Positions 1 to 64,000 of a stretch of 64,000 nucleotides of DNA are shown here, piece by piece. Both the position numbers and the translations under genes were made by a program. Positions within the stretch are counted from its first letter, which is position 1. Each line of letters opens with the position of its first letter. This stretch comes from Candidatus Microgenomates bacterium. Lineage in GTDB: Bacteria > Patescibacteriota > Microgenomatia > Daviesbacterales > UBA10151. The stretch covers positions 1,328-65,327 of the forward strand of contig JACOYE010000009.1 of NCBI GenBank assembly GCA_016182045.1, written 5' to 3'. Under the pieces are notes generated by a model. It was not told where the DNA came from. It saw nothing but the letters and a program-made list of their open reading frames with translations, and did not search any database.

Positions 1-115
1 AAAATTTTTACCATTTTTTAATTAAGGATTACAGTGGTGAGCGAAGTCGAACCACTTTTTTGTGGGTAATTTCCAGGTTGTGTACCATAAGTCTGAATAT
101 TATAATAATTGAATA

Positions 116-433
116 ATGCTAAATGGGAAAAATAAAAAATACCTGCATATATCATTGATAATAGGAGTGGCGATTGTACTATTTGGATATTTACAATATA
201 AAGCAAAAGTTGAGGAAACTTATTCCCAAGAAAGAATTTATAATAATAAAGTTGAAAATTTACAAAAATGTCTTAATAATGCTGACAACAGACATGACAA
301 ACAAGGAATAGATTTATGTGAAAGTGTAGGAATGAATTCAACAAATTGTAGCTTACCGAACGATCAGATTCAACAATTAAGACAGGAGAGACAAAAGGAG
401 CGAGAAAACTGCTATAAGACATTTAAAGATTAA
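116..433 (+). CDS. hypothetical membrane-anchored protein
   Basis: 105 aa ORF with an N-terminal hydrophobic helix and 4 Cys in the C-terminal part. Confidence 0.6.
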   Translation: MLNGKNKKYLHISLIIGVAIVLFGYLQYKAKVEETYSQERIYNNKVENLQKCLNNADNRHDKQGIDLCESVGMNSTNCSLPNDQIQQLRQERQKERENCYKTFKD

Positions 434-593
434 AACAACAATTTGCCATCTGTCATATCACCTAGGAGGTAGAGTAGGCTTGACACCTGCGGATTTTTTA
501 CCATTTTTGAGGCTAAGAAGCTATGGGTGATGTGGCCAAGCTAGGCTTGATAGATTGCATAAAGATCTAATCTCGTGTTAGAATAGACTTAAC

Positions 594-788
594 ATGAAAC
601 AAGCAAAAATTCCCACAAATATCTTTAATAAATATCCTGGCAAAAGGGTGGCTATTGTCGAAGGAAAAGTGATCGCCGCATCTTTTGATGCTACTGTTGC
701 TTATGAATCTGCCAAAAAGAAATATCCCAATAAAAAAATTAGCATTTTTGCAGTTCCCCGAAAAGAAGACAAGTACCTCCTGGTATGA
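594..788 (+). CDS. DUF5678-like small protein
   Basis: KYPGKRVAIVEGKVIA motif; overlaps the next gene by ATGA. Confidence 0.7.
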   Translation: MKQAKIPTNIFNKYPGKRVAIVEGKVIAASFDATVAYESAKKKYPNKKISIFAVPRKEDKYLLV

Positions 789-1162
789 TTTTCCCCTATA
801 TTGATAACGAGCCTATTGTTCCGCTTGAAATTCAAACAGAGAATAGAGAATGGATTGAATTCCATGCTTATATAGATTCTGGTGCAGGCTATAGTGTTTT
901 CCATTCAGACCACGCGGAGTTGTTGGGTTTAAAGCTTGAGAATGGAAGAAGAGTTTACTTTACTGTTGGTGATGGTTCACAAATTCCCGCTTATGTTCAC
1001 AAAGTCAGTGTAAAGTTTGCAGGGAAAAAGTTTGAGGCACAAATAGCTTTCTCCTCCAGTCTGGGAGTAGGTACTAATCTCTTGGGTCTTGTTTCATTTT
1101 TTGACGAATTTTCATTCTGTTTTCATCACTTCAAGAAGTACGTTGAAATTAAGCAAAGATAA
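785..1162 (+). CDS. retropepsin-like (clan AA) aspartyl protease
   Basis: AYIDSGA catalytic motif and C-terminal LLG motif. Confidence 0.8.
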   Translation: MIFPYIDNEPIVPLEIQTENREWIEFHAYIDSGAGYSVFHSDHAELLGLKLENGRRVYFTVGDGSQIPAYVHKVSVKFAGKKFEAQIAFSSSLGVGTNLLGLVSFFDEFSFCFHHFKKYVEIKQR

Positions 1163-1266
1163 TAAGCGGCAAGTTTTAGGACTTTCACTGGTGGTGAGTC
1201 AATCCTTCGACAAACTCAGTGTAAACTTTGTCTAATCCAATCGAACCATGAGAAATATTGTCCAAA

Positions 1267-1413
1267 TTAAAATTTGGAATAACTTTTAATCAAGCTCACT
1301 GTTAGTTCATCGTCTGATAAGGCACGTTTAAGAATACTCTTTAATTTAGTGTTATTTCTCTTATATCTTTTAGTTGGTTTACAAAGACCGCAAGTAGATT
1401 TAGAAACTATCAT
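1267..1413 (-). CDS. 48-aa basic CxxC protein (not in ORF track)
   Basis: MIVSKSTCGLCKPTKRYKRNN...SKF*; its ATG overlaps the TGA of the upstream HTH gene (ATGA). Confidence 0.45.
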   Translation of the reverse strand: MIVSKSTCGLCKPTKRYKRNNTKLKSILKRALSDDELTVSLIKSYSKF

Positions 1414-1688
1414 GTTAATTGAATTTTTAATTTTAGGTTTAGAGCTGAAGCTACTTTTTGTATAAGCCCAATTGACGGGTTAGCACTCATACTCTCCAGC
1501 CTGGAAATAACCGCCTGGGTGGTATTTGCCCTTTTAGCCAGATCTCTTTGTGAGATCTTTTTATGCAGCCTGGCTGCAATAAGTGCTCTGCTGATTTGAT
1601 ACTCAGCCTCTGACTCTTCCCAAGCCTTTTTAAACTCGGGATCTTTTAAACTTTCTTTAAGATGCTGTCTGAATGTGTATATTTTCAT
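1410..1688 (-). CDS. XRE/HigA-type HTH antitoxin
   Basis: ISQRDLAKRANTTQAVISRLE HTH; directly downstream of a RelE-like gene. Confidence 0.85.
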   Translation of the reverse strand: MKIYTFRQHLKESLKDPEFKKAWEESEAEYQISRALIAARLHKKISQRDLAKRANTTQAVISRLESMSANPSIGLIQKVASALNLKLKIQLT

Positions 1689-1712
1689 ATTTTGATGATA
1701 TCCTAAAAGATA

Positions 1713-2060
1713 TCACTTTGTCAAGCTGTCAACTTCTTTTAACCGCACCAAAGCCACATTAATTTCTTTTGTAGGAGTTTTATTAGTCTTTTTAACAAAA
1801 GCGTGGAGCAATAAAACTTGTTTTTCCTGGCGGGTTACATATAAAATCCTTACACTATCTTCTCCTAAAATTCTGATCTCCCAGAGTGGAGTTCCAGTTA
1901 ACTTTTTAATATGTGGGGTAACAGAAGTTAATCCATACTCTTCTATATTAGAAAAAATTCTTAAAGCTTTAACTTTAGCTTTCAAATTAACATCTAGAAA
2001 CTCTTTTACAGGACTGTTACCAGAAAGTAAAATATAGTAATTAACTTTCCATTTATCCAT
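1713..2060 (-). CDS. RelE/HigB-family (Gp49-like) toxin
   Basis: SPVKEFL...LWEIR...RILY...LLHAFVKKTNKTP motifs. Confidence 0.85.
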   Translation of the reverse strand: MDKWKVNYYILLSGNSPVKEFLDVNLKAKVKALRIFSNIEEYGLTSVTPHIKKLTGTPLWEIRILGEDSVRILYVTRQEKQVLLLHAFVKKTNKTPTKEINVALVRLKEVDSLTK

Positions 2061-2065
2061 TGAGA

Positions 2066-2218
2066 CTATTTCTTTTCTTTTTTTAAGTCTCTTGTACTTA
2101 TTAAGACTACTAATGGTTTTCCAGACCGGGTTATAAGAATCTTTTTTCTACCAAAATGAACTTCATTTAAAACCTCTGCAAAATTTTGTCTGGCATATTT
2201 TGCTGTAACAGTTTTCAT
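2066..2218 (-). CDS. Phd/YefM-family antitoxin
   Basis: MKTVTAKYARQNFAEVLNEV...ILITRSGKPLVVLIS; start moved to the ATG at 2218. Confidence 0.8.
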   Translation of the reverse strand: MKTVTAKYARQNFAEVLNEVHFGRKKILITRSGKPLVVLISTRDLKKEKK

Positions 2219-2284
2219 TAATAATATTCTATTAACTAAGAGTCTAAAATGCAAATTGTGTACATTTGATACACTTTGTATATA

Positions 2285-2314
2285 TTGACAAGTAGATTTA
2301 AATACAGTTATTAT
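2285..2314 (+). promoter_or_regulatory. sigma70-like promoter
   Basis: TTGACA (2285-2290), 18-nt spacer, TATTAT (2309-2314). Confidence 0.55.
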
Positions 2315-2323
2315 TAAAAAGAT

Positions 2324-2404
2324 ATGCTAGACATCAATGTTACATACGGGAATAGCAAATTGAGTAATTGTAAAATGAGTAATTTTCATTTCCTCAAAGA
2401 ATAA
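2324..2404 (+). CDS. possible 26-aa leader peptide
   Basis: MLDINVTYGNSKLSNCKMSNFHFLKE*, starting 9 nt after the -10 box. Confidence 0.3.
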   Translation: MLDINVTYGNSKLSNCKMSNFHFLKE

Positions 2405-2474
2405 TTCCCAATAAAATAATTTAATTGGTTAGTTAAATTAGGCCTAATTAACTCCCGGAAAGCGGTGAGTTAAT

Positions 2475-2660
2475 ATGTCAACAATAAGCGGTGGTAGAAA
2501 AGGTCGAAAGATTGGACGTAACAAAGCAAAGTGCGAAAGATACAGGCTTTCCCACCGCCGAGAGAAAAATAAAATTAGAAAAATTCTGAAGCATCTTAAA
2601 AAGCATCCAAATAATACGGCTGCATTAAGGAGGATTGAAGAATTAAAAAGAATAATTTAA
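2475..2660 (+). CDS. small Lys/Arg-rich protein, putative RNA-binding
   Basis: 61 aa, very basic, HLKKHPN motif; GGTGAG SD-like element inside a hairpin just upstream. Confidence 0.65.
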   Translation: MSTISGGRKGRKIGRNKAKCERYRLSHRREKNKIRKILKHLKKHPNNTAALRRIEELKRII

Positions 2661-2661
2661 T

Positions 2662-2781
2662 AACAGGTGGAGGGATAAGCTGACCCCCTCATAATTCCGC
2701 AAGGATAAGTAGAGTTCTGCAAGGTTGCGCGGCATCTAGGCGGGAAACTCCCGACGTAGGTCTAGTAACAACCAGCCTGTT
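2662..2781 (+). ncRNA. unclassified structured RNA A (~120 nt)
   Basis: ends pair (AACAGG 2662-2667 with CCTGTT 2776-2781); internal GAGGG/CCCTC, TCC-GCAA-GGA and CGGGA/TCCCG hairpins; GC-rich against AT-rich flanks. Confidence 0.5.
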
Positions 2782-2796
2782 TTGAAATTATTTTAA

Positions 2797-3021
2797 TGGG
2801 TAGTGGCTGAATAATCCGCTATGCAGGGATAAAGCGGCTTCTGCTCCGATGAAAATCGGAGAGCCAACGGCAAGTGCTGAGGCTAAACAGGAGTGCTGGG
2901 AGCCAAAATTGGTTTGACCTGAACCCAAACCGGTCTAACTACTGCAGAGGCTCCAAAACTTGGAAGAGTAGGTTAAGAAGAGGAGAGAAGTCTCTGAATC
3001 AAGACAATTCTTCCCTACCCA
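2797..3021 (+). ncRNA. unclassified structured RNA B (~225 nt)
   Basis: ends pair (TGGGTAG/CTACCCA); stems CCGCT/AGCGG, CTCCGAT-GAAA-ATCGGAG, GGAGCC/GGCTCC, ATTGGTTTG/CAAACCGGT; possible pseudoknot TGCAG(2822-2826)/CTGCA(2942-2946). Confidence 0.55.
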
Positions 3022-3083
3022 CTTATTTTTAAGCAAATTTTAGGATTTTTGGGAAATATTGTCTAGCATGGTAAGATTATTTT

Positions 3084-3542
3084 GTGAAGACTGTTTTTGT
3101 TATCATTGCAGTGTTTGCTGTTTTGGTAGCTAGTATCATTTATCTAAACAGATCGAAAATCCCCCAACCTGCTACTCAAATTTCAACCCCTACACCTGTA
3201 TTAGAAGAAAAAGTAAATATTAAAGCCACTTTCACCATCATTACCGGCAATATTACAAGAAGTTTTAGGGCTGAAAAATATCATAATCAATCACCTAATG
3301 TTTATATCCAAAATCCCGATCCTTCAGTTGTCTATGTCACCAAAAAAGGAATTAGATGGAGTGATTTTTTTAATACACTGCCAATGAAACTAACCAAAGA
3401 ATGCTTAACAACAGGCGATGGTGAGACTTTTTGTGATGGCAAAGATGGATCCTTAAAATTTTACCTAAATGATATTGAAACTCCAAATCTTTTAGAAGAG
3501 CAAATTAAAGAAGTTGATAAAGCTCTAATTAAATTTAACTAA
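3084..3542 (+). CDS. hypothetical membrane-anchored protein
   Basis: N-terminal TM helix, Pro/Thr linker, two-Cys soluble domain. Confidence 0.7.
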   Translation: MKTVFVIIAVFAVLVASIIYLNRSKIPQPATQISTPTPVLEEKVNIKATFTIITGNITRSFRAEKYHNQSPNVYIQNPDPSVVYVTKKGIRWSDFFNTLPMKLTKECLTTGDGETFCDGKDGSLKFYLNDIETPNLLEEQIKEVDKALIKFN

Positions 3543-3564
3543 CTGGAAATGCTAAAATACAAGT

Positions 3565-4059
3565 ATGTCACACCACATACATGAGGATTATTTAAGATCT
3601 GCTCTTTTTGGGATACAGGATGGGCTGGTTTCCACCACTGGCGTGGTGGTGGGGATCTCCACCGGAGTTGAGGATAAAGCCATCATCATTTTGGCCTCTT
3701 TAGTGGCAGTCACAGTTGAGGCCTCGTCCATGGCAGCCGGACAATATTCTTCCGAAAAAGCAGTCCATCAGATGGATAAAACCGGAAAGCATACAGACAG
3801 CTTAATAGTAGGAGCTTTGATAATGTTTTTTGGATATTTATTGGGAGGAGTAGTCCCCATCATCCCCACTATTCTTTTTAACCAACCACAAGCCAGGATC
3901 ATTGCCATCATCGCAGCTTTTGTGGGACTTTTTCTTTTGGGGTATGCTAAAGGACAAATCGTAGAACACAAACCCTTAAGATCAGCTGCCGAGCTTTTTA
4001 TCATCGGAGCTCTTGCTACCACCATTGGTCTGGTAGTAGGATATTTATTCAGGGTTTAA
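3565..4059 (+). CDS. VIT1/CCC1-family transporter
   Basis: LRSALFGIQDGLVS and SMAAGQYSSEK motifs. Confidence 0.9.
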   Translation: MSHHIHEDYLRSALFGIQDGLVSTTGVVVGISTGVEDKAIIILASLVAVTVEASSMAAGQYSSEKAVHQMDKTGKHTDSLIVGALIMFFGYLLGGVVPIIPTILFNQPQARIIAIIAAFVGLFLLGYAKGQIVEHKPLRSAAELFIIGALATTIGLVVGYLFRV

Positions 4060-4727
4060 TCATATTTAGCAGATAAAAACTGACATTCCGGGAAAGAAAT
4101 ACAGCCGTATTTAATTACCTTGCTCATGGCAGCAAGTCTTTTGCCTAAAATTCTGGCAATTTTTTTATCTCCGTCCGAAAGTTGCTGATTACCCTTGTGT
4201 CCTGAAACATAAACTGCCCCGTAAGGAGAACCTGCATCAAAATCAGATCCCTCTCCCTGAACCGGATAAGGCACCCCTATGGGGATCATGCCCAAATTTA
4301 AAAGAGGGATCATGGTGGAAATAAGCGCCGCTTCCTCTCCGCCATGCATGGAGCCGGCAGAACAAAAAAAGGCAGCCGGTTTCCCGACCATGGTACCCTT
4401 GATAAATACGGGAGAAAGTTGATCTATAAATTGTTTAAGCTGGGAAGCAAAAGATCCAAAATGAACCGGTGTTCCAAAAGCCACCCCATCAGCAGATGTT
4501 AAATCCTCCAAGTTGGCCACAGGAACATCGGCAAAGACTTCCTTGGTTTTTTTTAGTTCCAGCTTGCTCTCAAAAAAACTATCCGGCAAAAGCTCTGGGA
4601 CTTGTTTTATTTCCACTTGTGCTCCTTCAATTTCTTCTGCCCCCTCAGCAATATATTTGGCAAGCTCAGCTGTATGTCCTGTAAATGAGTAAAACAAAAC
4701 TAGAATTTTAAATTTTGTTTCCACCAA
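4056..4727 (-). CDS. wrbA: NAD(P)H:quinone oxidoreductase, WrbA family
   Basis: FYSFTGHT, FGTPVHFG, HGGEE and GSPYGA flavodoxin motifs. Confidence 0.9.
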   Translation of the reverse strand: MVETKFKILVLFYSFTGHTAELAKYIAEGAEEIEGAQVEIKQVPELLPDSFFESKLELKKTKEVFADVPVANLEDLTSADGVAFGTPVHFGSFASQLKQFIDQLSPVFIKGTMVGKPAAFFCSAGSMHGGEEAALISTMIPLLNLGMIPIGVPYPVQGEGSDFDAGSPYGAVYVSGHKGNQQLSDGDKKIARILGKRLAAMSKVIKYGCISFPECQFLSAKYD

Positions 4728-4747
4728 TTCATGGTATCATGAAATCA

Positions 4748-5368
4748 ATGGTCAAACAATCTCAATTTAATAGAATAGTTGAATTCGGAATCCCGATATT
4801 ACTGTTGTGGATGTTTTTTCAGTTTTATAACTTTGGAAAAGTTACCCCCTCAGAAATGATTAAAACCACCGGACTTTTGGCTATTAGTCTTTTAGGGATT
4901 ACCCTTCTGATCGGACCTCTTAGCAGAATACTACCCGGTCTGAATTTTCTGAAAGCCTTTCGGAAAACATGGGGCATCTTAAGTTTTGTAGCGGCTTTTA
5001 TGCATACTCTTTTAGTTTATACCTACTTTTTCAAATTTAATTTTTTGCGTTTTATAGATACGTCAAACCCAAAATATGGCGGGATTTTATCTGGGCTTTT
5101 AGCTTTAATAATCCTTCTTTTAGTCACCTTAACCTCCAACCAGAAAGCCATCGATAAACTGTCTCCCAGGATATGGAAGATTATTCAAACCACCAGCTAT
5201 TTAGCTTTAATTTTGGCTGTTTTGCACTTTTATCTGATGGAGCAGGCAGACGGAGCCTTGGTTATCAGAAGACTATTGGGGCAAATCACTTATGTGGCTG
5301 CTATTTTGGTAATCATACTGAGATTATTAATCCTGTTTTTGCCCTCTAAAAAAGAAGCTTCTCACTAG
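4748..5368 (+). CDS. ferric-reductase-like transmembrane protein (MsrQ-like)
   Basis: multi-TM; RKTWG...H and LTLTSN...W...LH heme-ligand pattern; start 4748 follows a -10-like TATCAT. Confidence 0.75.
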   Translation: MVKQSQFNRIVEFGIPILLLWMFFQFYNFGKVTPSEMIKTTGLLAISLLGITLLIGPLSRILPGLNFLKAFRKTWGILSFVAAFMHTLLVYTYFFKFNFLRFIDTSNPKYGGILSGLLALIILLLVTLTSNQKAIDKLSPRIWKIIQTTSYLALILAVLHFYLMEQADGALVIRRLLGQITYVAAILVIILRLLILFLPSKKEASH

Positions 5369-5452
5369 ATCAGCCATAAAGTTGCCCAACGCCACCATAC
5401 CTGCCAAAAGGACTGTAATGGTTTGTTCACAAACTCCACAAACCCATCCCAA

Positions 5453-6436
5453 TTATTTTCCTTTCATTTTTAAAACATGAGTTACGCCCTTAATAATAGC
5501 TTCTTTGGTTAAACCGAATTTTTCCAAAAGTTCATTTGGCTCGCCGGATTCACCAAATCTATCTTCAACTCCAATAATTTTTATAGGTACCGGATAATTT
5601 TGAGAAACTACCTCCGAAACAGCTGAACCTAATCCTCCATGGATTTGATGTTCTTCCACAGTTACAATTGCCCCACATTCTTCTGCAGCTTTTAGTATGG
5701 TATCTTTATCTAAAGGCTTAATAGTGTGGGAATTTATTACTCGAACACTAATTTTGTGCGATTCCAGCTCTTTCGCAGCTATTAAAGCTCTATACACCAT
5801 TTGACCGCAGGCGATCACAGCTACATCCTTACCATCTAGATAAATCTCTGCTTTACCAATCACAAATGGGGTTTGCTCTGTCGTGATAACAGGCACTTTT
5901 TCCCTGGATAACCTTATATAACAGGGTTGGGGATGATGAGCTATAGCTAAGGTAGCTTTTCTGGCTTCAATGGCATCTGTTGGACAAATCACCACCATAT
6001 TTGGTAAGGCTCTGGTGATGGCCATATCCTCCAAAGCCTGATGTGTAGCACCATCAGGGCCAACAGAAATACCAGCATGGGAACCAATAATTTTGACAGG
6101 TCTATCGTTATAACAAATGGTGGTTCTGATTTGTTCCCAATTCCTGCCTGGGGAAAACATGGCATAAGAGGTGATAAAGGGAATCTTTCCCACCGCTGCC
6201 ATGCCGGAGGCAACAGTTGCTAAATTTTGTTCAGCCACTCCCATCTCCACAAACCTGTCTGGAAATTTATCTTTAAAAGCTTGAGTCCTGGTTGACTCTG
6301 TCAAATCAGCACACAAAGCCACCACATTTTTATTCTCTTCACCAGCTAAAACTAAACCCTCTCCATATCCATTTCTGGAAGGCACTTGCTCAATATCTTC
6401 ATCAAACAGCTTTGTATTTAGATGTGGATCACTCAT
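5453..6436 (-). CDS. transketolase, C-terminal subunit
   Basis: GVAEQN, GPDGATHQ and VEEHQIHGGLG motifs. Confidence 0.95.
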   Translation of the reverse strand: MSDPHLNTKLFDEDIEQVPSRNGYGEGLVLAGEENKNVVALCADLTESTRTQAFKDKFPDRFVEMGVAEQNLATVASGMAAVGKIPFITSYAMFSPGRNWEQIRTTICYNDRPVKIIGSHAGISVGPDGATHQALEDMAITRALPNMVVICPTDAIEARKATLAIAHHPQPCYIRLSREKVPVITTEQTPFVIGKAEIYLDGKDVAVIACGQMVYRALIAAKELESHKISVRVINSHTIKPLDKDTILKAAEECGAIVTVEEHQIHGGLGSAVSEVVSQNYPVPIKIIGVEDRFGESGEPNELLEKFGLTKEAIIKGVTHVLKMKGK

Positions 6437-7316
6437 GTTCGCTCCTAATCTTTCCTTGTAAGGTTCTTAGTTCTTTTAAGGCCACTTCTGCCTGATGGCC
6501 TTTTGGTGGAGCTCCTTTGACATCTCCCGCATCTGGTGGAATACCATGCCATTTGAAATCTTTCTCCATAAAATCTACCCCTTTCCCAGGAATAGTGTGA
6601 GCTATAATTACCACTGGTTTTTCATATATGGCCTTTGCTTCATTGCAGGCATCTATAATCTGTTCAAAATTATGCCCGTCAATTTCAAGTGCGTGCCAGC
6701 CAAAAGCTTCATACTTTTCCTTTAAAGGTTCCAAAGGCATGATATTTTCTGTAAAACCATCAATTTGAATATTATTTCTATCCATAATGGCAGTGATATT
6801 ATTCAGTTTATTTTTGCCGGCAAACATAACTGCCTCCCAGGTATTACCAGCATCTTGCTCTCCATCAGACATTAAACAATAAACCCATCTTTTGGAATTA
6901 TCCATCTTCAAAGCCAGAGCCATCCCACAAGCTTGAGATAAGCCGGAACCTAAGGGACCGGAAGTTGTTTCAACACCAGGAAGAGCACCTCTGTGTGGAT
7001 GACCCTGAAGTCTGGTACCCAACTTTCTTAAAGTTTTTAACTCTGAAACAGGAAAATATCCAGCATGTGCTAAAGTAGCATACCAAACAGGACAGATATG
7101 ACCATTTGATAAAACTAACATATCCCTTTCATCCCAGTTCGGATTTTTGGGATCATGTTTTAAAATATGAAAATACAAAGCAGTAAAAATATCTGCCATA
7201 CCCAAAGGACCTGCAGAGTGACCTGATCCAGCTTCAAGCAACATCTTGATGATATCCTGACGGACCAAATTGGCCTTTTCTTCTAATTTATGGAAATCAT
7301 CTATCTTTTTTGACAT
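6429..7316 (-). CDS. transketolase, N-terminal subunit
   Basis: SGH, LQGHP, SGPLGSG and SDGE TPP-binding motifs. Confidence 0.95.
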   Translation of the reverse strand: MSKKIDDFHKLEEKANLVRQDIIKMLLEAGSGHSAGPLGMADIFTALYFHILKHDPKNPNWDERDMLVLSNGHICPVWYATLAHAGYFPVSELKTLRKLGTRLQGHPHRGALPGVETTSGPLGSGLSQACGMALALKMDNSKRWVYCLMSDGEQDAGNTWEAVMFAGKNKLNNITAIMDRNNIQIDGFTENIMPLEPLKEKYEAFGWHALEIDGHNFEQIIDACNEAKAIYEKPVVIIAHTIPGKGVDFMEKDFKWHGIPPDAGDVKGAPPKGHQAEVALKELRTLQGKIRSEHE

Positions 7317-7339
7317 ACGATAACTGTACCAGCAAATTC

Positions 7340-7999
7340 TTAAAGGGTAAAGGCTTGTTCCTCATCATTGTCAACTCTTAAATGAATATGTTTGCCCTCT
7401 TTTATTTCCCTGCCAAATTCTGTGATGGCCACCAATACTTCATGAGGTGAGTTGACAATTTTAAAAACAGACAAATCACCTTCCCGAAGATGCATATTTT
7501 TTTTAAAAGCTTCAATAATCTCATGCCAAAAATTACCGTAAAGAATCAATGGCTTGTGGTGACCAAAGTAAAGCCGAGCCAGACCCCAAGCCATACCAAA
7601 TTCAGAGATAGTCCCTGTCCCGCCATTTAAAACCACATAAACTTGTCCACGTTCCAAAAGCCTCAAAGTTCTTTCCACATAATTTTGGGTGATAACTTCC
7701 TCATCTACCTGATTTTGCGGATCTTTGCCTTCATACCTGATTATCTCTTTGGGGTAGAATGTCACCCCTGTCACTTTACCGCCTACTGCATGAGCACCTT
7801 CGGTGGCTGCTCTCATCACCCCTGGCCCTCCGCCATTAACCACCAAATAACCAGTTTGAGCCAATATTTTGGCCACATTAAAGGCATCTTTGTAAAGGTT
7901 ACTATTCACTGGCGCATCGGCAAATCCAAAAATGGCCACCCGGTCAATATTTCCCGCCTTCTCGTGATCTTTTGGATTTTCGCAGTTAAGGTTATCCAT
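7340..7999 (-). CDS. LOG-family nucleotide-binding protein
   Basis: NGGGPGVM and GGTGTISE motifs. Confidence 0.85.
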   Translation of the reverse strand: MDNLNCENPKDHEKAGNIDRVAIFGFADAPVNSNLYKDAFNVAKILAQTGYLVVNGGGPGVMRAATEGAHAVGGKVTGVTFYPKEIIRYEGKDPQNQVDEEVITQNYVERTLRLLERGQVYVVLNGGTGTISEFGMAWGLARLYFGHHKPLILYGNFWHEIIEAFKKNMHLREGDLSVFKIVNSPHEVLVAITEFGREIKEGKHIHLRVDNDEEQAFTL

Positions 8000-8639
8000 G
8001 TATTGCTTCCCACAATCTTTCTAAATTTTCATCAATATCTCCCTTAAAAAGAAACGATCCCACCGCCAAATTATCTACTCCAGCTTCCACCAAACTTTTT
8101 ACTGTTTGCGGATTTATTCCCCCATCTTCTCCAATCAAAAAATCATATTTTAATTTCAACTGTGCCAGTTTCTTGATTTTATCCAAAGTCTCCGGTATCA
8201 ATTTTTGTCCTTGAAATCCCGGACGTACTCCCATTACTAACACTAGATCTATTCTATCAAGAAACTCTAGTAATTTATCTACCTCAGTTTCAGGGTTTAT
8301 TGATAATCCAACTTGGATGTGATAATTTTTCACCTGCGTTATCAATTCAGCAGTATTTCCCACTTCAATAGGAAAAATGATCCTTTTAAATCCTAATTCA
8401 ACCAACTCATCAATCCAATCTTGTGGGTCAGCCACCATGAGTTGAGCTTCTTTTTGGGAATTAATGGGATATTTGGCAACCACCTCCAAGCCAATACTCA
8501 AATTTGGAACAAATTTATTGTCCATGAGGTCAATTTGTACCCAACCATCTTTGAAGGCACCGCTAGATTGAATCTGTTCTATCTGTTTTTTATAACCTTC
8601 TTCAGTTGTGGCAAATACTGTGGGTAAAATTTGTACCAT
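7992..8639 (-). CDS. rpe: ribulose-phosphate 3-epimerase
   Basis: DLMDNKFVPN, MGVRPGFQGQ and DGGIN motifs. Confidence 0.9.
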   Translation of the reverse strand: MVQILPTVFATTEEGYKKQIEQIQSSGAFKDGWVQIDLMDNKFVPNLSIGLEVVAKYPINSQKEAQLMVADPQDWIDELVELGFKRIIFPIEVGNTAELITQVKNYHIQVGLSINPETEVDKLLEFLDRIDLVLVMGVRPGFQGQKLIPETLDKIKKLAQLKLKYDFLIGEDGGINPQTVKSLVEAGVDNLAVGSFLFKGDIDENLERLWEAIHG

Positions 8640-8655
8640 AAAGCTCTTCCCTTGT

Positions 8656-8736
8656 CAAAAATGATCATTTAGATCATTTTTGCAAGCGATCTCCTTCGTG
8701 AAGAAAAGTTTGAGATCAATTTTAACTTTTCTTCAC
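8656..8736. repeat. two perfect inverted repeats between rpiB and rpe
   Basis: CAAAAATGATC/GATCATTTTTG (8656-8682) and GTGAAGAAAAGTT/AACTTTTCTTCAC (8698-8736). Confidence 0.7.
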
Positions 8737-9191
8737 TTCAGTCCGATTTCTATTTTTTTAATCTTTTCAATTCTCCTTATGTGCCTTTCTTCATTGGTAA
8801 ATGGGGTCTCCAGCCAAAGTTTAACGGCGTCGATAGCATCTTCCTCTTTTAAAAACCTTGCCCCCAAAGATAAAACATTGGCATCGTTATGCTGCCTGCC
8901 AAGTTTCACTATATCCAAGCTACCACCATAAAATACAGTAGTTCTAATATTGGGAAACTTATTGGCCACAATTGCCTCACCCTGACCTGATCCACCTAAA
9001 ATTATGGCCTTACTGCTTGGATCTTTTGAAACTGCTTGGGCTGCTTTGGAAATAAAGTCAGGATAATCATCTTCCGCATCCATTTGATATGCCCCGAAAT
9101 CTTCCACCTCATACCCTCCATCTTGCAGAAATTTTTTAATCTTTTCTTTTAACTCAAACCCAGCATGATCCGTTGCAAGATAAATTACCAT
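8733..9191 (-). CDS. rpiB: ribose-5-phosphate isomerase B
   Basis: DHAG, DDYPD, GGSGQGE, HNDANVL and RHIRR motifs. Confidence 0.95.
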   Translation of the reverse strand: MVIYLATDHAGFELKEKIKKFLQDGGYEVEDFGAYQMDAEDDYPDFISKAAQAVSKDPSSKAIILGGSGQGEAIVANKFPNIRTTVFYGGSLDIVKLGRQHNDANVLSLGARFLKEEDAIDAVKLWLETPFTNEERHIRRIEKIKKIEIGLK

Positions 9192-9198
9192 ACTTATA

Positions 9199-9229
9199 TT
9201 GTAAATTGTAAATTGTAAATTGTAAATTG
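9199..9229 (+). repeat. heptamer tandem repeat (TTGTAAA)4
   Basis: directly visible upstream of rpiB. Confidence 0.85.
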
Positions 9230-9311
9230 ACTTGATATATTTTGTTATACTTGACTGGAAAATTTTCTTCTGCTATAAATGCTAATGCTTGTATAATAGC
9301 AAGTTCTCAAG

Positions 9312-9337
9312 AAAACTCGCCATGCGCGAGTTTTTTT
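9312..9337 (+). terminator. intrinsic terminator
   Basis: AAAACTCGC-catgc-GCGAGTTTTTTT. Confidence 0.7.
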
Positions 9338-9381
9338 GTGGGTTGACAACAAATATTAATAATAGTAATTTGATATAGGAT

Positions 9382-11481
9382 ATGCTTATCCGAATTGCAG
9401 TATTTTTACTAACCTTTGTTTTTTTATTAACCCCTATTCAAACCGCATTCGCAGACACTGTTACATTTAGCACTCCAGTCAATATCTCTAATACCCCTGG
9501 TCCATCAGAATTTCCAGCTCTCGCCGTCGATAAAAATGGCACAGCTCATGTTTTCTGGGTAGAAAGACATCAAGGATCGGTTTGGGACTACTCGCAAGCA
9601 AAAATTTTTTATGCGACAAAAACCGAGGATGATCCTTGGAGTGAACCTATTGCAATGTCTGGAGTCACGGTAGCTCAATATCTGCCTGTACCGGCTGTTG
9701 ACGAAAACGGTACTATCCATGTGGTTTGGAGGGCGCTAGATACCCAACTCCTCCAATCTGGTATGTTTTACGCAAAAAAGCCTAGGGGCGGCAGTTGGAG
9801 TGAACCAACAATAATTCCAGGCACCGTTGAAATTCCTAACTCCATTACAGACCCGGGTGGCCTTGCAGTTGATGAGAGTGGTACTTTACACTTGGTGTGG
9901 CACGGCGGGGATGGAGTTGATAATGGCTGGTATGCTACCAAGGCGCCTGCTGAAAACTGGACTGAACCCACCAAATTCTTAGAGGCTGCTTATTTGCCCG
10001 ATATTGTCGTGGGCCCAGACAGAACCCTTCACGTAGTCACTCACGCATTTGGCCGCATACGCTACACTACTAAACCATTAGCAGGTTCCTGGACCGACTT
10101 GGTAGAGATTCCAACTCCAATTTATCCTCAGATGCCAACTTTGGCCATCGACGCAAGTGGCAATGTACATCTTACATGGAATGATCAAGGACAAATTTCT
10201 TATATGTTCAAACCAATAGATGGTAATTGGAGTACTCCTATACAAGTATCCCTGCCACCACGCGACAACTTGGGATACCCATCGTTGCTGATGGCAGGCG
10301 AAACGCTGCATGTTGTTTGGCAGGGGTCTGTTAACATGGCTCAAATATTTTACGCCTCCAAATCCCTTCAGGGCGAATGGACTGCTCCAATCACTATTTC
10401 AACTAACCCCACGAATAAGGGTGCTGTTCAGCCGAGAATCGCCGTTGGAGGAGGCAGAGCTCACATTGTTTGGCTCGATGATTCAAGTATGTTGGGGACG
10501 CAAGACGGGCGGGAAATATTTTGGTCCACAGCTAATGTTGATACTACTTCTCCAGTCATAACTTACGCTATTACAGGAACACTAGGTAATAATGGTTGGT
10601 ATACATCTGATGTTAGTGTTTCATGGAATGTGAGTGATCCGGAATCTACAATTACCTCAACTAGTGGTTGTGATCCAAGTGCGGTCACTGCGGATACAGC
10701 AGGCATAACCTTCACCTGTAATGCTACTTCTGCCGGTGGAACAGCTTCCCAATCCGTTACAATCAAACGGGATTCGACCGCCCCCACTGTCACTGTCACC
10801 TCACCTGATAATTTTGCAGTAGTGCCAATGGGTACAACTTTAAATTTTAATGCCGATGATAATCTAAGCGCTCTTGTAAATGTTACAGGAAGCCTATCTG
10901 ACGGAACAACCATAATAAATGTCACAAATGGCTACACAATAACCCAGCCAGGTGTTTATACTCTGATAGTAGAGGCAACAGATAGTGCAGGAAATACTGC
11001 AACTGAGACCCGCTATTTCGTTGTTTATAATCCTTCCTCTGGTTTTGCATCAGGCAGTGGGGTATTTACTCCTGGTGGCCAAAGTAGTGATTTAGGTGAC
11101 AATCTTCCGGGTTTGGATAACAAAAGTCCAGCTAGGTTTGGTTTTGTTGTCAAATATAATCCGGGAGCTACAACTCCAGATGGCCAACTGGAATTCCAAT
11201 ACCGTCAGGGGAACTTTAACCTTAACTCAACCGGGGTTGATTGGTTGGTTATTGTCAACAATAATTGGGCCAAGTTTCAGGGAAACGCAACAATTAAAGG
11301 TTTAACTGGCGAATATCCTTTCAGGGTTGATGCAAGGGATGGCGATTTTGGTGGGGGGAATCAATCAGATCGTTTCATCATTAAAATTTGGTCTCCTGGT
11401 GCCAATCCTGATCTGGCAGACCCCATTTATAAAGCTTCTGGTGACCTAATGGGAGGAAACATAGTAATTCATACTCAGTAG
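9382..11481 (+). CDS. secreted protein with beta-propeller-like repeats and Ig-like domains
   Basis: signal peptide; repeated P-x-AVDxxGTxHVVW...YA.K...W units; DTTSP/DSTAP Ig-like repeats. Confidence 0.75.
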   Translation: MLIRIAVFLLTFVFLLTPIQTAFADTVTFSTPVNISNTPGPSEFPALAVDKNGTAHVFWVERHQGSVWDYSQAKIFYATKTEDDPWSEPIAMSGVTVAQYLPVPAVDENGTIHVVWRALDTQLLQSGMFYAKKPRGGSWSEPTIIPGTVEIPNSITDPGGLAVDESGTLHLVWHGGDGVDNGWYATKAPAENWTEPTKFLEAAYLPDIVVGPDRTLHVVTHAFGRIRYTTKPLAGSWTDLVEIPTPIYPQMPTLAIDASGNVHLTWNDQGQISYMFKPIDGNWSTPIQVSLPPRDNLGYPSLLMAGETLHVVWQGSVNMAQIFYASKSLQGEWTAPITISTNPTNKGAVQPRIAVGGGRAHIVWLDDSSMLGTQDGREIFWSTANVDTTSPVITYAITGTLGNNGWYTSDVSVSWNVSDPESTITSTSGCDPSAVTADTAGITFTCNATSAGGTASQSVTIKRDSTAPTVTVTSPDNFAVVPMGTTLNFNADDNLSALVNVTGSLSDGTTIINVTNGYTITQPGVYTLIVEATDSAGNTATETRYFVVYNPSSGFASGSGVFTPGGQSSDLGDNLPGLDNKSPARFGFVVKYNPGATTPDGQLEFQYRQGNFNLNSTGVDWLVIVNNNWAKFQGNATIKGLTGEYPFRVDARDGDFGGGNQSDRFIIKIWSPGANPDLADPIYKASGDLMGGNIVIHTQ

Positions 11482-11551
11482 AAAGCTCACGTCGCGAGTT
11501 TTTTTGTGGGAGCATAGTCGAATGTATTTTCTTGTGCTATAATCTAACTAT

Positions 11552-11671
11552 TCTTTCGGGGTTTTGTGTAAGTCAAAATCGGTGGTAAAACTCCACGATC
11601 CCGCACCGTCTGGTGCAGGAACGAACTGGTGAAAATCCAGTAGCGACCGTACAGTCGGAATGAAAGAAAGA
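11552..11671 (+). ncRNA. FMN (RFN)-type riboswitch aptamer, variant
   Basis: TCTTTCGGGG...ATCGGTGGTAAA..CCACGA...CTGGTGAAAATCCAG..GACCGTACAGTCGGAATGAAAGAAAGA follows the RFN P1-P6 layout; extended -10 TGCTATAAT at 11535-11543. Confidence 0.8.
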
Positions 11672-11672
11672 C

Positions 11673-11738
11673 GTCGTCCCCGCGAAAGCGGGGAACCATA
11701 AAATAATTATATGGATCCCAGACTTGATCTGGAATGAC
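11673..11738. repeat. RPE/dRS3-like palindromic element
   Basis: GTCGTCCCCGCGAAAGCGGGGAACCA...TGGATCCCAGACTTGATCTGGAATGAC. Confidence 0.65.
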
Positions 11739-11748
11739 TGATGAATTT

Positions 11749-11769
11749 AGCCCCGAAAGGGGCTTTTTT
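11749..11769 (+). terminator. intrinsic terminator after FMN aptamer
   Basis: AGCCCC-GAAA-GGGGCTTTTTT. Confidence 0.85.
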
Positions 11770-11898
11770 GATTCCTTCAGTCTCGAGCTTAACAATTTCT
11801 GAACGTGGTAAAATTCCAAAAGCGGTTTCTTTGAAGCTAGTTGCTGATTTAAGTTTAGTAGATTTTCTCACAGCTCAATTCTAACACAACAGTAGCTG

Positions 11899-12087
11899 TT
11901 ACCTAAAAAGAGCTCGAGCTTGTTTGCGAGAGATTTTTTCCCCTTCCAGACGCATAGTATGGTAGACATCTTCAGGAAGAAGATTTTTTACATCAGGTTT
12001 TTTACCCATATTTAAATAGCGTTTCTTAAAGGTTCTAAACGCTTGGATAAGGCTTTTGTTTTTATTCACTAATTGAATGCTGGTCAT
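11899..12087 (-). CDS. small protein with Fic-inhibitory-like motif (VbhA-like)
   Basis: 62 aa from the ATG at 12087 (TATAAT 6 nt upstream); TMRLEG fits (S/T)xxxE(G/N). Confidence 0.5.
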   Translation of the reverse strand: MTSIQLVNKNKSLIQAFRTFKKRYLNMGKKPDVKNLLPEDVYHTMRLEGEKISRKQARALFR

Positions 12088-12235
12088 ACACCTATTATAG
12101 CACTTTTTACTATTTCTAATCTGGCCTAGTGGTATAATCGAGCCTAACATATGGACGAACTCTGTCTCCAAACTTTTTTCTTAAAACGCTTGATTTTGCT
12201 GAGCACTCCGGTCAGGACCCATCCTATCGTTATAA

Positions 12236-13006
12236 CTAAGTAATTAGTGACTCAAACTTTGGCACCAAGCTCTCAACTTCATTAATCATAGATTGAATTG
12301 TTTCAATTAGTATTTCTCCCTCAATAATGCCAGGCTCATTTAGAACAATATTAAATCTAAATTGCATATTTGGAATTGGTTTTGCATCTGGACCATCAAT
12401 AAAAAGCTCATCTCCAACCTTAAGTGGAAATAGTATATCTGCAGGCTTGATAAATAAAGGTATGGCAGGTACTTTCAAGTCAGGAAAAGCTTTGGTCGTT
12501 GATACTTGTAGATGTTTACCAATATCCATACTTCCAAATGAGGATCCTACCGTAACAAGTAATCGATGTTTATCAATATTATTCAGCTGAGAAATTCTCC
12601 ATAGATTAATGTTGCCTTCTTTGTATGGCTTAACTGAATCAATTATGTCTTTAGCTTGTTGTGAAATTCCTTCAGTTTTTTTAATTTTCTCTCGTTGATA
12701 ATGATCAAAATCTTGGGATATCGGAAAATAGATATGACGGCCTATGTTACCATTTCCAGAACCAATGGTGAAAAGCTGATAAGCTAAATAGTCCAAAGCA
12801 CTTCTTAAATTCTGGATGATATCTCCTGTTATAAAAGCAATCTTTTCCGGAACCTGCTCTGCTTTAACAAGATAATAAATTAAACGCTTTGATTGTGGAT
12901 CGGATTTAGTATCAATTTTGTAAGGTTGTGAATCAAAAAAAGATTTTACCTCTTTTTGCAATTCCTCTTTTAACTGCTTAGCGCGTTCAATTTTACTTGT
13001 CCACAT
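12236..13006 (-). CDS. hypothetical, HEPN-like helical protein
   Basis: GDIIQNLRSALDYL and LNNIDKHR motifs. Confidence 0.55.
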   Translation of the reverse strand: MWTSKIERAKQLKEELQKEVKSFFDSQPYKIDTKSDPQSKRLIYYLVKAEQVPEKIAFITGDIIQNLRSALDYLAYQLFTIGSGNGNIGRHIYFPISQDFDHYQREKIKKTEGISQQAKDIIDSVKPYKEGNINLWRISQLNNIDKHRLLVTVGSSFGSMDIGKHLQVSTTKAFPDLKVPAIPLFIKPADILFPLKVGDELFIDGPDAKPIPNMQFRFNIVLNEPGIIEGEILIETIQSMINEVESLVPKFESLIT

Positions 13007-13085
13007 AAATGTGATGGCTTACGATCACTTTAGGTGCCCATCTTAACTGGCACAAGTCGACTATGTGGGAACTTTTTATTCCTAT

Positions 13086-13655
13086 CTATAACTTCCATTC
13101 TTTAGTTAATTTTTTTACTAAATCCTCTATATATTGTTCTAGGGTTGTGAAATCTTTCCTTGGATTGACAATTAAGGAATATGTCTTGTCCGTATTTTCC
13201 AGATCAATTATCTTAAATCTTACCTCCCCATTTGATGACAGACTACTTCGCTTATGAGCAATAATTTCCTTTCCGTACTTTTCATCTGGATGTGCTGAAA
13301 GTCTATGCCTTTTTTCTTTTATTTCAATTATCCACTCATCAAAGACCGAAGACTTAGATAATTTTTTACCAAAATTTATACATGAAGCTATATAGGCATA
13401 CGTTGCTATTGCAGAGCTGAAAATTTTGTACTGCATATCACTATATTTAGGATGATCAGATGTAGCTAGTTCATTAAGTTGTGGAACATTATTTTCCTCA
13501 AAAACTCTTACTTGGGCTTCGGCGTAGGTTAAATAAAGATATAGAGCTGATAACAGAAATCCTCTTTTATACCATAAAAGATCTGTTTGCATTAATTTAT
13601 TAACAGATAAATAAAGAGAATTAAGATTATCGTATGTATAAGGAATATCTGGCAT
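13086..13655 (-). CDS. hypothetical, HEPN-like protein
   Basis: helical protein with KRHRLSAHP (Rx4-6H) motif. Confidence 0.5.
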   Translation of the reverse strand: MPDIPYTYDNLNSLYLSVNKLMQTDLLWYKRGFLLSALYLYLTYAEAQVRVFEENNVPQLNELATSDHPKYSDMQYKIFSSAIATYAYIASCINFGKKLSKSSVFDEWIIEIKEKRHRLSAHPDEKYGKEIIAHKRSSLSSNGEVRFKIIDLENTDKTYSLIVNPRKDFTTLEQYIEDLVKKLTKEWKL

Positions 13656-13797
13656 TTAAATTGAAGTATATCAGAAGCTAAAATTCTTTACACTTGGAAC
13701 TTAATTTAAGTTGTTACAATAGTCTAAAGTGTTAAAAAAAGCTGATCGTCCAAGTTTGCTGAGCGTACCGGTCTAGGACCATTTAGTCCTATAACTA

Positions 13798-14394
13798 TTA
13801 TATCTTCTTAAGTCTTTTTATGATAGATTCGCAGATGTCTGAAAAAGTATTAGCCCAATGTTCGTTTATTTCCTCACCCTCAGATAATTCTTCATGCAAG
13901 TGGACAAAGTTTCTTAAATCTTTTATTAAATGTATTTTGTAAAATTCTTTCTCAGAAATTAGATTGTTACTTAAAGCCGCATCAAGTGCGATATCAAATT
14001 TTTCTTTTCCGGTATATTCTCTTAGCACAGCTTCGATCAGCGAACCATACAAGATAATTGTTGGTTTCCATAACCTATTTTTTAGACATACTTTTGCAGA
14101 TTTGTAATCTCGTTGAAGAAGAAGTCTCAATCTATTGTTGTTTATAAAATCAAAAGTCCTACTACCAGCAATCTTACGATAATCAATATCAGTTCTTTCA
14201 TATTGTTTCTTCATTCGATTTCTTTGAAATTCTCTGAAATTGTCTGAAACAATTTTTGCACCTGGATATTTACGTAAATAGTCAGCCTTACTCAAATCAT
14301 GTTTTTTTAACAGATGAGTGGTCATATTCGTAAATTCATTTTGGCACTCCAAACATTTAATCTTCATAGACATATTTGACAAGATCTTTCTCAA
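13798..14394 (-). CDS. C2H2 zinc-finger plus HEPN/DUF4145-like protein
   Basis: CLEC...HLLKKH N-terminus; GSLIEAVL and DLRNFVH C-terminal motifs; start may be an internal ATG. Confidence 0.55.
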   Translation of the reverse strand: MRKILSNMSMKIKCLECQNEFTNMTTHLLKKHDLSKADYLRKYPGAKIVSDNFREFQRNRMKKQYERTDIDYRKIAGSRTFDFINNNRLRLLLQRDYKSAKVCLKNRLWKPTIILYGSLIEAVLREYTGKEKFDIALDAALSNNLISEKEFYKIHLIKDLRNFVHLHEELSEGEEINEHWANTFSDICESIIKRLKKI

Positions 14395-14406
14395 AAACTC
14401 TTAGCT

Positions 14407-14480
14407 TGGCTGCTGGGCTTGGATTTGAACCAAGATAGATAGCTCCAGAGGCTATCGTCCTACCGTTAGACGACCCAGCA
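14407..14480 (-). tRNA. tRNA-Gln(CTG)
   Basis: cloverleaf TGCTGGG...GATAGC-CT-CTG-GA-GCTATC...GGTTCAAATCC...CCCAGCA-G-CCA. Confidence 0.95.
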
Positions 14481-14594
14481 ATATTTGGCAAAATTATAAG
14501 GACCTACTTCGCACTTCGGTGTGAAATATTTTACCTCGTGCTCGCAGAACCTGTTAATTCTCTCCGAGAATTATATCAATTTTTAAACTGGAAA

Positions 14595-14960
14595 CTAATG
14601 GGGGAATTTGCGGAGACCCCAGCCTGCTATTATGGCTGAGGCAGAAATTATTCCCAATAAAAAGGTGGGGAAGGCTGTTTTGGGTAATGTTTCAACACCA
14701 CCCTTTGTTCGCTCAGCTATTCTGCTGTAGGCGGAAGCTGGTGTAGGTGAGGGAGCCATGAAAGTATCCTGACCTAAAACTGAGGAAGGACTCGGAGACG
14801 ATGTTGGGCTACCTTCTATTTGAGCTACCTCAACCTGAGAGTTACTAACCTTTCGGGCTGAAAATCCACCACTAATTAAAAAATATCCCACTGCCAAGGC
14901 TGCTAATACAAGTCCAATAGTTATTAATCTAAGCCAACGAGGATCATCCATGTTGGGCAT
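14595..14960 (-). CDS. membrane protein with LPxTG-like sorting signal
   Basis: N-terminal TM, Ser/Pro linker, LPKTA followed by a TM helix and basic tail. Confidence 0.65.
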   Translation of the reverse strand: MPNMDDPRWLRLITIGLVLAALAVGYFLISGGFSARKVSNSQVEVAQIEGSPTSSPSPSSVLGQDTFMAPSPTPASAYSRIAERTKGGVETLPKTAFPTFLLGIISASAIIAGWGLRKFPH

Positions 14961-14984
14961 TCTATCACAAAGCTATGAGTCTTA

Positions 14985-16307
14985 TCAACTTGATGATTTC
15001 TCCAGATATGCTAAAGCTTCATTTGCTCTTTTTAAAGTCTCTTCTTCCCCCAATATTTTAACACTCTCAAAAAGCGGCGGGCTAACCAATTGGCCCGAGA
15101 TAGCCACTCTGATCAACTGGAAAGTTTGGGTCGCTGAAAGTCCATGGCTTTCACCAAATTGTCTGAATGTTTTTTCAAACATATCAGCCTTCCATGGTTT
15201 CTCCATCTTTTCCATCACCTCTAACATCTCTTTCAATAACTTCACTATGTCCAACCTTTTCTTAACCACTTTTTCAAATACCTCTTGTTCGTACTCCGGT
15301 TTTTCCCAGAGAAAATCTGTCAGCGGTATGAAATCCGATAACTTCTTAATCCTCTCTTTAACAAGCGGTATAACTTTATCTAGCTCCTCATCTGCTGGAT
15401 GTTCTAGTTTTCCTTGAGAGATATCCTTCAAATATTCTAAGATTTGAGTTTTGAGTTTTGAGTTTTGAGTTTTCCTAATATATTCTCCATTCATCCATTC
15501 CAGTTTCCGGACATCAAAAATGGCAGGGGCAGTATTTAAATCTTTCAAATCAAATTCTTCTATCATCTCCGACAGAGTTAAAATTTCTTTTCCAGAGGGA
15601 GGGGTCCATCCCAAAAGCACCAGGAAATTGATCAACGCCTCTGGTAAAAATCCATCTCTTTTATAATCTAAAACACCTATGCTTCCATGTCTTTTGGAAA
15701 GTTTACTTCTATCAGTTGCTAAAATATTGGGAGAGTGGGCAAACTGCGGAATATCCCATCCAAATGATTCATACAACATGATGTGTTTTGGTGTTGATGA
15801 AATCCAGTCTTCACCACGAGTCACATGAGAAATGTTCATCAGATGATCGTCAACCACGGAGGCCAAATGATAGGTGGGATATTCATCGGATTTTAAAATT
15901 ACAAAATCTTCCACCTGCCTATTCTCAAACTTAATGCTCTTATTACCCACTAAATCAATCCAGGAAGTTGAACCCTCTTTTTTTGTCTTAAAGAAAATTG
16001 CTTCTTCCTGTTGGTAAGCTTTATCAGAATTCAATAATTGAAGTGCATGTTCTTTATAAATATCCAATCGTTCTGACTGAAGGATTACTTTCTCGTCCCA
16101 ACTCAGACCAAGCCACTTTAAGCTATCATAAATGGCACTATAACTTTCCTCAACTTCCCTTTTTTTGTCGGTATCCTCAATTCTTAAAAGAAATTTACCC
16201 CTGTTGTGTTTTGCAAAAAGATAGGTAAAAAGTGCAGTTCTCATATTACCCACATGAGGATTACCGGTAGGTGATGGTGCATATCTTACTCTAACTTCCT
16301 CAGCCAT
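14985..16307 (-). CDS. gltX: glutamate--tRNA ligase
   Basis: RYAPSPTG, HVGN, LRIEDTD and KLSKR motifs. Confidence 0.97.
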   Translation of the reverse strand: MAEEVRVRYAPSPTGNPHVGNMRTALFTYLFAKHNRGKFLLRIEDTDKKREVEESYSAIYDSLKWLGLSWDEKVILQSERLDIYKEHALQLLNSDKAYQQEEAIFFKTKKEGSTSWIDLVGNKSIKFENRQVEDFVILKSDEYPTYHLASVVDDHLMNISHVTRGEDWISSTPKHIMLYESFGWDIPQFAHSPNILATDRSKLSKRHGSIGVLDYKRDGFLPEALINFLVLLGWTPPSGKEILTLSEMIEEFDLKDLNTAPAIFDVRKLEWMNGEYIRKTQNSKLKTQILEYLKDISQGKLEHPADEELDKVIPLVKERIKKLSDFIPLTDFLWEKPEYEQEVFEKVVKKRLDIVKLLKEMLEVMEKMEKPWKADMFEKTFRQFGESHGLSATQTFQLIRVAISGQLVSPPLFESVKILGEEETLKRANEALAYLEKSSS

Positions 16308-16341
16308 AGTGCTTAGATTATACTACCAATGTATAATAAAT

Positions 16342-17349
16342 ATGTCCAAAAATATTATGACCTTAACTCAAACTGCCATTATCACCAAAAATATTATCAC
16401 CATAAGCGTATTGGCAACAGTTTTAAGTATCTTAAGCTTTATTGGTTACAAACTTTGGTATGCCTATTACTTGTCCGCCATTCCCCCAGTTGAGGAAAAA
16501 CCGGACTATAAATTTGGCAGTTTACCACCGATAGATTTCCCCGAGGCTACTGTTTCTTCCTCCAATTTTTCCTACAGTATCGATACCACCACCGGTAACC
16601 TCCCCAAAGTGGGGATAGATCCCGGCTTTGAAAAGATCATAAAAGTTTATTTTGTGATAAAACCCGTAGCTACCCTTTTATCTTCGGAGAAAAGTTTGGA
16701 TTTGGCTGAAAAATTCGCCATTTTCGCTCCTTTAGAAATCCTCTCTGAAACCTCTTATCAATTTCAGGAAAACGACAAAAATCTGAGGGTGGATATAGAT
16801 AGTGGAAATTTTATCTACACCAAGGAGTCTAGTCCATCTGCCAGAGAAAATCTTGATGATGAAGATAAGTTAGCTCAAGATTTTCAAAATATGCTCTCCT
16901 TTTTGGGAATCTCAAAGGATGAACTTAAAAATGGCCGGTCAAAAGTTATTATTTTAAATGATGAAGAGGGATTAGCTCAAATCTCCTTATGGCCAAAATT
17001 TTTTGATAAAAGAGAAGTCTTTACACCTCAGTTTAATAAATCTTTAGTAAACGCGGTGGTGAGAAGATCAGCAGATAATTTGGAGAATTATCTTGCCCTA
17101 AATTTTACATTCTGGAATGTTGATACTACCACCTTTGCAACTTACCCCACAAAATCTGCTGAGGCGGCTTTTGAGGACCTCAAATCTGGTAAGGGAGTGA
17201 TTACGATTGAACCATCCAAGCCACAGGTGTCCATCACCTCCATCTCTTTGGGGTATTATTTAGCAGATAACTATACTCTTTATCTTCAGCCAATTTATAT
17301 ATTTGAAGGACCTCAATTTGCATCCTATGTGTCGGCCGTCAATCAGTAA
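16342..17349 (+). CDS. hypothetical membrane-anchored protein
   Basis: long ORF with N-terminal TM; the ATG at 16342 follows TATAAT (a later ATG is possible). Confidence 0.7.
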   Translation: MSKNIMTLTQTAIITKNIITISVLATVLSILSFIGYKLWYAYYLSAIPPVEEKPDYKFGSLPPIDFPEATVSSSNFSYSIDTTTGNLPKVGIDPGFEKIIKVYFVIKPVATLLSSEKSLDLAEKFAIFAPLEILSETSYQFQENDKNLRVDIDSGNFIYTKESSPSARENLDDEDKLAQDFQNMLSFLGISKDELKNGRSKVIILNDEEGLAQISLWPKFFDKREVFTPQFNKSLVNAVVRRSADNLENYLALNFTFWNVDTTTFATYPTKSAEAAFEDLKSGKGVITIEPSKPQVSITSISLGYYLADNYTLYLQPIYIFEGPQFASYVSAVNQ

Positions 17350-18265
17350 AATCAGACCAGCTAAAGTTTGAGTAGGTCCAATCAATCAGTTTAGTGGTTT
17401 CTGCAAATCTATTATCACTGCCTAAAAGTACAATTAAAACCCGGTGTCCGTCCCTTTCGATTAAGGTGATTAAATTTTCCTTAGCTGCTTCTGTTTTACC
17501 GGTTTTAACACCCAAAACACCGACCACTTCCGATAGCAGTCTATTAAGGTTAGCTAACCTATGATTGTATCTTTTATCCAAAGAGACAATATTTGTTTGC
17601 TTAGTGGCAAAAATCCGGCTCAGTTGATAATCTTTCAAAGCCTCCTGGGTAATTTTGGCCATATCGGAGGCCGAGGAAAAATGTCTGGATGAATCGAATC
17701 CTGCCGGGTTATCAAAATGTGTATTTTTAAGATTCAGGTGTGAGGCTTTCTTATTCATGGCCGAAACAAAACCTATTATCCCTCCTGGGTAATTTTCTGC
17801 AATAGTATATGCCGCATCATTACCTGATGATAAAAGCATACCGTATAGTAGGGATCTGAAAGATAAATCCTCATCTCTAAAAAGTCCTACTTTGGTACCG
17901 GGAATACCAGCGCTATCAGAAACTTTCAAAACAGAATTCTGCTTAAAATACTCTACTCCCACCAAAGCCGTCATAATCTTGGTGGTTGAGGCAATGGGTA
18001 AGGGTAGGTTGATATCTTGTTGATATAAAATTGTATCTGTTTCCAAATCTTTAATTAAAATGGCCCGGGCGGAAATTTGAGGAAATGGTAAATTTTTCGA
18101 AACAGGTGGAATGTTATATTTTTGCACTCCTGCCACTTGGGCATTATTCTTAGGAATCTGTAAGCTTAATAATGCATCCCCTGTTATACTAACAACAAAA
18201 GGTAGAATACTAATAACAGCAACAGCAACAAATATTAGTCCAGTAGAATATAAATAATACTTCAT
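17339..18265 (-). CDS. D-alanyl-D-alanine carboxypeptidase (peptidase S11)
   Basis: ASTTK (SxxK), SGN and KTG motifs. Confidence 0.92.
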   Translation of the reverse strand: MKYYLYSTGLIFVAVAVISILPFVVSITGDALLSLQIPKNNAQVAGVQKYNIPPVSKNLPFPQISARAILIKDLETDTILYQQDINLPLPIASTTKIMTALVGVEYFKQNSVLKVSDSAGIPGTKVGLFRDEDLSFRSLLYGMLLSSGNDAAYTIAENYPGGIIGFVSAMNKKASHLNLKNTHFDNPAGFDSSRHFSSASDMAKITQEALKDYQLSRIFATKQTNIVSLDKRYNHRLANLNRLLSEVVGVLGVKTGKTEAAKENLITLIERDGHRVLIVLLGSDNRFAETTKLIDWTYSNFSWSDFTD

Positions 18266-18355
18266 GCAATAATTTAAAAATTAAAGTGTAAAATGAAAAA
18301 TGACAGATTAAAATGTAAAATGTTCGATTAAATTTTTAATTTTACATTGTCATTT

Positions 18356-19729
18356 TTATTTTTTATTTTTAATATTTACATTTAGTCTTATATCAACTCT
18401 CTCCATATCTCTTGGGAAAAGGGCGGCCTCTCTGATATTTGCAAGACCTAAGATTTGCATGATCATTCTCTCCAGTCCAAAAGAAAATCCTCCCTCAGGC
18501 GGCATACCGTATTTGAAGGCCATTAAATACATCTCAAAATCTTTTGGATCCATGCCGTGAGACTTTATTGACTCGACCAATTGTTGATAGTCATTTATTC
18601 TTTGACTTCCAGACAGTATTTCAATCCCTTTAAATAGTAAATCATAACTTAGGCTGTATTCTGAATTTTTTGGATCCGGCATGGTGTAAAAAGGCTTGGC
18701 AGCAGTTGGGAAATGAGTGACAGTTATAAAATCAGAATTGTGTTTCTTTTTTGCCCATTTGCATAGATCCTGCTCATCTTGGGGTGTTAAATCTTTTTCT
18801 TTCTTATTGTCTCTACCATATTCTTTAAGAATAACTTCCTGAGCTTCTCTTAAAGTTAATCGGGGAATTTTATTATAGACAATCTCCTCTGCACCATATT
18901 CTTTAAGATATAGCTTGGATGAATTTTGAACATGCTCCACCATGCTTATGGCAATACTTTCATAAATATCCATTAATTCATCAAAGGAGGTAAATCCAAA
19001 TTCACAATCCATTTGAGTAACTTCCGCAAGATGCCTGGTAGTGACTGAAGGTTCTGCCCTATATGCTTTGGTAATTGTAAAAACCCTCTCAAAAACAGGA
19101 ACTAACATCTGCTTATAAAGCTGGGGGCTTTGGGTCAAAAATGCTTTATGTTCAAAATATTCTATCCTAAATACCTCCGCACCACCTTCTGTGGATGAGG
19201 CAGCAATGGTTGGAACAACAACTTCAGTACAACCTAATTTTTGACAAACTTGTCTAAATGAAGAAAGCAAAGCTTCTTGGACTTTAAAAATGGCCTTGAT
19301 TTTTGGGTGTCTTAAGCTGAGAGTACGCCAGTCTAAAAGAGTTGGCAGTTCCAAATTAAGAGTTGGACCTCCCATGTCAAATGGCAACTCCGAAGCTTTT
19401 GATAAAATCTCTATACTTTCTGCTGAAATTTCAATTTCTCCAGTGGGAATATTTTTATTGACCAGATTGGTAGGCCTTTTGTTTACCTTACCTATAATGC
19501 AAACCACATCTTGCGGGCTTATCTCACCTCCGAGGTGAGCTGAAGATGTAACCTTGCTCACACCTCGGAGGTGTGTGTCTTGGGATACAACTACTTGTAT
19601 TAACCCAGTTCTATCCAAAACATCCAAAAATAAAATCTTCCCGTGATCGCGCCTGGTCTGAATCCAACCGTAAATGGTCACTATTTCGCCAACTTTATCA
19701 TTACAATCTAAAATTAAAGTTCTTTCCAT
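18356..19729 (-). CDS. aspS: aspartate--tRNA(Asn) ligase, archaeal-type/non-discriminating
   Basis: OB-fold RDHG, LTQSPQLYKQ, YRAE and GMPPEGGFSFGLER; short form without GAD domain. Confidence 0.92.
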   Translation of the reverse strand: MERTLILDCNDKVGEIVTIYGWIQTRRDHGKILFLDVLDRTGLIQVVVSQDTHLRGVSKVTSSAHLGGEISPQDVVCIIGKVNKRPTNLVNKNIPTGEIEISAESIEILSKASELPFDMGGPTLNLELPTLLDWRTLSLRHPKIKAIFKVQEALLSSFRQVCQKLGCTEVVVPTIAASSTEGGAEVFRIEYFEHKAFLTQSPQLYKQMLVPVFERVFTITKAYRAEPSVTTRHLAEVTQMDCEFGFTSFDELMDIYESIAISMVEHVQNSSKLYLKEYGAEEIVYNKIPRLTLREAQEVILKEYGRDNKKEKDLTPQDEQDLCKWAKKKHNSDFITVTHFPTAAKPFYTMPDPKNSEYSLSYDLLFKGIEILSGSQRINDYQQLVESIKSHGMDPKDFEMYLMAFKYGMPPEGGFSFGLERMIMQILGLANIREAALFPRDMERVDIRLNVNIKNKK

Positions 19730-19761
19730 CTGTCTTGCATCATATCAGTTGACGGGAACAG

Positions 19762-19790
19762 TTGACAAGATCAAAAATAATTGCTATATT
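19762..19790 (+). promoter_or_regulatory. sigma70 promoter of attenuator 1
   Basis: TTGACA, 17 nt, TATATT. Confidence 0.75.
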
Positions 19791-19797
19791 GCAAGAT

Positions 19798-19848
19798 ATG
19801 CAAAAACCACAAGGAAGAAATTTTGGTTTCTTCTTTACCTTCGCTTAA
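19798..19848 (+). CDS. Phe-rich leader peptide
   Basis: MQKPQGRNFGFFFTFA*; 5 Phe in the last 8 codons; ATG 7 nt after the -10 box. Confidence 0.65.
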   Translation: MQKPQGRNFGFFFTFA

Positions 19849-19906
19849 GCGGAGGTTGGCCTGCCTGTCGGCAGACAGGTTTTTGCAAAGCTAACTAAAT
19901 TAGACT

Positions 19907-19935
19907 AACCTCCGAGATTATTGCGGAGGTTTTTT
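19907..19935 (+). terminator. attenuator terminator 1
   Basis: AACCTCCG-loop-CGGAGGTTTTTT; the 5' arm can alternatively pair with CGGAGGTTGG at 19850-19859. Confidence 0.8.
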
Positions 19936-19965
19936 AGTGGGTTAAAAAGAAAGGAGGAGATAAAA

Positions 19966-20295
19966 ATGCCAGCAGAATTTGAACAAGGTAAATTTGACAG
20001 ATTTCATATAAAGCTGACTCAACCAGGTAACGAGGAGGTTCATATATTCACCTATTTATTAACTGAGAGTAGCTGTTTAGGCTATCATATTATTCGTGAT
20101 GGTAATGGCAAACTACCAGAAGATCTACTAAGAAGTATCGTAGAGGAAACACCTCCACATAGACAAGCTATCAGTAATCTCCGAAATTCTCTGCGGCTTT
20201 TAGGAAAAAAAAGGTTGATCAATGAATTACCAGAAGATAATCAACCACTAGTTATTTATCAAAGTGTTAAACGGGCAGTTGACAAAAGTAAATAG
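19966..20295 (+). CDS. hypothetical protein
   Basis: AAGGAGG SD at 19951-19957, ATG at 19966. Confidence 0.7.
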   Translation: MPAEFEQGKFDRFHIKLTQPGNEEVHIFTYLLTESSCLGYHIIRDGNGKLPEDLLRSIVEETPPHRQAISNLRNSLRLLGKKRLINELPEDNQPLVIYQSVKRAVDKSK

Positions 20296-20307
20296 GTATT
20301 ATAGTAT
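20279..20307 (+). promoter_or_regulatory. sigma70 promoter of attenuator 2
   Basis: TTGACA, 17 nt, TAGTAT. Confidence 0.65.
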
Positions 20308-20318
20308 GGTTTTATTGT

Positions 20319-20423
20319 ATGTCAAAAACAATTGCTATAGATTTAAAAAGAGTTGAAATTTTGTTTGGCCTCCTTATCTTGGCACTCCTTGGGGGTGCTA
20401 TTTTGGGAGGTCTTTTTAGGTAA
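20319..20423 (+). CDS. Leu/Ile/Gly-rich leader peptide
   Basis: MSKTIAIDLKRVEILFGLLILALLGGAILGGLFR*; 9 Leu and 5 Ile in 34 aa. Confidence 0.6.
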   Translation: MSKTIAIDLKRVEILFGLLILALLGGAILGGLFR

Positions 20424-20452
20424 AATTTAACCTAGAAAAGAAAGGAAATTAG

Positions 20453-20475
20453 ACCTCCCGAAGGGGAGGTTTTTT
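20453..20475 (+). terminator. attenuator terminator 2
   Basis: ACCTCCC-GAAG-GGGAGGTTTTTT; AGACCTCCC can alternatively pair with GGGAGGTCT at 20405-20413. Confidence 0.8.
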
Positions 20476-20486
20476 AATGGGGAAAT

Positions 20487-20720
20487 ATGGAAAGAATGGA
20501 AGGAGAAGAACGCAATTACCCTATTGGATCATTAAATGAGACTATACCCTTAAAGGGTGCTCCACCTCATTCAGACTATCAATCATTAGCAGGTAAACTA
20601 GCATTAAGAAAAGGTCAGGGTCTTGAATATCTTAAAAGGATAACTGACCCGCTTGTTTATGGAAAGAAATATGGTGACCCTGAAGAAAGAAAAAGAAGAA
20701 TAGATGATATAAATGCATAA
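20487..20720 (+). CDS. hypothetical protein
   Basis: 77 aa ORF directly after terminator 2. Confidence 0.55.
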   Translation: MERMEGEERNYPIGSLNETIPLKGAPPHSDYQSLAGKLALRKGQGLEYLKRITDPLVYGKKYGDPEERKRRIDDINA

Positions 20721-20742
20721 ATTATAAAAGGAGGTGGATAAA

Positions 20743-21141
20743 ATGGCAAGATCAGAAGGAGAACCCGGTATGGAAGTAGCTATTCATCAAGATCCCGAGG
20801 AAAATATTGACCGTCTATATGCATCAATGGCTGCAATAGCTAAAATAGGACCAGAGCATGCTACTAGCGTCATATTGAAGACAAGACATTGGATTATTAA
20901 TTTCATACAGGGTGAAAGAGAGAAAATTGGAGATACTGTAAATAAAATCCCTCCTCAGTTAACAGAAGGTGATATGTTTAAAGAAGAAAATGCAATAATG
21001 TATGCGGGTATATTAACAACGCATCTGAGAGAAATGATTGGTAGAGGGGGGACACCTTTACCTGACAAAGCATTGGAAGTCGTTGGAGTCTTCAGTAAAT
21101 GGGTTCGTGAGAAATATAATAATGGTGAAGAAAATCGATAA
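20743..21141 (+). CDS. hypothetical protein
   Basis: AAGGAGGT SD, ATG at 20743. Confidence 0.7.
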   Translation: MARSEGEPGMEVAIHQDPEENIDRLYASMAAIAKIGPEHATSVILKTRHWIINFIQGEREKIGDTVNKIPPQLTEGDMFKEENAIMYAGILTTHLREMIGRGGTPLPDKALEVVGVFSKWVREKYNNGEENR

Positions 21142-21145
21142 TTAT

Positions 21146-22726
21146 CTAATTTATTTTTACATCTTTCACTTTTAATTGCAGTTTTTCATCCCCATTAAAG
21201 TCATTTAACTCTGGGATATATGCCAAATCAATTTGTTGACCATTTTGTAACATGCTTTGTAGATCCCCCATTCCAAAAGCAATGGCATCAAATCCGTCGA
21301 CCTTAAACTTCAGATGTTTGCCTTCACCTACTGTTCTTATATCTGAAACTTGCATCTTTCTTGTTGCAAAAATGGGTCTGGGATTTCCCAAACCAAATGG
21401 CTCAAATTTATTCAATTGGTCAACCAATCCTTTGGTCAGTTGTTTTCCATCTACTTCCGCCTCAATTTGCAAAACCCGTTCCACCTCGTCCGGCAAAGCA
21501 ATCACAATCTCCTCCAGTCTTTTTTTAAATAAAGTAATATTTTTGGTGGCAATGGAAAATCCGGCAGCTTTAGGATGACCCCCTACATCAACCAATAAAT
21601 CGGCATGTTTTCTAATCAGCTCCACAATGTTTACTCCATCAACGGATCTGGCTGATCCTTTAGAAACAGTCTCACCTAAAGATATAGCTATGCTGGGACG
21701 CAGGTACTCATCAGTAATCCTGCCAGCAATAAGACCAATTATTCCCGGCGACCACTTGTGAGATGTCAAAATATGAATTTTTTTACTTCGATCAATCAAA
21801 AGCTTGGCCTGCTCTATTGCGTCTGTTGTAAGCTGTTGACGGGTGGTATTGGTTTCAGATAAAAGTTTAGCCAGTTTTTTAGCTTTTTGCGGATCTTTTG
21901 TGCAAAGTAATCTTAAAGAATCTATGGCATGTTCAAGTCTTCCCATGGCATTAAGACGAGGCCCTAAAATATGGCCAACCTCATAAGATGAGATTTCTCC
22001 CAACATTAGTGATGATTCATTTATTAAAGATAAAAGTCCCAAGTTTGTTGTTCTATTTAGAATTTTAAATCCCTCGAAAACAAACGATCTACCTAAACCA
22101 ACAAGTGGCATTAAATCACAAACCGTGGCAAGGGATACAAATTGCAACAACTCTTCCCTTAATTCCCTTTTCACTATTCCCTCTATTAAACACCAAGCTA
22201 CCGCCGCTCCGCACATCTTGGTGGAATGAACTATCTCATATGCGACAGGTTTTTTATCTAAAGGTAGATGATGATCAGTAATAATCAAATCCAAACCAAT
22301 TTCTCTGGCATATTCTGCTTGTTCCAAGGCAACAATGCCATTATCAACCGTAACAACCAATGATGCGCCTTGATTCTTGGCAAAATCTAAACCCACTTTT
22401 GACAACCCGTATCCTTCTCTTTCTCTGTGCGGGATATATGGTAAAACCTTAGCACCCATCGATGTCAGCCCTTTGTATAGAATGGCTGATCCACAGATCC
22501 CATCAACATCATAATCCCCATATACTATTATCGGTTCTCCATTCTTAATGGCCTGCAAAATTCTTTTTTGAGCTTTTTCAGTTCCTGGAATCTTCAAATC
22601 TTTTTCAAAATCAGAAATCTTAGGATGAAAAAACTGATGCTTTTCTTCTTGAGTTATAAGTCCTCTATTAATTAATAGCTGCTTAATAAGATTATCTGAT
22701 TTTTTCGGGGCTATTCTCCACTTCAT
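21146..22726 (-). CDS. recJ: ssDNA exonuclease RecJ
   Basis: GDYDVDG, TVDNG, ITDHH, GSARS and GGHPKAAG motifs. Confidence 0.95.
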   Translation of the reverse strand: MKWRIAPKKSDNLIKQLLINRGLITQEEKHQFFHPKISDFEKDLKIPGTEKAQKRILQAIKNGEPIIVYGDYDVDGICGSAILYKGLTSMGAKVLPYIPHREREGYGLSKVGLDFAKNQGASLVVTVDNGIVALEQAEYAREIGLDLIITDHHLPLDKKPVAYEIVHSTKMCGAAVAWCLIEGIVKRELREELLQFVSLATVCDLMPLVGLGRSFVFEGFKILNRTTNLGLLSLINESSLMLGEISSYEVGHILGPRLNAMGRLEHAIDSLRLLCTKDPQKAKKLAKLLSETNTTRQQLTTDAIEQAKLLIDRSKKIHILTSHKWSPGIIGLIAGRITDEYLRPSIAISLGETVSKGSARSVDGVNIVELIRKHADLLVDVGGHPKAAGFSIATKNITLFKKRLEEIVIALPDEVERVLQIEAEVDGKQLTKGLVDQLNKFEPFGLGNPRPIFATRKMQVSDIRTVGEGKHLKFKVDGFDAIAFGMGDLQSMLQNGQQIDLAYIPELNDFNGDEKLQLKVKDVKIN

Positions 22727-22733
22727 ATTATTC

Positions 22734-22794
22734 CACCTCCGAGGTGTAATTGCTCGCCTCGCTGCGAAGCGGGCATTTCTTCACCTCGGAGGTG
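22734..22794. repeat. composite palindromic element
   Basis: CACCTCCGAGGTG...GCTCGCCTCGCTGCGAAGCGGG...CACCTCGGAGGTG; the same units recur inside aspS, miaA, recA and the oxidoreductase gene. Confidence 0.8.
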
Positions 22795-22844
22795 TATTGA
22801 TAGAGCAAATTGTATCACACACCCCAGGAGTGTAAAATGACTAC

Positions 22845-24254
22845 ATGGATTATAAATTACCTAATGAGGTAAAAATTATTTTAAATAAATTTCAAAAAGC
22901 TAATTTCCAAATTTATATTGTGGGAGGGGCTGTCCGTGACCTTTTAATGGGCAAGGTTGTAAGAGATTGGGATTTTACCACAGATGCTAAACCTGAGGAA
23001 ATTTTGAAAATAATCCCTGGGGGTTTTTATGACAATAAATTTGGTACGGTAGGTTTGGCAGTTGAGGATGGAGTATTTGAGATTACAACGATGAGGAAGG
23101 AGGGCGTCTACAAAGATTTCCGTCATCCTGACTCGGTTTCCTGGACCAATAAAATTGAGGAGGATTTAGGCAGACGAGATTTTACTGTCAATGCTATGGC
23201 ATTAGTTCCTAAAAGCGTCATTGCGAGCGAAGCGAAGCAATCTTCCACGGAAGATCGCCACGTCGCTAGCGCTCCTCGCGATGATAAATGGATGTTAGCA
23301 GATCCATTTCATGGACAACAGGACATCAAGGATAAACTGACTAGAGCAGTTGGAGATCCTAATACCCGTTTCCAAGAAGATGCTCTACGTCTAATAAGAG
23401 CTATCAGATTTGCCACAGAATTAGATTTTGACATAGATCCTAAAACTTTTGAGGCAATCCAAAAAAATGCTCCTCTTTTAAATGAGATTGCCAATGAAAG
23501 AGTTCGTGATGAGCTGTTTAAAATACTTGCCTCAGATAATGCTTATGAAGGAATCATCAAGTTAAGAGAGGCAAAATTACTACAAATTATTTTGCCGGAG
23601 CTGGAAAAATGCTTTGGTATTGTGCAGCAAGGACCAAAGCATGATAGAACTTATGATATTGGTGAACACTCTTTACTCACCCTTAAATACACCCCCTCTG
23701 GTGATTCATTAGTAAGATTGGCTTCTCTACTTCATGATATTGGTAAAACAGATACGGTAAAAGCTTCTCCCGATGGCAATGTCACTTTTTATCAGCATGA
23801 TGTGGTTGGCGGTGAGATTGTCAAAAAAATTGCCAAAAGATTTAATCTGTCTAAAAAACAAGCTGAAAAATTATCTCGATTAGTCAGATGGCACATGTTT
23901 ACAGTTTCAGAACACCAAACCGATTCTGCCATCAGAAGATTCATTAAAAATGTAGGTCTAGACAATATTAATGACATGATGGCACTACGAATCGGTGATA
24001 GATTAGGTGGTGGTACACAAACAGAAACCTCTTGGAGGATGGAAAAATTTCAACAAAGAATTAAACAGGTCCTCAAAAAACCATTTTCCATAACTGATCT
24101 TAAGGTTAATGGCAATGATGTGATGGAAGTACTTAACATAAAACCGGGCCCCAAAGTCGGCGAAATACTGCAGAAACTTTTTGAAGAAATCTTAGAAGAT
24201 TCTAATAAAAATAATCGTGATTATCTTTTAAATAGAATAAAGAATATAGAATAA
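22845..24254 (+). CDS. cca: CCA tRNA nucleotidyltransferase with HD domain
   Basis: VGGAVRD, DWDFTT, RRDFTVNAMA, EDALRLIRA and LLHDIGK motifs. Confidence 0.9.
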   Translation: MDYKLPNEVKIILNKFQKANFQIYIVGGAVRDLLMGKVVRDWDFTTDAKPEEILKIIPGGFYDNKFGTVGLAVEDGVFEITTMRKEGVYKDFRHPDSVSWTNKIEEDLGRRDFTVNAMALVPKSVIASEAKQSSTEDRHVASAPRDDKWMLADPFHGQQDIKDKLTRAVGDPNTRFQEDALRLIRAIRFATELDFDIDPKTFEAIQKNAPLLNEIANERVRDELFKILASDNAYEGIIKLREAKLLQIILPELEKCFGIVQQGPKHDRTYDIGEHSLLTLKYTPSGDSLVRLASLLHDIGKTDTVKASPDGNVTFYQHDVVGGEIVKKIAKRFNLSKKQAEKLSRLVRWHMFTVSEHQTDSAIRRFIKNVGLDNINDMMALRIGDRLGGGTQTETSWRMEKFQQRIKQVLKKPFSITDLKVNGNDVMEVLNIKPGPKVGEILQKLFEEILEDSNKNNRDYLLNRIKNIE

Positions 24255-24264
24255 AGAGTTGAAT

Positions 24265-24355
24265 CGTCATTGCGAGGAGTAAAACGACGAAGCAATCTTG
24301 ATAGAATTAAATTAAATAATCATTAAAAGATTGCTTCGCTTCGCTCGCAATGACG
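24265..24355. repeat. RPE-like palindromic element
   Basis: CGTCATTGCGAG...GAAGCAATCT...AGATTGCTTC...CTCGCAATGACG; a sibling copy lies in frame in cca (23217-23285). Confidence 0.8.
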
Positions 24356-24407
24356 TAAAATTTAATGGCCTAATTTTTCTTCCCAAAATAATTGAACAGT
24401 AATTTAT

Positions 24408-24435
24408 TATTCCATTGATTTAAATCATTAAAACA
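24408..24435. repeat. 28-bp palindromic site, copy 1
   Basis: core TCCATTGATTTAAATCATTA(A/G)AACA, also at 24903, 25689 and 58216. Confidence 0.9.
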
Positions 24436-24449
24436 GATAGAATTAAAGC

Positions 24450-24902
24450 ATGGGACAAATATCTAAATATCCTATCTCTAAAGACGTGGCTGATAGAATT
24501 TTTGATGTATTTATTAAGTCTTTCATTAAAGTTAAAAATGACAAGGATGCTCAAATTTTGGCCAATGATTTATTCACACCTACTGAAAGAATCATGTTGG
24601 CAAAAAGACTTGCTATTGCCTTTTGTTTAATGCAAGGATATGAATATAGAGAAATTTCCAAACTCTTAAGAGTAAGCGTAACTACTGTTGCGTCTGTAAA
24701 TATGACATTAAAATACGGTAGCAATGGTTATAGAACCATACTTGAGCGGATTAATAAAGAAGAAAAGCTTGAGGATCTATTCAAAAATATCGCCGAGAAA
24801 GTTTTAGCAATGGGTTCTTATGGCAAAGGTAGTGGGACTTGGAGATACTTACGAGCAGAAGTTCAAAAGTCTAGGGATAAAAAATTAAAAAAGCCATTTT
24901 GA
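24450..24902 (+). CDS. TrpR-like (YerC/YecD) HTH protein
   Basis: LFTPTERIMLAKRL...YREISKLLRVSVTTV. Confidence 0.85.
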   Translation: MGQISKYPISKDVADRIFDVFIKSFIKVKNDKDAQILANDLFTPTERIMLAKRLAIAFCLMQGYEYREISKLLRVSVTTVASVNMTLKYGSNGYRTILERINKEEKLEDLFKNIAEKVLAMGSYGKGSGTWRYLRAEVQKSRDKKLKKPF

Positions 24903-24927
24903 TCCATTGATTTAAATCATTAAAACA
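24903..24927. repeat. palindromic site, copy 2
   Basis: begins immediately after the TGA of the TrpR-like gene. Confidence 0.9.
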
Positions 24928-24932
24928 AATAT

Positions 24933-25709
24933 ATGGGAGTTATAAAGCCGCCATGGATTTCCAAAAGATGGTTTAATAAAGTTCCTTTTAATTACTGTGA
25001 TCATTTTGGTGATAAGAAGCAACTGGCCACTATCTGTAAAATTTGTGATGAAGAAATTAAAACAATAGAAAAATATAGAAGAGAAGGTAAGGATCCTTAT
25101 GTTTGGGAAAACGTTTTTAAAGAGGTAGCTAATGATTTGGCGGAATCAATAAGACTCCTTTACCAGGGAGCTAAGAAATGGGGAATAGATTTGGATGGCT
25201 TACCGGATGTGGAAGAACCTGAACTACCAAGGTCAGATACTTATCCAATTTATCGCTTAGTTACAAAATATAGTGATGGAGTAAGACAAATAATCAAAGA
25301 GCTTGAAGCTGTACCAATTGAGACCGATACTGAATTATTAGAAAAATCTGTTGACGTCTTAGCCCATTCTGAACACTACATTGTTGCTAAAATAGGCAGA
25401 GCCTTAAGTAGCAGATGGAGATGGAAAAATGACCCAATTTTGGATGATACCCATGATGATAAGACGTCAGCATTCCTGGCATTTGTTGCAATAGAGAGAA
25501 ATTCAAGAGCTCTTCTTGCACTCTCTAAACACAAACCCCTAGGGCACTTAAGAACAAAAAATCTTAAACTGGCAAAGTTGAGTTTAGAGCTTTGCAGTGT
25601 GATCAAAGAAGAATTTTTCCCTGAATATAAATTAAATTATGAAGAATTTGGAGTCGAAGAATTAGATGTTTACCTGAAACGCCTTGGATCCATTGATTTA
25701 AATCATTAG
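24933..25709 (+). CDS. hypothetical protein
   Basis: 258 aa; PFNYCD...CKIC putative metal site; last residues and stop are encoded by repeat copy 3. Confidence 0.7.
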   Translation: MGVIKPPWISKRWFNKVPFNYCDHFGDKKQLATICKICDEEIKTIEKYRREGKDPYVWENVFKEVANDLAESIRLLYQGAKKWGIDLDGLPDVEEPELPRSDTYPIYRLVTKYSDGVRQIIKELEAVPIETDTELLEKSVDVLAHSEHYIVAKIGRALSSRWRWKNDPILDDTHDDKTSAFLAFVAIERNSRALLALSKHKPLGHLRTKNLKLAKLSLELCSVIKEEFFPEYKLNYEEFGVEELDVYLKRLGSIDLNH

Positions 25710-25713
25710 AACA
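25689..25713. repeat. palindromic site, copy 3
   Basis: TCCATTGATTTAAATCATTAGAACA. Confidence 0.9.
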
Positions 25714-25756
25714 TTTATAGACAATCCTTATCTTACTTATTCTTAAAAGAATACTA

Positions 25757-26641
25757 TTAATGACCCAGTTTCTCTTCCCACCAAACTAAAAGAGCTGTGG
25801 CATTAAAGATGGAGGAATAAGTTCCGGAGATGATCCCTATCAATAAGGCCACCACAAACCACCTAATGGTTTCCCCACCAAAAAGTAAAAGAGCTACCAA
25901 AACAAATACCACTGTCAGTGATGTGTTTAGGGACCTACCAAGTGTTTGAACAACAGATATATTGACAACATCAATAAATTTCTTGCCAATATTTTTTATT
26001 AAATTTTCTCTAATTCTATCAAACACCACAATGGTATCGTGAACCGAAAAGCCAATGATAGTTAAAAGCGCTGTTACAAAAAGAGTATCCACTTCAACAC
26101 CTAAAAATTTTCCCAAAATGGCGAATGCTCCTACTACTATTAAAACATCATGCAATAATGCCGCAATGGCGGCAATTCCAAATCTTAGGGAAGAAGTAGG
26201 TTTGGGAACTTTTCTAAAGGAAAATGAAATGTATAAAACAATGGCAATACTAGTTAAAATTAAAGCATAAATTGCCTTCTGACGAAGTTCAGATCCGATC
26301 ACCGGCCCCACATTCTCCACCCTTCTTTCCTCTATCTCACCATAATTTTTTGCCAAGCTGGTCTTGATAGCATCAAGTTGATCCTGCTCTAAAGGTTTTG
26401 TTCGAACAATATAGATATTCTTGCCTGCACTTGTTATTTGCCCGATTCCCACTCCCTTCTCTTCCACCACCTTTTTTAAATCTTCTACTTTAACTTCCTT
26501 TTCGATCTTGTATTCCAAGAGTGCCCCACCGGTAAAATCGATCCCCAATTTTAAACCCCCACTCATAAGAAAATAAAGACCTGGCAAAATCATCAGAAAG
26601 GAAAATATGAAGTACCAAATTTTATATCTCATCAAGTTCAT
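25757..26641 (-). CDS. secF: protein translocase subunit SecF
   Basis: LGIDFTGG, VGPVIG and HDTIVVFDRIRE motifs. Confidence 0.96.
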   Translation of the reverse strand: MNLMRYKIWYFIFSFLMILPGLYFLMSGGLKLGIDFTGGALLEYKIEKEVKVEDLKKVVEEKGVGIGQITSAGKNIYIVRTKPLEQDQLDAIKTSLAKNYGEIEERRVENVGPVIGSELRQKAIYALILTSIAIVLYISFSFRKVPKPTSSLRFGIAAIAALLHDVLIVVGAFAILGKFLGVEVDTLFVTALLTIIGFSVHDTIVVFDRIRENLIKNIGKKFIDVVNISVVQTLGRSLNTSLTVVFVLVALLLFGGETIRWFVVALLIGIISGTYSSIFNATALLVWWEEKLGH

Positions 26642-26967
26642 TTTTTTTCTTTTTGACCTTTTTGTATATCTTCATGAAGCTCATTAATCAACCCATCTGC
26701 TGCTTTTTTAATTTTTTCCTCAATATTGTCCACTTTCTCATTCAAAAATTGCCATATCTTATCATGATCATCTTCATGAACATGTTTTAAAAATAATCTT
26801 TTATCTTCCTCTGCAAGTTGCGATAAAATTGCATCCAATATGGTGTGATGCAAGCTGGAGTCTATTAAATGAGCAAGATGTATTCTCTCCTCATCAGTTA
26901 AATCAAGCTTATCTAACTCGGCGGTGATAGTTTCTATTTTAACAATATGACTATAAAACTGTTTCAT
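26638..26967 (-). CDS. hypothetical protein
   Basis: acidic helical ORF overlapping neighbours in the secD-secF operon. Confidence 0.75.
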   Translation of the reverse strand: MKQFYSHIVKIETITAELDKLDLTDEERIHLAHLIDSSLHHTILDAILSQLAEEDKRLFLKHVHEDDHDKIWQFLNEKVDNIEEKIKKAADGLINELHEDIQKGQKEKK

Positions 26968-27869
26968 GCTTCAGACTCCACTTTAATAGGACCTAAAGGG
27001 ATCTTATCTTGCGGATCATCAATAAAAAAGTACAATACAGGACCTTTCCTCATACCATGTGACAACCCTAAAAAATGCATCACCTCAGGAGAACCCCCCA
27101 AATGCTTACCAGTCCACTCTGCTGGTCCGGCATCACCCACAACTGCCACCACAGACTGACCTGTTTTGGGATTTACCACCAGCATTTTTCTAAATTTAAA
27201 AAAATCTCTGTATTTGGGGAAATTTTCTGCAAAACCTGGAGCCAAAAAAGTTTGAATTGCCAAATAGAACCTTTCTCTTTCTTTGTCTGCTTGGGAAAAT
27301 TCCTGTTTGGAAGGAGCAAAATATCCCCAGGCTCCCAGTCCCGGAGCCATACCGGATGAGCCAAACATGGCCCAATCGGATGTGTTTTCGGCATGAGCAT
27401 ATAAATTATCCCCAGGATAGCGATAAAGATGTTGCTCTCCTCCTATTAAGCCGTAATTTCTATTTAACTTGATACCTTCTAACTGGGCTGTTACTTTCAT
27501 ACCAAAACTTTTAGACAATAAATCTGTAATTGCTTCCTCATCCTTGGGATCGAACGGCCGAACTTCTTTAGGTACTATCTCATTAAGTTGAGCGGCCAAC
27601 AATAAATTTTGATCAAAACCTTTTAAGATATCATCCCTACTAACAGCCAGATTAGCTGCCGGTAAGCTATGTTGTGGAGGAGCAGTTAAAAGCAGTAATC
27701 CACCCAAAGAGCCAAGAGCCAATTTTTGAGGGGAGATATTTTTTGACAGCCAATTCAAAGACTGGTGATGTTTTTCCCACAGCTTTTGTTGGATGTTGCG
27801 GTGTTTAGCCACCCATTTTTTACGCAATCTCTCATAGTGTGGCCTTTTAGATATAAATGATTTTGCCAT
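26964..27869 (-). CDS. hypothetical exported protein, possible DPBB/RlpA-like C-terminus
   Basis: basic N-terminus, hydrophobic stretch, VVNPKTGQSVVAVVGDAGP motif. Confidence 0.6.
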   Translation of the reverse strand: MAKSFISKRPHYERLRKKWVAKHRNIQQKLWEKHHQSLNWLSKNISPQKLALGSLGGLLLLTAPPQHSLPAANLAVSRDDILKGFDQNLLLAAQLNEIVPKEVRPFDPKDEEAITDLLSKSFGMKVTAQLEGIKLNRNYGLIGGEQHLYRYPGDNLYAHAENTSDWAMFGSSGMAPGLGAWGYFAPSKQEFSQADKERERFYLAIQTFLAPGFAENFPKYRDFFKFRKMLVVNPKTGQSVVAVVGDAGPAEWTGKHLGGSPEVMHFLGLSHGMRKGPVLYFFIDDPQDKIPLGPIKVESEA

Positions 27870-27873
27870 ATTT

Positions 27874-29175
27874 TTATTTAATAATTAACCTTAGAAAGGT
27901 TCTTGTTACTACAATTGCTGTAAACATAGACACTAATACCCCAATTGCCAAAGTAACGGCAAAACCTCTAATGATGGATGTCCCAAACAAATACAAGATG
28001 ATGGCCGTAATTATAGAGGAAACATTTGATGCCCAAATTGAGGACCAAGCCCTTTTAAATCCCAAATCCAAGGCTAAACTCTTACTTTTACCCCACCTTA
28101 TTTCCTCTTTCATCCTCTCAAATATTAAAATATTGGCATCAACTGCCATGCCTATTGATAAAATAAATCCGGCAATTCCTGCCAAAGTTAAGGTAATGGG
28201 AGGTAGAATAAAAAGCCCTGTTTTAAAAATTGCCAAAACCAAACCAGTATAAATCAGCAATGCCATATCAGCAACTATCCCCAAAAATCCATAAAAAATG
28301 GCCATATAGATTATCACAATACCAAGCCCGATAATACCAGCCACCAAACTTTTGTTGACTGACTCCTGACCCAAAGTTGGCCCGATCAGTCTTTGCTCTA
28401 AAATTCTAATCGGTACAGGTAAGGCCCCCGCATTTAGCTGAATTACCAATTCTTTAGCTTCTTGACTGGTAAATTGTCCTGTAATCACGGCTGAGCCTCC
28501 CACAATTTCCTGCCTCACAGTAGGTGCAGAAATTGGTTGACCATCCAGAAAAATCGGTAGGGCATTGCCAATGTTTCTTCTGGTAATTTCGGTAAATTTT
28601 TCGGCACCATCAGCAGTAAATTCAATGGCAACTTGCGGGCCGGATCCTCCCCCTTCAACTGTTCCAAAAGTGACTTGAGCTTTTTTTAAATCCGCCCCAG
28701 TCAAACCAGTTTCCCTACTTAAAAATATTAAAGGAATTCCAGATTTAGTAGCTTCTGTTTCTTGAGCAGATAAAGTAGCTGGTAATTCTCTAAATTCCAG
28801 CTGTGCTGTTTTACCCACTAAATTTGCAGCAGCTGAGGCATCTTTGATACCGGGCAGTTCCACCAAAATTCTTCTTTCGTCCCTAACTTTAGAACTTTGA
28901 ACTACCGCTTCTGACACTCCGAATAAATTTACTCTTCTTTCAATCACTTTTCTGGCAGATTCTAACGCATCATCTCTGTTTTGAGAATCAATCTTGTCCA
29001 TCTGGGTACCTAAAATCAGTTGCGTACCACCTTGTAAATCCAGACCCAATTTTAGAGGAAAACTTAACTCAAACTGTTTATCTAAAATCCGGATAGTGGG
29101 TAATTTTGGAAGATTTATGATTAAAGACAATAGGGTTATACCAACGATAACCCACGGCAAAATCTTATACTTCAT
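27874..29175 (-). CDS. secD: protein translocase subunit SecD
   Basis: LGLDLQGG, AGALPV, IGPTLG and GMAVDANILIFER motifs. Confidence 0.96.
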   Translation of the reverse strand: MKYKILPWVIVGITLLSLIINLPKLPTIRILDKQFELSFPLKLGLDLQGGTQLILGTQMDKIDSQNRDDALESARKVIERRVNLFGVSEAVVQSSKVRDERRILVELPGIKDASAAANLVGKTAQLEFRELPATLSAQETEATKSGIPLIFLSRETGLTGADLKKAQVTFGTVEGGGSGPQVAIEFTADGAEKFTEITRRNIGNALPIFLDGQPISAPTVRQEIVGGSAVITGQFTSQEAKELVIQLNAGALPVPIRILEQRLIGPTLGQESVNKSLVAGIIGLGIVIIYMAIFYGFLGIVADMALLIYTGLVLAIFKTGLFILPPITLTLAGIAGFILSIGMAVDANILIFERMKEEIRWGKSKSLALDLGFKRAWSSIWASNVSSIITAIILYLFGTSIIRGFAVTLAIGVLVSMFTAIVVTRTFLRLIIK

Positions 29176-29178
29176 TTC

Positions 29179-29775
29179 TTAAGCAATCACCCCTTCTAAT
29201 AACTCGTCTTCATCCCCCAAAAGCATCACCTTTGGTTGAACCAACACCCTTAAGATAAACGGATCTCTTCTTTTGACTCTAAATTTGAATTCAGCTTCAT
29301 CCATAAAAGAATAGTTAATCTCTGATTCTTTCTTGGCCTGTTCATCGGCAATGATGGCTTGCAGCTCGGGCAAGACAATGCTACCTACCACCAGAAGATC
29401 AACGTCCTCGGCAGAAGATTCCCCACCTTTTAAAAACCTGGTCGATATAAATGCGAACTTTATTTTGCCCAGTTTGGCTTTACTCTTGACAAGATTACCA
29501 CCTAACCCAGAAGTTTTTGCCACCATCCCCAAAAGCTCTCGGTAAAAAATATAATCCTTGCGAAATCGATATAATCTTCTATTGGCTCTCCATTCGGAGG
29601 AGACCACTCCATATTTCTCCATCCTTCCTAGCTCTCGTCGTACTGCATTAATCTCCTCTGAAACCCGGCGAACTATCTCACGCACATGAAATAACTGTTG
29701 GGGAGAAGTTAAAAAAAGCTGCAGTATTTTTACCCGGACTCTTGAGATAAATAATTCTTCTAACATTTTCACCAC
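29179..29775 (-). CDS. winged-HTH protein with nucleotidyltransferase-like C-terminus
   Basis: SRVRVKIL..HVREIVR..INAVRREL and DVDLLVVG motifs. Confidence 0.7.
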   Translation of the reverse strand: MVKMLEELFISRVRVKILQLFLTSPQQLFHVREIVRRVSEEINAVRRELGRMEKYGVVSSEWRANRRLYRFRKDYIFYRELLGMVAKTSGLGGNLVKSKAKLGKIKFAFISTRFLKGGESSAEDVDLLVVGSIVLPELQAIIADEQAKKESEINYSFMDEAEFKFRVKRRDPFILRVLVQPKVMLLGDEDELLEGVIA

Positions 29776-29790
29776 CTTTCTAGGCAGCGT

Positions 29791-30984
29791 TTAATAATTA
29801 ACCTTGGATCCCTCCGGGACAGTTTGAATCCAAATTTGCCCTCTGTTAAATTCAATCTCTTTACCATCCTCATCCACATACTTAGTTCTGGCGGTTCTGG
29901 AATTTTTAATCCATCTGCCTTCTATCACATTTCCATCCTGAAAAATTAAAACCCGACCTTGTCCAGTTGTTTTATAAAGCAGATGCACATTACCGGGATA
30001 ACCGTCATTGGCATTGGACTCCCGCATAAATTGCACCACAATATTTTTGGCAGTTAATTGTTGTTTATTATTCAGATCTATATGATCCTCACCATTCTTC
30101 CTTTTATATGAATTGGTGGCTGCATCATAATTCCACTCCACCTGATAATTTGGTTGGCTTTCCCAGAAATTAACCGTGATTTTGGAAGTTGTACCACCAC
30201 CCTTATCTTCCTTAAATTTCCAAGGAGCAAAATTCTTGTCCCATCTAATATTTGCAGAATCTGTGGCTACCCAACCTCTTTTGGCTCCCACCTCCCAAAG
30301 TTTAGCTGTTGTGGAATACATGGTATGTTCTGTGGCAACTGGATGACCCAATCTTTGATAATCGCGCCAAAATACAGGAAATCCTATACTAAATTGGTTT
30401 AGGTCTTTAATCCCATATCTTATTATTTGTCCCAGAGCATCAGCGGGACCTGGAGTGTTGGCTCCCCCAACATGGGCATACAGAGCATCATATTCAGACA
30501 GCCAATCAAGATAATAAGTCCTTGCTGATCTAACAGGGCCGACCTGAACATCTGACAGATTACAATAAAATAGTGCCATAAAGCGGGTAATACCACCTTC
30601 TGCTACAGCCTCATAAATAATATCAGCAGCTGTCAGGCCAGATTGTGGCCGTGCCTCGGTGTGATTTTCAATCATCACCGCCAAAGGACGTCTCTTTTCC
30701 CAAAACTCCTTGGCCTTTTTGGTATGTAACTCTCCATCCAAGGGACAGCCTTCCGTTCTGGGTTCATTTGGATCTTCTTCAAAAGCAGCAGTAGGTCCAG
30801 GTAAGACAGCTTTAAAATCTGCACCACCGTTTCTAACAGAAGGTGCCAGTTTATTAAAGATGGAATAGGATAAAGAGGTGGAGGTACTGAAGGCCACCAC
30901 TGCCAGGATGATTAAGACTAAAATCTTTTGTAAATTTGTTAACTCCCCAAAGGTTTCGGAAAAATTATTTATGACATTATTCAT
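29791..30984 (-). CDS. DUF3048 (YerB-like) protein
   Basis: RPLAVMIEN, ARPQSGL, AEGGITR and GPVRSAR motifs. Confidence 0.88.
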   Translation of the reverse strand: MNNVINNFSETFGELTNLQKILVLIILAVVAFSTSTSLSYSIFNKLAPSVRNGGADFKAVLPGPTAAFEEDPNEPRTEGCPLDGELHTKKAKEFWEKRRPLAVMIENHTEARPQSGLTAADIIYEAVAEGGITRFMALFYCNLSDVQVGPVRSARTYYLDWLSEYDALYAHVGGANTPGPADALGQIIRYGIKDLNQFSIGFPVFWRDYQRLGHPVATEHTMYSTTAKLWEVGAKRGWVATDSANIRWDKNFAPWKFKEDKGGGTTSKITVNFWESQPNYQVEWNYDAATNSYKRKNGEDHIDLNNKQQLTAKNIVVQFMRESNANDGYPGNVHLLYKTTGQGRVLIFQDGNVIEGRWIKNSRTARTKYVDEDGKEIEFNRGQIWIQTVPEGSKVNY

Positions 30985-31447
30985 CTTTTTGCCTCATCGC
31001 CTCATCAATCACCTGTTGTTCCTCTTTGGAAAACTGATATTTTTCAGCCTTTCCTTTAATAACCGGCTTGGCAAATACTCTGGTACTAGATCTGGCATGC
31101 AAACTGGTCACAATAATTCCTGTCCCTCCGTTATCTAATAAGGCAACTGAAAAACTCTGATCCCCTCCTGTATCTTCATAAGGGTTATAGCGTAAAAGCT
31201 CTACCTTTTGTATATGTATCAAGCTTTGTTTATCAAGCTGAAATAATTTACCTTCCAGTTCACCCAACTGATCCTTAAAATTTGTAACTGCCTTAGTTAT
31301 CTCTTCAAATTTTTTCCTGATATCTCTTTCGCCTGATTTTGGAAAAAGAGATTTCAAAAAACCTCTTAATTGCCAGATTAAAAAACTCAAAACCAAAAGC
31401 CAAACAAAAACTGCCAAAAGCAGCAACCAAACCCAATCCGAATACAT
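30977..31447 (-). CDS. DUF4446 protein
   Basis: TM, coiled coil, RYNPYEDTGGDQSFSVALLD motif. Confidence 0.88.
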   Translation of the reverse strand: MYSDWVWLLLLAVFVWLLVLSFLIWQLRGFLKSLFPKSGERDIRKKFEEITKAVTNFKDQLGELEGKLFQLDKQSLIHIQKVELLRYNPYEDTGGDQSFSVALLDNGGTGIIVTSLHARSSTRVFAKPVIKGKAEKYQFSKEEQQVIDEAMRQKDE

Positions 31448-31615
31448 AAGTTACTCTTTTAATATACTGGATGAATACAAACTTTGTCAACCACAACTAT
31501 GTAAACTAGTTGTGGTCAATGAAGGATTTTTAAAAGCAAAATGGAGGCTGTACTAAACAAATCCTGCGTAAATCTTCCGATCCGGGATCGGAATAGATAT
31601 AACGAAACGGTATTC

Positions 31616-32017
31616 TTAAAGTAATTTAACAAATTTAAATTTGGTTTGTTTGATAAACTGTTCATCTGCTGTTATCAGTATTGTCCCATTAGCTTTGGCC
31701 ACAACTGCATATAACATATCATAAACAGAAGTTTTATATTTTTTAGCCAGTCTTGCTGCTTCTTTTACATCATCCTCTGTAGGGTGGTATATTTCAATTT
31801 GTGTTTTATAAATTATGGTTATAGACCTTGTAACTGCTCGTTGAGGAATAGTTGCTTTCGTAGCCAAAGTATTTGCCACTTCATATAAAAGAAGGTCTAA
31901 AGAGATGATTCGCTCAAGTCCATCTGAATGATTTTGAAATATTTCTTTTACCTTTATATGACCTTCTTCGTAGGGTAAAACTAGCTTATTAGCTACTGAT
32001 GCATCAATTACAATCAT
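31616..32017 (-). CDS. VapC-like PIN-domain toxin
   Basis: VIDASV, YEVAN, YD and LITAD motifs. Confidence 0.88.
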   Translation of the reverse strand: MIVIDASVANKLVLPYEEGHIKVKEIFQNHSDGLERIISLDLLLYEVANTLATKATIPQRAVTRSITIIYKTQIEIYHPTEDDVKEAARLAKKYKTSVYDMLYAVVAKANGTILITADEQFIKQTKFKFVKLL

Positions 32018-32277
32018 TCTTGATATCTTATTTCTCTTAAGGCTTTAACTGAATCGAAGCCCTTAGTGTATTTTGCATTTTCCTTTGCCACCTCTTCGAT
32101 TTCTTTCATCAACTGTTGAGTCCTTTCTTCCCCTCCTTGAGCGGTTTTAGACTCAACTACTTTTTCACCAGCTTCACGCAAAACTTTCGCCAAGCTTTTC
32201 TTTTCCTTAGCAGCTTTAATCTTTAGCTTGGTATGCAGCTCTTCAGGTAATCTAATATGAGTAGCAATCCAATTCAT
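32014..32277 (-). CDS. RHH-type antitoxin (VapB-like)
   Basis: THIRLPEELHTKLKIKAA; ends ALREIR; overlaps the PIN gene; start moved to the ATG at 32277. Confidence 0.75.
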   Translation of the reverse strand: MNWIATHIRLPEELHTKLKIKAAKEKKSLAKVLREAGEKVVESKTAQGGEERTQQLMKEIEEVAKENAKYTKGFDSVKALREIRYQE

Positions 32278-32415
32278 AATAGTGGTACTATTGTACCATA
32301 GCAATATATTTTGTCAACCCAACGATTAGTTTTATCTCATAGTTTTAGGTTCAATTGGTGCTTGACAAGCGTGCATCGTGCGTGGTAGGCTCAAGTGTGC
32401 GTACTGGAATCTAAC

Positions 32416-32739
32416 ATGGCTATCCAGCAAACCAAGAAACAATCTGATTTGGAGAAAAGATTAAGGCTTCTTCGTCAACAAGTCTATGGGAAAGTTTCAG
32501 AACACTCTGAAAACTCAGTAAACCAGAGGGTCAGAAAGCCGGATAATCTGACTCTCAGATATTCTGATACACTAATTTCATCTGGTACTCCGAGTCATTC
32601 TGAACCATTCCGATCTGACATCACCTATCTTCGCCATGACCTTATCAAGATTGGTACGCTGGCCACTTTAGCTTTCGGTATCCAAGCAATCCTTTATTAT
32701 TTTTTACAAAATCATATAGTGAATTTAAATTTCTTTTGA
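32416..32739 (+). CDS. hypothetical membrane protein with low-complexity insert
   Basis: C-terminal TM; internal degenerate periodic repeat. Confidence 0.6.
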   Translation: MAIQQTKKQSDLEKRLRLLRQQVYGKVSEHSENSVNQRVRKPDNLTLRYSDTLISSGTPSHSEPFRSDITYLRHDLIKIGTLATLAFGIQAILYYFLQNHIVNLNFF

Positions 32740-32758
32740 GAGGAGGTGATATTACTTT

Positions 32759-32896
32759 ATGCAAATGTATTGCGTCAAATGCCGCACCAAAAGAGATGCT
32801 GAAAACGTTCAACAAGTTACCATGAAAAATGGCAAGAAAGCCTCAAAAGGTACTTGTCCGGTTTGTGGCACCTCAATGTTTAGAATTGGCGGCTAA
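32759..32896 (+). CDS. DUF5679-like zinc-ribbon small protein (not in ORF track)
   Basis: AGGAGGTG SD; MQMYCVKCRTKR...MKNGK...GTCPVCGTSMFRIGG*. Confidence 0.85.
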   Translation: MQMYCVKCRTKRDAENVQQVTMKNGKKASKGTCPVCGTSMFRIGG

Positions 32897-32929
32897 TTTA
32901 AGTGGTGAATGCATTCATCATTTCGATAG

Positions 32930-32955
32930 TCCCGCACCAGATGGTGCGGGATTTT
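32930..32955. terminator. hairpin between convergent genes
   Basis: TCCCGCACCA-GA-TGGTGCGGGA-TTTT; a near-identical hairpin lies at 11599-11620. Confidence 0.55.
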
Positions 32956-32962
32956 CGTGGCT

Positions 32963-34495
32963 TTAGGATTCATCTCTGGCCCGATACTGTAGTGCCTCAG
33001 CTATATGTTCGGTTAGAATATTTTCTGAAGAAGCCAAATCAGCAATTGTTCTTGCCAGTTTCAAAACTCTATGATAACCTCTGGCAGATAGATTCAAAGA
33101 AGAGATGGCCATTTTTAAAAGCTCTAATCCATCTTGGGTAATGGAACAATACTCCTTTATATCCTGATTGCTCATTTCCGAATTAGTTAAAATCCTACCT
33201 TTAAATCTATCTTGTTGAATTTTTCTTGCACCCCTCACCTTATCTCTGATTGTTTTAGAATCTTCTGCCACCAATTCGGCAGATAATTTATCCACCTCCA
33301 CTGCAGGTACTTCTAAATAGATATCAATCCGATCCAAGAGAGGTCCAGAAATCCTACGTTTATATTTGGCAATCTGTCCTGGCATACAGCTACAAGAGCG
33401 TTTTCTATCTCCCAAGAAACCACAAGGGCAGGGATTTTGAGCGGCCATCAGGATAAATTGGGCGGGAAAAGTCAAAGATCCTGAGGCACGAGAAATGGTG
33501 ATTTTATGATCCTCTAGAGGTTGGCGTAAGCTTTCCAAGACCTGCCGCGGGAACTCCGGCAACTCATCCATAAATAAAACTCCTCTGTGAGCCAAAGATA
33601 TCTCTCCAGGTCTTGGGGAATTTCCACCACCAATTAAACCTATATGAGAAGCGCTATGATGAGGTGATCTGAAGGGACGAGTAGTAATAAGTGATAAGCC
33701 ATTTGGCAAAAGTCCTGCAATAGAATAAATTTTGGTAGCTTCAATTGCCTCGGAAAAAGTTAAGGGAGGTAAAATGGAAGGAAAAGCTCTGGCAAGCATA
33801 GTTTTACCGGCACCTGGCGGACCTTTTAGTAAAATATTGTGTCCGCCGGCCGCCGCAATCTCTAAGGCCCTTTTGGCCTGTTCTTGTCCTTTGATCTGAG
33901 AAAAATCATATTCATAATTTAAATCATCATCTAAATTGAGTGGCGGTTTAGGAATTGGTTTTATGAATTCCTGTCCCAAAAGTATCTTGATCACCTGCTG
34001 TAAAGAATTGGGGGCAAAAACTTTAATTCCTTCAATGATGGCTGCCTCTCCTCCATTTTCTTTGGGAACTAAAATATTTTTGAAACCGATCTCTTTTGCC
34101 AGAATTGCCAATGGTAAAATGCCATGTGTTTTTCTCAATGTCCCATCTAAAGATACTTCACCAACCACCAAAGTTTCATTAAGATTCAAAGAAGAATTTT
34201 GATGAATAATTTGACCTGACGATAAAAGTAAACCCAAAGCTATTGGCAAATCAAAGTAGGGTCCTTCTTTTGGTAAATCTGCAGGAGCTAAATTAACAGT
34301 GATCTTTTTAGCTGGGAACTCTATGTCACAATTTCTGATGGCAGATCTGACTCTTTCTTTAGACTCCTCGACTGCTCGATCAGCTAAACCGACTATGGTA
34401 AATGAAGGTAAACCTTTAGAGGCTATATCAACTTCAACAGTGACTGTTATGGCATCTAGTCCAACGTTAGCGCCAGAAAAAATTTTGGCAAACAT
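32963..34495 (-). CDS. comM: YifB/ComM Mg-chelatase-like AAA+ ATPase
   Basis: VNLAPADLPK, GPPGAGKT, RPFRSPHH, GEISLAHRG and NPCPCG motifs. Confidence 0.93.
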   Translation of the reverse strand: MFAKIFSGANVGLDAITVTVEVDIASKGLPSFTIVGLADRAVEESKERVRSAIRNCDIEFPAKKITVNLAPADLPKEGPYFDLPIALGLLLSSGQIIHQNSSLNLNETLVVGEVSLDGTLRKTHGILPLAILAKEIGFKNILVPKENGGEAAIIEGIKVFAPNSLQQVIKILLGQEFIKPIPKPPLNLDDDLNYEYDFSQIKGQEQAKRALEIAAAGGHNILLKGPPGAGKTMLARAFPSILPPLTFSEAIEATKIYSIAGLLPNGLSLITTRPFRSPHHSASHIGLIGGGNSPRPGEISLAHRGVLFMDELPEFPRQVLESLRQPLEDHKITISRASGSLTFPAQFILMAAQNPCPCGFLGDRKRSCSCMPGQIAKYKRRISGPLLDRIDIYLEVPAVEVDKLSAELVAEDSKTIRDKVRGARKIQQDRFKGRILTNSEMSNQDIKEYCSITQDGLELLKMAISSLNLSARGYHRVLKLARTIADLASSENILTEHIAEALQYRARDES

Positions 34496-34550
34496 TTATC
34501 TTAGTATATAATAAACTGAAATTTTGGAGAATAATTGAAGTAAAAATAGT

Positions 34551-34907
34551 GCCTAGGAAGAGAGTAAGCCAGATTCTGTTTTCTCGCTTCGCGAAGCGAG
34601 TAGATGATCATTTATCTAATGCTCCTCATTTCGACTAGTTGGCGAGCAGCCTAAGTCGGTTCTAGGATTGCAGCGGGGAGGATTGCCCTTCGACTCGTCC
34701 CGATTACATCGGGACTCGCTCAGGGCTATAGCCCTTTGCTTATCGAATACCCTGTGGCTTGATCGTTTCACTCGGCGCCACCCGAATCGTCACTGTTGCT
34801 CTATACTCGCGGTCACCCGGTCTCGCCTTGCGGCGGACACCCTACTCTTTGCTGTCTGGACTTTCCTGTCCCGATTTAATCGGGACCGATCATCCTTCTT
34901 CCTAGGC
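34551..34907 (-). ncRNA. rnpB: RNase P RNA
   Basis: GGAAAGTCC and AAAACAGAATCTGGCTTA conserved regions; P1 GCCTAGGAAG/CTTCCTAGGC. Confidence 0.93.
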
Positions 34908-34922
34908 TTATATATTATACAC

Positions 34923-35891
34923 CTAAACTTTATTTGCTTCAATTATTTCTGTAGCCACTATCTGTAAAACTACTGCAATTGGAACTGCCAAAAGCGCCCC
35001 GGCAAATCCCAGAAGTCTAGATCCTATGGCGATGGCTAAAATTACCACCAAAGGATTAAGCCCAACTGCCCGTCTCATCACCTGAGGAACTATCAGATGA
35101 TTCTCCAGTTGCTGAATAACAAAGTACATTGCAGCAACTCCCAAAGCTAGGATCGGCGAAATAGTCAAAGCAATAATGATACCTGGTATTGATGAAATAA
35201 TTGGTCCTATCACCGGTATAACTTCCAATACGCCTGCTACCACAGCCAGCGGTATGGCAAAGGGGATATCTAAAATAATCAAACCCAAATAAGTAAGCAC
35301 TCCCACGATCAAGCTAAGCAGTATCTGACCGCGAAGCCAAGCGCCTAATTTTTCCTCTATTTGAACAATCAGTTTTTTGACTCTTTCTTCTCTGCCTATA
35401 AAAACAGAAGCCGCTTTAGTTTCCAAATTATCTCTTTCAACTAAAAGATAAAAGGTTAACACCAAAAGAAAAATAATAGCCAAAAGATTATCAAATATAC
35501 CCAAGGTGATGGAAAAGACATTCTTTGATAAGGCAGCCAGCTCTGATTGAACAACAGACCTGTCGATATTTAAAATACTAAAAACTTGTGCCAGTATGGG
35601 AGGCAGTGAACTAACCAAATGTGTTGTTTGCTCAATCAGTGGCGGCAAGATACTAAATAGTAATCCCCCAATCAAGGATATAATAATAATGTAGGTAATA
35701 CCAATACTTAAGGCTTTCGGCATCTTAGCTTTGGTAAATAAATTAACCAAAGGATTAAGTGCAGACATTAAAATTATTCCTATAAAAATAATAACTAGAA
35801 GATCACGGATTAAATAAAGCGCCCAAAGACCCAAGATAAAAGCTGCAATAAAAATTATTGTTTTATGTGAGATATCAATTTTTTGTATCAT
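34923..35891 (-). CDS. AI-2E-family transporter
   Basis: WLRGQ, IPVIGP, QQLENHLIVP and LNPL motifs; start moved to the ATG at 35891. Confidence 0.9.
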   Translation of the reverse strand: MIQKIDISHKTIIFIAAFILGLWALYLIRDLLVIIFIGIILMSALNPLVNLFTKAKMPKALSIGITYIIIISLIGGLLFSILPPLIEQTTHLVSSLPPILAQVFSILNIDRSVVQSELAALSKNVFSITLGIFDNLLAIIFLLVLTFYLLVERDNLETKAASVFIGREERVKKLIVQIEEKLGAWLRGQILLSLIVGVLTYLGLIILDIPFAIPLAVVAGVLEVIPVIGPIISSIPGIIIALTISPILALGVAAMYFVIQQLENHLIVPQVMRRAVGLNPLVVILAIAIGSRLLGFAGALLAVPIAVVLQIVATEIIEANKV

Positions 35892-36900
35892 CAGCTTGAT
35901 GATACCATCCTGCAACCATTTTTGCCACATTATCTGGAAAATTCTTACGTTTTTCGTCAGAAAAAGGAAAGCTCTGCTTATCAAGAATATCAAACCAATA
36001 GACATTTTTTTCTTTTTTAAACCAGGTTAATTGCCTTCTGATATAGCCGTGAATTTTGTTTTGCATGATTTCAATTAAACCCTGATCTCCCTCGATCACC
36101 CTTATTTTCCCATCTAAATAATCAGCCAATACTCCATATTCCAATCCCAACTGCCTCATTCTTTTTAAACTGAGTCCCCCTTTATACAATCTTTTTGCTT
36201 CCTCAACCATTCCCTGGTTTAGCCTTTTAACTACACGTTCATCTGATCCTTGATAAAGAATCCTCCTTGATGCGGTCAGTCCAATCTTTAAAGTATTAAG
36301 ACCACCTCGGATGGTGGCCCGTAGGGACTCCTCCGAGATGAATTCAGCTGATGCAAGCTCTATAGCCCTAACCAGTCTTCTTGGATTTTGTCTATCAGAA
36401 TCATTCATTTTCTTCCATCTTTGGGGGGAAAGTTTTTGTAATCTTGCCTGCAATTGAGACAGAGGTAACTTCTCCAGCTCTTTTCTTAACTTTAAATTTG
36501 GTGGAATTGCCAAAGCAGGTAATCCTTCAAGCAGGGCCTTCAGGTATAACCCCGTCCCACCAACTACAATAGGTAGCTTGCCTCTTTCCCTTATTTCCCC
36601 AATTACCCTATTTGCATCCTTGACATAATCAAAAACTGTATATTGCTTTTTAGGACTAATCACATCATGCATCCACACCCTAATCCCCCCAATCTCCCAA
36701 AACCCCTGTCCCTTCTTCCAGTTTCCATCTTCCAGTTTCCATCTTCCGCTGGGTAGTTTACCCGTCCCTATATCAAGTCCCACATAAACTTGTCTAGAAT
36801 CACAAGAAACCAATTCCCCATCAAATTTTTTGGCCAAAATTAATGCCAAATCAGTTTTGCCTGTGGATGTTGGACCCAAGATAACTAAAAGTTTTTTCAT
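35875..36900 (-). CDS. miaA: tRNA dimethylallyltransferase
   Basis: GPTSTGKT, DSRQVY, DIGTGK, VGGTGLY and RRQLTWF motifs. Confidence 0.95.
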   Translation of the reverse strand: MKKLLVILGPTSTGKTDLALILAKKFDGELVSCDSRQVYVGLDIGTGKLPSGRWKLEDGNWKKGQGFWEIGGIRVWMHDVISPKKQYTVFDYVKDANRVIGEIRERGKLPIVVGGTGLYLKALLEGLPALAIPPNLKLRKELEKLPLSQLQARLQKLSPQRWKKMNDSDRQNPRRLVRAIELASAEFISEESLRATIRGGLNTLKIGLTASRRILYQGSDERVVKRLNQGMVEEAKRLYKGGLSLKRMRQLGLEYGVLADYLDGKIRVIEGDQGLIEIMQNKIHGYIRRQLTWFKKEKNVYWFDILDKQSFPFSDEKRKNFPDNVAKMVAGWYHQADDTKN

Positions 36901-36948
36901 TTCTCAAGATTATACTGTAACTGCTTAGAACTTTGGTACAATTATTCA

Positions 36949-38286
36949 ATGAAGATTGCCATATTGGGTGCTGGTTTTACCGGACTTTCTGCTGCCTTTA
37001 GACTTTTACAAAAAGGTTATCAGGTGACTATTTTTGAGAAGGAAGAAAGTTCAGGCGGATTGGCCGTGGGGTTTAAATTAGCCAACTGGCAGTGGAGTTT
37101 AGAAAAAGGTTATCATCACTGGTTTACCAATGATGATTCCATTTTGCATTTGGCCAAAGAGATAAATCACCAGGTAATCATTGAACGTCCTAGTACAGAT
37201 GTTTTTACTCATGGTAAGCGTTTACCTTTTGATAGTGCGACCACCCTGATAAATTTTAGATACCTACCAATTATTGACAGAGTCCGGGTAGCTTTAATCT
37301 TGGCATTTTTAAAAATACTACCAAGCCATCATTTACTTGATGGTAAAAAAGCTTTACCTTGGATCAGAAAATTTATGGGGGAAAAATCCACCAAACTTAT
37401 CTGGAACCCCCTTTTTACTTCTAAATTTGGCAAGTTTAGTGAACAGATTGCTCTCACCTGGTTTTGGGCCAGAATTAAAAAAAGAACCCCTTCTTTGGCT
37501 TATCCCCAAGAAGGATTTCAAGCTTTTGCCGATCATCTAGGTAAAGAGATTAAAAAAATGGGTGGGGAAATCTTGCTAAATACTCAAGTTGTCGAATTGG
37601 TAAGTAGAAATAACGATGTTGTTGTTAAAACTACCAACTACCCGCTTCGCGACTTTCGTCGACGCAGGCGCGAGGCGAGCCAACTACCAACTACCAACTA
37701 CTATTTCGACAAAGTAATAGTTACTTTACCCTCTCCTATCTTTACAAAAATTGCCCATGGACTGCCCAAGCAATACACGGATAGAATAACCTCAATTCCT
37801 CATCTGCATGCTCAGGTATTAATCCTGATTTTAAACAAACCTTTTATGGATAAAACCTATTGGTTAAATATTACAGAAAAGGATTTCCCTTTCTTGATCT
37901 TGGCAGAACATACCAACTTTATGGATTCCAAATACTATGGCGGACAACATATCTTATATATAGGCAATTATCTGCCGCCTGATCATCCGTATCTTAAGAT
38001 GACTGTGAAAGAATTATTAAAAGTTTTTGACCCTTTTCTTAAAAAGATAAATCCAAACTACCAACTACATACTACAAACTACCAACTATTCATTGGTCCT
38101 TTTGCCCAGCCCATTGTCACAGTTGACTACCCAAACTTGATTCCATCATTTACAACTCCACTAAAAGGAGTTTATCTTGCCAACTTAGACATGGTCTATC
38201 CTTGGGATAGGGGAACAAATTATGCTGTTGAGCTGGGAGAGAAAATTGCTGATATGATAGATAAAGATCATGCCAAAGTTAAATAA
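36949..38286 (+). CDS. FAD-dependent oxidoreductase (amine oxidase/PPO-like)
   Basis: GAGFTG Rossmann motif, GGLA, YHH and YPWDRG. Confidence 0.85.
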   Translation: MKIAILGAGFTGLSAAFRLLQKGYQVTIFEKEESSGGLAVGFKLANWQWSLEKGYHHWFTNDDSILHLAKEINHQVIIERPSTDVFTHGKRLPFDSATTLINFRYLPIIDRVRVALILAFLKILPSHHLLDGKKALPWIRKFMGEKSTKLIWNPLFTSKFGKFSEQIALTWFWARIKKRTPSLAYPQEGFQAFADHLGKEIKKMGGEILLNTQVVELVSRNNDVVVKTTNYPLRDFRRRRREASQLPTTNYYFDKVIVTLPSPIFTKIAHGLPKQYTDRITSIPHLHAQVLILILNKPFMDKTYWLNITEKDFPFLILAEHTNFMDSKYYGGQHILYIGNYLPPDHPYLKMTVKELLKVFDPFLKKINPNYQLHTTNYQLFIGPFAQPIVTVDYPNLIPSFTTPLKGVYLANLDMVYPWDRGTNYAVELGEKIADMIDKDHAKVK

Positions 38287-39874
38287 GCAATTTCTTCTAT
38301 TAGCATTAATCATCATAATTGGGTCATTTTTACGCTTCTACAAACTGGACTGGGGTGAGGGATTATTTACTCACCCGGATGAATATCATATAGCTAGCTC
38401 TGTTAGGCAATTATCTTTTCCTTCTCAGATGAATCCACATTTTTTCAATTATGGAACAGTCATTATTTACCTAAATTTTCTTACTAAAGAGATTTTGCAA
38501 AACTTTAATCTGGATCCATTTTTGATTGGACGTTTTTATTCAAGCTTATTCTCAACACTAACTATCTTCGTAATATACAAAATCAGTAGATTTATTCTGG
38601 ATAAAAAATGGGCTCTTGTGTCAGCATTGTTAGTTGCCATCACTCCAGGACTAATTCAGCAAGCTCATTTTTCAACACCCGAATCCACCCTCACATTCTT
38701 TATTACTTCAGCGCTGCTATTTCTTCTTCACTTTATTAGAGATGGCAGGCTAAATTATCTACTTCTTTCATCCGTTTTTTTAGGATTAGGTATGGGGACT
38801 AAAGTTGTGGCAATTCTTTTTTTGCCATTATTCATATTAGGAATAATTATCAAATCTTTAAAAAAGCCCTCAAATTTACTGCTGCTTGTGGCTGCTGCCA
38901 CCATTACCACCATCACCATATTTGCCATATCTTCACCATTCGTTTTTCTAGACTTCTCAAGTTGGCGTTCCTCATTCAATTATGAGCAATCACTGGCAAT
39001 GGGAAAAATACCGATTTTCTACACCAGACAATTTATTAATACTTATCCCATTCTTTTTCAGCTAGAAAAAATCTTGCCGTTTACTTTGGGGATACCACAG
39101 TCAATTTTCGCTGTCTTTGGTTTTATCTTTATTCCCTTCTTGTTAATCAGAAAATTTAAGCCAGATTTGTTCATTATTTTATTAGTATTCTTAATTTTTT
39201 TTCTTACCAACGCACTTCTTTTTACCAAATGGACTCGCTTTGTTACCCCCACTTTTCCTTTTTTTGCAATTTTTACCTCCCTTTTCCTGCAAGAAATATC
39301 AAAGAAAGCTCGCTCTTTAGGATTGATATTAACTACTGTCACAGCTATCCTAACAATAATCTGGTCATGGGCATTCTTTTCAATTTACTTAAATCATGAT
39401 GTCCGTATTGAAGCTGATAAGTGGCTAAAGTCGCAACTGCCAAAAGAGTCTGTTTTTTTGGTGGAAGGAGGAAACATCGTTGATTTACCATTGACTGGCT
39501 CTGAAAGAATATCTCTAGATTTTTACCATCTGGAGGATGATCCAGCTGTCAGGCAAAAAATAATCGAGACCCTAGCCAGATCTGATTATTTTCTTATTCA
39601 ATCTCGTCGAGTTTTTTTAAATCATCAAAGACTCTCCACTCTTTATCCTAAAACAGCTCGCTTCTATGATGCTCTTTTTAGTGGCCAACTGGGATTTGAG
39701 CAAATTAAGCAGTTTCATTCCTATCCCCGCCTATCTTTGGGAGCTTTCATTTGGGAGTTTCCTGATGAACAAGCAGAAGAAACCTGGTCTGTTTTTGATC
39801 ATCCAATCATTCGAATTTTCCAGAAAAAAGTAAAATTAACTAAGGAGGATTATGAAAAAATTATTGAGCAATAA
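38270..39874 (+). CDS. GT-C (family 39/ArnT-like) glycosyltransferase
   Basis: LRFY...HPDE, NPHFFNYG, multi-TM, EETWSVFDHP. Confidence 0.85.
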   Translation: MPKLNKQFLLLALIIIIGSFLRFYKLDWGEGLFTHPDEYHIASSVRQLSFPSQMNPHFFNYGTVIIYLNFLTKEILQNFNLDPFLIGRFYSSLFSTLTIFVIYKISRFILDKKWALVSALLVAITPGLIQQAHFSTPESTLTFFITSALLFLLHFIRDGRLNYLLLSSVFLGLGMGTKVVAILFLPLFILGIIIKSLKKPSNLLLLVAAATITTITIFAISSPFVFLDFSSWRSSFNYEQSLAMGKIPIFYTRQFINTYPILFQLEKILPFTLGIPQSIFAVFGFIFIPFLLIRKFKPDLFIILLVFLIFFLTNALLFTKWTRFVTPTFPFFAIFTSLFLQEISKKARSLGLILTTVTAILTIIWSWAFFSIYLNHDVRIEADKWLKSQLPKESVFLVEGGNIVDLPLTGSERISLDFYHLEDDPAVRQKIIETLARSDYFLIQSRRVFLNHQRLSTLYPKTARFYDALFSGQLGFEQIKQFHSYPRLSLGAFIWEFPDEQAEETWSVFDHPIIRIFQKKVKLTKEDYEKIIEQ

Positions 39875-41519
39875 TCAGTATTTTTATTTAGTGATCATCC
39901 TAATTATTGCAGCAACTTTGAGATTCTATGGCCTTAACTGGGATCAAAACCAACATCTTCACCCAGATGAGAGGATGATAACGATGGTGAGTTTGAATAT
40001 CCGTTTACCTCAAGATAAATATGAATGGCAGAATATTATGACGCCACAAAGTGTTCTTAATCCAAAATTTTTTGCTTATGGCAATTTTCCTATTTATCTT
40101 TTAAAAATTAGCGGATCTTTATTGGGACAAATTGATCACAAATTATCCACTTACGATGGGATAAACTTATTGGGAAGAATCTGGTCTGTGATTTTTGATA
40201 TTGGTATTATAATCATACTTTTCCTTTTAGGTAAAAAATTATTCAGTGAAATAATAGGAATATTTTCAGCCTTTTTCTATACTATCTCGGTTTTAGCAAT
40301 TCAACTGGCTCATTTTTATGCTGTTGATACACCCTTAACTTTTTTCATATTATTGACACTTTATCAAAGTATCAGATTTTATGAGAGGCCAACCAAACTA
40401 AGAGCAGTTTTTGTGGGGTTTTTATTTGGTCTCTCCCTGTCCATCAAAACAAGTGCATTACTTTTGGTCTCATCAATTGGCATTGCCTTAGCTGTCCCTC
40501 ACATTTGGTTCCCTCATTTGCCATTATTTATGAAAAAACTTCTTATGAATGGACTGATTATTATTGCCATCAGCATAATAACTTTTGTAATATTTGAACC
40601 TTTCGCTTTGATCGACTTTTCTAGCTTTTGGAGTCAAACTCAAGAACAACGAAGAATGACCTATGATCCATTTACCTTTCCCTATACCTTACAATATGTG
40701 GGAAAAATCCCCTATATTTATGAAATAAAAAATATCTTTCTTTGGGGAGAGGGCCCAATTCTTGCCACACTATCATTTATCAGCATTTTCTATTTCACAT
40801 ATCTAGCACTTAAAAAATACAGGCAACCAGTTTGGGCAAAGGAATTAATCCTTGTGATATTTTTTTGGGTGTATTTTTTTGTGGTGGGAAATTTTTCCAT
40901 CGGTTTTATGCGCTATATGCTTCCTATTTATCCTATATTTTGTCTGGCAGCAGCAGTTTTATTTTATGCTGTTTTCAAAAGATTACCCATTATTCTTTAT
41001 TCTTTATTCATAATTCTATCACTGATCTGGCCTTTATCATTTATTAATATTTATTCACAACCAAACACCAGAGTCTTAGCAACAGATTGGATCAATAAAA
41101 ATATTCCATTGGGTTCAACTATAGCTACCGAGCATTGGGATGATGGTTTGCCTCTTGGTACTCAAGACAATTACAAAGTTTTAGAATTACCAATGTATGA
41201 ACCGGATGCGCCCGCTAAATGGGATAAGATTAATCAAATATTACAAGAAACAGAATATATAATTATTGCATCAAACAGACTTTATACCCCATTACAAAAA
41301 CTTACCAACTGCTCAAAACTTCCTCCTGGCCGTTGTTATACTCAAACAGCCCAGTATTATAAAAAATTATTTGACGGTTCTTTGGGTTTTAAAAAAATTG
41401 CCGAATTTTCAATTTACCCAAAAATTCCATTTCTAAATATTGAAATTGAAGATCAAAATGCCGATGAATCATTCACTGTCTATGATCATCCAAAAGTTTT
41501 GATTTTTAAAAAATCATAA
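39852..41519 (+). CDS. GT-C (family 39/ArnT-like) glycosyltransferase
   Basis: HLHPDER, NPKFFAYG and DESFTVYDHP; paralog of the preceding gene. Confidence 0.85.
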   Translation: MKKLLSNNQYFYLVIILIIAATLRFYGLNWDQNQHLHPDERMITMVSLNIRLPQDKYEWQNIMTPQSVLNPKFFAYGNFPIYLLKISGSLLGQIDHKLSTYDGINLLGRIWSVIFDIGIIIILFLLGKKLFSEIIGIFSAFFYTISVLAIQLAHFYAVDTPLTFFILLTLYQSIRFYERPTKLRAVFVGFLFGLSLSIKTSALLLVSSIGIALAVPHIWFPHLPLFMKKLLMNGLIIIAISIITFVIFEPFALIDFSSFWSQTQEQRRMTYDPFTFPYTLQYVGKIPYIYEIKNIFLWGEGPILATLSFISIFYFTYLALKKYRQPVWAKELILVIFFWVYFFVVGNFSIGFMRYMLPIYPIFCLAAAVLFYAVFKRLPIILYSLFIILSLIWPLSFINIYSQPNTRVLATDWINKNIPLGSTIATEHWDDGLPLGTQDNYKVLELPMYEPDAPAKWDKINQILQETEYIIIASNRLYTPLQKLTNCSKLPPGRCYTQTAQYYKKLFDGSLGFKKIAEFSIYPKIPFLNIEIEDQNADESFTVYDHPKVLIFKKS

Positions 41520-41521
41520 TT

Positions 41522-43690
41522 GTGAATAAGAAAAATATTTTAATATCTGTACTTTTTTGTATGCTTCTGATTATCTTCTGGCTATCTATAGGCAGGAAAG
41601 TGGAACTGGAAATTCATACTGGAAGTGTAAGCACTGTCTGGCAAAATAATAAACTTCTCGTCCAAAGGCAATCTAATCTTGAAAACATTAACTCTGCTTC
41701 TTTATTTATTCAAAATGATGCTGATGCTATATGGGTTACCCCATTTAGAAACCAAGAGGTGAGGATTTTCTATACCAATGGTCAATCTGAATCTTTGTAT
41801 TTTAAAAAACCAACCGCCTCTGACTTGATCGAACAACTTAAGCTACAACTTTCACCTTCACATCCTCCCTTTGCTGCAAAAGTACTCTACCGAGATCAAA
41901 GTTTTACAACTCAACTAACAATTCCTATAAAAAATGGTGAGCGAATAGAAAAAATTGTTCTTACGCTTTGGAATCCTACAGAAATAAAAATAGAGATAGG
42001 AACAGATTCTGAAAAAAGTCTATCCCTTTGGGCTCGACCAAAAATTCATCATGATGGGACAATAACAACTCCTCTCGGTACTACACCATTCATGCTATCT
42101 GTTAACAAATCCTCGTCATATTATCTTCAAATTATTCTTAGTTTATTAACAAGAAGTATTTTTGGCACTTTCATATTACTTGGGATATTTTTACCTTTTA
42201 CCAAGCTGAAATTTACAGTACCTAAATTTCATCTAGGAAAATTTTCGCAGCAAATATTAGTTTACTCTTTACCTATTATTGTTTTCCTTATTACTTCTTA
42301 TATAGCGGTTAATTATTTTGAAAAAATCCCGCACTCTCAAGATGAAGTTGCATATCTTTTTCAGGCAAAAATTTTTTCTCGCGGAGAACTGTTTGCCTAC
42401 TCTTTACCCAACGATCTAAGAAGATTTTTTGATCATGAATTTATTATCAATGACGGACAGTGGTTTGGTAAATATCCTCCGGGAACTTCTCTTTTGCTGA
42501 CAGTTGGCGAACTCTTTAGGATCCCATACCTTATCAACCCTCTTATTTCAGCTGTAAATATTTTTATATTAATAAAGCTTGCAAAAAAAATTGTACCAGT
42601 TCATATGGCGCTATTGACTGCTATCTTACTTGGATTATCTCCTTTCTTTCTACTTATCTCCAGTAGTTATTTAAGTCACCCCAGTGCTCTTCTTTTTATC
42701 CTACTGTCTCTTTTAGGATTTGTTAACATTCAAAATAATCCTAATAATAAACAAGAGTGGGTGCTTTTGGGATTTGGCATTGGATTTCTCTCTTTAATAA
42801 GACCGATTAATGCAGTTCTGATAGGAGTAGTATTTGCGATACCTCTAGTAAAATCTTTTTTTCAATATTTTAGGAATGCTAGTTTAGCACTTTTTGTTGT
42901 CCTAATTTTTTTAGCAATAAATATGTTTTATAATTTTAACCTTACAGGAAATCCCTTTTTATCTCCTTACCAGCTTTATAGTAAATACGATATGTTAGGT
43001 TTTGGGATACGAGGGACGGATTTCGGCAGTGAATTTGCCTTGAGCGATGCTTTTAGAAATTTCAGCTTCAACATCCACTCACTTCTTGATATGCTATTTC
43101 GATGGCCTAGCTTCCTAACATTAGCATTTATTCCTTTTGCTTTTATGGGTAGATTTCGCAAAAAGGCTTTCTTTTTAACACTCCTTTTTATATCTCAGGT
43201 TGGTCTATACTTTTTTCACTTCCATGAAGGAACATTCTACGGACCAAGATTTTGGTTTGAGGTTATATGGATCATTCCGCTTTTAACAGTCATGGGTCTT
43301 GCTACATTACCAAGAATATTTCCGTCTGTACGAAATATCTTACTAGTTTCTCACACTATATTAATTACACTATTAATTTTTACTATAATAAATTTTGCCT
43401 ATATCCTGCCTCAATTCAAAGGATTCAATGGGATGCAACCAATAAGCACCCTTCCTGTAAAGACACCCGCTCTCATTTTTATTTCAGATGTTGATGACAA
43501 CTGGGTAAATTATAGTCGATATTTTATCGAGCAAAATCCGTTCTTAGATACCCCTGTTATTTTTGCTCGAGATCAAGCTCTACATAATATCTCTAATAGT
43601 TTACCTCCATTATCTAATACATCTTTAATGCGTTTTTTTTCTGACAGATACTTCTATATCCTCCGAGGAAATTCCTTATCGGAAATATGA
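41522..43690 (+). CDS. GT-C glycosyltransferase with N-terminal extracellular domain
   Basis: QDEVAY, KYPPG, multi-TM, YGPRF. Confidence 0.75.
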   Translation: MNKKNILISVLFCMLLIIFWLSIGRKVELEIHTGSVSTVWQNNKLLVQRQSNLENINSASLFIQNDADAIWVTPFRNQEVRIFYTNGQSESLYFKKPTASDLIEQLKLQLSPSHPPFAAKVLYRDQSFTTQLTIPIKNGERIEKIVLTLWNPTEIKIEIGTDSEKSLSLWARPKIHHDGTITTPLGTTPFMLSVNKSSSYYLQIILSLLTRSIFGTFILLGIFLPFTKLKFTVPKFHLGKFSQQILVYSLPIIVFLITSYIAVNYFEKIPHSQDEVAYLFQAKIFSRGELFAYSLPNDLRRFFDHEFIINDGQWFGKYPPGTSLLLTVGELFRIPYLINPLISAVNIFILIKLAKKIVPVHMALLTAILLGLSPFFLLISSSYLSHPSALLFILLSLLGFVNIQNNPNNKQEWVLLGFGIGFLSLIRPINAVLIGVVFAIPLVKSFFQYFRNASLALFVVLIFLAINMFYNFNLTGNPFLSPYQLYSKYDMLGFGIRGTDFGSEFALSDAFRNFSFNIHSLLDMLFRWPSFLTLAFIPFAFMGRFRKKAFFLTLLFISQVGLYFFHFHEGTFYGPRFWFEVIWIIPLLTVMGLATLPRIFPSVRNILLVSHTILITLLIFTIINFAYILPQFKGFNGMQPISTLPVKTPALIFISDVDDNWVNYSRYFIEQNPFLDTPVIFARDQALHNISNSLPPLSNTSLMRFFSDRYFYILRGNSLSEI

Positions 43691-43708
43691 ACAATACTCA
43701 CTCATTAG

Positions 43709-44749
43709 TTACATAAGGTACTTAAATAGTCTAAGAATTCCCTGTTTCCAGCCAGCTGTATGGGTTATACCGGAAGTATGAGTTTTTATCTCCTTATAAT
43801 TTTTTAGATACCAATCATATGCTTTAATAAGTGCTTGTGCATTCGAATATTTTGGTTTCCAATTGAGTGTTTCCTTAAGTTTTTCTATAGAAACAAACGA
43901 ATCTTTATCTGCAGTATCATAAACCCATTGATATAAAGGAGACAATTTTAGCTTATCAAAAAGCCACAATAATTTTTTGATTAACCACGCAGGTGTTGGA
44001 AAAACTTTAGACCCGGATTTTGCAAATTTGAAAAGCTCCCCTAAATCCTTTTTTACTGTCCCAAACTTCTCGGCACCAATATTAAATACCCCATTGTAAG
44101 ATCCTTTATTCCCCCGGCAAAACAGATAAATTACCTCAACCAAATCATCCACATCTAATAGTTGATATCTGTTACCTCCGTTTCCTATCACAGGAATTTT
44201 CTTACCGTCATGAATCCAGTCGAATAGAATCTCAAAAACTCCCAACCTGCCTGTTCCCACAAAAGTTTTTGGTCTTATTACTGTAATTGGCATTCCTTCT
44301 TCTATTGCTTGAAAGCATAAATCCTCGGCAATTATTTTTGACTCCCCATATGGCCCAACCCCAATTCTGGGATCCTCCTCTTCTATCGGATGTTTTTTGG
44401 GAATACCGTAAACTGCGGTAGAAGAAATAAAAATCACTCTTCTTACTTTGTGTTTTTTGGTAAGTTCCAAAACATTTTTTGTACCATTAATATTGGTCGT
44501 ATAGATATCCTCTTTCCCCCAAAGTGGCAGAGCTGCGGCAGCATGAATAACAATATCTGCGCCTTTTATAAGTGGGTCTAATTTTTTCTTATTACGAACA
44601 TCACAATGGGCAAGTTTGTAGTTTCCCCTATATTCCTTTGTATTAAATTGTTGAATATCCAAAAGTGTTAATGCGTATCCTTTCTTATTAAGATAGGTGG
44701 TAAGGTGTAATCCTAAAAATCCGGCTCCTCCGGTAATTACAACTTTCAT
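43709..44749 (-). CDS. NAD-dependent epimerase/dehydratase
   Basis: TGGAGFLG, SSTAVYG and YGESK motifs; start moved to the ATG at 44749. Confidence 0.9.
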   Translation of the reverse strand: MKVVITGGAGFLGLHLTTYLNKKGYALTLLDIQQFNTKEYRGNYKLAHCDVRNKKKLDPLIKGADIVIHAAAALPLWGKEDIYTTNINGTKNVLELTKKHKVRRVIFISSTAVYGIPKKHPIEEEDPRIGVGPYGESKIIAEDLCFQAIEEGMPITVIRPKTFVGTGRLGVFEILFDWIHDGKKIPVIGNGGNRYQLLDVDDLVEVIYLFCRGNKGSYNGVFNIGAEKFGTVKKDLGELFKFAKSGSKVFPTPAWLIKKLLWLFDKLKLSPLYQWVYDTADKDSFVSIEKLKETLNWKPKYSNAQALIKAYDWYLKNYKEIKTHTSGITHTAGWKQGILRLFKYLM

Positions 44750-44789
44750 AAAATGATAGAATATAGTATATAATATTTTTAGACTCACA

Positions 44790-45329
44790 ATGAATATTGG
44801 TTTTGACCTGGATAAAATTTTTATAGATTATCCACCTTTTATTCCTGGTGCCCTAATTGACTATTTGTATAAAGACAAATCCAATGGTATCTTGCGGTAT
44901 CGCCTTCCATCAAAAGGCGAACAGTTAATCAGGCTTTTAACCCACATTTCCTTTCTTCGACCTCCCATTATGACAAACATGGCAATGATCCAAAGAGAGG
45001 AGTCTAAGAATGGTAATAAATTCTACCTTATTTCAAGCAGATTCAGTTTTTTAAAACAACAAACCGAAAAAATTATAGAAAAATATGGCTTTGATAAAAT
45101 TTTTGATGATATGTTTTTTAATTTTGCAGATCAACAGCCTCATCTTTTTAAAAGTGAAGTTGTCAGACAATTAAAACTTGATCGTTACATTGACGATGAT
45201 TTACCTCTACTTCTGTTTCTCTCAAAACAAAATAAAAAGGTCGTCTTTTATTGGCTTAATAACAAAGAGAAAAAGAAAATTAAGGACAACCTCTTTGCCA
45301 TAACGCAACTTTCTGATATCCTATCATAA
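44790..45329 (+). CDS. HAD-like hydrolase
   Basis: IGFDLD motif I, ISSR, and K...YIDDD. Confidence 0.7.
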   Translation: MNIGFDLDKIFIDYPPFIPGALIDYLYKDKSNGILRYRLPSKGEQLIRLLTHISFLRPPIMTNMAMIQREESKNGNKFYLISSRFSFLKQQTEKIIEKYGFDKIFDDMFFNFADQQPHLFKSEVVRQLKLDRYIDDDLPLLLFLSKQNKKVVFYWLNNKEKKKIKDNLFAITQLSDILS

Positions 45330-45341
45330 GTTAATCCTTTT

Positions 45342-47444
45342 ATGTTTATTTCTGATATACCTTCCATCCTTAGCTTTTGGTTTACTTTTTTCCTGATGGG
45401 AATTATTTTTCTGCCTCTGACACTACTTATCTTTTCTTCTTATTTGGACCGTGGATATATTTTTTCAAAAATTTTGGCAATACTTTTATTAAGCTACACC
45501 ATTTGGCTGCTTGCAAGTTTAAAAATTTTATCATTTACTTCTTTAAATATAATTTTGTTGCTAGGGCTATTTTTAATGATTAATCTTTATTCGGCCCGTA
45601 AATTCAAATTTATCAGCATTTTTAAATCTCATTGGAAAATATTCCTTTTTGAAGAATTTTTATTTTTGGCAGGACTCATATTTTGGAGCTTTATCAGAGC
45701 GTATGAACCATCCATTCATGGGTTGGAAAAATTTATGGACTTTGGATTTATCAATTCCATTTTACGTTCTGAATATTTTCCTCCCAAAGATTTATGGCTG
45801 ACTCCCGAAACAATCAACTATTATTATTTTGGTCACTTAACCGTCGCTGTTTTAACCAAATTATCTTTTCTTAATCCTACTGTAACATATAATTTGATGC
45901 TTGCAGCAATTTTTGGATTAACATTATCTACCTCATTTTCCATCGGCACCAGCTTGTATAGTTTTTTTTCAAAAAATACTTCTGCCATTTTTTTAGCAGG
46001 GGTGTTAAGTACATTTTTGGTTACTCTGGCTGGAAATCTTCAAACGATTTACGCCTTTTTTAAAAATTACCCTAATCCTGATTTACCTGTTCCTTTTTGG
46101 CAGCTTGAGCCAATGTTAAATTTTTCGGGCTATTGGTACCCAAATGCGACTCGTTTTATCCCCAATACCATACATGAATTCCCCATTTATTCTTTTGTCG
46201 TCTCCGACCTTCATGGTCATGTTTTAAACATCCCTTTTGTCTTCCTGATGATCGGTTTTTTAATCAAATTATATTATCAAACTAAAATTCATTTTAGGGA
46301 TTATCTTTTGATTAGTGGATTGCTTGGTGTTTTTTTAATGACTAATGTTTTGGATGGCCCCATCTACCTTATACTGATTGTACTTCTGCTTTTTTTCAAA
46401 CAGGCAAAATTCAGCTTAAATTCAATAATTTCCGCATCCAAACAAATCTTTTTAATTATTATATTTATGCTGTTTTTTTCCCTTCCCTTTTGGCTGGCCT
46501 TTAAACCGTTTTCCTCAGGAATAGGAGTCTTGTGTTCCCCTAATTTTTTAACACAGATTGGCAGATTTGGTCCATTAATATTTGAGGCAGATCACTGTGC
46601 CAGATCGCCTTTTTGGATGCTTCTTATTCTTTACGGCTTCTTTTATTTTATTTTTTTAACCTATCTTTTTAAGGTATTAAAATTAAGGATACCTAACATG
46701 TTAAAGAAAATACCTATGCTCTCACCTACTGATAGACTCATACTCATCTTTACCCTTTTTGCAACGGTAGCAATTATTATTCCGGAAATAGTCTACGTTA
46801 AGGATATATATCCAGGCCATTATCGTGCCAATACGGTTTTTAAATTTGGCTATCAGGCATTTATCATCTTGGCTATAGTAAGCGGCTATGCTATAACTCG
46901 TCTCATTAGGATAAAGCCTCCCATTCTTTACCGACTTTTATCTGTATTCCTTTTTTGTCTGATAGCTATATATCCCTATTTTGCCATTAATTCTTATTAT
47001 AATGGTTTAAAAAATTATCAGGGCCTTGATGGACTATCCTATCTGGAGACACTATATCCGTCTGATTATCGAGCCATTCTTTGGTTAAAAGAAAATATTC
47101 AAGGTCAGCCGGTTATCCTGGAAGCCCAAGGAGATTCATATACTGATTATGCCAGGGTTTCATCAAACACAGGACTGCCCACAGTAATAGGTTGGCCGGT
47201 ACATGAATGGTTATGGAGAGGAAGTCCTGAGGATGGTAGCAAAAGAAGTGATGAAGTCACCTTACTTTATGAAGATCAAGATCTAGAACAAACTAAAGAA
47301 TTGATTAAAAAATATAATATATCTTTGATCTTTATTGGATCCTTAGAGAGACAAAAGTATATAAATTTAAATGAAGATAAGTTTATCAGCTTGGGTAAAG
47401 TCATATTTAGAGATAATCAAACTGTTGTCTACCAGCTAAATTGA
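45342..47444 (+). CDS. DUF2298 (YYY) membrane protein
   Basis: EKFMD, INYYYFG, EFP..SF...DLHGH, RANTVFK and GWPVHE motifs. Confidence 0.88.
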   Translation: MFISDIPSILSFWFTFFLMGIIFLPLTLLIFSSYLDRGYIFSKILAILLLSYTIWLLASLKILSFTSLNIILLLGLFLMINLYSARKFKFISIFKSHWKIFLFEEFLFLAGLIFWSFIRAYEPSIHGLEKFMDFGFINSILRSEYFPPKDLWLTPETINYYYFGHLTVAVLTKLSFLNPTVTYNLMLAAIFGLTLSTSFSIGTSLYSFFSKNTSAIFLAGVLSTFLVTLAGNLQTIYAFFKNYPNPDLPVPFWQLEPMLNFSGYWYPNATRFIPNTIHEFPIYSFVVSDLHGHVLNIPFVFLMIGFLIKLYYQTKIHFRDYLLISGLLGVFLMTNVLDGPIYLILIVLLLFFKQAKFSLNSIISASKQIFLIIIFMLFFSLPFWLAFKPFSSGIGVLCSPNFLTQIGRFGPLIFEADHCARSPFWMLLILYGFFYFIFLTYLFKVLKLRIPNMLKKIPMLSPTDRLILIFTLFATVAIIIPEIVYVKDIYPGHYRANTVFKFGYQAFIILAIVSGYAITRLIRIKPPILYRLLSVFLFCLIAIYPYFAINSYYNGLKNYQGLDGLSYLETLYPSDYRAILWLKENIQGQPVILEAQGDSYTDYARVSSNTGLPTVIGWPVHEWLWRGSPEDGSKRSDEVTLLYEDQDLEQTKELIKKYNISLIFIGSLERQKYINLNEDKFISLGKVIFRDNQTVVYQLN

Positions 47445-47457
47445 AAGGTGTCAGTAT

Positions 47458-48252
47458 TTAACTTGAGGCAGATGAGTATTGTTTTAATGAATAATTCCAT
47501 ATTTTTAATGAAAAAAATAATAAAAATAAAGCAAATACTATAGAGTAAATAATCAGTGCGGGTGAAAGTAATCCCAGAAAAGCTTTAGCGGGAAAACTCA
47601 TCATTAACCCCACCGGTATGATAAATGTTAGAAATCCTCGTAAAGGTTCCCGATAAATATCAATTGGGAAACGACCCATCCCCACAATATCCCGATACAT
47701 CATAATGGCATGATCTACTTCTGTGGTTAAAACTGCCAGTGCTAACACCAGAATATGAAATGATAAAGCAATGGTAAAACCTACACCAATTAACCCAAGG
47801 TACAAGACAGTGCTAGGAAGGCTAATCATTTGTAAACGACTCATATAAAAAACAATTGCTCCAAATAGTGGGATCAAGGTAATAAAATCAATTAAATCCG
47901 GACCACCCATTAAGCTTCTGTATAAAGAATTTATAGGTTTAACTAGATAAAAATCAAAAGTGCCTAACACGACGGCCTGCCTAAAACGATACACCTCACG
48001 AAATAGCAGTTGCGAAATAATATCTATCAAGTTAAATGATAAAAAGAAAAATATAGTCTGATCCAAACTATATCCTGCCAAAGCCTTAGTCTTACTGACT
48101 AAAATAACAATAAACAAAGTAAATATGGCAAATCTTAAGATTTTGCCTATTAAAAAAATTGTTAAGGCAAAACGATTGTTAAGTTGTGTTTGAAAACCAT
48201 TGATGGCAAATCTTAGCCAAACTTTAAAATATTTGTTAAAACTAGTTACCAT
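47458..48252 (-). CDS. ABC-2 family permease
   Basis: GTFDFYLVKP and RFPIDIY motifs; multi-TM. Confidence 0.88.
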   Translation of the reverse strand: MVTSFNKYFKVWLRFAINGFQTQLNNRFALTIFLIGKILRFAIFTLFIVILVSKTKALAGYSLDQTIFFFLSFNLIDIISQLLFREVYRFRQAVVLGTFDFYLVKPINSLYRSLMGGPDLIDFITLIPLFGAIVFYMSRLQMISLPSTVLYLGLIGVGFTIALSFHILVLALAVLTTEVDHAIMMYRDIVGMGRFPIDIYREPLRGFLTFIIPVGLMMSFPAKAFLGLLSPALIIYSIVFALFLLFFSLKIWNYSLKQYSSASS

Positions 48253-49051
48253 AAGCAGTATATCTTTTTAAACCAGCATCCAATATTTTAAGTATTAAAA
48301 GCAAACTTACTAATATCCAAAAAGATAAAATGATAAATCCTTTAATGATTTCAGCTGGAGGTAATGTTCCTAAATAAATTCTTGAGGGAAAATAGATTAA
48401 ATAAGGAAAAGGTGTCAGAAGTAGTGTATCAGTCAGAATCCTTGGCAAAATATCTATAGGGAAAAGTCCTCCCCCGAAACCTTCCAAAATTATGGTCACC
48501 AAAAATAAAGGTCCCCAAGCACTTTCCACCCAAAAGGCCAACATTCCTATTATAAAAGCAATAGCAAAATAGAGTAGTAATCCTAAACTAGCAGACATTA
48601 CAAATAAAAGTAATATTAATGGATCTTGTTGATAAATTATTGGAGGTTTTAGAATGGTGATCAGTAAAATTATCTCCACTAGGACAAAAGAGATATTAAG
48701 TAGTTTATCTGCCAAATCTCTTGAAAAATAATACCTAACAAACCCTAAAGGTTTGACCAAAAAATTAACCACCGACCCTTCATTGATATGTCCTGCTATA
48801 TCTATCGCCCGCGATGATAAAATGACGGCCCTTATTAAAGCTGCCACCATAATATAAGTCAAAATTGAGGATTGGGTATAACCAAAAACTTGAGTTTGAG
48901 ATTGAAAGACAGTCCACCAGATGAAGTAGACGAGTAATAGTTGCAAAACAGATCGTACACGCCAAAGTGTAAAATTTAATCTGTACACTAAACCTTGTTC
49001 CCAGCTAATCTTAAAAACTGCCCAGTATTTGCTAATCATTGGATTTCCCAA
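48242..49051 (-). CDS. ABC-2 family permease
   Basis: INEG...FLVKP and GGLFPID motifs. Confidence 0.88.
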   Translation of the reverse strand: MGNPMISKYWAVFKISWEQGLVYRLNFTLWRVRSVLQLLLVYFIWWTVFQSQTQVFGYTQSSILTYIMVAALIRAVILSSRAIDIAGHINEGSVVNFLVKPLGFVRYYFSRDLADKLLNISFVLVEIILLITILKPPIIYQQDPLILLLFVMSASLGLLLYFAIAFIIGMLAFWVESAWGPLFLVTIILEGFGGGLFPIDILPRILTDTLLLTPFPYLIYFPSRIYLGTLPPAEIIKGFIILSFWILVSLLLILKILDAGLKRYTAYGN

Positions 49052-49325
49052 AAATCCAGGGTGTAGAGGATTTGATTTTAAATCTCGGTGTCTTCTTCTT
49101 AAAACCTTTGATTTCTGTTAATCTGATTACTCTGACAACAGTATCTGTACCAACCTTAAGCTCCTTTGCGATACTTCTTATTGACAATCTATCTTCCAAT
49201 AAATTCACAATCTGGAAGCGATTCTTTATCATTCTCATTTCTGAGGGAGTTAATAATTTGGGCAAAATTTCAGTTGGTATTTGAATGTTTTTATCTATCT
49301 TTGGCTTACTCATGTATCCATACAA
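49032..49325 (-). CDS. TrpR-like HTH protein
   Basis: LLTPSEMRMIKNR...SIRSIAKELKVGTDTVVR. Confidence 0.8.
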   Translation of the reverse strand: MYGYMSKPKIDKNIQIPTEILPKLLTPSEMRMIKNRFQIVNLLEDRLSIRSIAKELKVGTDTVVRVIRLTEIKGFKKKTPRFKIKSSTPWIFGKSND

Positions 49326-50306
49326 TCATACACCACTACTAAAGACTTGTCTAATGATATCTTCGATCTGTGGATCCTCAATTGTTAGATCGGCTACATG
49401 AAACTTATTTAATAGCCGACCTGATCTTTTTGCTGTTTCATTGTACGGCACATCAATCACAGCATGTAATCTAGTGAACTCCTTAACTTGACCAATTGAT
49501 TCTAACTGCTTTTTTTCAACTTCTGATTCAAAATCGACCTTGATTACCTTATGAGATGAAAATTTTTCAACTATATTTTTAAGCAAGCCATCATAAATAA
49601 TTTTCCCTTGATCGATAATAATTACTCTTTTGGTAAGCTGTTGCACATCTCCCATATAATGGGAAGTCAAAATGATGGTGGCATTAAACATTTTGTTATA
49701 TTCTCTTATAAAATCGCGCATGTTTTTCTGTGCTACCACATCTAATCCAATTGTTGGTTCATCTAAAAATAATACTCTTGGGGAGTGGAGTAAGGCTGCC
49801 ACCAGTTCACACTTCATCCTCTGACCTAAAGATAATTTTCTGACCTGGATTTTTAATATATCTTCAATCTCTAACATTTCAGATAACTGCTTTATTACCT
49901 TTTTAAATTGACCATCATCTATCTCATAGATCTCTTTATTTAAAATAAAACTTTCCCAGGCAGGTAAATCCCACCAGAGTTGATTTTTTTGACCCATGAT
50001 AAGTGTGAATTGTTTTTGAAATGCAGTTTGTCTTTTAAAAGGCTCAAATCCCAAAACTGACACTTGACCAGAAGTTGAATATAAAAGCCCTGATAAAACT
50101 TTCAAGGTGGTAGTTTTACCTGCTCCATTTGGTCCAATAAATCCCACCAACTCCCCTTCATCTATCTCAAAAGAAATATTATCTACAGCTTTTACTTCGT
50201 AATACTTTCGATAAAATAATGATTTAACTGATCCCCAAAACCCAGGTTCCTTTTGATTAACCTGGTAGTATTTTTTTAAATTTTTTACGAGAATTACAGG
50301 GGGCAC
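49326..50306 (-). CDS. ABC transporter ATP-binding protein
   Basis: GPNGAGKT, LSLGQ and FLDEPT motifs. Confidence 0.95.
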   Translation of the reverse strand: MPPVILVKNLKKYYQVNQKEPGFWGSVKSLFYRKYYEVKAVDNISFEIDEGELVGFIGPNGAGKTTTLKVLSGLLYSTSGQVSVLGFEPFKRQTAFQKQFTLIMGQKNQLWWDLPAWESFILNKEIYEIDDGQFKKVIKQLSEMLEIEDILKIQVRKLSLGQRMKCELVAALLHSPRVLFLDEPTIGLDVVAQKNMRDFIREYNKMFNATIILTSHYMGDVQQLTKRVIIIDQGKIIYDGLLKNIVEKFSSHKVIKVDFESEVEKKQLESIGQVKEFTRLHAVIDVPYNETAKRSGRLLNKFHVADLTIEDPQIEDIIRQVFSSGV

Positions 50307-50311
50307 AAAAT

Positions 50312-50584
50312 CTACTTTATCAATCTTTTAAGAGTTTTACCAGCTGTAAAACCTGGAATTTTTTTATTGGGAATCTGAATTGGTTCTCCGGTTTGAGGAT
50401 TTCTACCCCTTCTGGCCGCTCTGGATCTAATTAGAAAGGTGCCAAACCCCGTCACGACCACCTTTTCTCCTCTTGTTAAAGCATCACGGATCAAATTAAA
50501 GGTACTATCTAAAGCATCAGCAGCTGCTCTTTTTGTTAAATTGGCCTTTTTGGCAACCTTCTCAACCAACTCTTTTTTAGTCAT
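50312..50584 (-). CDS. hup: DNA-binding protein HU
   Basis: MTKKEL, GFGTF and GRNPQTG motifs. Confidence 0.95.
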   Translation of the reverse strand: MTKKELVEKVAKKANLTKRAAADALDSTFNLIRDALTRGEKVVVTGFGTFLIRSRAARRGRNPQTGEPIQIPNKKIPGFTAGKTLKRLIK

Positions 50585-50653
50585 ATGAAAAATAACTTAC
50601 CAGAAGTTTATCCTTTTGTAAAGCCCCAAATAATCTTGCTGTATAATCTATAT

Positions 50654-51979
50654 ATGCTAGTTAAAAAACATTTGGGTATTTTATTAGTATTCATCTTTTT
50701 CTTTTCAATTTTTACCTATCATACTTTATATAGACATTGGACTTATAATTCCCATGCTTTTGATTTAGGTATCTATACTCAAGTTATTTACCTTTATAGT
50801 CAAGGGCTAACCCCTCTAAGTACTTTAAAACACATGAATATCTTAGGCGATCATTTTGGAGTAATTCTATTTTTATTATCACCAATTTATAAATTATTTC
50901 CCTTTCCAGAAGCCTTACTTGTTATCCAAGCTTTATTTGTCTCACTTAGTGGAATATTCATCTATCTTATCGCTTTGGATAAACTTAAAGATAAACTAAA
51001 GACTATTTTAATAACTGGGGTTTATCTTTCTTTTTCTGGAATTTTAACTGCTGTAAATTTCGATTTTCACCTGGCAACTCTCTCGGTTTTACCTTTATCA
51101 ATAATGCTTTACAGTTGGTATTTTAAAAAGTGGAAACTCTATTTTATAAGCTTATTTTTAGGCCTACTTTTTAAAGAAGATGTACCTCTTTTTATAGTAG
51201 GATTAGGGTTATTCGCAATTTTAAAAAAGCAAAGGCGTTTGGGAGTTTTAACTGTAATATTTGGATTACTAAGTTATCACATTATTAAATACCAAATCAT
51301 GGGTAGAATTTCTCCGGGTGCAGAAAATGCCTATATCAATACTGTATCTTTTTCTTCAATTTCTTCAATGTTTGACTCTCCAACTAAAATTCATACCTTG
51401 AAAAGTTTGTATGGGCAGTTTCTTTTCCTACCATTTCTGTCTCTCTTAAGCTGGCTAACTATAATTCCATACCTATTTATCAGATTCTCATCCACACAAC
51501 CTCACTACTGGGGCTTAAATTTTCACTATAATGCCAATTTGGCACCATTTTTGGCAACCAGTGCAATTTTTGTTTTATCAAAAATTCAAATCCCCAGATA
51601 TCAAATGATTGCTTATTTAATCGTAGCTTTAACTACGGAGAATTTATTTTTTAACAAATTTGTTTCTAATACCCTACAGTTTAATATCCAAGCTACCCAA
51701 CGTTTTAATTACATAAATAATGCTTTACAAACCTTTCCAACCGAAGCAGCTATCTCTGCTCAATCTCCTATAGTCCCTCATTTATCTAACAGAAACAAGG
51801 TATACCTTTATCCAGAAGTTTTAGATGCAGATTATATTATTGTGGATGAAAAATTAAACCACTATCCAATGAAGGTTAATGAATTTGAAGATAGAATTGC
51901 TTCCATTAAAACCTCATCAGAATGGATTTTAGAAAAACAAGTTAATAGTCTACTTATATTTAGGAGGGTAAGGTCATAG
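50654..51979 (+). CDS. DUF2079 membrane protein (GT-C-like)
   Basis: FDLGIY.Q, GDHF, FDFH, KED and FHY motifs; the ATG at 50654 follows TATAAT. Confidence 0.82.
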   Translation: MLVKKHLGILLVFIFFFSIFTYHTLYRHWTYNSHAFDLGIYTQVIYLYSQGLTPLSTLKHMNILGDHFGVILFLLSPIYKLFPFPEALLVIQALFVSLSGIFIYLIALDKLKDKLKTILITGVYLSFSGILTAVNFDFHLATLSVLPLSIMLYSWYFKKWKLYFISLFLGLLFKEDVPLFIVGLGLFAILKKQRRLGVLTVIFGLLSYHIIKYQIMGRISPGAENAYINTVSFSSISSMFDSPTKIHTLKSLYGQFLFLPFLSLLSWLTIIPYLFIRFSSTQPHYWGLNFHYNANLAPFLATSAIFVLSKIQIPRYQMIAYLIVALTTENLFFNKFVSNTLQFNIQATQRFNYINNALQTFPTEAAISAQSPIVPHLSNRNKVYLYPEVLDADYIIVDEKLNHYPMKVNEFEDRIASIKTSSEWILEKQVNSLLIFRRVRS

Positions 51980-53306
51980 TGGTATCTGAAAATCTTGTTT
52001 CTCTGATGGCAGTCACTTTCACAGCACCCGGCACCATCACTTCTTTGGAAATTCTATCTAAAATATCATGAGTTAATTTTGGCAGTTCATCATCCGAGAC
52101 TTTATCTGGAAAAACTACCACCCTGACCTCTCTTCCAGCTTGCAATGCAAAAGCCTTATCCACTCCCTCAAATGATGTGGCAATTTTTTCAATATCTGAA
52201 AGTCTTTTAATATAATCTTCTACATTTTCATGTCTGGCCCCTGGCCTTCCACCAGAAATAGCATCAGCAATATAAACTAGGATTGATTCTACCGAAGAAA
52301 AAGGTTGATCTTCATGATGCTCTGCAATACAATTAACCACTTCCTGAGGCATTCCAAATTTTTTGGCAACCTGCACTCCTTTCTCAACATGAGTCCCTTC
52401 ATCTCCTTCTGTAACTACCTTACCCACATCATGAAGTAAACACCCAAGTCTAACCACATTAGCATCTGCCCCGATCTCTTTGGCCAGAGCTACCCCAATT
52501 CTGGTTTCCTCCAGAGTATGTTGAATTAAATTCTGTCCGAAAGAAAATCTATACTTGAATCGTCCCAATATTTTTACTAAATCAACAGGCAGATTATAAA
52601 CTCCGGCATCTTGACAGAGTTTTTCACCTGTCTCCAGCATGATTTTTTCAAAATCTTGTTCAGTTCTTTTGACAATCTCCTCAATTCTTTGGGGTTGAAT
52701 TCTACCATCTGCAATTAATCTTTCCAAAGAAACTTTGGCAATCTCTCTTCTGACAGAATCAAAAGAAGATAAAATTAAACTGTCGGGAATCTCATCATCC
52801 ATGATTACATCCACTCCTGTGGCTTGCTCAAAAGTCCTGACATTTCTGCCCTCTTTGCCAATAATCCTTCCCTTAATCTCCTCATCAGGCAATTTAACTC
52901 TTGAAGTGGTAAACTCAGAGATATAGTCTGTAAAACCATGTACCATCGTATCAGCTAAAATTTCTTTGGCCTTTTCATCGGCTGTGAGTTTGATCTCTTC
53001 CTCCACCTCTTTTATTTTCTTGGAAATTTCAACCGCTAAATCTTTTTCAATTTGTTCTAAAAGAATTTTCTTTGCTTCATCCGACTGCATAGAAGATGCT
53101 TTCTCCAGTTTAAAGACAAGATCTTTTCGGATCTTTTCTAATTGTTCCAATCTCTCATCAATTAATTTTTGCTTTTCCCCGATTTGCCTCTCTCGTTCTT
53201 CTAAAATACCTTCTCTTTTGGCAAGCTCTGCTTCACGATGTGAAAAGTCTCCACCAGACAAAGTAGTAGAAGGACTAATATTTTTAGGACCAAATGTACG
53301 TTGCAT
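51960..53306 (-). CDS. rny: ribonuclease Y
   Basis: coiled coil, KH domain (KGRIIGKEGRN), HD domain (LLHDVGK), ALQAGREVRV. Confidence 0.93.
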   Translation of the reverse strand: MQRTFGPKNISPSTTLSGGDFSHREAELAKREGILEERERQIGEKQKLIDERLEQLEKIRKDLVFKLEKASSMQSDEAKKILLEQIEKDLAVEISKKIKEVEEEIKLTADEKAKEILADTMVHGFTDYISEFTTSRVKLPDEEIKGRIIGKEGRNVRTFEQATGVDVIMDDEIPDSLILSSFDSVRREIAKVSLERLIADGRIQPQRIEEIVKRTEQDFEKIMLETGEKLCQDAGVYNLPVDLVKILGRFKYRFSFGQNLIQHTLEETRIGVALAKEIGADANVVRLGCLLHDVGKVVTEGDEGTHVEKGVQVAKKFGMPQEVVNCIAEHHEDQPFSSVESILVYIADAISGGRPGARHENVEDYIKRLSDIEKIATSFEGVDKAFALQAGREVRVVVFPDKVSDDELPKLTHDILDRISKEVMVPGAVKVTAIRETRFSDTTMTLPS

Positions 53307-53423
53307 AAATTTTGAAGAATCAAAAAGATACTTCGATTACTCGAAGTTTTGAGGAGTTAAAATTTTAAAGAATACTTTCTTCATATTTTTGCTCACTCTT
53401 AATCTGATCCTCTAAATACTATT

Positions 53424-54077
53424 TTACTTCTTTTTATTCAGATTTTCAACCACTTCTTTAACCACCTCATATTCAAAACCTCTTCTCATCAAAAACTCAT
53501 ATGCTTTTTTGCGAAATTCCATGGAGTCCAGATTTTTCCATTTACTGGCCTTCCGCTCCAAAGCACTTTCTGCCAACTCAGTTTGATTACCATCTCCTTT
53601 CAATGCCTCTATGATTATGTTCCGATCGACACCTTTTTGTAGAAGCTCTGCGGTGATTGCTCGATTACCTTTATATTTTGATATCCGCTTTGATCTAACC
53701 CATTCTTTAGCAAATTTCTCATCATCCACCATTCCTTTCTGTCGCAGTTTCTGAATTAATAGTTCCACAACAACTTCTGAAATCTCCTCTTTATCTTTAA
53801 CTTTTCTTTTAAAAGATAGACTTCTTAAATAGTTTCTGACTTCTTTTTCAGAACGGGGTCTAATATTCCATAACCTGTACATTCGTTCCATCAGCTTCCC
53901 AACTTCCGCCTCAAACAACAGCTTTTCCACATCTGATTCCTCAAGTAACTTCCCAGGGACTAAACGGTATTCCACTACCAAATCCTCATCTGCCCCAAAA
54001 GCAAAAGCACCATCTAGATAAATATTAAAACGTCGTGGATTTTTCTTTTGAGACTCTACTGAAGTAATTTTGGACAT
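53424..54077 (-). CDS. recX: regulatory protein RecX
   Basis: RPRSEKE, DDEKFA, ELLQKG and LMRRGF motifs; follows recA. Confidence 0.9.
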   Translation of the reverse strand: MSKITSVESQKKNPRRFNIYLDGAFAFGADEDLVVEYRLVPGKLLEESDVEKLLFEAEVGKLMERMYRLWNIRPRSEKEVRNYLRSLSFKRKVKDKEEISEVVVELLIQKLRQKGMVDDEKFAKEWVRSKRISKYKGNRAITAELLQKGVDRNIIIEALKGDGNQTELAESALERKASKWKNLDSMEFRKKAYEFLMRRGFEYEVVKEVVENLNKKK

Positions 54078-55171
54078 TAAGCAGCAACTTCTTCAATTAT
54101 ACCCGCTTCGCCCGCGAAGCGAGGCGAGCCAGTTTCTTCCTCTTTTCCAACAACCATTTCTTTCCCTTCCTTTTGTTTACCCCAGGCTTCCCTTATTTCT
54201 TTTTCCAAATTTAGGGCCTCTTTCTTATTGGCTTTTAAGTAATCTATTGCAGCTTGTCTGCCCTGACCCAACATGATTTCATTCCATTTTATAAAGGCTC
54301 CTGACTTTTGTAGAATTCCAAGCTCCAATCCCACATCCAAAAGTTCTCCTTCGTGAGAAATTCCATTTTCATCCATATCAAATTCGGCAATTCTAAATGG
54401 GGGAGCCACTTTATTTTTGACAACCTTAACTCTGTGTCTTGAACCAACCACTGTGTCTCCCACTTTGATATTTTCAATTTTTCTAATATCTAGTCTAACT
54501 GATGTATAGAATTTTAAAGCTAATCCACCTGGAGTAGTCTCCGGGTTCCCAAACATCACTCCAATTTTTTGTCTTAACTGGTTAGTAAAAATAATAATCG
54601 TATTTGTATTTGATACTGCTCCGGTTAATTTTCTTAAAGCCTGAGACATCAGTCTTGCCTGCATACCCATCACAGCATCTCCCATCTCCCCTTCAAGCTC
54701 TGCCCTAGGCACCAAAGCTGCAACTGAGTCTATTACCAATACATCAATTCCGCCAGATCTGATCAAAGCCTCTGCAATTTCTAAAGCCTGCTCGCCAGTA
54801 TCTGGTTGGGAAATTAAAAGATCATCTAAATTAACACCTATCTTTTGTGCTCTTTGGGGATCCAAAGCATGCTCTGCATCAATAAATGCTGCCACTCCAC
54901 CTCTTTTTTGTGCCTCAGCTATAACATGAAGACAGACTGTGGTTTTTCCGCCTGCCTCTGGGCCAAAAACTTCAATAATCCTGCCTCTTGGCAAACCTCC
55001 AACTCCTAAAGCAAGATCTAAAGCGATAGAACCTGTGGGGATAACTTGGGTAGTCAGTTTCTCTGCTCTTTCACCCAACCGCATAATAGAACCAGTACCA
55101 TATTGCTTTTGGATCTGTTGCATGGCCGCGGCAATTGCAGCTTTACGGGCCTCATCATTGGGTTGTGCCAT
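54077..55171 (-). CDS. recA: recombinase RecA
   Basis: [27 protein letters not shown] and KNKVAPPF motifs; start moved to the ATG at 55171. Confidence 0.97.
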
Positions 55172-55302
55172 AATCCTATTATACAAAATTTAAATCCTAC
55201 CACAATACCCCAAAATCTACATGTATTGTTGTATGGATACATCAATCATTGTGTCGTAGGGTAGAGCAGAATATAAAAACCTGGTAAAATAGAAAGCTGT
55301 GA

Positions 55303-55374
55303 CGGAGACTAGTTCATCGGTAGAACGCTCGCATGGGGTGCGAGAAGTACGGGGTTCAATTCCCCGGTCTCCGA
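55303..55374 (+). tRNA. tRNA-Pro(GGG)
   Basis: CGGAGAC...CTCGC-AT-GGG-GT-GCGAG...GGTTCAATTCC...GTCTCCG-A; CCA not encoded. Confidence 0.93.
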
Positions 55375-55381
55375 CTTTTAT

Positions 55382-56158
55382 ATGAAACTAATCTCATTAA
55401 ATACCTGGGGTGGAAAAGTTTACAAACCACTTATAAAATTTATCCAAGATTACTCAAAAGATACGGATATCTTTTGTTTTCAGGAAGTTTTCTACACTAA
55501 CTCCAATATTAAAGAGGATTTTGGTTTTAGAACCAATTTACTTAATGAAATAAAGAAAATTCTAAAAGATCATATCTGCTTTTTTGCCCCCACCATAGAC
55601 AATTATCTGGTGGGAAGCTTTAAAAAAGAGTTTACAAATTATCATCTATCTTCGGGGTTAGCAATCTTTATTAATAAAAATCTTCAGGTAAAATCAGCTG
55701 GAGATTTTTTTGTTTTTAGACAAAAAAATGATTATGAGTTAGGAAATTACAATACCATGCCCAGAAATATTCAATTTATCAATTTTACTAAAAGCAATAA
55801 AAAATTCACTATTTGTAATGTGCATGGAATTTGGGTAGATAAAGATAAGGGCGATACTCCTTCCAGAATAAAACAATCAGAAATGATACAGAAATTTTTA
55901 GATAACGAGGCGGGAGAGAAAATAGTGTTAGGAGATTTTAATTTAACATTAAATACTGAAAGTATAAGGATTTTAGAAGAAAATTTAAGGAATTTAATCA
56001 AGGAATATAAAATTTTATCTACCAGAAGTAAGTTCTTCCCCGGAGATGAAAGGTATGCTGATTTTACTCTAGTCTCATCAGGGATCAAAGTGATCTATTT
56101 TCAAGTTCCTAATATTGAAGTATCTGATCATCTTCCAATGATACTGGAATTTTTATGA
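55382..56158 (+). CDS. endonuclease/exonuclease/phosphatase (EEP) family protein
   Basis: SLN, CFQE, GDFN and SDHLP motifs. Confidence 0.9.
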   Translation: MKLISLNTWGGKVYKPLIKFIQDYSKDTDIFCFQEVFYTNSNIKEDFGFRTNLLNEIKKILKDHICFFAPTIDNYLVGSFKKEFTNYHLSSGLAIFINKNLQVKSAGDFFVFRQKNDYELGNYNTMPRNIQFINFTKSNKKFTICNVHGIWVDKDKGDTPSRIKQSEMIQKFLDNEAGEKIVLGDFNLTLNTESIRILEENLRNLIKEYKILSTRSKFFPGDERYADFTLVSSGIKVIYFQVPNIEVSDHLPMILEFL

Positions 56159-56219
56159 ATGATTGTTCCAATGTTGATGAAATCCATCTGTTTAGGATAG
56201 AATCTACCAATGGAGTGAT

Positions 56220-56849
56220 ATGAAACAGTCCTTGCGAATAATCGATATTTCTTTACCCATCGGCGAGAAAATGGTAATTTTCCCCAACAACCCTCCTGTT
56301 AAATTCAAACCTCTGAGAACACCTACTACCTACATTTCTGAGATCACATTTGGATCTCACACAGGAACTCATATCGATGTTCCCAGGCATATTTCTAAAA
56401 AGGGAATCGGTGTAGACAAAATTAATTTAGATCAACTTATTGGACCCTGTAGGGTTTTAGACATGACCCATTGTAAAGTATCTATCACTACTGATGATTT
56501 TAGAAAAGAAGATATCCAAAAGCAAGAACGAATTTTAGTTAAAACTAATAATTCTCTAAAGGGTTTTAAAAAGTTTTATCCAGATTATATTTATCTTGAT
56601 GGAGATGCGGCAGAATTTTTGGCTTCTAAAAAAATTGTCCTTTTTGGCATTGATTCTTTATCAGTCAAAAAGCAAGGTTCACCTGATACAAGACCACATA
56701 CAGAGCTTTTAAAAAACAATATTGTCATTATAGAAGGCCTAGATTTATCAGAAGTTACTCCGGGCCAATATGATATTTTCTGTCTACCTTTAAAACTAGT
56801 CGGATTTGATGGGGCTCCTGCTAGAACAATTCTTATAAATTCAACATGA
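56220..56849 (+). CDS. cyclase family (KynB-like) metallohydrolase
   Basis: HTGTHIDVPRH, GIDSLS, H...IIE and DGAPAR motifs. Confidence 0.88.
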   Translation: MKQSLRIIDISLPIGEKMVIFPNNPPVKFKPLRTPTTYISEITFGSHTGTHIDVPRHISKKGIGVDKINLDQLIGPCRVLDMTHCKVSITTDDFRKEDIQKQERILVKTNNSLKGFKKFYPDYIYLDGDAAEFLASKKIVLFGIDSLSVKKQGSPDTRPHTELLKNNIVIIEGLDLSEVTPGQYDIFCLPLKLVGFDGAPARTILINST

Positions 56850-57631
56850 AGCTTATTTCTTTAAACACCTATGGTGGTAAATATTTTAAACCACTGATCA
56901 ATTTCATTAGACAGTTTGAAAGTGATATTGACATATTTTGTTTTCAAGAAGTTTTCAGTACAACTTCCAACTTCAAACAATTTCCAGAATATAGAGCCAA
57001 TTTACTGGAAGAAATATCGAAAATCTTACCAGAGTTTAATTACTTTTTTAATCCAGTAATGGAAGAATTGGATACCTATGCAAACCCGGTAGATTTCGAT
57101 TTAAAGCATGGCCTGGCAATATTTGTAAAAAAGGATATTTTATTAAAAAATTATCAAACCTTCTTTCTTTATAAAGATAGTGTTGTCAAAATAATTAAAA
57201 AAGATTTTTCAGATATCCCTGTTAATATCCAATTGCTAAGTTTTATAAAAAAAGATACAGAATTTATAGTTTGTAATTTTCATGGTACCGCTTATCCCGG
57301 ATCTAAGTTGGATACTTCTCAAAGAATTGAACAATCACAAAAGATTATGGATCTTCTTAAAGAAAAGGTTGGTGCAAAAATAGTTGTGGGAGATTTTAAC
57401 TTGATGCCCAATACACAAAGTGTCAATATCCTAGAAAAGGATTTGATAAATTTAATCAAGGAATACAATATAGACAAAACCAGATCTAGATTGTCTCCAT
57501 TTTATGGAAAATCTGATTTTCAAAAATTTGCAGATTATACATTTGTCACAAATGATGTTAATGTTGAAAAATTTGAAGTTCCTGAAGTGGAAATCTCTGA
57601 CCACCTACCAATGATTCTTGAATTTTCCTGA
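56846..57631 (+). CDS. EEP family protein, paralog
   Basis: same motifs as 55382-56158. Confidence 0.9.
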   Translation: MKLISLNTYGGKYFKPLINFIRQFESDIDIFCFQEVFSTTSNFKQFPEYRANLLEEISKILPEFNYFFNPVMEELDTYANPVDFDLKHGLAIFVKKDILLKNYQTFFLYKDSVVKIIKKDFSDIPVNIQLLSFIKKDTEFIVCNFHGTAYPGSKLDTSQRIEQSQKIMDLLKEKVGAKIVVGDFNLMPNTQSVNILEKDLINLIKEYNIDKTRSRLSPFYGKSDFQKFADYTFVTNDVNVEKFEVPEVEISDHLPMILEFS

Positions 57632-57655
57632 ATAATTAACTATTATTTAACATCT

Positions 57656-58210
57656 ATGGCTGTTGAGTCTACAATGCTCGCTCTGGGAACAAAAGCTCCT
57701 AATTTTAATTTAGTGGATGTAGTATCCAATCAACCGATCTCTCTTGAAACATTTAAAGATAAAAAGGCTTTACTTGTCATGTTTATCTGCAGACACTGCC
57801 CTTATGTTAAACATGTGCAAAATGAGTTAACCAAGCTAGGAAGGGATTACCTGGATAAAAGTATTGGCATTGTTGCAATATCAGCAAATGATCCAGCCGC
57901 ATATCCAGAGGATGCGCCAGAATCTTTAAAAGAACAGGCAGAGGAATTAGGATTTACCTTTCCTTATTGTTTTGACGATACCCAGACTACCGCTAAATCT
58001 TATACAGCAGCATGCACTCCTGATTTCTTTCTATTTGATGAAGATAGAAAACTTGCATACAGAGGTCAACTTGATGACTCACGACCAAACAGTGGCATCC
58101 CGGTCACTGGAAAAGATTTAAGAGATGCCATAGATGCTCTATTAAATAACCAACCTATCAACCCTGATCAAAAACCCAGTATGGGATGCTCTATTAAATG
58201 GAGATCTTGA
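57656..58210 (+). CDS. thioredoxin-like (AhpC/TSA) protein
   Basis: CRHCPYV, ACTPDFF, YRGQLDD and GCSIKW motifs. Confidence 0.9.
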   Translation: MAVESTMLALGTKAPNFNLVDVVSNQPISLETFKDKKALLVMFICRHCPYVKHVQNELTKLGRDYLDKSIGIVAISANDPAAYPEDAPESLKEQAEELGFTFPYCFDDTQTTAKSYTAACTPDFFLFDEDRKLAYRGQLDDSRPNSGIPVTGKDLRDAIDALLNNQPINPDQKPSMGCSIKWRS

Positions 58211-58212
58211 AT

Positions 58213-58240
58213 TGTTCCATTGATTTAAATCATTAGAACA
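58213..58240. repeat. 28-bp palindromic site, copy 4
   Basis: TGTTCCATTGATTT|AAATCATTAGAACA; 12 of 14 positions symmetric. Confidence 0.9.
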
Positions 58241-58253
58241 TTTTGTTAATAAA

Positions 58254-58535
58254 ATGCTAAAGCATCTAAATATTAGAGTTTACGGTAGAGTACAAGGCGT
58301 ATTTTTTAGAGTAACTGCAAAGGAAGAAGCAGAAAAACTTGGGATTAAGGGTTTTGCCAAGAATGAACCCGATGGGTCTTTGTATATTGAGGCTGAAGGA
58401 GAAGAGAAAGAGTTGAATAAATTCTTAAGATGGTGTCATGATGGTCCGCAAGCTGCCAAGGTAGATAAGATAGAAATCAGCCAAGGACAGCTTAAAAATT
58501 TTTCGGAATTTGGCAGAGATTTTATTGATTATTAA
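58254..58535 (+). CDS. acyP: acylphosphatase
   Basis: GRVQGVFFR, N..DGS and GP.AAKV motifs. Confidence 0.92.
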   Translation: MLKHLNIRVYGRVQGVFFRVTAKEEAEKLGIKGFAKNEPDGSLYIEAEGEEKELNKFLRWCHDGPQAAKVDKIEISQGQLKNFSEFGRDFIDY

Positions 58536-58539
58536 TATG

Positions 58540-59658
58540 TTAAACAATTCTTTCCCAAGGAAATTCTTCGCGGCCGAAGTGACCATAAATAGCAGTGGGC
58601 AAATAGATTGGTCTTTGCAAATCCAATCCTTCCAAGATACCTTCCACTGATGTATCTAAAATTTTATTCATAAAAGAAATTAAAACTTTATGAGATTTTT
58701 TAGCAGTCCCAAAAGTTTCCACCTCTTGCATAGTTGGTCTTTTTGCTCCAATAAAATATGCAAGTCTTACTTCTGCCTTATCTGCCAATTTATTTGCCAC
58801 CACATTTTTGGCCAAAAACCTGGCAGCATATGCTCCAGATCTATCAACTTTTGTTGGGTCTTTTCCTGAAAAACATCCTCCGCCAACTCTGGCGTATCCA
58901 CCATATGTATCTACTACAATTTTTCTACCTGTCACCCCACAATCAGATGCCGGCCCTCCCCAATGCCAAACACCAGTACCATTAACTATCAAATCCTTTA
59001 TATTTATCTTGAAGCCATACTGATCTAAAACTGGAATTACCACTGTATTATAAAGTTCCTTCTTAACCTGATTTAGGTTGATTGATTCCTCATGTGGTAC
59101 TGCTATCACTACTTGCAAAACCCTTACTGGCTTACCATTTTTATATTCAATGGTAACTTGACTCTTACCATCCGGTCTTAAATAAGGAACCAATTTTTCT
59201 TCTCTAACTTGATCCATTCTTTTTGTTAAACCGTGGGCCAAAGTTATCGGCAGTGGCATAAATTGAGGGGTCTCTCTGCAGGCGAACCCGAACATCATTC
59301 CTTGATCACCGGCACCTTTATCTTTCTTGACACCTACGGCAATTTCTGGCGATTGTTCATGAACATATACTTCAATAGGGGATTTGTCAGAAAAATTATA
59401 CAAAGAATCTGTATATCCTAGTCTTCTTATTTGCTCTTTGGCAATTTTTTTGAAATCTACTTTTGCGTTGGCTGTTACCTCTCCGGCAATAACTACCCTG
59501 TTAAAACCAACCAATGTCTCGCAAGCGACATGACCATATCTGTCTTGGGCCAAAACTGCATCTAAAATAGCATCAGAAATTTGGTCACAAATTTTATCTG
59601 GATGACCGGCACAGACAGATTCAGATGTAAATGTAGTTATACCGTTACTTTTTATCAT
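58540..59658 (-). CDS. metK: S-adenosylmethionine synthetase
   Basis: GHPDK, GAGDQG and GGGCFSGKDPTKVDRS motifs. Confidence 0.97.
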   Translation of the reverse strand: MIKSNGITTFTSESVCAGHPDKICDQISDAILDAVLAQDRYGHVACETLVGFNRVVIAGEVTANAKVDFKKIAKEQIRRLGYTDSLYNFSDKSPIEVYVHEQSPEIAVGVKKDKGAGDQGMMFGFACRETPQFMPLPITLAHGLTKRMDQVREEKLVPYLRPDGKSQVTIEYKNGKPVRVLQVVIAVPHEESINLNQVKKELYNTVVIPVLDQYGFKINIKDLIVNGTGVWHWGGPASDCGVTGRKIVVDTYGGYARVGGGCFSGKDPTKVDRSGAYAARFLAKNVVANKLADKAEVRLAYFIGAKRPTMQEVETFGTAKKSHKVLISFMNKILDTSVEGILEGLDLQRPIYLPTAIYGHFGREEFPWERIV

Positions 59659-59716
59659 AAGAACCTCGCTTCGCGAGAACCTTGCGATAGTTCCGACTTC
59701 GTCGTAATAACTATCT

Positions 59717-59851
59717 AAAAAAACCTCTCATTCGAGAGGCTTAAGTTTCCTCATCCGCCATTAGGCGAGACGGGCACATCTTCCTCTCGGATTGGCACCG
59801 TTTCTTTTCGGTTGCCGTCATGCACCATACGGTACATGAACTCTTGATGCA
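59717..59851 (-). ncRNA. SAM-I-superfamily riboswitch with terminator
   Basis: minus strand GCATCAAGAG...GGCAACC...GGTGCCAATCC...GATG, then CCTCTC-GAAT-GAGAGG-TTTTTT; upstream of metK. Confidence 0.85.
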
Positions 59852-59876
59852 TTATTAGTAAACCATAAATTGTCTA

Positions 59877-61298
59877 CTATTGCAAGGCGTCAGTATTTAC
59901 ACCTTCTTTAAAATCAATTTCCGGATATTTATGTAAAATTTCAGAAAGTGTCTTTTTCAATTTTATATATTCCTCTACATCTTTAGCCTCATATTTTACT
60001 GTTAAGTATGGACCATTTTGAGAAGCACGGATTACTGCCATTAAATCTTCGGTATCAAAACGCACACCATCAATCTCAACATAAGAAGCAGTTGGATAAA
60101 TTGCTTTAATATCTTTGGCAATTCCCTCAGAGACAAGTTTAAACTTGATGCTATCTGGACAACCAACTTTAATCTCCGGGCTACTGTGGTATTTTGGCAA
60201 CTCATCAACGACCTGATCTAAGGACTTGCCCACCCGAGTTAAATATGCCAAAAGCCGCAGTGTCGCATATGCCTCATCATCATGTCCGTAAAAATTATCC
60301 GCAAAAAACATATGACCTGATAATTCCCCTGCAAAAGGAGCTCTTTCTTCTTTTAATTTGGCCTTAATGAATGAGTGGCCAGTTACCCATATTACCGGCT
60401 CTCCACCATGAGCTTCAATCACGTCTCTAGTTTGTTTTGAACAAAGAACATTAAAAACAATTTTTGCACCCGGCATAAAATCTAAAACATCCATGGCAAA
60501 TATTGCTACCAGTGTATCATTCCAAATGAGTCTTCCGGAAGAATCCACTATCCCCATCCGATCCCCATCAGTATCATAAGAAAATCCAATATCTGCCTTT
60601 TCTTTTTTGACTCTTTCAGCCAGTCTTTCTTGAACTTCCCGCTCAGTTGGATCTGCAGTTCCTAGAGGAAAAGTTCCGTCAAGCTCTGTATGCTGCTCAA
60701 TAACTTCACATCCGGCCTCTTGCAAAATTTTTGGTAAAAACATACCCGCAGTTCCATAAATTGTATCTACCACCACTTTAAATTTACCAATTTTCCCGGC
60801 TCTTCTTAAAATATCTTTTTTATATTCCGGAAAAATATCCTTTTTTATTAAAGTGGCTTTTCTATTAAACTTTTTAAACTGTCCATCTTTGGCAATTTCT
60901 TTTAATTTCTGAATTTCCGGGCCAGTCATGGTATCGGAAAAACCAACAGCCATCTTAAGACCATTATATTGAGCTGGATTATGAGAAGCCGTAATCATGG
61001 CTGCTCCTTTAAAACGAAGCGGATATTGAGCAAAATAAACAATCTGGGCCAAAGATAAACCTATATCAACAACATCAACGCCACTATCTAGAAGTCCTTT
61101 AATGAATGCTTTAGTGTATGCTTCAGAAGTAGTTCTATTATCTCTTCCCACAACTACTTCCCAAATTCTTCTTTGGTACAAAAAAGTTGCATAAGCTTTA
61201 CCTAAAAGCTCCATCACTTCTTCATTTAAATCTGTTCCAGAAACTCCGCGCAGATCATAGCCGCGGAATATGTGATCATTAATTGTTGCTTTAGCCAT
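59877..61298 (-). CDS. phosphomannomutase/phosphoglucomutase
   Basis: YDLRG, TASHNP, DTDGDR and GELSGH motifs. Confidence 0.93.
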   Translation of the reverse strand: MAKATINDHIFRGYDLRGVSGTDLNEEVMELLGKAYATFLYQRRIWEVVVGRDNRTTSEAYTKAFIKGLLDSGVDVVDIGLSLAQIVYFAQYPLRFKGAAMITASHNPAQYNGLKMAVGFSDTMTGPEIQKLKEIAKDGQFKKFNRKATLIKKDIFPEYKKDILRRAGKIGKFKVVVDTIYGTAGMFLPKILQEAGCEVIEQHTELDGTFPLGTADPTEREVQERLAERVKKEKADIGFSYDTDGDRMGIVDSSGRLIWNDTLVAIFAMDVLDFMPGAKIVFNVLCSKQTRDVIEAHGGEPVIWVTGHSFIKAKLKEERAPFAGELSGHMFFADNFYGHDDEAYATLRLLAYLTRVGKSLDQVVDELPKYHSSPEIKVGCPDSIKFKLVSEGIAKDIKAIYPTASYVEIDGVRFDTEDLMAVIRASQNGPYLTVKYEAKDVEEYIKLKKTLSEILHKYPEIDFKEGVNTDALQ

Positions 61299-61432
61299 AA
61301 AGGTGTGCTTTTTATACTAACATTTAGAGAAAAAGTGAGCAACTGTTAATTATCCCTTAATCGGAATGGTTTGCTCTAATGATTCGTATCATTTAAATAG
61401 GGTTAAGCGGTGGGGTAATTTTTAACTCGCCG

Positions 61433-62533
61433 TTACCATACCTTCCTAGCTACTTTTGAAACCAATCTCAATTTCTTTTCTTGATCCTTAAATGATAAAT
61501 TATTTCCTCTAGCAACAGATGCAAACCCGCATTGAGTGCTTATTGCCAGTCGTTCTTTTGGTACGAATCGCGCTGCTTCTTCTATCCTTCTTATAATATC
61601 TTTTGGGTTTTCTAATACTGGCGTTTTTGTAGATATGAGACCTAACACCACTATTTTGTCCTCTGGCACATGAGCCAAAGGAGAAAAATCACCAGCTCTA
61701 TCGCTATCAAATTCTAATAATAATCTGTCTACTTTGGCTTTTTTAAATACTATTTTAGCAATTTTCTCATACCCGCCTCTTGCCATGAAACGATTCTTAT
61801 CATTGCCCCTGCATATATGAAGACCTTTTATTCCTGAAAAATCTTCTAATACTTTATTTATCATTTCTACACCATCACTAACTAAAGTATCTGGATTTAA
61901 CCCTTTAGCCTTAAACCATTCTTGTTGAATCGGATCAAGTAGCATCCCAAACTCTGGTGCATCTATTTGTATGTAGGTAACACCAATCCGCTCTAGTTCA
62001 GCCACACCCTCTTTTAATATTCGAGTAACTTCTTTTAAATACTCTAAAGGTGAAGGATAAATTTTGTCAGAAATCCCAGGTACAAAATAATAACTCATCA
62101 TTGTTGGGCTGGGAATAGTGATTTTTTTGGGTTTGTCTGTGATGCTTCTCAAGAATGAGAATTCATCAACAGAGATGTCATGTTTTTTCTGCAATTTTTT
62201 TACTACCCCAACTGTTACCGGATCTATAATTTTATTTCCCTGCATATCAAACCAAATAACTGTATTGCCTTTGATATTCCACTTAAATCCATCAACTGCT
62301 TTCACAAAATTATGGCAAAATACCGGCCTTCGCATTTCTCCATCGGTCAAAACATCAACCCCTACCTTTTCCTGAATACCAACAGCTTCTTTTACTGCTT
62401 TATCTTCAAATCTAACAAATTCTTCATGTGTAATTTTTCCCTCTTTTATTAGAGTTTGAGCTTCTAGTAGAAATTTAGGCCTTAGCATACTCCCAATAAC
62501 TTCTGCCCTAATAATTTTGGGGTTTATTTTCAT
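61433..62533 (-). CDS. cobalamin-independent methionine synthase II family (YxjH-like)
   Basis: GSMLRP, TDGEMRR, HICRGN, LEFD and QCGFAS Zn-ligand motifs. Confidence 0.9.
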   Translation of the reverse strand: MKINPKIIRAEVIGSMLRPKFLLEAQTLIKEGKITHEEFVRFEDKAVKEAVGIQEKVGVDVLTDGEMRRPVFCHNFVKAVDGFKWNIKGNTVIWFDMQGNKIIDPVTVGVVKKLQKKHDISVDEFSFLRSITDKPKKITIPSPTMMSYYFVPGISDKIYPSPLEYLKEVTRILKEGVAELERIGVTYIQIDAPEFGMLLDPIQQEWFKAKGLNPDTLVSDGVEMINKVLEDFSGIKGLHICRGNDKNRFMARGGYEKIAKIVFKKAKVDRLLLEFDSDRAGDFSPLAHVPEDKIVVLGLISTKTPVLENPKDIIRRIEEAARFVPKERLAISTQCGFASVARGNNLSFKDQEKKLRLVSKVARKVW

Positions 62534-63366
62534 AACTCCTCCTTTTGAATAATGACTCTAAGTGAAATAGGACCGTAATCCATTATATGACCCTTAACAA
62601 AATCAGCATCAACTCTTTCCCATTTTTTTTGAGTTAATGTTGGAGGTTCAGCATCAGTAACCAAAAATTTTCTTATGCCTGGTATTGAACACACTACGCT
62701 CCCAAACTCTCCTTTTGAGAAAGCTGCTGTAAATGAAGGAATCAAGAGAGGAACTATTTCTGGTCTAGTAAATTGTAACCTTTCTTCTGATGCTCTGATA
62801 AAATTTGGAGTCGTAGATCTTTGGTAATCAGCAATAACAATATGCCCTAAAGGTACAGTTATACGCAGGAATTCTCTCATAACCATACCTAATCTATCTA
62901 TACTTGCCATCTGATGAGTAGCATTGTGACATATTACAAGATCAAATGAATTATCTGGAACAGGTATACTTTCTACAGGTGATGTAATAACATTAATAGT
63001 TTGTCCATCATTTAAAACTTTTAATGCTTCCTCTTTTGCATGGCTGGTCATTATTTCATCTCCATCATGAAACCAAACGCTTTGTACGCCTAAACCTAAA
63101 AACTCTCTTCCTAATCTTCCAGGTCCACACATAGCATCAAGTATCCGTATTCTTCCAATACTATCTTGACCAAACATCCTTTGGACTTCTAAAGCAAGCA
63201 ACAAATCATCTGCTGACTCTGGGTAATCACACCCCTCTATGTAGGCTCTGGCTTCTCCCTCATCAAATATTTCAGACTTTTCAGGAACTCGGACACTAAA
63301 GTCAAAGCCCCTAAGGCCAAAAGGGTCAGAATCAAATTGTCTTACTTTTAATTCTTCTTGCGTCAT
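62530..63366 (-). CDS. class I SAM-dependent methyltransferase
   Basis: ILDAMCGPGRLG and PDNSFDLV motifs; AAGGAG SD. Confidence 0.8.
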   Translation of the reverse strand: MTQEELKVRQFDSDPFGLRGFDFSVRVPEKSEIFDEGEARAYIEGCDYPESADDLLLALEVQRMFGQDSIGRIRILDAMCGPGRLGREFLGLGVQSVWFHDGDEIMTSHAKEEALKVLNDGQTINVITSPVESIPVPDNSFDLVICHNATHQMASIDRLGMVMREFLRITVPLGHIVIADYQRSTTPNFIRASEERLQFTRPEIVPLLIPSFTAAFSKGEFGSVVCSIPGIRKFLVTDAEPPTLTQKKWERVDADFVKGHIMDYGPISLRVIIQKEEL

Positions 63367-63392
63367 ATTTTCTCCTTTTAGAGCTTTTCATT

Positions 63393-63702
63393 AAAAAAGC
63401 CCTTGCCTAATCACCAAAAATGATGATCAGACAAGGGCCTTCAAAGGCGGTACCACCTTGTTTTCCATTATTGCCATTAAAAAACTCACCGTGTGGTGAG
63501 TCTCGAAATTTTAGCAAAAATGCTTATTCTCGAGTGCTCCGATTTCTTACGACACACTCATGCGTTGTTACGGTTCGCACCCGGCAAAGCTTTTGGCTTA
63601 CAACTCCAGAGGGTAATTCGAATAAATTGCTTGGTAAGCTTTCTCCAACCGCTTACTCTCAAATGACCCCAATTTACTCTACTATTTCTCTATCACAGTC
63701 TT
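63393..63702 (-). ncRNA. T-box riboswitch
   Basis: minus strand stem I with GA motif, AGTA/GAA loop-E and specifier loop GAATTACC; CAAGG-TGGTACC-GCC antiterminator; GCCCTTG/CAAGGGC-TTTTTT terminator. Confidence 0.88.
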
Positions 63703-63753
63703 TACAATATTTAATTGTTAATATAAGTATACCACAAAAAGTCAAGGTGTCAA

Positions 63754-64000
63754 CTATGGGATAATAAACTCCCACGGTTCTTTTTTATTTTTAGTTTCTT
63801 TGGCTTTAACTACAATTTTGCCCTCTTCTTTTAAACCAGGAATTAACTTCTCATTCATCCTATTAAGGATATTGTCGCTTGCTGAAAAAGGCACTATAGA
63901 AGCTCCAGAGGGTATGCTTTTGTTTACCTCGGGATGAGTAGTTATAAAATCTGCAAGCTTCGCAGTAAGTCTCATGTTTTTATCAAGCTGTTGTTTGTTA
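63754..64000 (-). CDS. DUF5647-like hypothetical protein, 5'-truncated
   Basis: frame stays open to the window edge; HPEV..SIPSGASIV motif. Confidence 0.55.
   Translation of the reverse strand, partial: NKQQLDKNMRLTAKLADFITTHPEVNKSIPSGASIVPFSASDNILNRMNEKLIPGLKEEGKIVVKAKETKNKKEPWEFIIP

Follow-up and report, generated by a model that had tools for sequence, protein, structure and literature searches.

The described RNAs closest to those considered here are manA, GOLLD and ROOL. As given in the available parts of the sources, manA has been put forward as a cis-regulatory element (a riboswitch candidate) of cyanophages and marine sources, and its pseudoknot is weak (PMC2864571; also PMC9964418); manA RNAs associate via intermolecular kissing loops, L3-L8' among them, into pentamers, decamers and a 60-mer icosahedral cage, with monomer models deposited for two tested variants (10.64898/2026.07.01.735769). 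GOLLD and ROOL are likewise phage or prophage RNAs of unknown function, often near tRNA islands, and form RNA-only cages via kissing loops; the same preprint describes in loop L9.3 of the OLE RNA a self-complementary tetranucleotide with AGCU among its variants (10.1101/2024.12.08.627333, in the portion available). The accessible portions of these preprints give no function for manA, ROOL or GOLLD cages. Two further systems bear comparison: the non-coding RNA arrays of UG27 reverse transcriptases, which are variable arrays of ~150-nt structured units that are gained and lost (10.64898/2026.09.22.753630, available in part), and the autoregulation of YefM/Phd antitoxins, in which YefM represses via paired TGTACA cores (PMC1802561, likewise in part).

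Here we analyse a locus in a 64,000-nt stretch of contig JACOYE010000009.1 (this whole stretch is the window), from a genome of 0.9 Mb that is 92.4% complete. The initial annotation had proposed a ribonucleoprotein system, in which a promoter and leader precede a gene for a small basic protein and two closed, unclassified RNAs. The features of the locus, in window coordinates, are these:

2066-2218, minus strand: solo Phd/YefM-family antitoxin gene, short at 50 aa and divergent from the RNAs (Pfam PF02604, E 1.3e-13)
2256-2282, no strand: operator-like box, TGTACA (2259-2264) plus TGTATA (2277-2282), near-invariant, between two divergent promoters
2285-2314, plus strand: sigma-70-type promoter of the cassette, with 11 of 12 consensus matches; TTGAC is likewise placed in other operator-bearing loci
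2348-2409, plus strand: AT-rich leader hairpin (fold, -14.7 kcal/mol; by-eye comparison with L011, L027, L036, L166 and L168)
2447-2474, plus strand: hairpin covering the ribosome-binding region of the ORF (fold; by-eye counterparts before ORF homologues in L073, L074 and L223)
2475-2660, plus strand: 61-aa Lys/Arg-rich protein with HLKKHPN, of an unnamed viral family, with a basic N-terminal tail and three predicted helices
2662-2781, plus strand: unit 1, a 120-nt five-way-junction RNA of no Rfam family (covariation), with a self-complementary RGYU loop and a GNRA hairpin
2782-2796, plus strand: AT-rich spacer between units 1 and 2 (alignment), variable and able to carry an insertion
2797-3021, plus strand: unit 2, a 225-nt multi-junction RNA with a manA-like 5' half (covariation) and a loop-loop pairing of 2822-2826 with 2942-2946

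The promoter that had been claimed is borne out, with TTGACA at 2285-2290, an 18-nt spacer and a TATTAT ending at 2314, this being the best of seven sites in a promoter scan where 3.3 were expected. The Lys/Arg-rich ORF was recovered as described, and the GC-rich non-coding DNA reported after it is visible as a step in composition, from 22-27% GC over 2201-2450 to 45-53% over 2651-3000. By eye, the leader hairpin resembles the leader that precedes a second unit-1 subtype in relatives; in locus L156 the inter-unit spacer has ~150 nt inserted. A variable hairpin domain lies 5' of unit 1 in L021, L026, L029, L040, L055 and L155-L158, and this domain and the long leader hairpin before the second unit-1 subtype are possibly further RNA units. 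The cassette is flanked in the window by a DUF5678 and aspartyl-protease gene pair (594-1162, plus strand) and by a Gp49/RelE-like and HTH pair (1410-2060, minus strand).

Both units close on themselves within the limits first assigned to them (z = -2.39 for unit 1, with 4 of 200 shuffles equally good; z = -3.81 for unit 2, with 0 of 200), and covariation supports both structures directly. In unit 1 (16 sequences) both sides vary in 14 of the 23 named pairs, and the covariation score is 0.498, against 0.171 in shuffled alignments and at most 0.142 in slid controls. In unit 2 (25 sequences, 13 bacterial and 12 from phages) both sides vary in 49 of 57 pairs, 97.8% of cells are paired and the score is 0.756, against 0.235 shuffled and at most 0.138 slid. 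The counts lean favourable, each structure having been drawn from the very alignment on which its pairs were counted and the unit 2 alignment having been fitted to a model; the margin over the controls is large. That units 1 and 2 are real RNA families we regard as virtually certain. The first loop of unit 1 has an RGYU core, AGCU at 2678-2681 in the window, that is self-complementary over at least 4 nt in all 23 copies, which were found across 22 of the 23 sources searched; the palindrome varies by transitions only, which is weak evidence for loop pairing. The likeness to L9.3 of OLE extends to this four-base motif, with no wider similarity and no OLE match in Rfam. In unit 2 the loop-loop pairing connects the loop after the UGACUGAAUA junction with the first 3' stem; of the 25 sequences, 11 have U-A as its outer pair and 10 have C-G, with 4 left unpaired there, and this pattern supports the pairing directly, covariation being equally compatible with contacts within and between molecules. 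Natural mini-forms of unit 2, consisting of the closing stem with only the first or only the last hairpin, are present at L005:1485-1535 (minus strand) and at a joint of 2791-3003 in run X2.

Neither RNA belongs to a described family, as the initial annotation had judged by eye. No Rfam family reached its gathering score at the units, five weak E-value matches lay far below cut-off, and scans of the window and 15 homologous loci gave nothing near cut-off for them, housekeeping RNAs included; unit 1 resembles no Rfam family. Likenesses to the SRP Alu domain and to the c-di-AMP riboswitch are unsupported by Rfam. The literature searched holds no description of the unit motifs or of the cassette; an IMG/VR-wide screen may hold them unnamed, and five motif strings were absent from the portion of its supplementary files searched, the alignment archives excluded (PMC10690425, available in part).

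Individual candidates were set aside as follows. A tRNA or tmRNA identity is contradicted by the lack of a T-loop or CCA end and of any ARAGORN or Rfam tRNA match. For 6S there is no RF00013 match and both units are multibranched; for SRP RNA there is no Rfam match (RF00169 covered by the window scans only) and no Ffh was found in the 92.4%-complete genome. Y RNA/Ro60 was rejected with no YrlA-type Rfam match and no TROVE gene, and GOLLD, ROOL, OLE and raiA with no match in whole-library Rfam scans. At 120 and 225 nt the units are also far shorter than GOLLD (many >800 nt) and than ROOL, which is about 580 nt long. RNAs associated with reverse transcriptases (retron, UG27) were rejected since PF00078 was found neither in the genome nor among 38 neighbouring proteins scanned, and the cassette further differs from UG27 arrays in that its two units are different families, not repeats. 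A type III toxin-antitoxin system does not fit units that differ in family, lack tandem repeats and have varying neighbours.

The genome nevertheless yielded no large SRP RNA, Ffh or 6S at 92.4% completeness, and this would favour identifying the units as a housekeeping RNA, SRP or 6S, that has diverged in Patescibacteria. Against it, about 3% of the class carries the RNAs and none was seen in a sample of 150 further genomes of the phylum; they decay in some lineages and are found in phages. The tmRNA (contig C11), SmpB and RNase P are present elsewhere in the genome, the last at 34549-34905 of the window, in agreement with the rnpB placed earlier at 34.5 kb; this is a class A RNase P RNA with a long insertion, on the minus strand. 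The patchy distribution largely refutes the housekeeping reading, to which we give hardly any credence.

One described RNA does show signs of kinship with unit 2. In L185 the manA model (RF01745) aligns from end to end (positions 1-192) with unit 2 exactly; the score is 19.4 bits, the cut-off 55.2, and the E value 0.0042 when 271 nt are searched and 0.32 for 21 kb. This is the sole match, with none for the window, L029, L215, L157, L158 or eight other phage loci. Because 19.4 bits were reached by one member and the window and 12 others gave no match, unit 2 is not a manA member, and a distant relationship is moderately probable. At high posterior, manA and unit 2 of L185 share the closing stem, the UGACUGAAUA junction (kept in A11 and with one mismatch in the window), the next hairpin and the multibranch domain; manA and unit 2 also have in common two 3' stems, occurrence in phages and a loop-loop pairing, which by Rfam consensus helix numbering we infer to correspond to L3-L8' as named in the available part of the manA preprint. 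Unit 2 differs in having two rather than three multiloop hairpins and a longer 3' half (76 nt unaligned), which does not correspond to that of manA in the L185 alignment. It is, moreover, a stand-alone gene on either strand with no constant downstream gene, whereas manA lies in the 5' UTR of metabolic genes, and its hosts are groundwater Patescibacteria and uncultured phages, whereas those of manA are cyanophages and Photobacterium. By analogy we predict, tentatively and with slightly less than even confidence, that at least one of the units self-assembles.

Invariant single-stranded nucleotides are concentrated at junctions, as would be expected if unit 2, and perhaps unit 1, were instead a monomeric ligand-binding RNA whose intramolecular pseudoknot encloses a small molecule and which serves as a riboswitch-like sensor or as a signalling-nucleotide sponge; the listing of manA as a riboswitch candidate with a weak pseudoknot (PMC2864571, in the available part) points the same way. 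However, neighbour comparison showed no constant gene downstream, a terminator scan found none on the plus strand, and the phage copies lie on either strand, often with a promoter-like site of their own, which counts against cis control and not against a sponge acting in trans. We consider ligand binding of this kind unlikely as the explanation of the locus.

The two units have separate lives in phages. A strict 20-mer and a strict unit-2 pattern retrieved 0 viral contigs, and looser patterns succeeded: 12 of 32 matches to the first were real unit 2 copies (96-165 bits), and of 17 matches to a second, 14 were tested (three being contigs already confirmed) and 12 were real. Unit 2 is thereby known from 12 distinct phage loci, with no unit 1 near it in any of them. 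Three unit-1 patterns gave 16, 35 and 3 matches on viral contigs, the real ones being confined to the same two near-identical phage contigs, in which unit 1 lies downstream of terminase genes; unit 2 was found in neither of these fragments, which are 18% and 28% complete. A large terminase subunit is encoded within 3 kb of unit 2 at 7 of the 12 phage loci, in 6 of them at E <= 1e-12, a threshold that none of 16 chance-match control loci reached; this proximity is suggestive only, the test proteins having been hand-picked and several of the phages being related. Since unit 2 lies on the same strand as the terminase gene in some loci and on the opposite strand in others, it is not the leader of one gene, and its placement fits a stand-alone gene; TTGAC is found 30-61 nt upstream of it in 6 of 12 phage loci. 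Cultured phages gave no match to the ORF or to either RNA.

The tRNA-array link raised in the initial annotation was met with twice, unit 1 lying inside the tRNA-array contig L072 and unit 2, on one occasion, in a tRNA array of G664, a complete phage of 101 kb, where it follows a tRNA by 20 nt. (A unit 1 match in G664, best E 0.117, was left out of the counts.) This position, with the closed ends and the pseudoknot, is what might be expected of ribozymes, self-cleaving or processing, by which neighbouring tRNAs or the ribozymes themselves would be released, yet there is no Rfam ribozyme match, and no tRNA lies near 11 of the 12 phage loci or near the bacterial loci checked; a ribozyme is in our view very improbable. 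Directly 3' of unit 2 in G664 (L223:3215-3360) is a tRNA-like sequence split by an insert of ~100 nt and uncalled by ARAGORN.

In bacteria the two RNAs form a patchy pair. Covariance models of units 1 and 2 match the same five of 151 class genomes, side by side, and no other genome among 151 phylum genomes; in the family to which a divergent carrier belongs, one of 81 genomes matched. When 60 relatives were searched at the DNA level, the RNA part alone was matched, at 85-91% identity. Among 22 non-redundant bacterial loci, both units are intact in 13, two have unit 1 with a damaged unit 2, five have unit 1 only (one with two copies), one is cut by a contig end and one has a unit 2 with 50 nt deleted; the decayed copies include L005, L049 and L055. 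On GTDB the unit-1 pattern gave 35 matches, 14 of them real on inspection, of which seven carry the titles Daviesbacteria, Levybacteria, Blackburnbacteria, Roizmanbacteria, Microgenomates or Patescibacteria and seven that of Gammaproteobacteria (L021, L022, L026, L037, L043, L046 and L049); the latter titles are probably wrong, four of these records matching loci of genomes in the family of the window. The host is accordingly a probable Microgenomates-type Patescibacterium. The second unit-1 subtype is nearly identical between genera (L010, L027, L036, L037, L047, L166 and the first copy in L011), and such conservation suggests recent transfer or strong constraint. We read the locus, with considerable confidence, as a phage-related accessory cassette, modular in its make-up and patchily distributed in one bacterial class. 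Near the insertion site a thioredoxin-reductase-like gene and a nickel superoxide dismutase-like gene, so labelled on our assumption from its HCDIPCG motif, recur in L005, L010, L011, L027, L036 and L175.

The most constant partner of the RNAs is the divergent solo Phd gene with its operator, which the initial annotation missed. Membership of the Phd/YefM family is clear (PF02604, 50.9 bits against a cut-off of 29.8). Ten of 95 family genomes have the gene, at 11 places in all, and unit 1 lies behind it at all nine places that have DNA beyond the promoter, the other two being cut by contig ends. Ahead of TTGAC, 16 of the 22 bacterial loci (15 by pattern, one a variant seen on inspection) carry a box with TGTACA and TGTAYA cores, and six are without it. 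The arrangement shares with YefM/Phd autoregulation a Phd_YefM Pfam protein and two TGTAYA cores by its promoter; it differs in the ~50-aa length of the protein, in the varying genes that follow it and in the divergent promoter that drives the RNAs. The spacing of the cores is 18 bp, against the usual 12 bp, and there is one 18-bp case in the part of PMC1802561 available. By this analogy, control of the cassette by Phd through the TGTACA box is likely. One of those two is a second solo Phd gene in the present genome, which with its operator and TTGACA is cut off by the edge of contig C6 (last 70 nt; L175); the RNA part belonging to that promoter was not found in the assembly.

Toxin-type genes adjoin many other copies of the cassette, among them PIN, YafQ-RelB or RelE, HicAB, HEPN-nucleotidyltransferase, Fic and PaaX/Cas2-like genes, an adjacency uncorrected for the toxin density of these genomes. 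Phage tRNA islands have been proposed to counter RNase toxins and anticodon nucleases. The RNAs might accordingly be decoys or RNA antitoxins that absorb or inhibit the RNase toxins of neighbouring modules, or anticodon nucleases, a proposal in keeping with the antitoxin fold of the regulator and the occurrence of both units in tRNA arrays. However, the toxin family varies from locus to locus, several of the toxins adjoin protein antitoxins of their own, and the units are without the tRNA features named above. We hold the decoy proposal to be improbable.

The 61-aa protein belongs to a large viral family of 809 clusters at 50% identity; its Atlas clusters are 93-100% viral among members with a record, and PHROG 18475 is assigned to 52 of 116 members. 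Its model has a pLDDT of 85.8, and the search for relatives of that model gave no Foldseek match at E <= 0.001, the best structural Z being 5.2; LUZ24 gp4, at Z 5.1 with a sequence E of 0.33, is no more than a lead. The loose likeness to uS15 noted earlier is marginal: it concerns a short helix-turn stretch at about residues 33-60, with profile E values of 0.19-0.91 and weak Foldseek rows to ribosome chains at E 6.7-9.5. The protein may bind RNA.

The initial annotation had this protein as the dedicated partner of the RNAs. Here 1 nt separates the stop codon from unit 1 on the same strand, and the same order, stop codon then unit 1, recurs with a 63%-identical homologue in L072, where unit 1 was matched at nhmmer E 3e-8 before that locus entered the model; in G664 the ORF lies ~0.7 kb before unit 2 in one tRNA array. 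These cases, the basic character of the protein and its weak uS15 profile matches would suit a ribonucleoprotein. On the other side, the ORF is missing from 21 of the 22 bacterial RNA loci, among them that of G097, which carries both RNAs, and its profile matches one of 401 class genomes, the present one, leaving 400 without it. In the DNA around 51 loci of ORF homologues, unit 1 was found once and unit 2 not at all, and the ORF was present in one of five unit-2 phages tested, two near-complete ones lacking it. tRNA genes flank the ORF homologue in 10 of the 51 loci, so residence in tRNA islands, common to the ORF and the RNAs, explains their co-occurrence.

The closed, covarying, unclassified RNAs of the original claim stand, and the dedicated protein-RNA system is not supported. 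A dedicated partnership now seems unlikely to us, and what survives is a facultative ORF-RNA link (L072, G664). The protein is an optional passenger that the RNAs do not need; phage tRNA islands are the common habitat of ORF and RNAs, which were probably captured together here. Exact 481-nt contigs covering 2262-2742 are present in two groundwater runs, which may be the source of the genome, so the ORF-RNA junction exists in both assemblies; in each run the ORF segment is on one exact contig, and other contigs skip 368-430 nt between the promoter and unit 1.

We rate the units as phage structured RNAs of the manA/ROOL/GOLLD type. As a whole, and with a little less than even confidence, our preferred reading is of captured phage RNA genes in a cassette held by Phd, with unit 2 a manA-like RNA that self-assembles by loop-loop kissing. 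Independent phage RNA genes would have passed from phage to bacterium and been captured behind an antitoxin-type switch. Phd would repress at the TGTACA box, and loss of the antitoxin under stress would relieve this repression, whereupon the units would be transcribed together and trimmed to two closed RNAs. Rings or cages might then be built as the unit 2 loops, and the palindromic loop of unit 1, pair between molecules; in late infection or stress they might serve as a scaffold or sink in the conflict between phage and host. In its most specific form, which we put forward as a speculation with little weight behind it, the units are phage-born cage-forming RNAs that ultra-small Patescibacteria have domesticated: a stripped-down antitoxin would silence the array until stress or infection, and RNA-only shells would then form, with the viral peptide as optional cargo or clamp. 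If true, self-assembling RNA cages would for the first time be seen in regulated use by a cell, and the roles of manA-, ROOL- and GOLLD-type cages would become accessible to genetics.

The present results add two well-supported families missing from Rfam, unit 1 being without any known relative, and define a large uncharacterised family of viral basic proteins, often in tRNA arrays. They take a manA-like fold out of 5' UTRs and place it in genes of its own, close to terminase genes and in a tRNA island, and point to the capture of such RNAs by bacteria whose genomes measure 1 Mb, under what looks like a dedicated regulator. With its short length, its many natural variants and deletion forms, a regulator and an optional protein, such an RNA is a tractable object of study.

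Some smaller observations concern the surroundings of the basic-protein gene. A minigene (RBS, ATG, one to three codons, often with Thr second, and a stop) precedes it in 8 of 17 loci checked, at most 95 nt upstream of the ORF homologue (L072, L073, L074, L092, L097, L098, L114 and L223, mostly tRNA-array loci); none precedes the ORF of the window. At L015:3174-3262 and in L089 the ORF homologue continues into a short element that resembles tmRNA; by eye it has the two tRNA-like ends but no room for a tag frame, and ARAGORN does not call it. Elsewhere in the window, an FMN riboswitch lies at 11548-11675 on the plus strand.

Follow-up and report, generated by a model that had tools for sequence, protein, structure and literature searches.

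The window analysed here, a stretch of 64,000 nt from a Candidatus Microgenomates bacterium, contains two regulatory modules and three cargo open reading frames between aspS and recJ, and their coordinates are listed in Table 1. The first-pass annotation had described a common plan for the two modules, with a TTGACA promoter, a short upstream open reading frame (uORF) and an ACCTCC-loop-GGAGGT-U6 terminator, and had placed them between aspS and recJ; coordinates and promoter scores agree with both statements. The GGAGGT that it had located near the uORF stop is present in both modules, 2 nt past the stop in module 1, while in module 2 this decoy belongs to the uORF itself and precedes the end of its stop codon by 18 nt. 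The module 1 promoter points away from aspS in a divergent arrangement, the leader peptide reads MQKPQGRNFGFFFTFA followed by a stop, and its ATG is only 7 nt past the -10 box, so a leaderless start is likely; the ATG of the module 2 uORF is 11 nt past the -10 box. The core motifs GGAGGT, ACCTCC, GGAGGT and T6 are found at 19851, 19908, 19925 and 19930-19935 in module 1 and at 20406, 20453, 20465 and 20470-20475 in module 2, where the 2:3 duplex has a computed energy of -19.2 kcal/mol.

Table 1. Features of the aspS-recJ interval and its flanks (positions in the window).
Feature	Coordinates	Strand	Remarks
aspS, aspartate--tRNA(Asn) ligase	18356..19729	-	Non-discriminating type; divergent flank
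Module 1 promoter, TTGACA-17-TATATT, extended TG	19762..19790	+	Sigma-70-type, 11/12; consensus match only
Module 1 Phe leader ORF	19798..19848	+	16 aa, 5 Phe
Module 1 segment 1, anti-antiterminator	19837..19844	+	Thr-Phe-Ala codons; 1:2 hairpin -11.6 kcal/mol
Module 1 segment 2, antiterminator arm with GGAGGT	19849..19859	+	2:3 duplex -18.0 kcal/mol
Palindromic repeat, then T5, inside module 1 leader	19860..19879	+	20 nt
Module 1 terminator 3:4 and U6 tract	19907..19935	+	-11.2 kcal/mol; 3' arm Shine-Dalgarno-like
ORF1, cargo of the Phe switch	19966..20295	+	109 aa; strong Shine-Dalgarno (SD) at 19950; ORFan
Module 2 promoter, TTGACA-17-TAGTAT	20279..20307	+	10/12; overlaps ORF1 end
Module 2 Leu leader ORF	20319..20423	+	34 aa, 9 Leu plus Ile/Val
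Module 2 segment 1 (20367-20374, Gly-Leu-Leu codons), inner hairpin, segment 2 (20405-20413)	20367..20413	+	
Module 2 terminator 3:4 and U6 tract	20452..20475	+	-14.5 kcal/mol; ATG immediately 3'
ORF2	20487..20720	+	77 aa; weak ribosome-binding site; ORFan
ORF3	20743..21141	+	132 aa; strong SD at 20727; predicted four-helix bundle
recJ	21146..22726	-	Convergent flank

The palindromic repeat within the module 1 leader is missing from the 9 other leaders compared of the module 1 subtype. Together with the following T5 it could form a second terminator, and the insertion may silence or damp the module. By pattern search this 20-nt palindrome gives 2 to 4 counts genome-wide, and further palindromic repeats occur in aspS (19525, 19561), at the recJ start (22734, 22782) and in cca (23216, with an inverse copy at 24327). 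When all 905 kb of the genome were scanned for promoter-uORF-terminator units, 4 distinct leaders emerged, among which only modules 1 and 2 have an antiterminator match of at least 6 nt, and the same scan of 3 locally shuffled genomes gave 0 matches. A third such unit, with a 23-aa leader and without the GGAGG decoy, lies on the minus strand near a contig end (G000:C11, near 993). On the minus strand at 20325-20298, a perfect 12/12 sigma-70 consensus overlaps the module 2 promoter antisense to ORF1; it is not conserved, the -10 scoring 5-6/6 in only 2/21 similar leaders. Elsewhere in the window there are an FMN riboswitch (11548-11675) and a Trp-repressor-like protein (24450-24902).

The three cargo ORFs are orphans, as had been claimed for them: among 5.8 billion proteins, each retrieved only itself as a homologue of similar length, Pfam and NCBIfam gave nothing above cut-off for any of them, and a search of the ESM Atlas provided no usable lead. 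The structure model of ORF1 has a pLDDT of 44, and the N-terminus of ORF2 shares 7/8 residues with a Leu-switch cargo in L056. Among 95 genomes, ORF3 has a single match (26% identity, E 0.004), a Leu-switch gene of G007 at the corresponding locus; this favours a genuine gene that evolves fast. ORF3 is modelled as a four-helix bundle with a pLDDT of 65, its best structural comparison being with DinB/YfiT four-helix proteins (Z 8.2, rmsd 3.8, 109 aligned), tied with an apolipoprotein, and with a fold search that returned nothing at E<=0.001 there is no decisive fold assignment. The chance of the observed stop-free length is 1e-4 per start for ORF1 and 2e-5 for ORF3.

Many further instances exist in relatives, as expected if the attenuators form a family that senses translation, can be reused and takes interchangeable leaders, which the first-pass annotation had envisaged; the single regulon that it had also proposed is better replaced by a set of independent cis switches. 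The core pattern was detected in 47/95 family genomes in its strict form (0 control matches) and in 84/95 in a looser form (1 control match), in 149/401 class genomes (2 control matches; this tally takes in one unpublished genome, on which nothing else stated here depends), and in 15/301 phylum genomes (1 control match), with 11/282 outside the class. A very strict module 2 pattern recovered 22 contigs among 185,579 species, of which 7 are labelled Ca. Daviesbacteria, Microgenomates or Patescibacteria and 15 "uncultured Gammaproteobacteria", labels that we infer to be placeholders. A total of 254 distinct elements was sampled, hand-picked among the matches listed, with 48 further matches of the looser family scan and 86 of the class scan lying outside the sample; a promoter was present in 221 and a uORF in 242. 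Either aspS or recJ accompanies 41/48 large loci, the commonest order being Phe-then-Leu, and the aspS-recJ gap is proposed to be a conserved slot for switches whose cargo turns over quickly. The Leu switch is strongly conserved over dozens of genera with non-cognate cargo. The CCTC...GAGG-U type of terminator also occurs at G000:C11:172925 (+), C11:143762 (-) and C1:61066 (-), after structured leaders that by eye presumably resemble SAM- or ZTP-type riboswitches, and two proteins downstream of these three terminators have Glu-containing N-terminal tails.

The sampled elements comprise 69 aromatic, 75 Leu, 35 Ile, 21 Cys and 16 Thr leaders besides some minor classes, and the amino acids covered by the family are Phe/Tyr/Trp, Leu, Ile, Thr, Cys and Lys/Thr. 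Leader codon bias, which had been named beforehand as a check, lies far above the control windows, with best-residue enrichment at p<0.01 in 69% of leaders vs 10% of controls. Aromatic leaders precede prephenate dehydratase, DAHP synthase, PheRS or TyrRS, giving a Phe-pheA/aro pairing; Ile leaders precede citramalate synthase, acetolactate synthase, threonine dehydratase or IleRS (cimA/ilvB/ileS); Thr leaders precede ThrRS (thrS) or aspartokinase; and Cys leaders precede cysteine-synthase-like enzymes (cysK-like) or CysRS. Within the module 1 subtype, 2/10 leaders stand directly before prephenate dehydratase (L035, L040). The leader residue matches the cargo pathway in 56/62 labelled cases (permutation mean 16.2, max 31 of 20000), an effect size that is indicative, since the labels were hand-assigned after the leaders had been seen, the relatives are not independent and some uORF starts are mis-called (e.g., the third module of L031). 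The 62 cases are those of the 242 elements in which one of up to three cargo ORFs belongs to a Pfam pathway class, and the other 180/242, with ORFan or unrelated cargo, lie outside the count. From this match in relatives, the switches are read as classical ribosome-mediated amino-acid attenuators in their modelled logic.

The cargo at this locus is non-cognate, and the 75 Leu-class elements include only one clear cognate case (a leuA-like gene in L053, beside an Ile-led CimA); Leu sensing therefore rests on codon content. Leu leaders make up 39/48 of the elements chosen by RNA sequence alone. The CCTCC segment forces part of the Leu content, and outside this segment Leu amounts to 26.7% vs 10.4% genome-wide, the former figure being partly circular because the class itself is defined by Leu. 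Several other arrangements were observed among the sampled elements. A Leu-type switch lies ahead of RelA/SpoT genes in L073 and L074, after a short ORF in the former and directly in the latter, and in L041, L050 and L047 the switch core precedes greA...lysS and valS, with leaders that have no obvious cognate run. In L204 (G206), a Thr-rich leader is followed by a gene resembling epimerases/dehydrogenases and by an aminotransferase gene, which may be a Tdh/Kbl pair, and L193 (G024) has a Lys/Thr leader before two amino-acid kinases and then dapB, the short kinase having a Glu-containing N-terminus and the full, ACT-bearing one lacking it.

The leaders, hairpins and U-tract terminators of the two modules are predicted to be ribosome-mediated attenuators, a reading to which we give a probability of about 85%, and they would permit read-through under a shortage of charged Phe-tRNA or Leu (branched-chain)-tRNA. 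Translation would begin at the RNA 5' end or close to it; a ribosome stalling on the cognate codons would cover segment 1 and leave segment 2 free, so that the 2:3 duplex would form, block the terminator and let transcription proceed into the cargo genes, while a ribosome running on would cover segment 2 and 3:4 would terminate transcription. Features typical of a classical attenuator are found here, namely a short leader ORF in which cognate codons are clustered, exclusive 1:2, 2:3 and 3:4 pairings with a U-tract terminator in computed folding, and, with a modelled footprint on nascent RNA, a stall that frees segment 2 and a ribosome at the stop that masks it; cognate-pathway genes are not found downstream at this locus. 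In the ribosome-footprint folding of nascent RNA, with an A site +12 nt assumed, P(2:3) of module 1 reaches 1.00 while the A site is at F11-T14 and falls to 0.00 at F15-stop, as it also does in ribosome-free RNA, and that of module 2 is 0.93-1.00 at E13-G26 and 0.00 at A27-stop, the unloaded nascent module 2 folding ambiguously. In the full module 1 leader at equilibrium, the terminator still wins with a ribosome at F11-T14 (P 0.96-0.98); therefore, the switch needs co-transcriptional kinetics.

Two features that the search did not impose were compared across 249 elements: the 2:3 helix extends by 1.79 pairs with the cognate partner vs 1.21 with swapped partners (max 1.41 of 2000), and the segment-1 motif is present in 78% vs 21% when shuffled. 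The leader ATG lies 6-13 nt past the -10 box in 167/211 cases, which suggests leaderless starts across the family. An ATG or GTG is found 5-10 nt after the GGAGG of the terminator in 168/254 elements; therefore, the terminator arm is probably a Shine-Dalgarno sequence, and the same hairpin would also hide the start site. This is probably why the GGAGG/CCTCC core is shared, as one SD-based core would explain its reuse across switches.

No match to prephenate dehydratase, the shikimate enzymes, CimA, LeuA, IlvA or IlvB was found in this genome, which is 92% complete, consistent with the earlier suggestion of a likely auxotrophic bacterium. Since the genome lacks the tested Phe and Leu pathways, the switches would report the outside (host) supply of amino acids, that is, fine amino-acid sensing in cells without the matching pathways. 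In addition, the amino acid that governs a gene can be read from its leader peptide, so that many CPR ORFans receive a first functional label through this family.

What the cargo does with such a signal allows a more tentative proposal, in which the same switches control exported cargo (committed-step enzymes in relatives, small effectors here) that might raise the host amino-acid supply. Microgenomates epibionts could, by this rather doubtful sequence-based account, use plug-and-play stalling sensors, one per amino acid, to detect host under-supply and then export proteins with an N-terminal Glu tag that push host biosynthesis; the exported set would conceivably consist of CimA, LeuA, IlvB, prephenate dehydratase and DAHP synthase, or of ORFan effectors including the three here. 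Cognate cargo in relatives is often one lone committed-step enzyme. An aconitase/LeuC or IlvD match was found in none of the 6/6 genomes with an attenuator-led citramalate synthase, LeuB in none of the 5/5 attenuator-led CimA genomes tested for it, IlvD in none of 4/4 IlvB-cargo genomes, AroC in none of 9/9 genomes with a stand-alone ~315-aa prephenate dehydratase and chorismate mutase in none of the 5/5 tested, although the genomes compared for missing steps are 85-100% complete, and AroC is present in 20/95 genomes. KARI gave weak partial matches in 4/5 IlvB/IlvA genomes (34-43 bits, ~100/165 positions). A ~22-aa N-terminal extension is shared by all 7 aligned lone prephenate dehydratases. 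Glu occurs in residues 2-6 of 91/115 short first cargo and 57/96 later cargo proteins, against 11/83 and 5/37 (16/120) flanking genes and 180/962 genome-wide, and by hand in 23/28 lone enzymes vs 3/31 full-operon enzymes, a bias that ORF1, ORF2 and ORF3 all fit; in these counts, however, the starts were eye-chosen, many enzymes are orthologues, the first-cargo Glu may stem from a conserved ATGGA context, and three aspartokinases are counted among the lone enzymes, their pathways lying outside the missing-step checks. The genome encodes one VirB4/TraG-like ATPase, but no TraG-D_C match was found. The DSRP and GIL motifs of prephenate dehydratase are regulatory, and the lone dehydratases keep DSRP/GIL-like motifs, so they are not plainly feedback-proof, and feedback resistance was discarded as unsupported. 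Some Phe leaders, moreover, head whole shikimate operons or tRNA synthetases, and the lone enzymes could also act on imported intermediates. CPR bacteria are said to have a "patchy metabolism", and if the proposal is true, their lone committed-step genes would raise host supply rather than being decaying remnants.

Two further explanations depart from the attenuator reading itself or from its present function. Relic switches, whose cognate genes were lost and which now head fast-changing and mostly non-functional ORFs, would account for the absence of similar-length homologues of the three ORFs, for the scarcity of resemblances among cargo ORFans, for the repeat inserted in module 1 and for the unmatched cognate pathways of this genome; we consider this improbable, as the Leu switch has been conserved over dozens of genera despite its non-cognate cargo, ORF1 and ORF3 have strong SD sequences and improbable stop-free lengths, and ORF3 finds its only match in 95 genomes under a Leu switch at the same locus. 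Less probable still is a reading of the module 2 leader as a small membrane protein, or as a membrane or arrest peptide of the MifM/SecM kind, that senses translocation or an antibiotic instead of leucine. With a 19-residue Kyte-Doolittle value of 2.54 the peptide is strongly hydrophobic, and Val and Ile are also common in Leu-class leaders. Arrest-peptide sensors such as SecM and MifM are marked by an arrest motif conserved at the C-terminus and by a translocon gene downstream, whereas the reading frame over GGAGG varies among the 75 leaders (43/19/13), so no C-terminal arrest motif is kept, and no sec/yidC or resistance gene appeared as first cargo in Pfam scans. The module 2 peptide is also too short to reach the translocon from the stall window, and the Leu-leader copy ahead of the LeuA-like gene speaks for leucine.

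Comparison with described systems starts from Rfam, in which a scan of the region gave nothing at gathering score; Phe_leader reached 20.8 bits against a gathering score of 55, over module 2, and Leu_leader was absent from the matches at E<=5. A T-box or metabolite riboswitch was also considered and rejected, as the scan found no aptamer matching an Rfam model at the locus. A literature search that covered few subscription papers returned nothing on CPR attenuators, so the suggestion of an undescribed system holds to that extent, while the mechanism is classical and relatives often have ordinary cognate cargo. According to PMC3082878, the E. coli pheL-pheA attenuator (Rfam RF01859) has a run of Phe codons, 1:2/2:3/3:4 logic and a U-tract terminator, and the pheL genes treated there come from gamma-proteobacteria. 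Module 1 has the same three features, and its relatives directly before prephenate dehydratase share the gene order of pheL-pheA; unlike pheL, the modules here likely have a leaderless uORF, an SD-like core common to many amino acids and ORFan cargo. Listeria Rli60 shows similar attenuation logic with Ile sensing tied to a host signal (PMC5864092), and attenuator-like leaders precede ilvB in Actinobacteria (PMC1262725). The Streptomyces ilvB and leuA leaders resembled attenuators, yet mutation showed non-classical behaviour (PMC1262725), a caution that look-alike leaders can fail mutational tests and one that applies to our main reading. The family here resembles leuL/ilvL-type, actinobacterial ilvB and Rli60 leaders in its leaders rich in branched-chain codons, its terminator and antiterminator and its conserved complementary triples; those leaders control complete ilv-leu operons, whereas here leu genes hardly ever follow the Leu switch, and the cognate cargo often consists of a single lone enzyme. 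Leaderless short ORFs reportedly serve as amino-acid sensors in the mycobacterial poly-Cys attenuators (bioRxiv 10.1101/834739), a likeness extended by the Cys-rich leaders of the present family; the latter has intrinsic terminators and covers many amino acids. What is new is a lineage-wide CPR attenuator family, without an Rfam match, and what is known is the classical mechanism of amino-acid attenuation that it shares with these systems.
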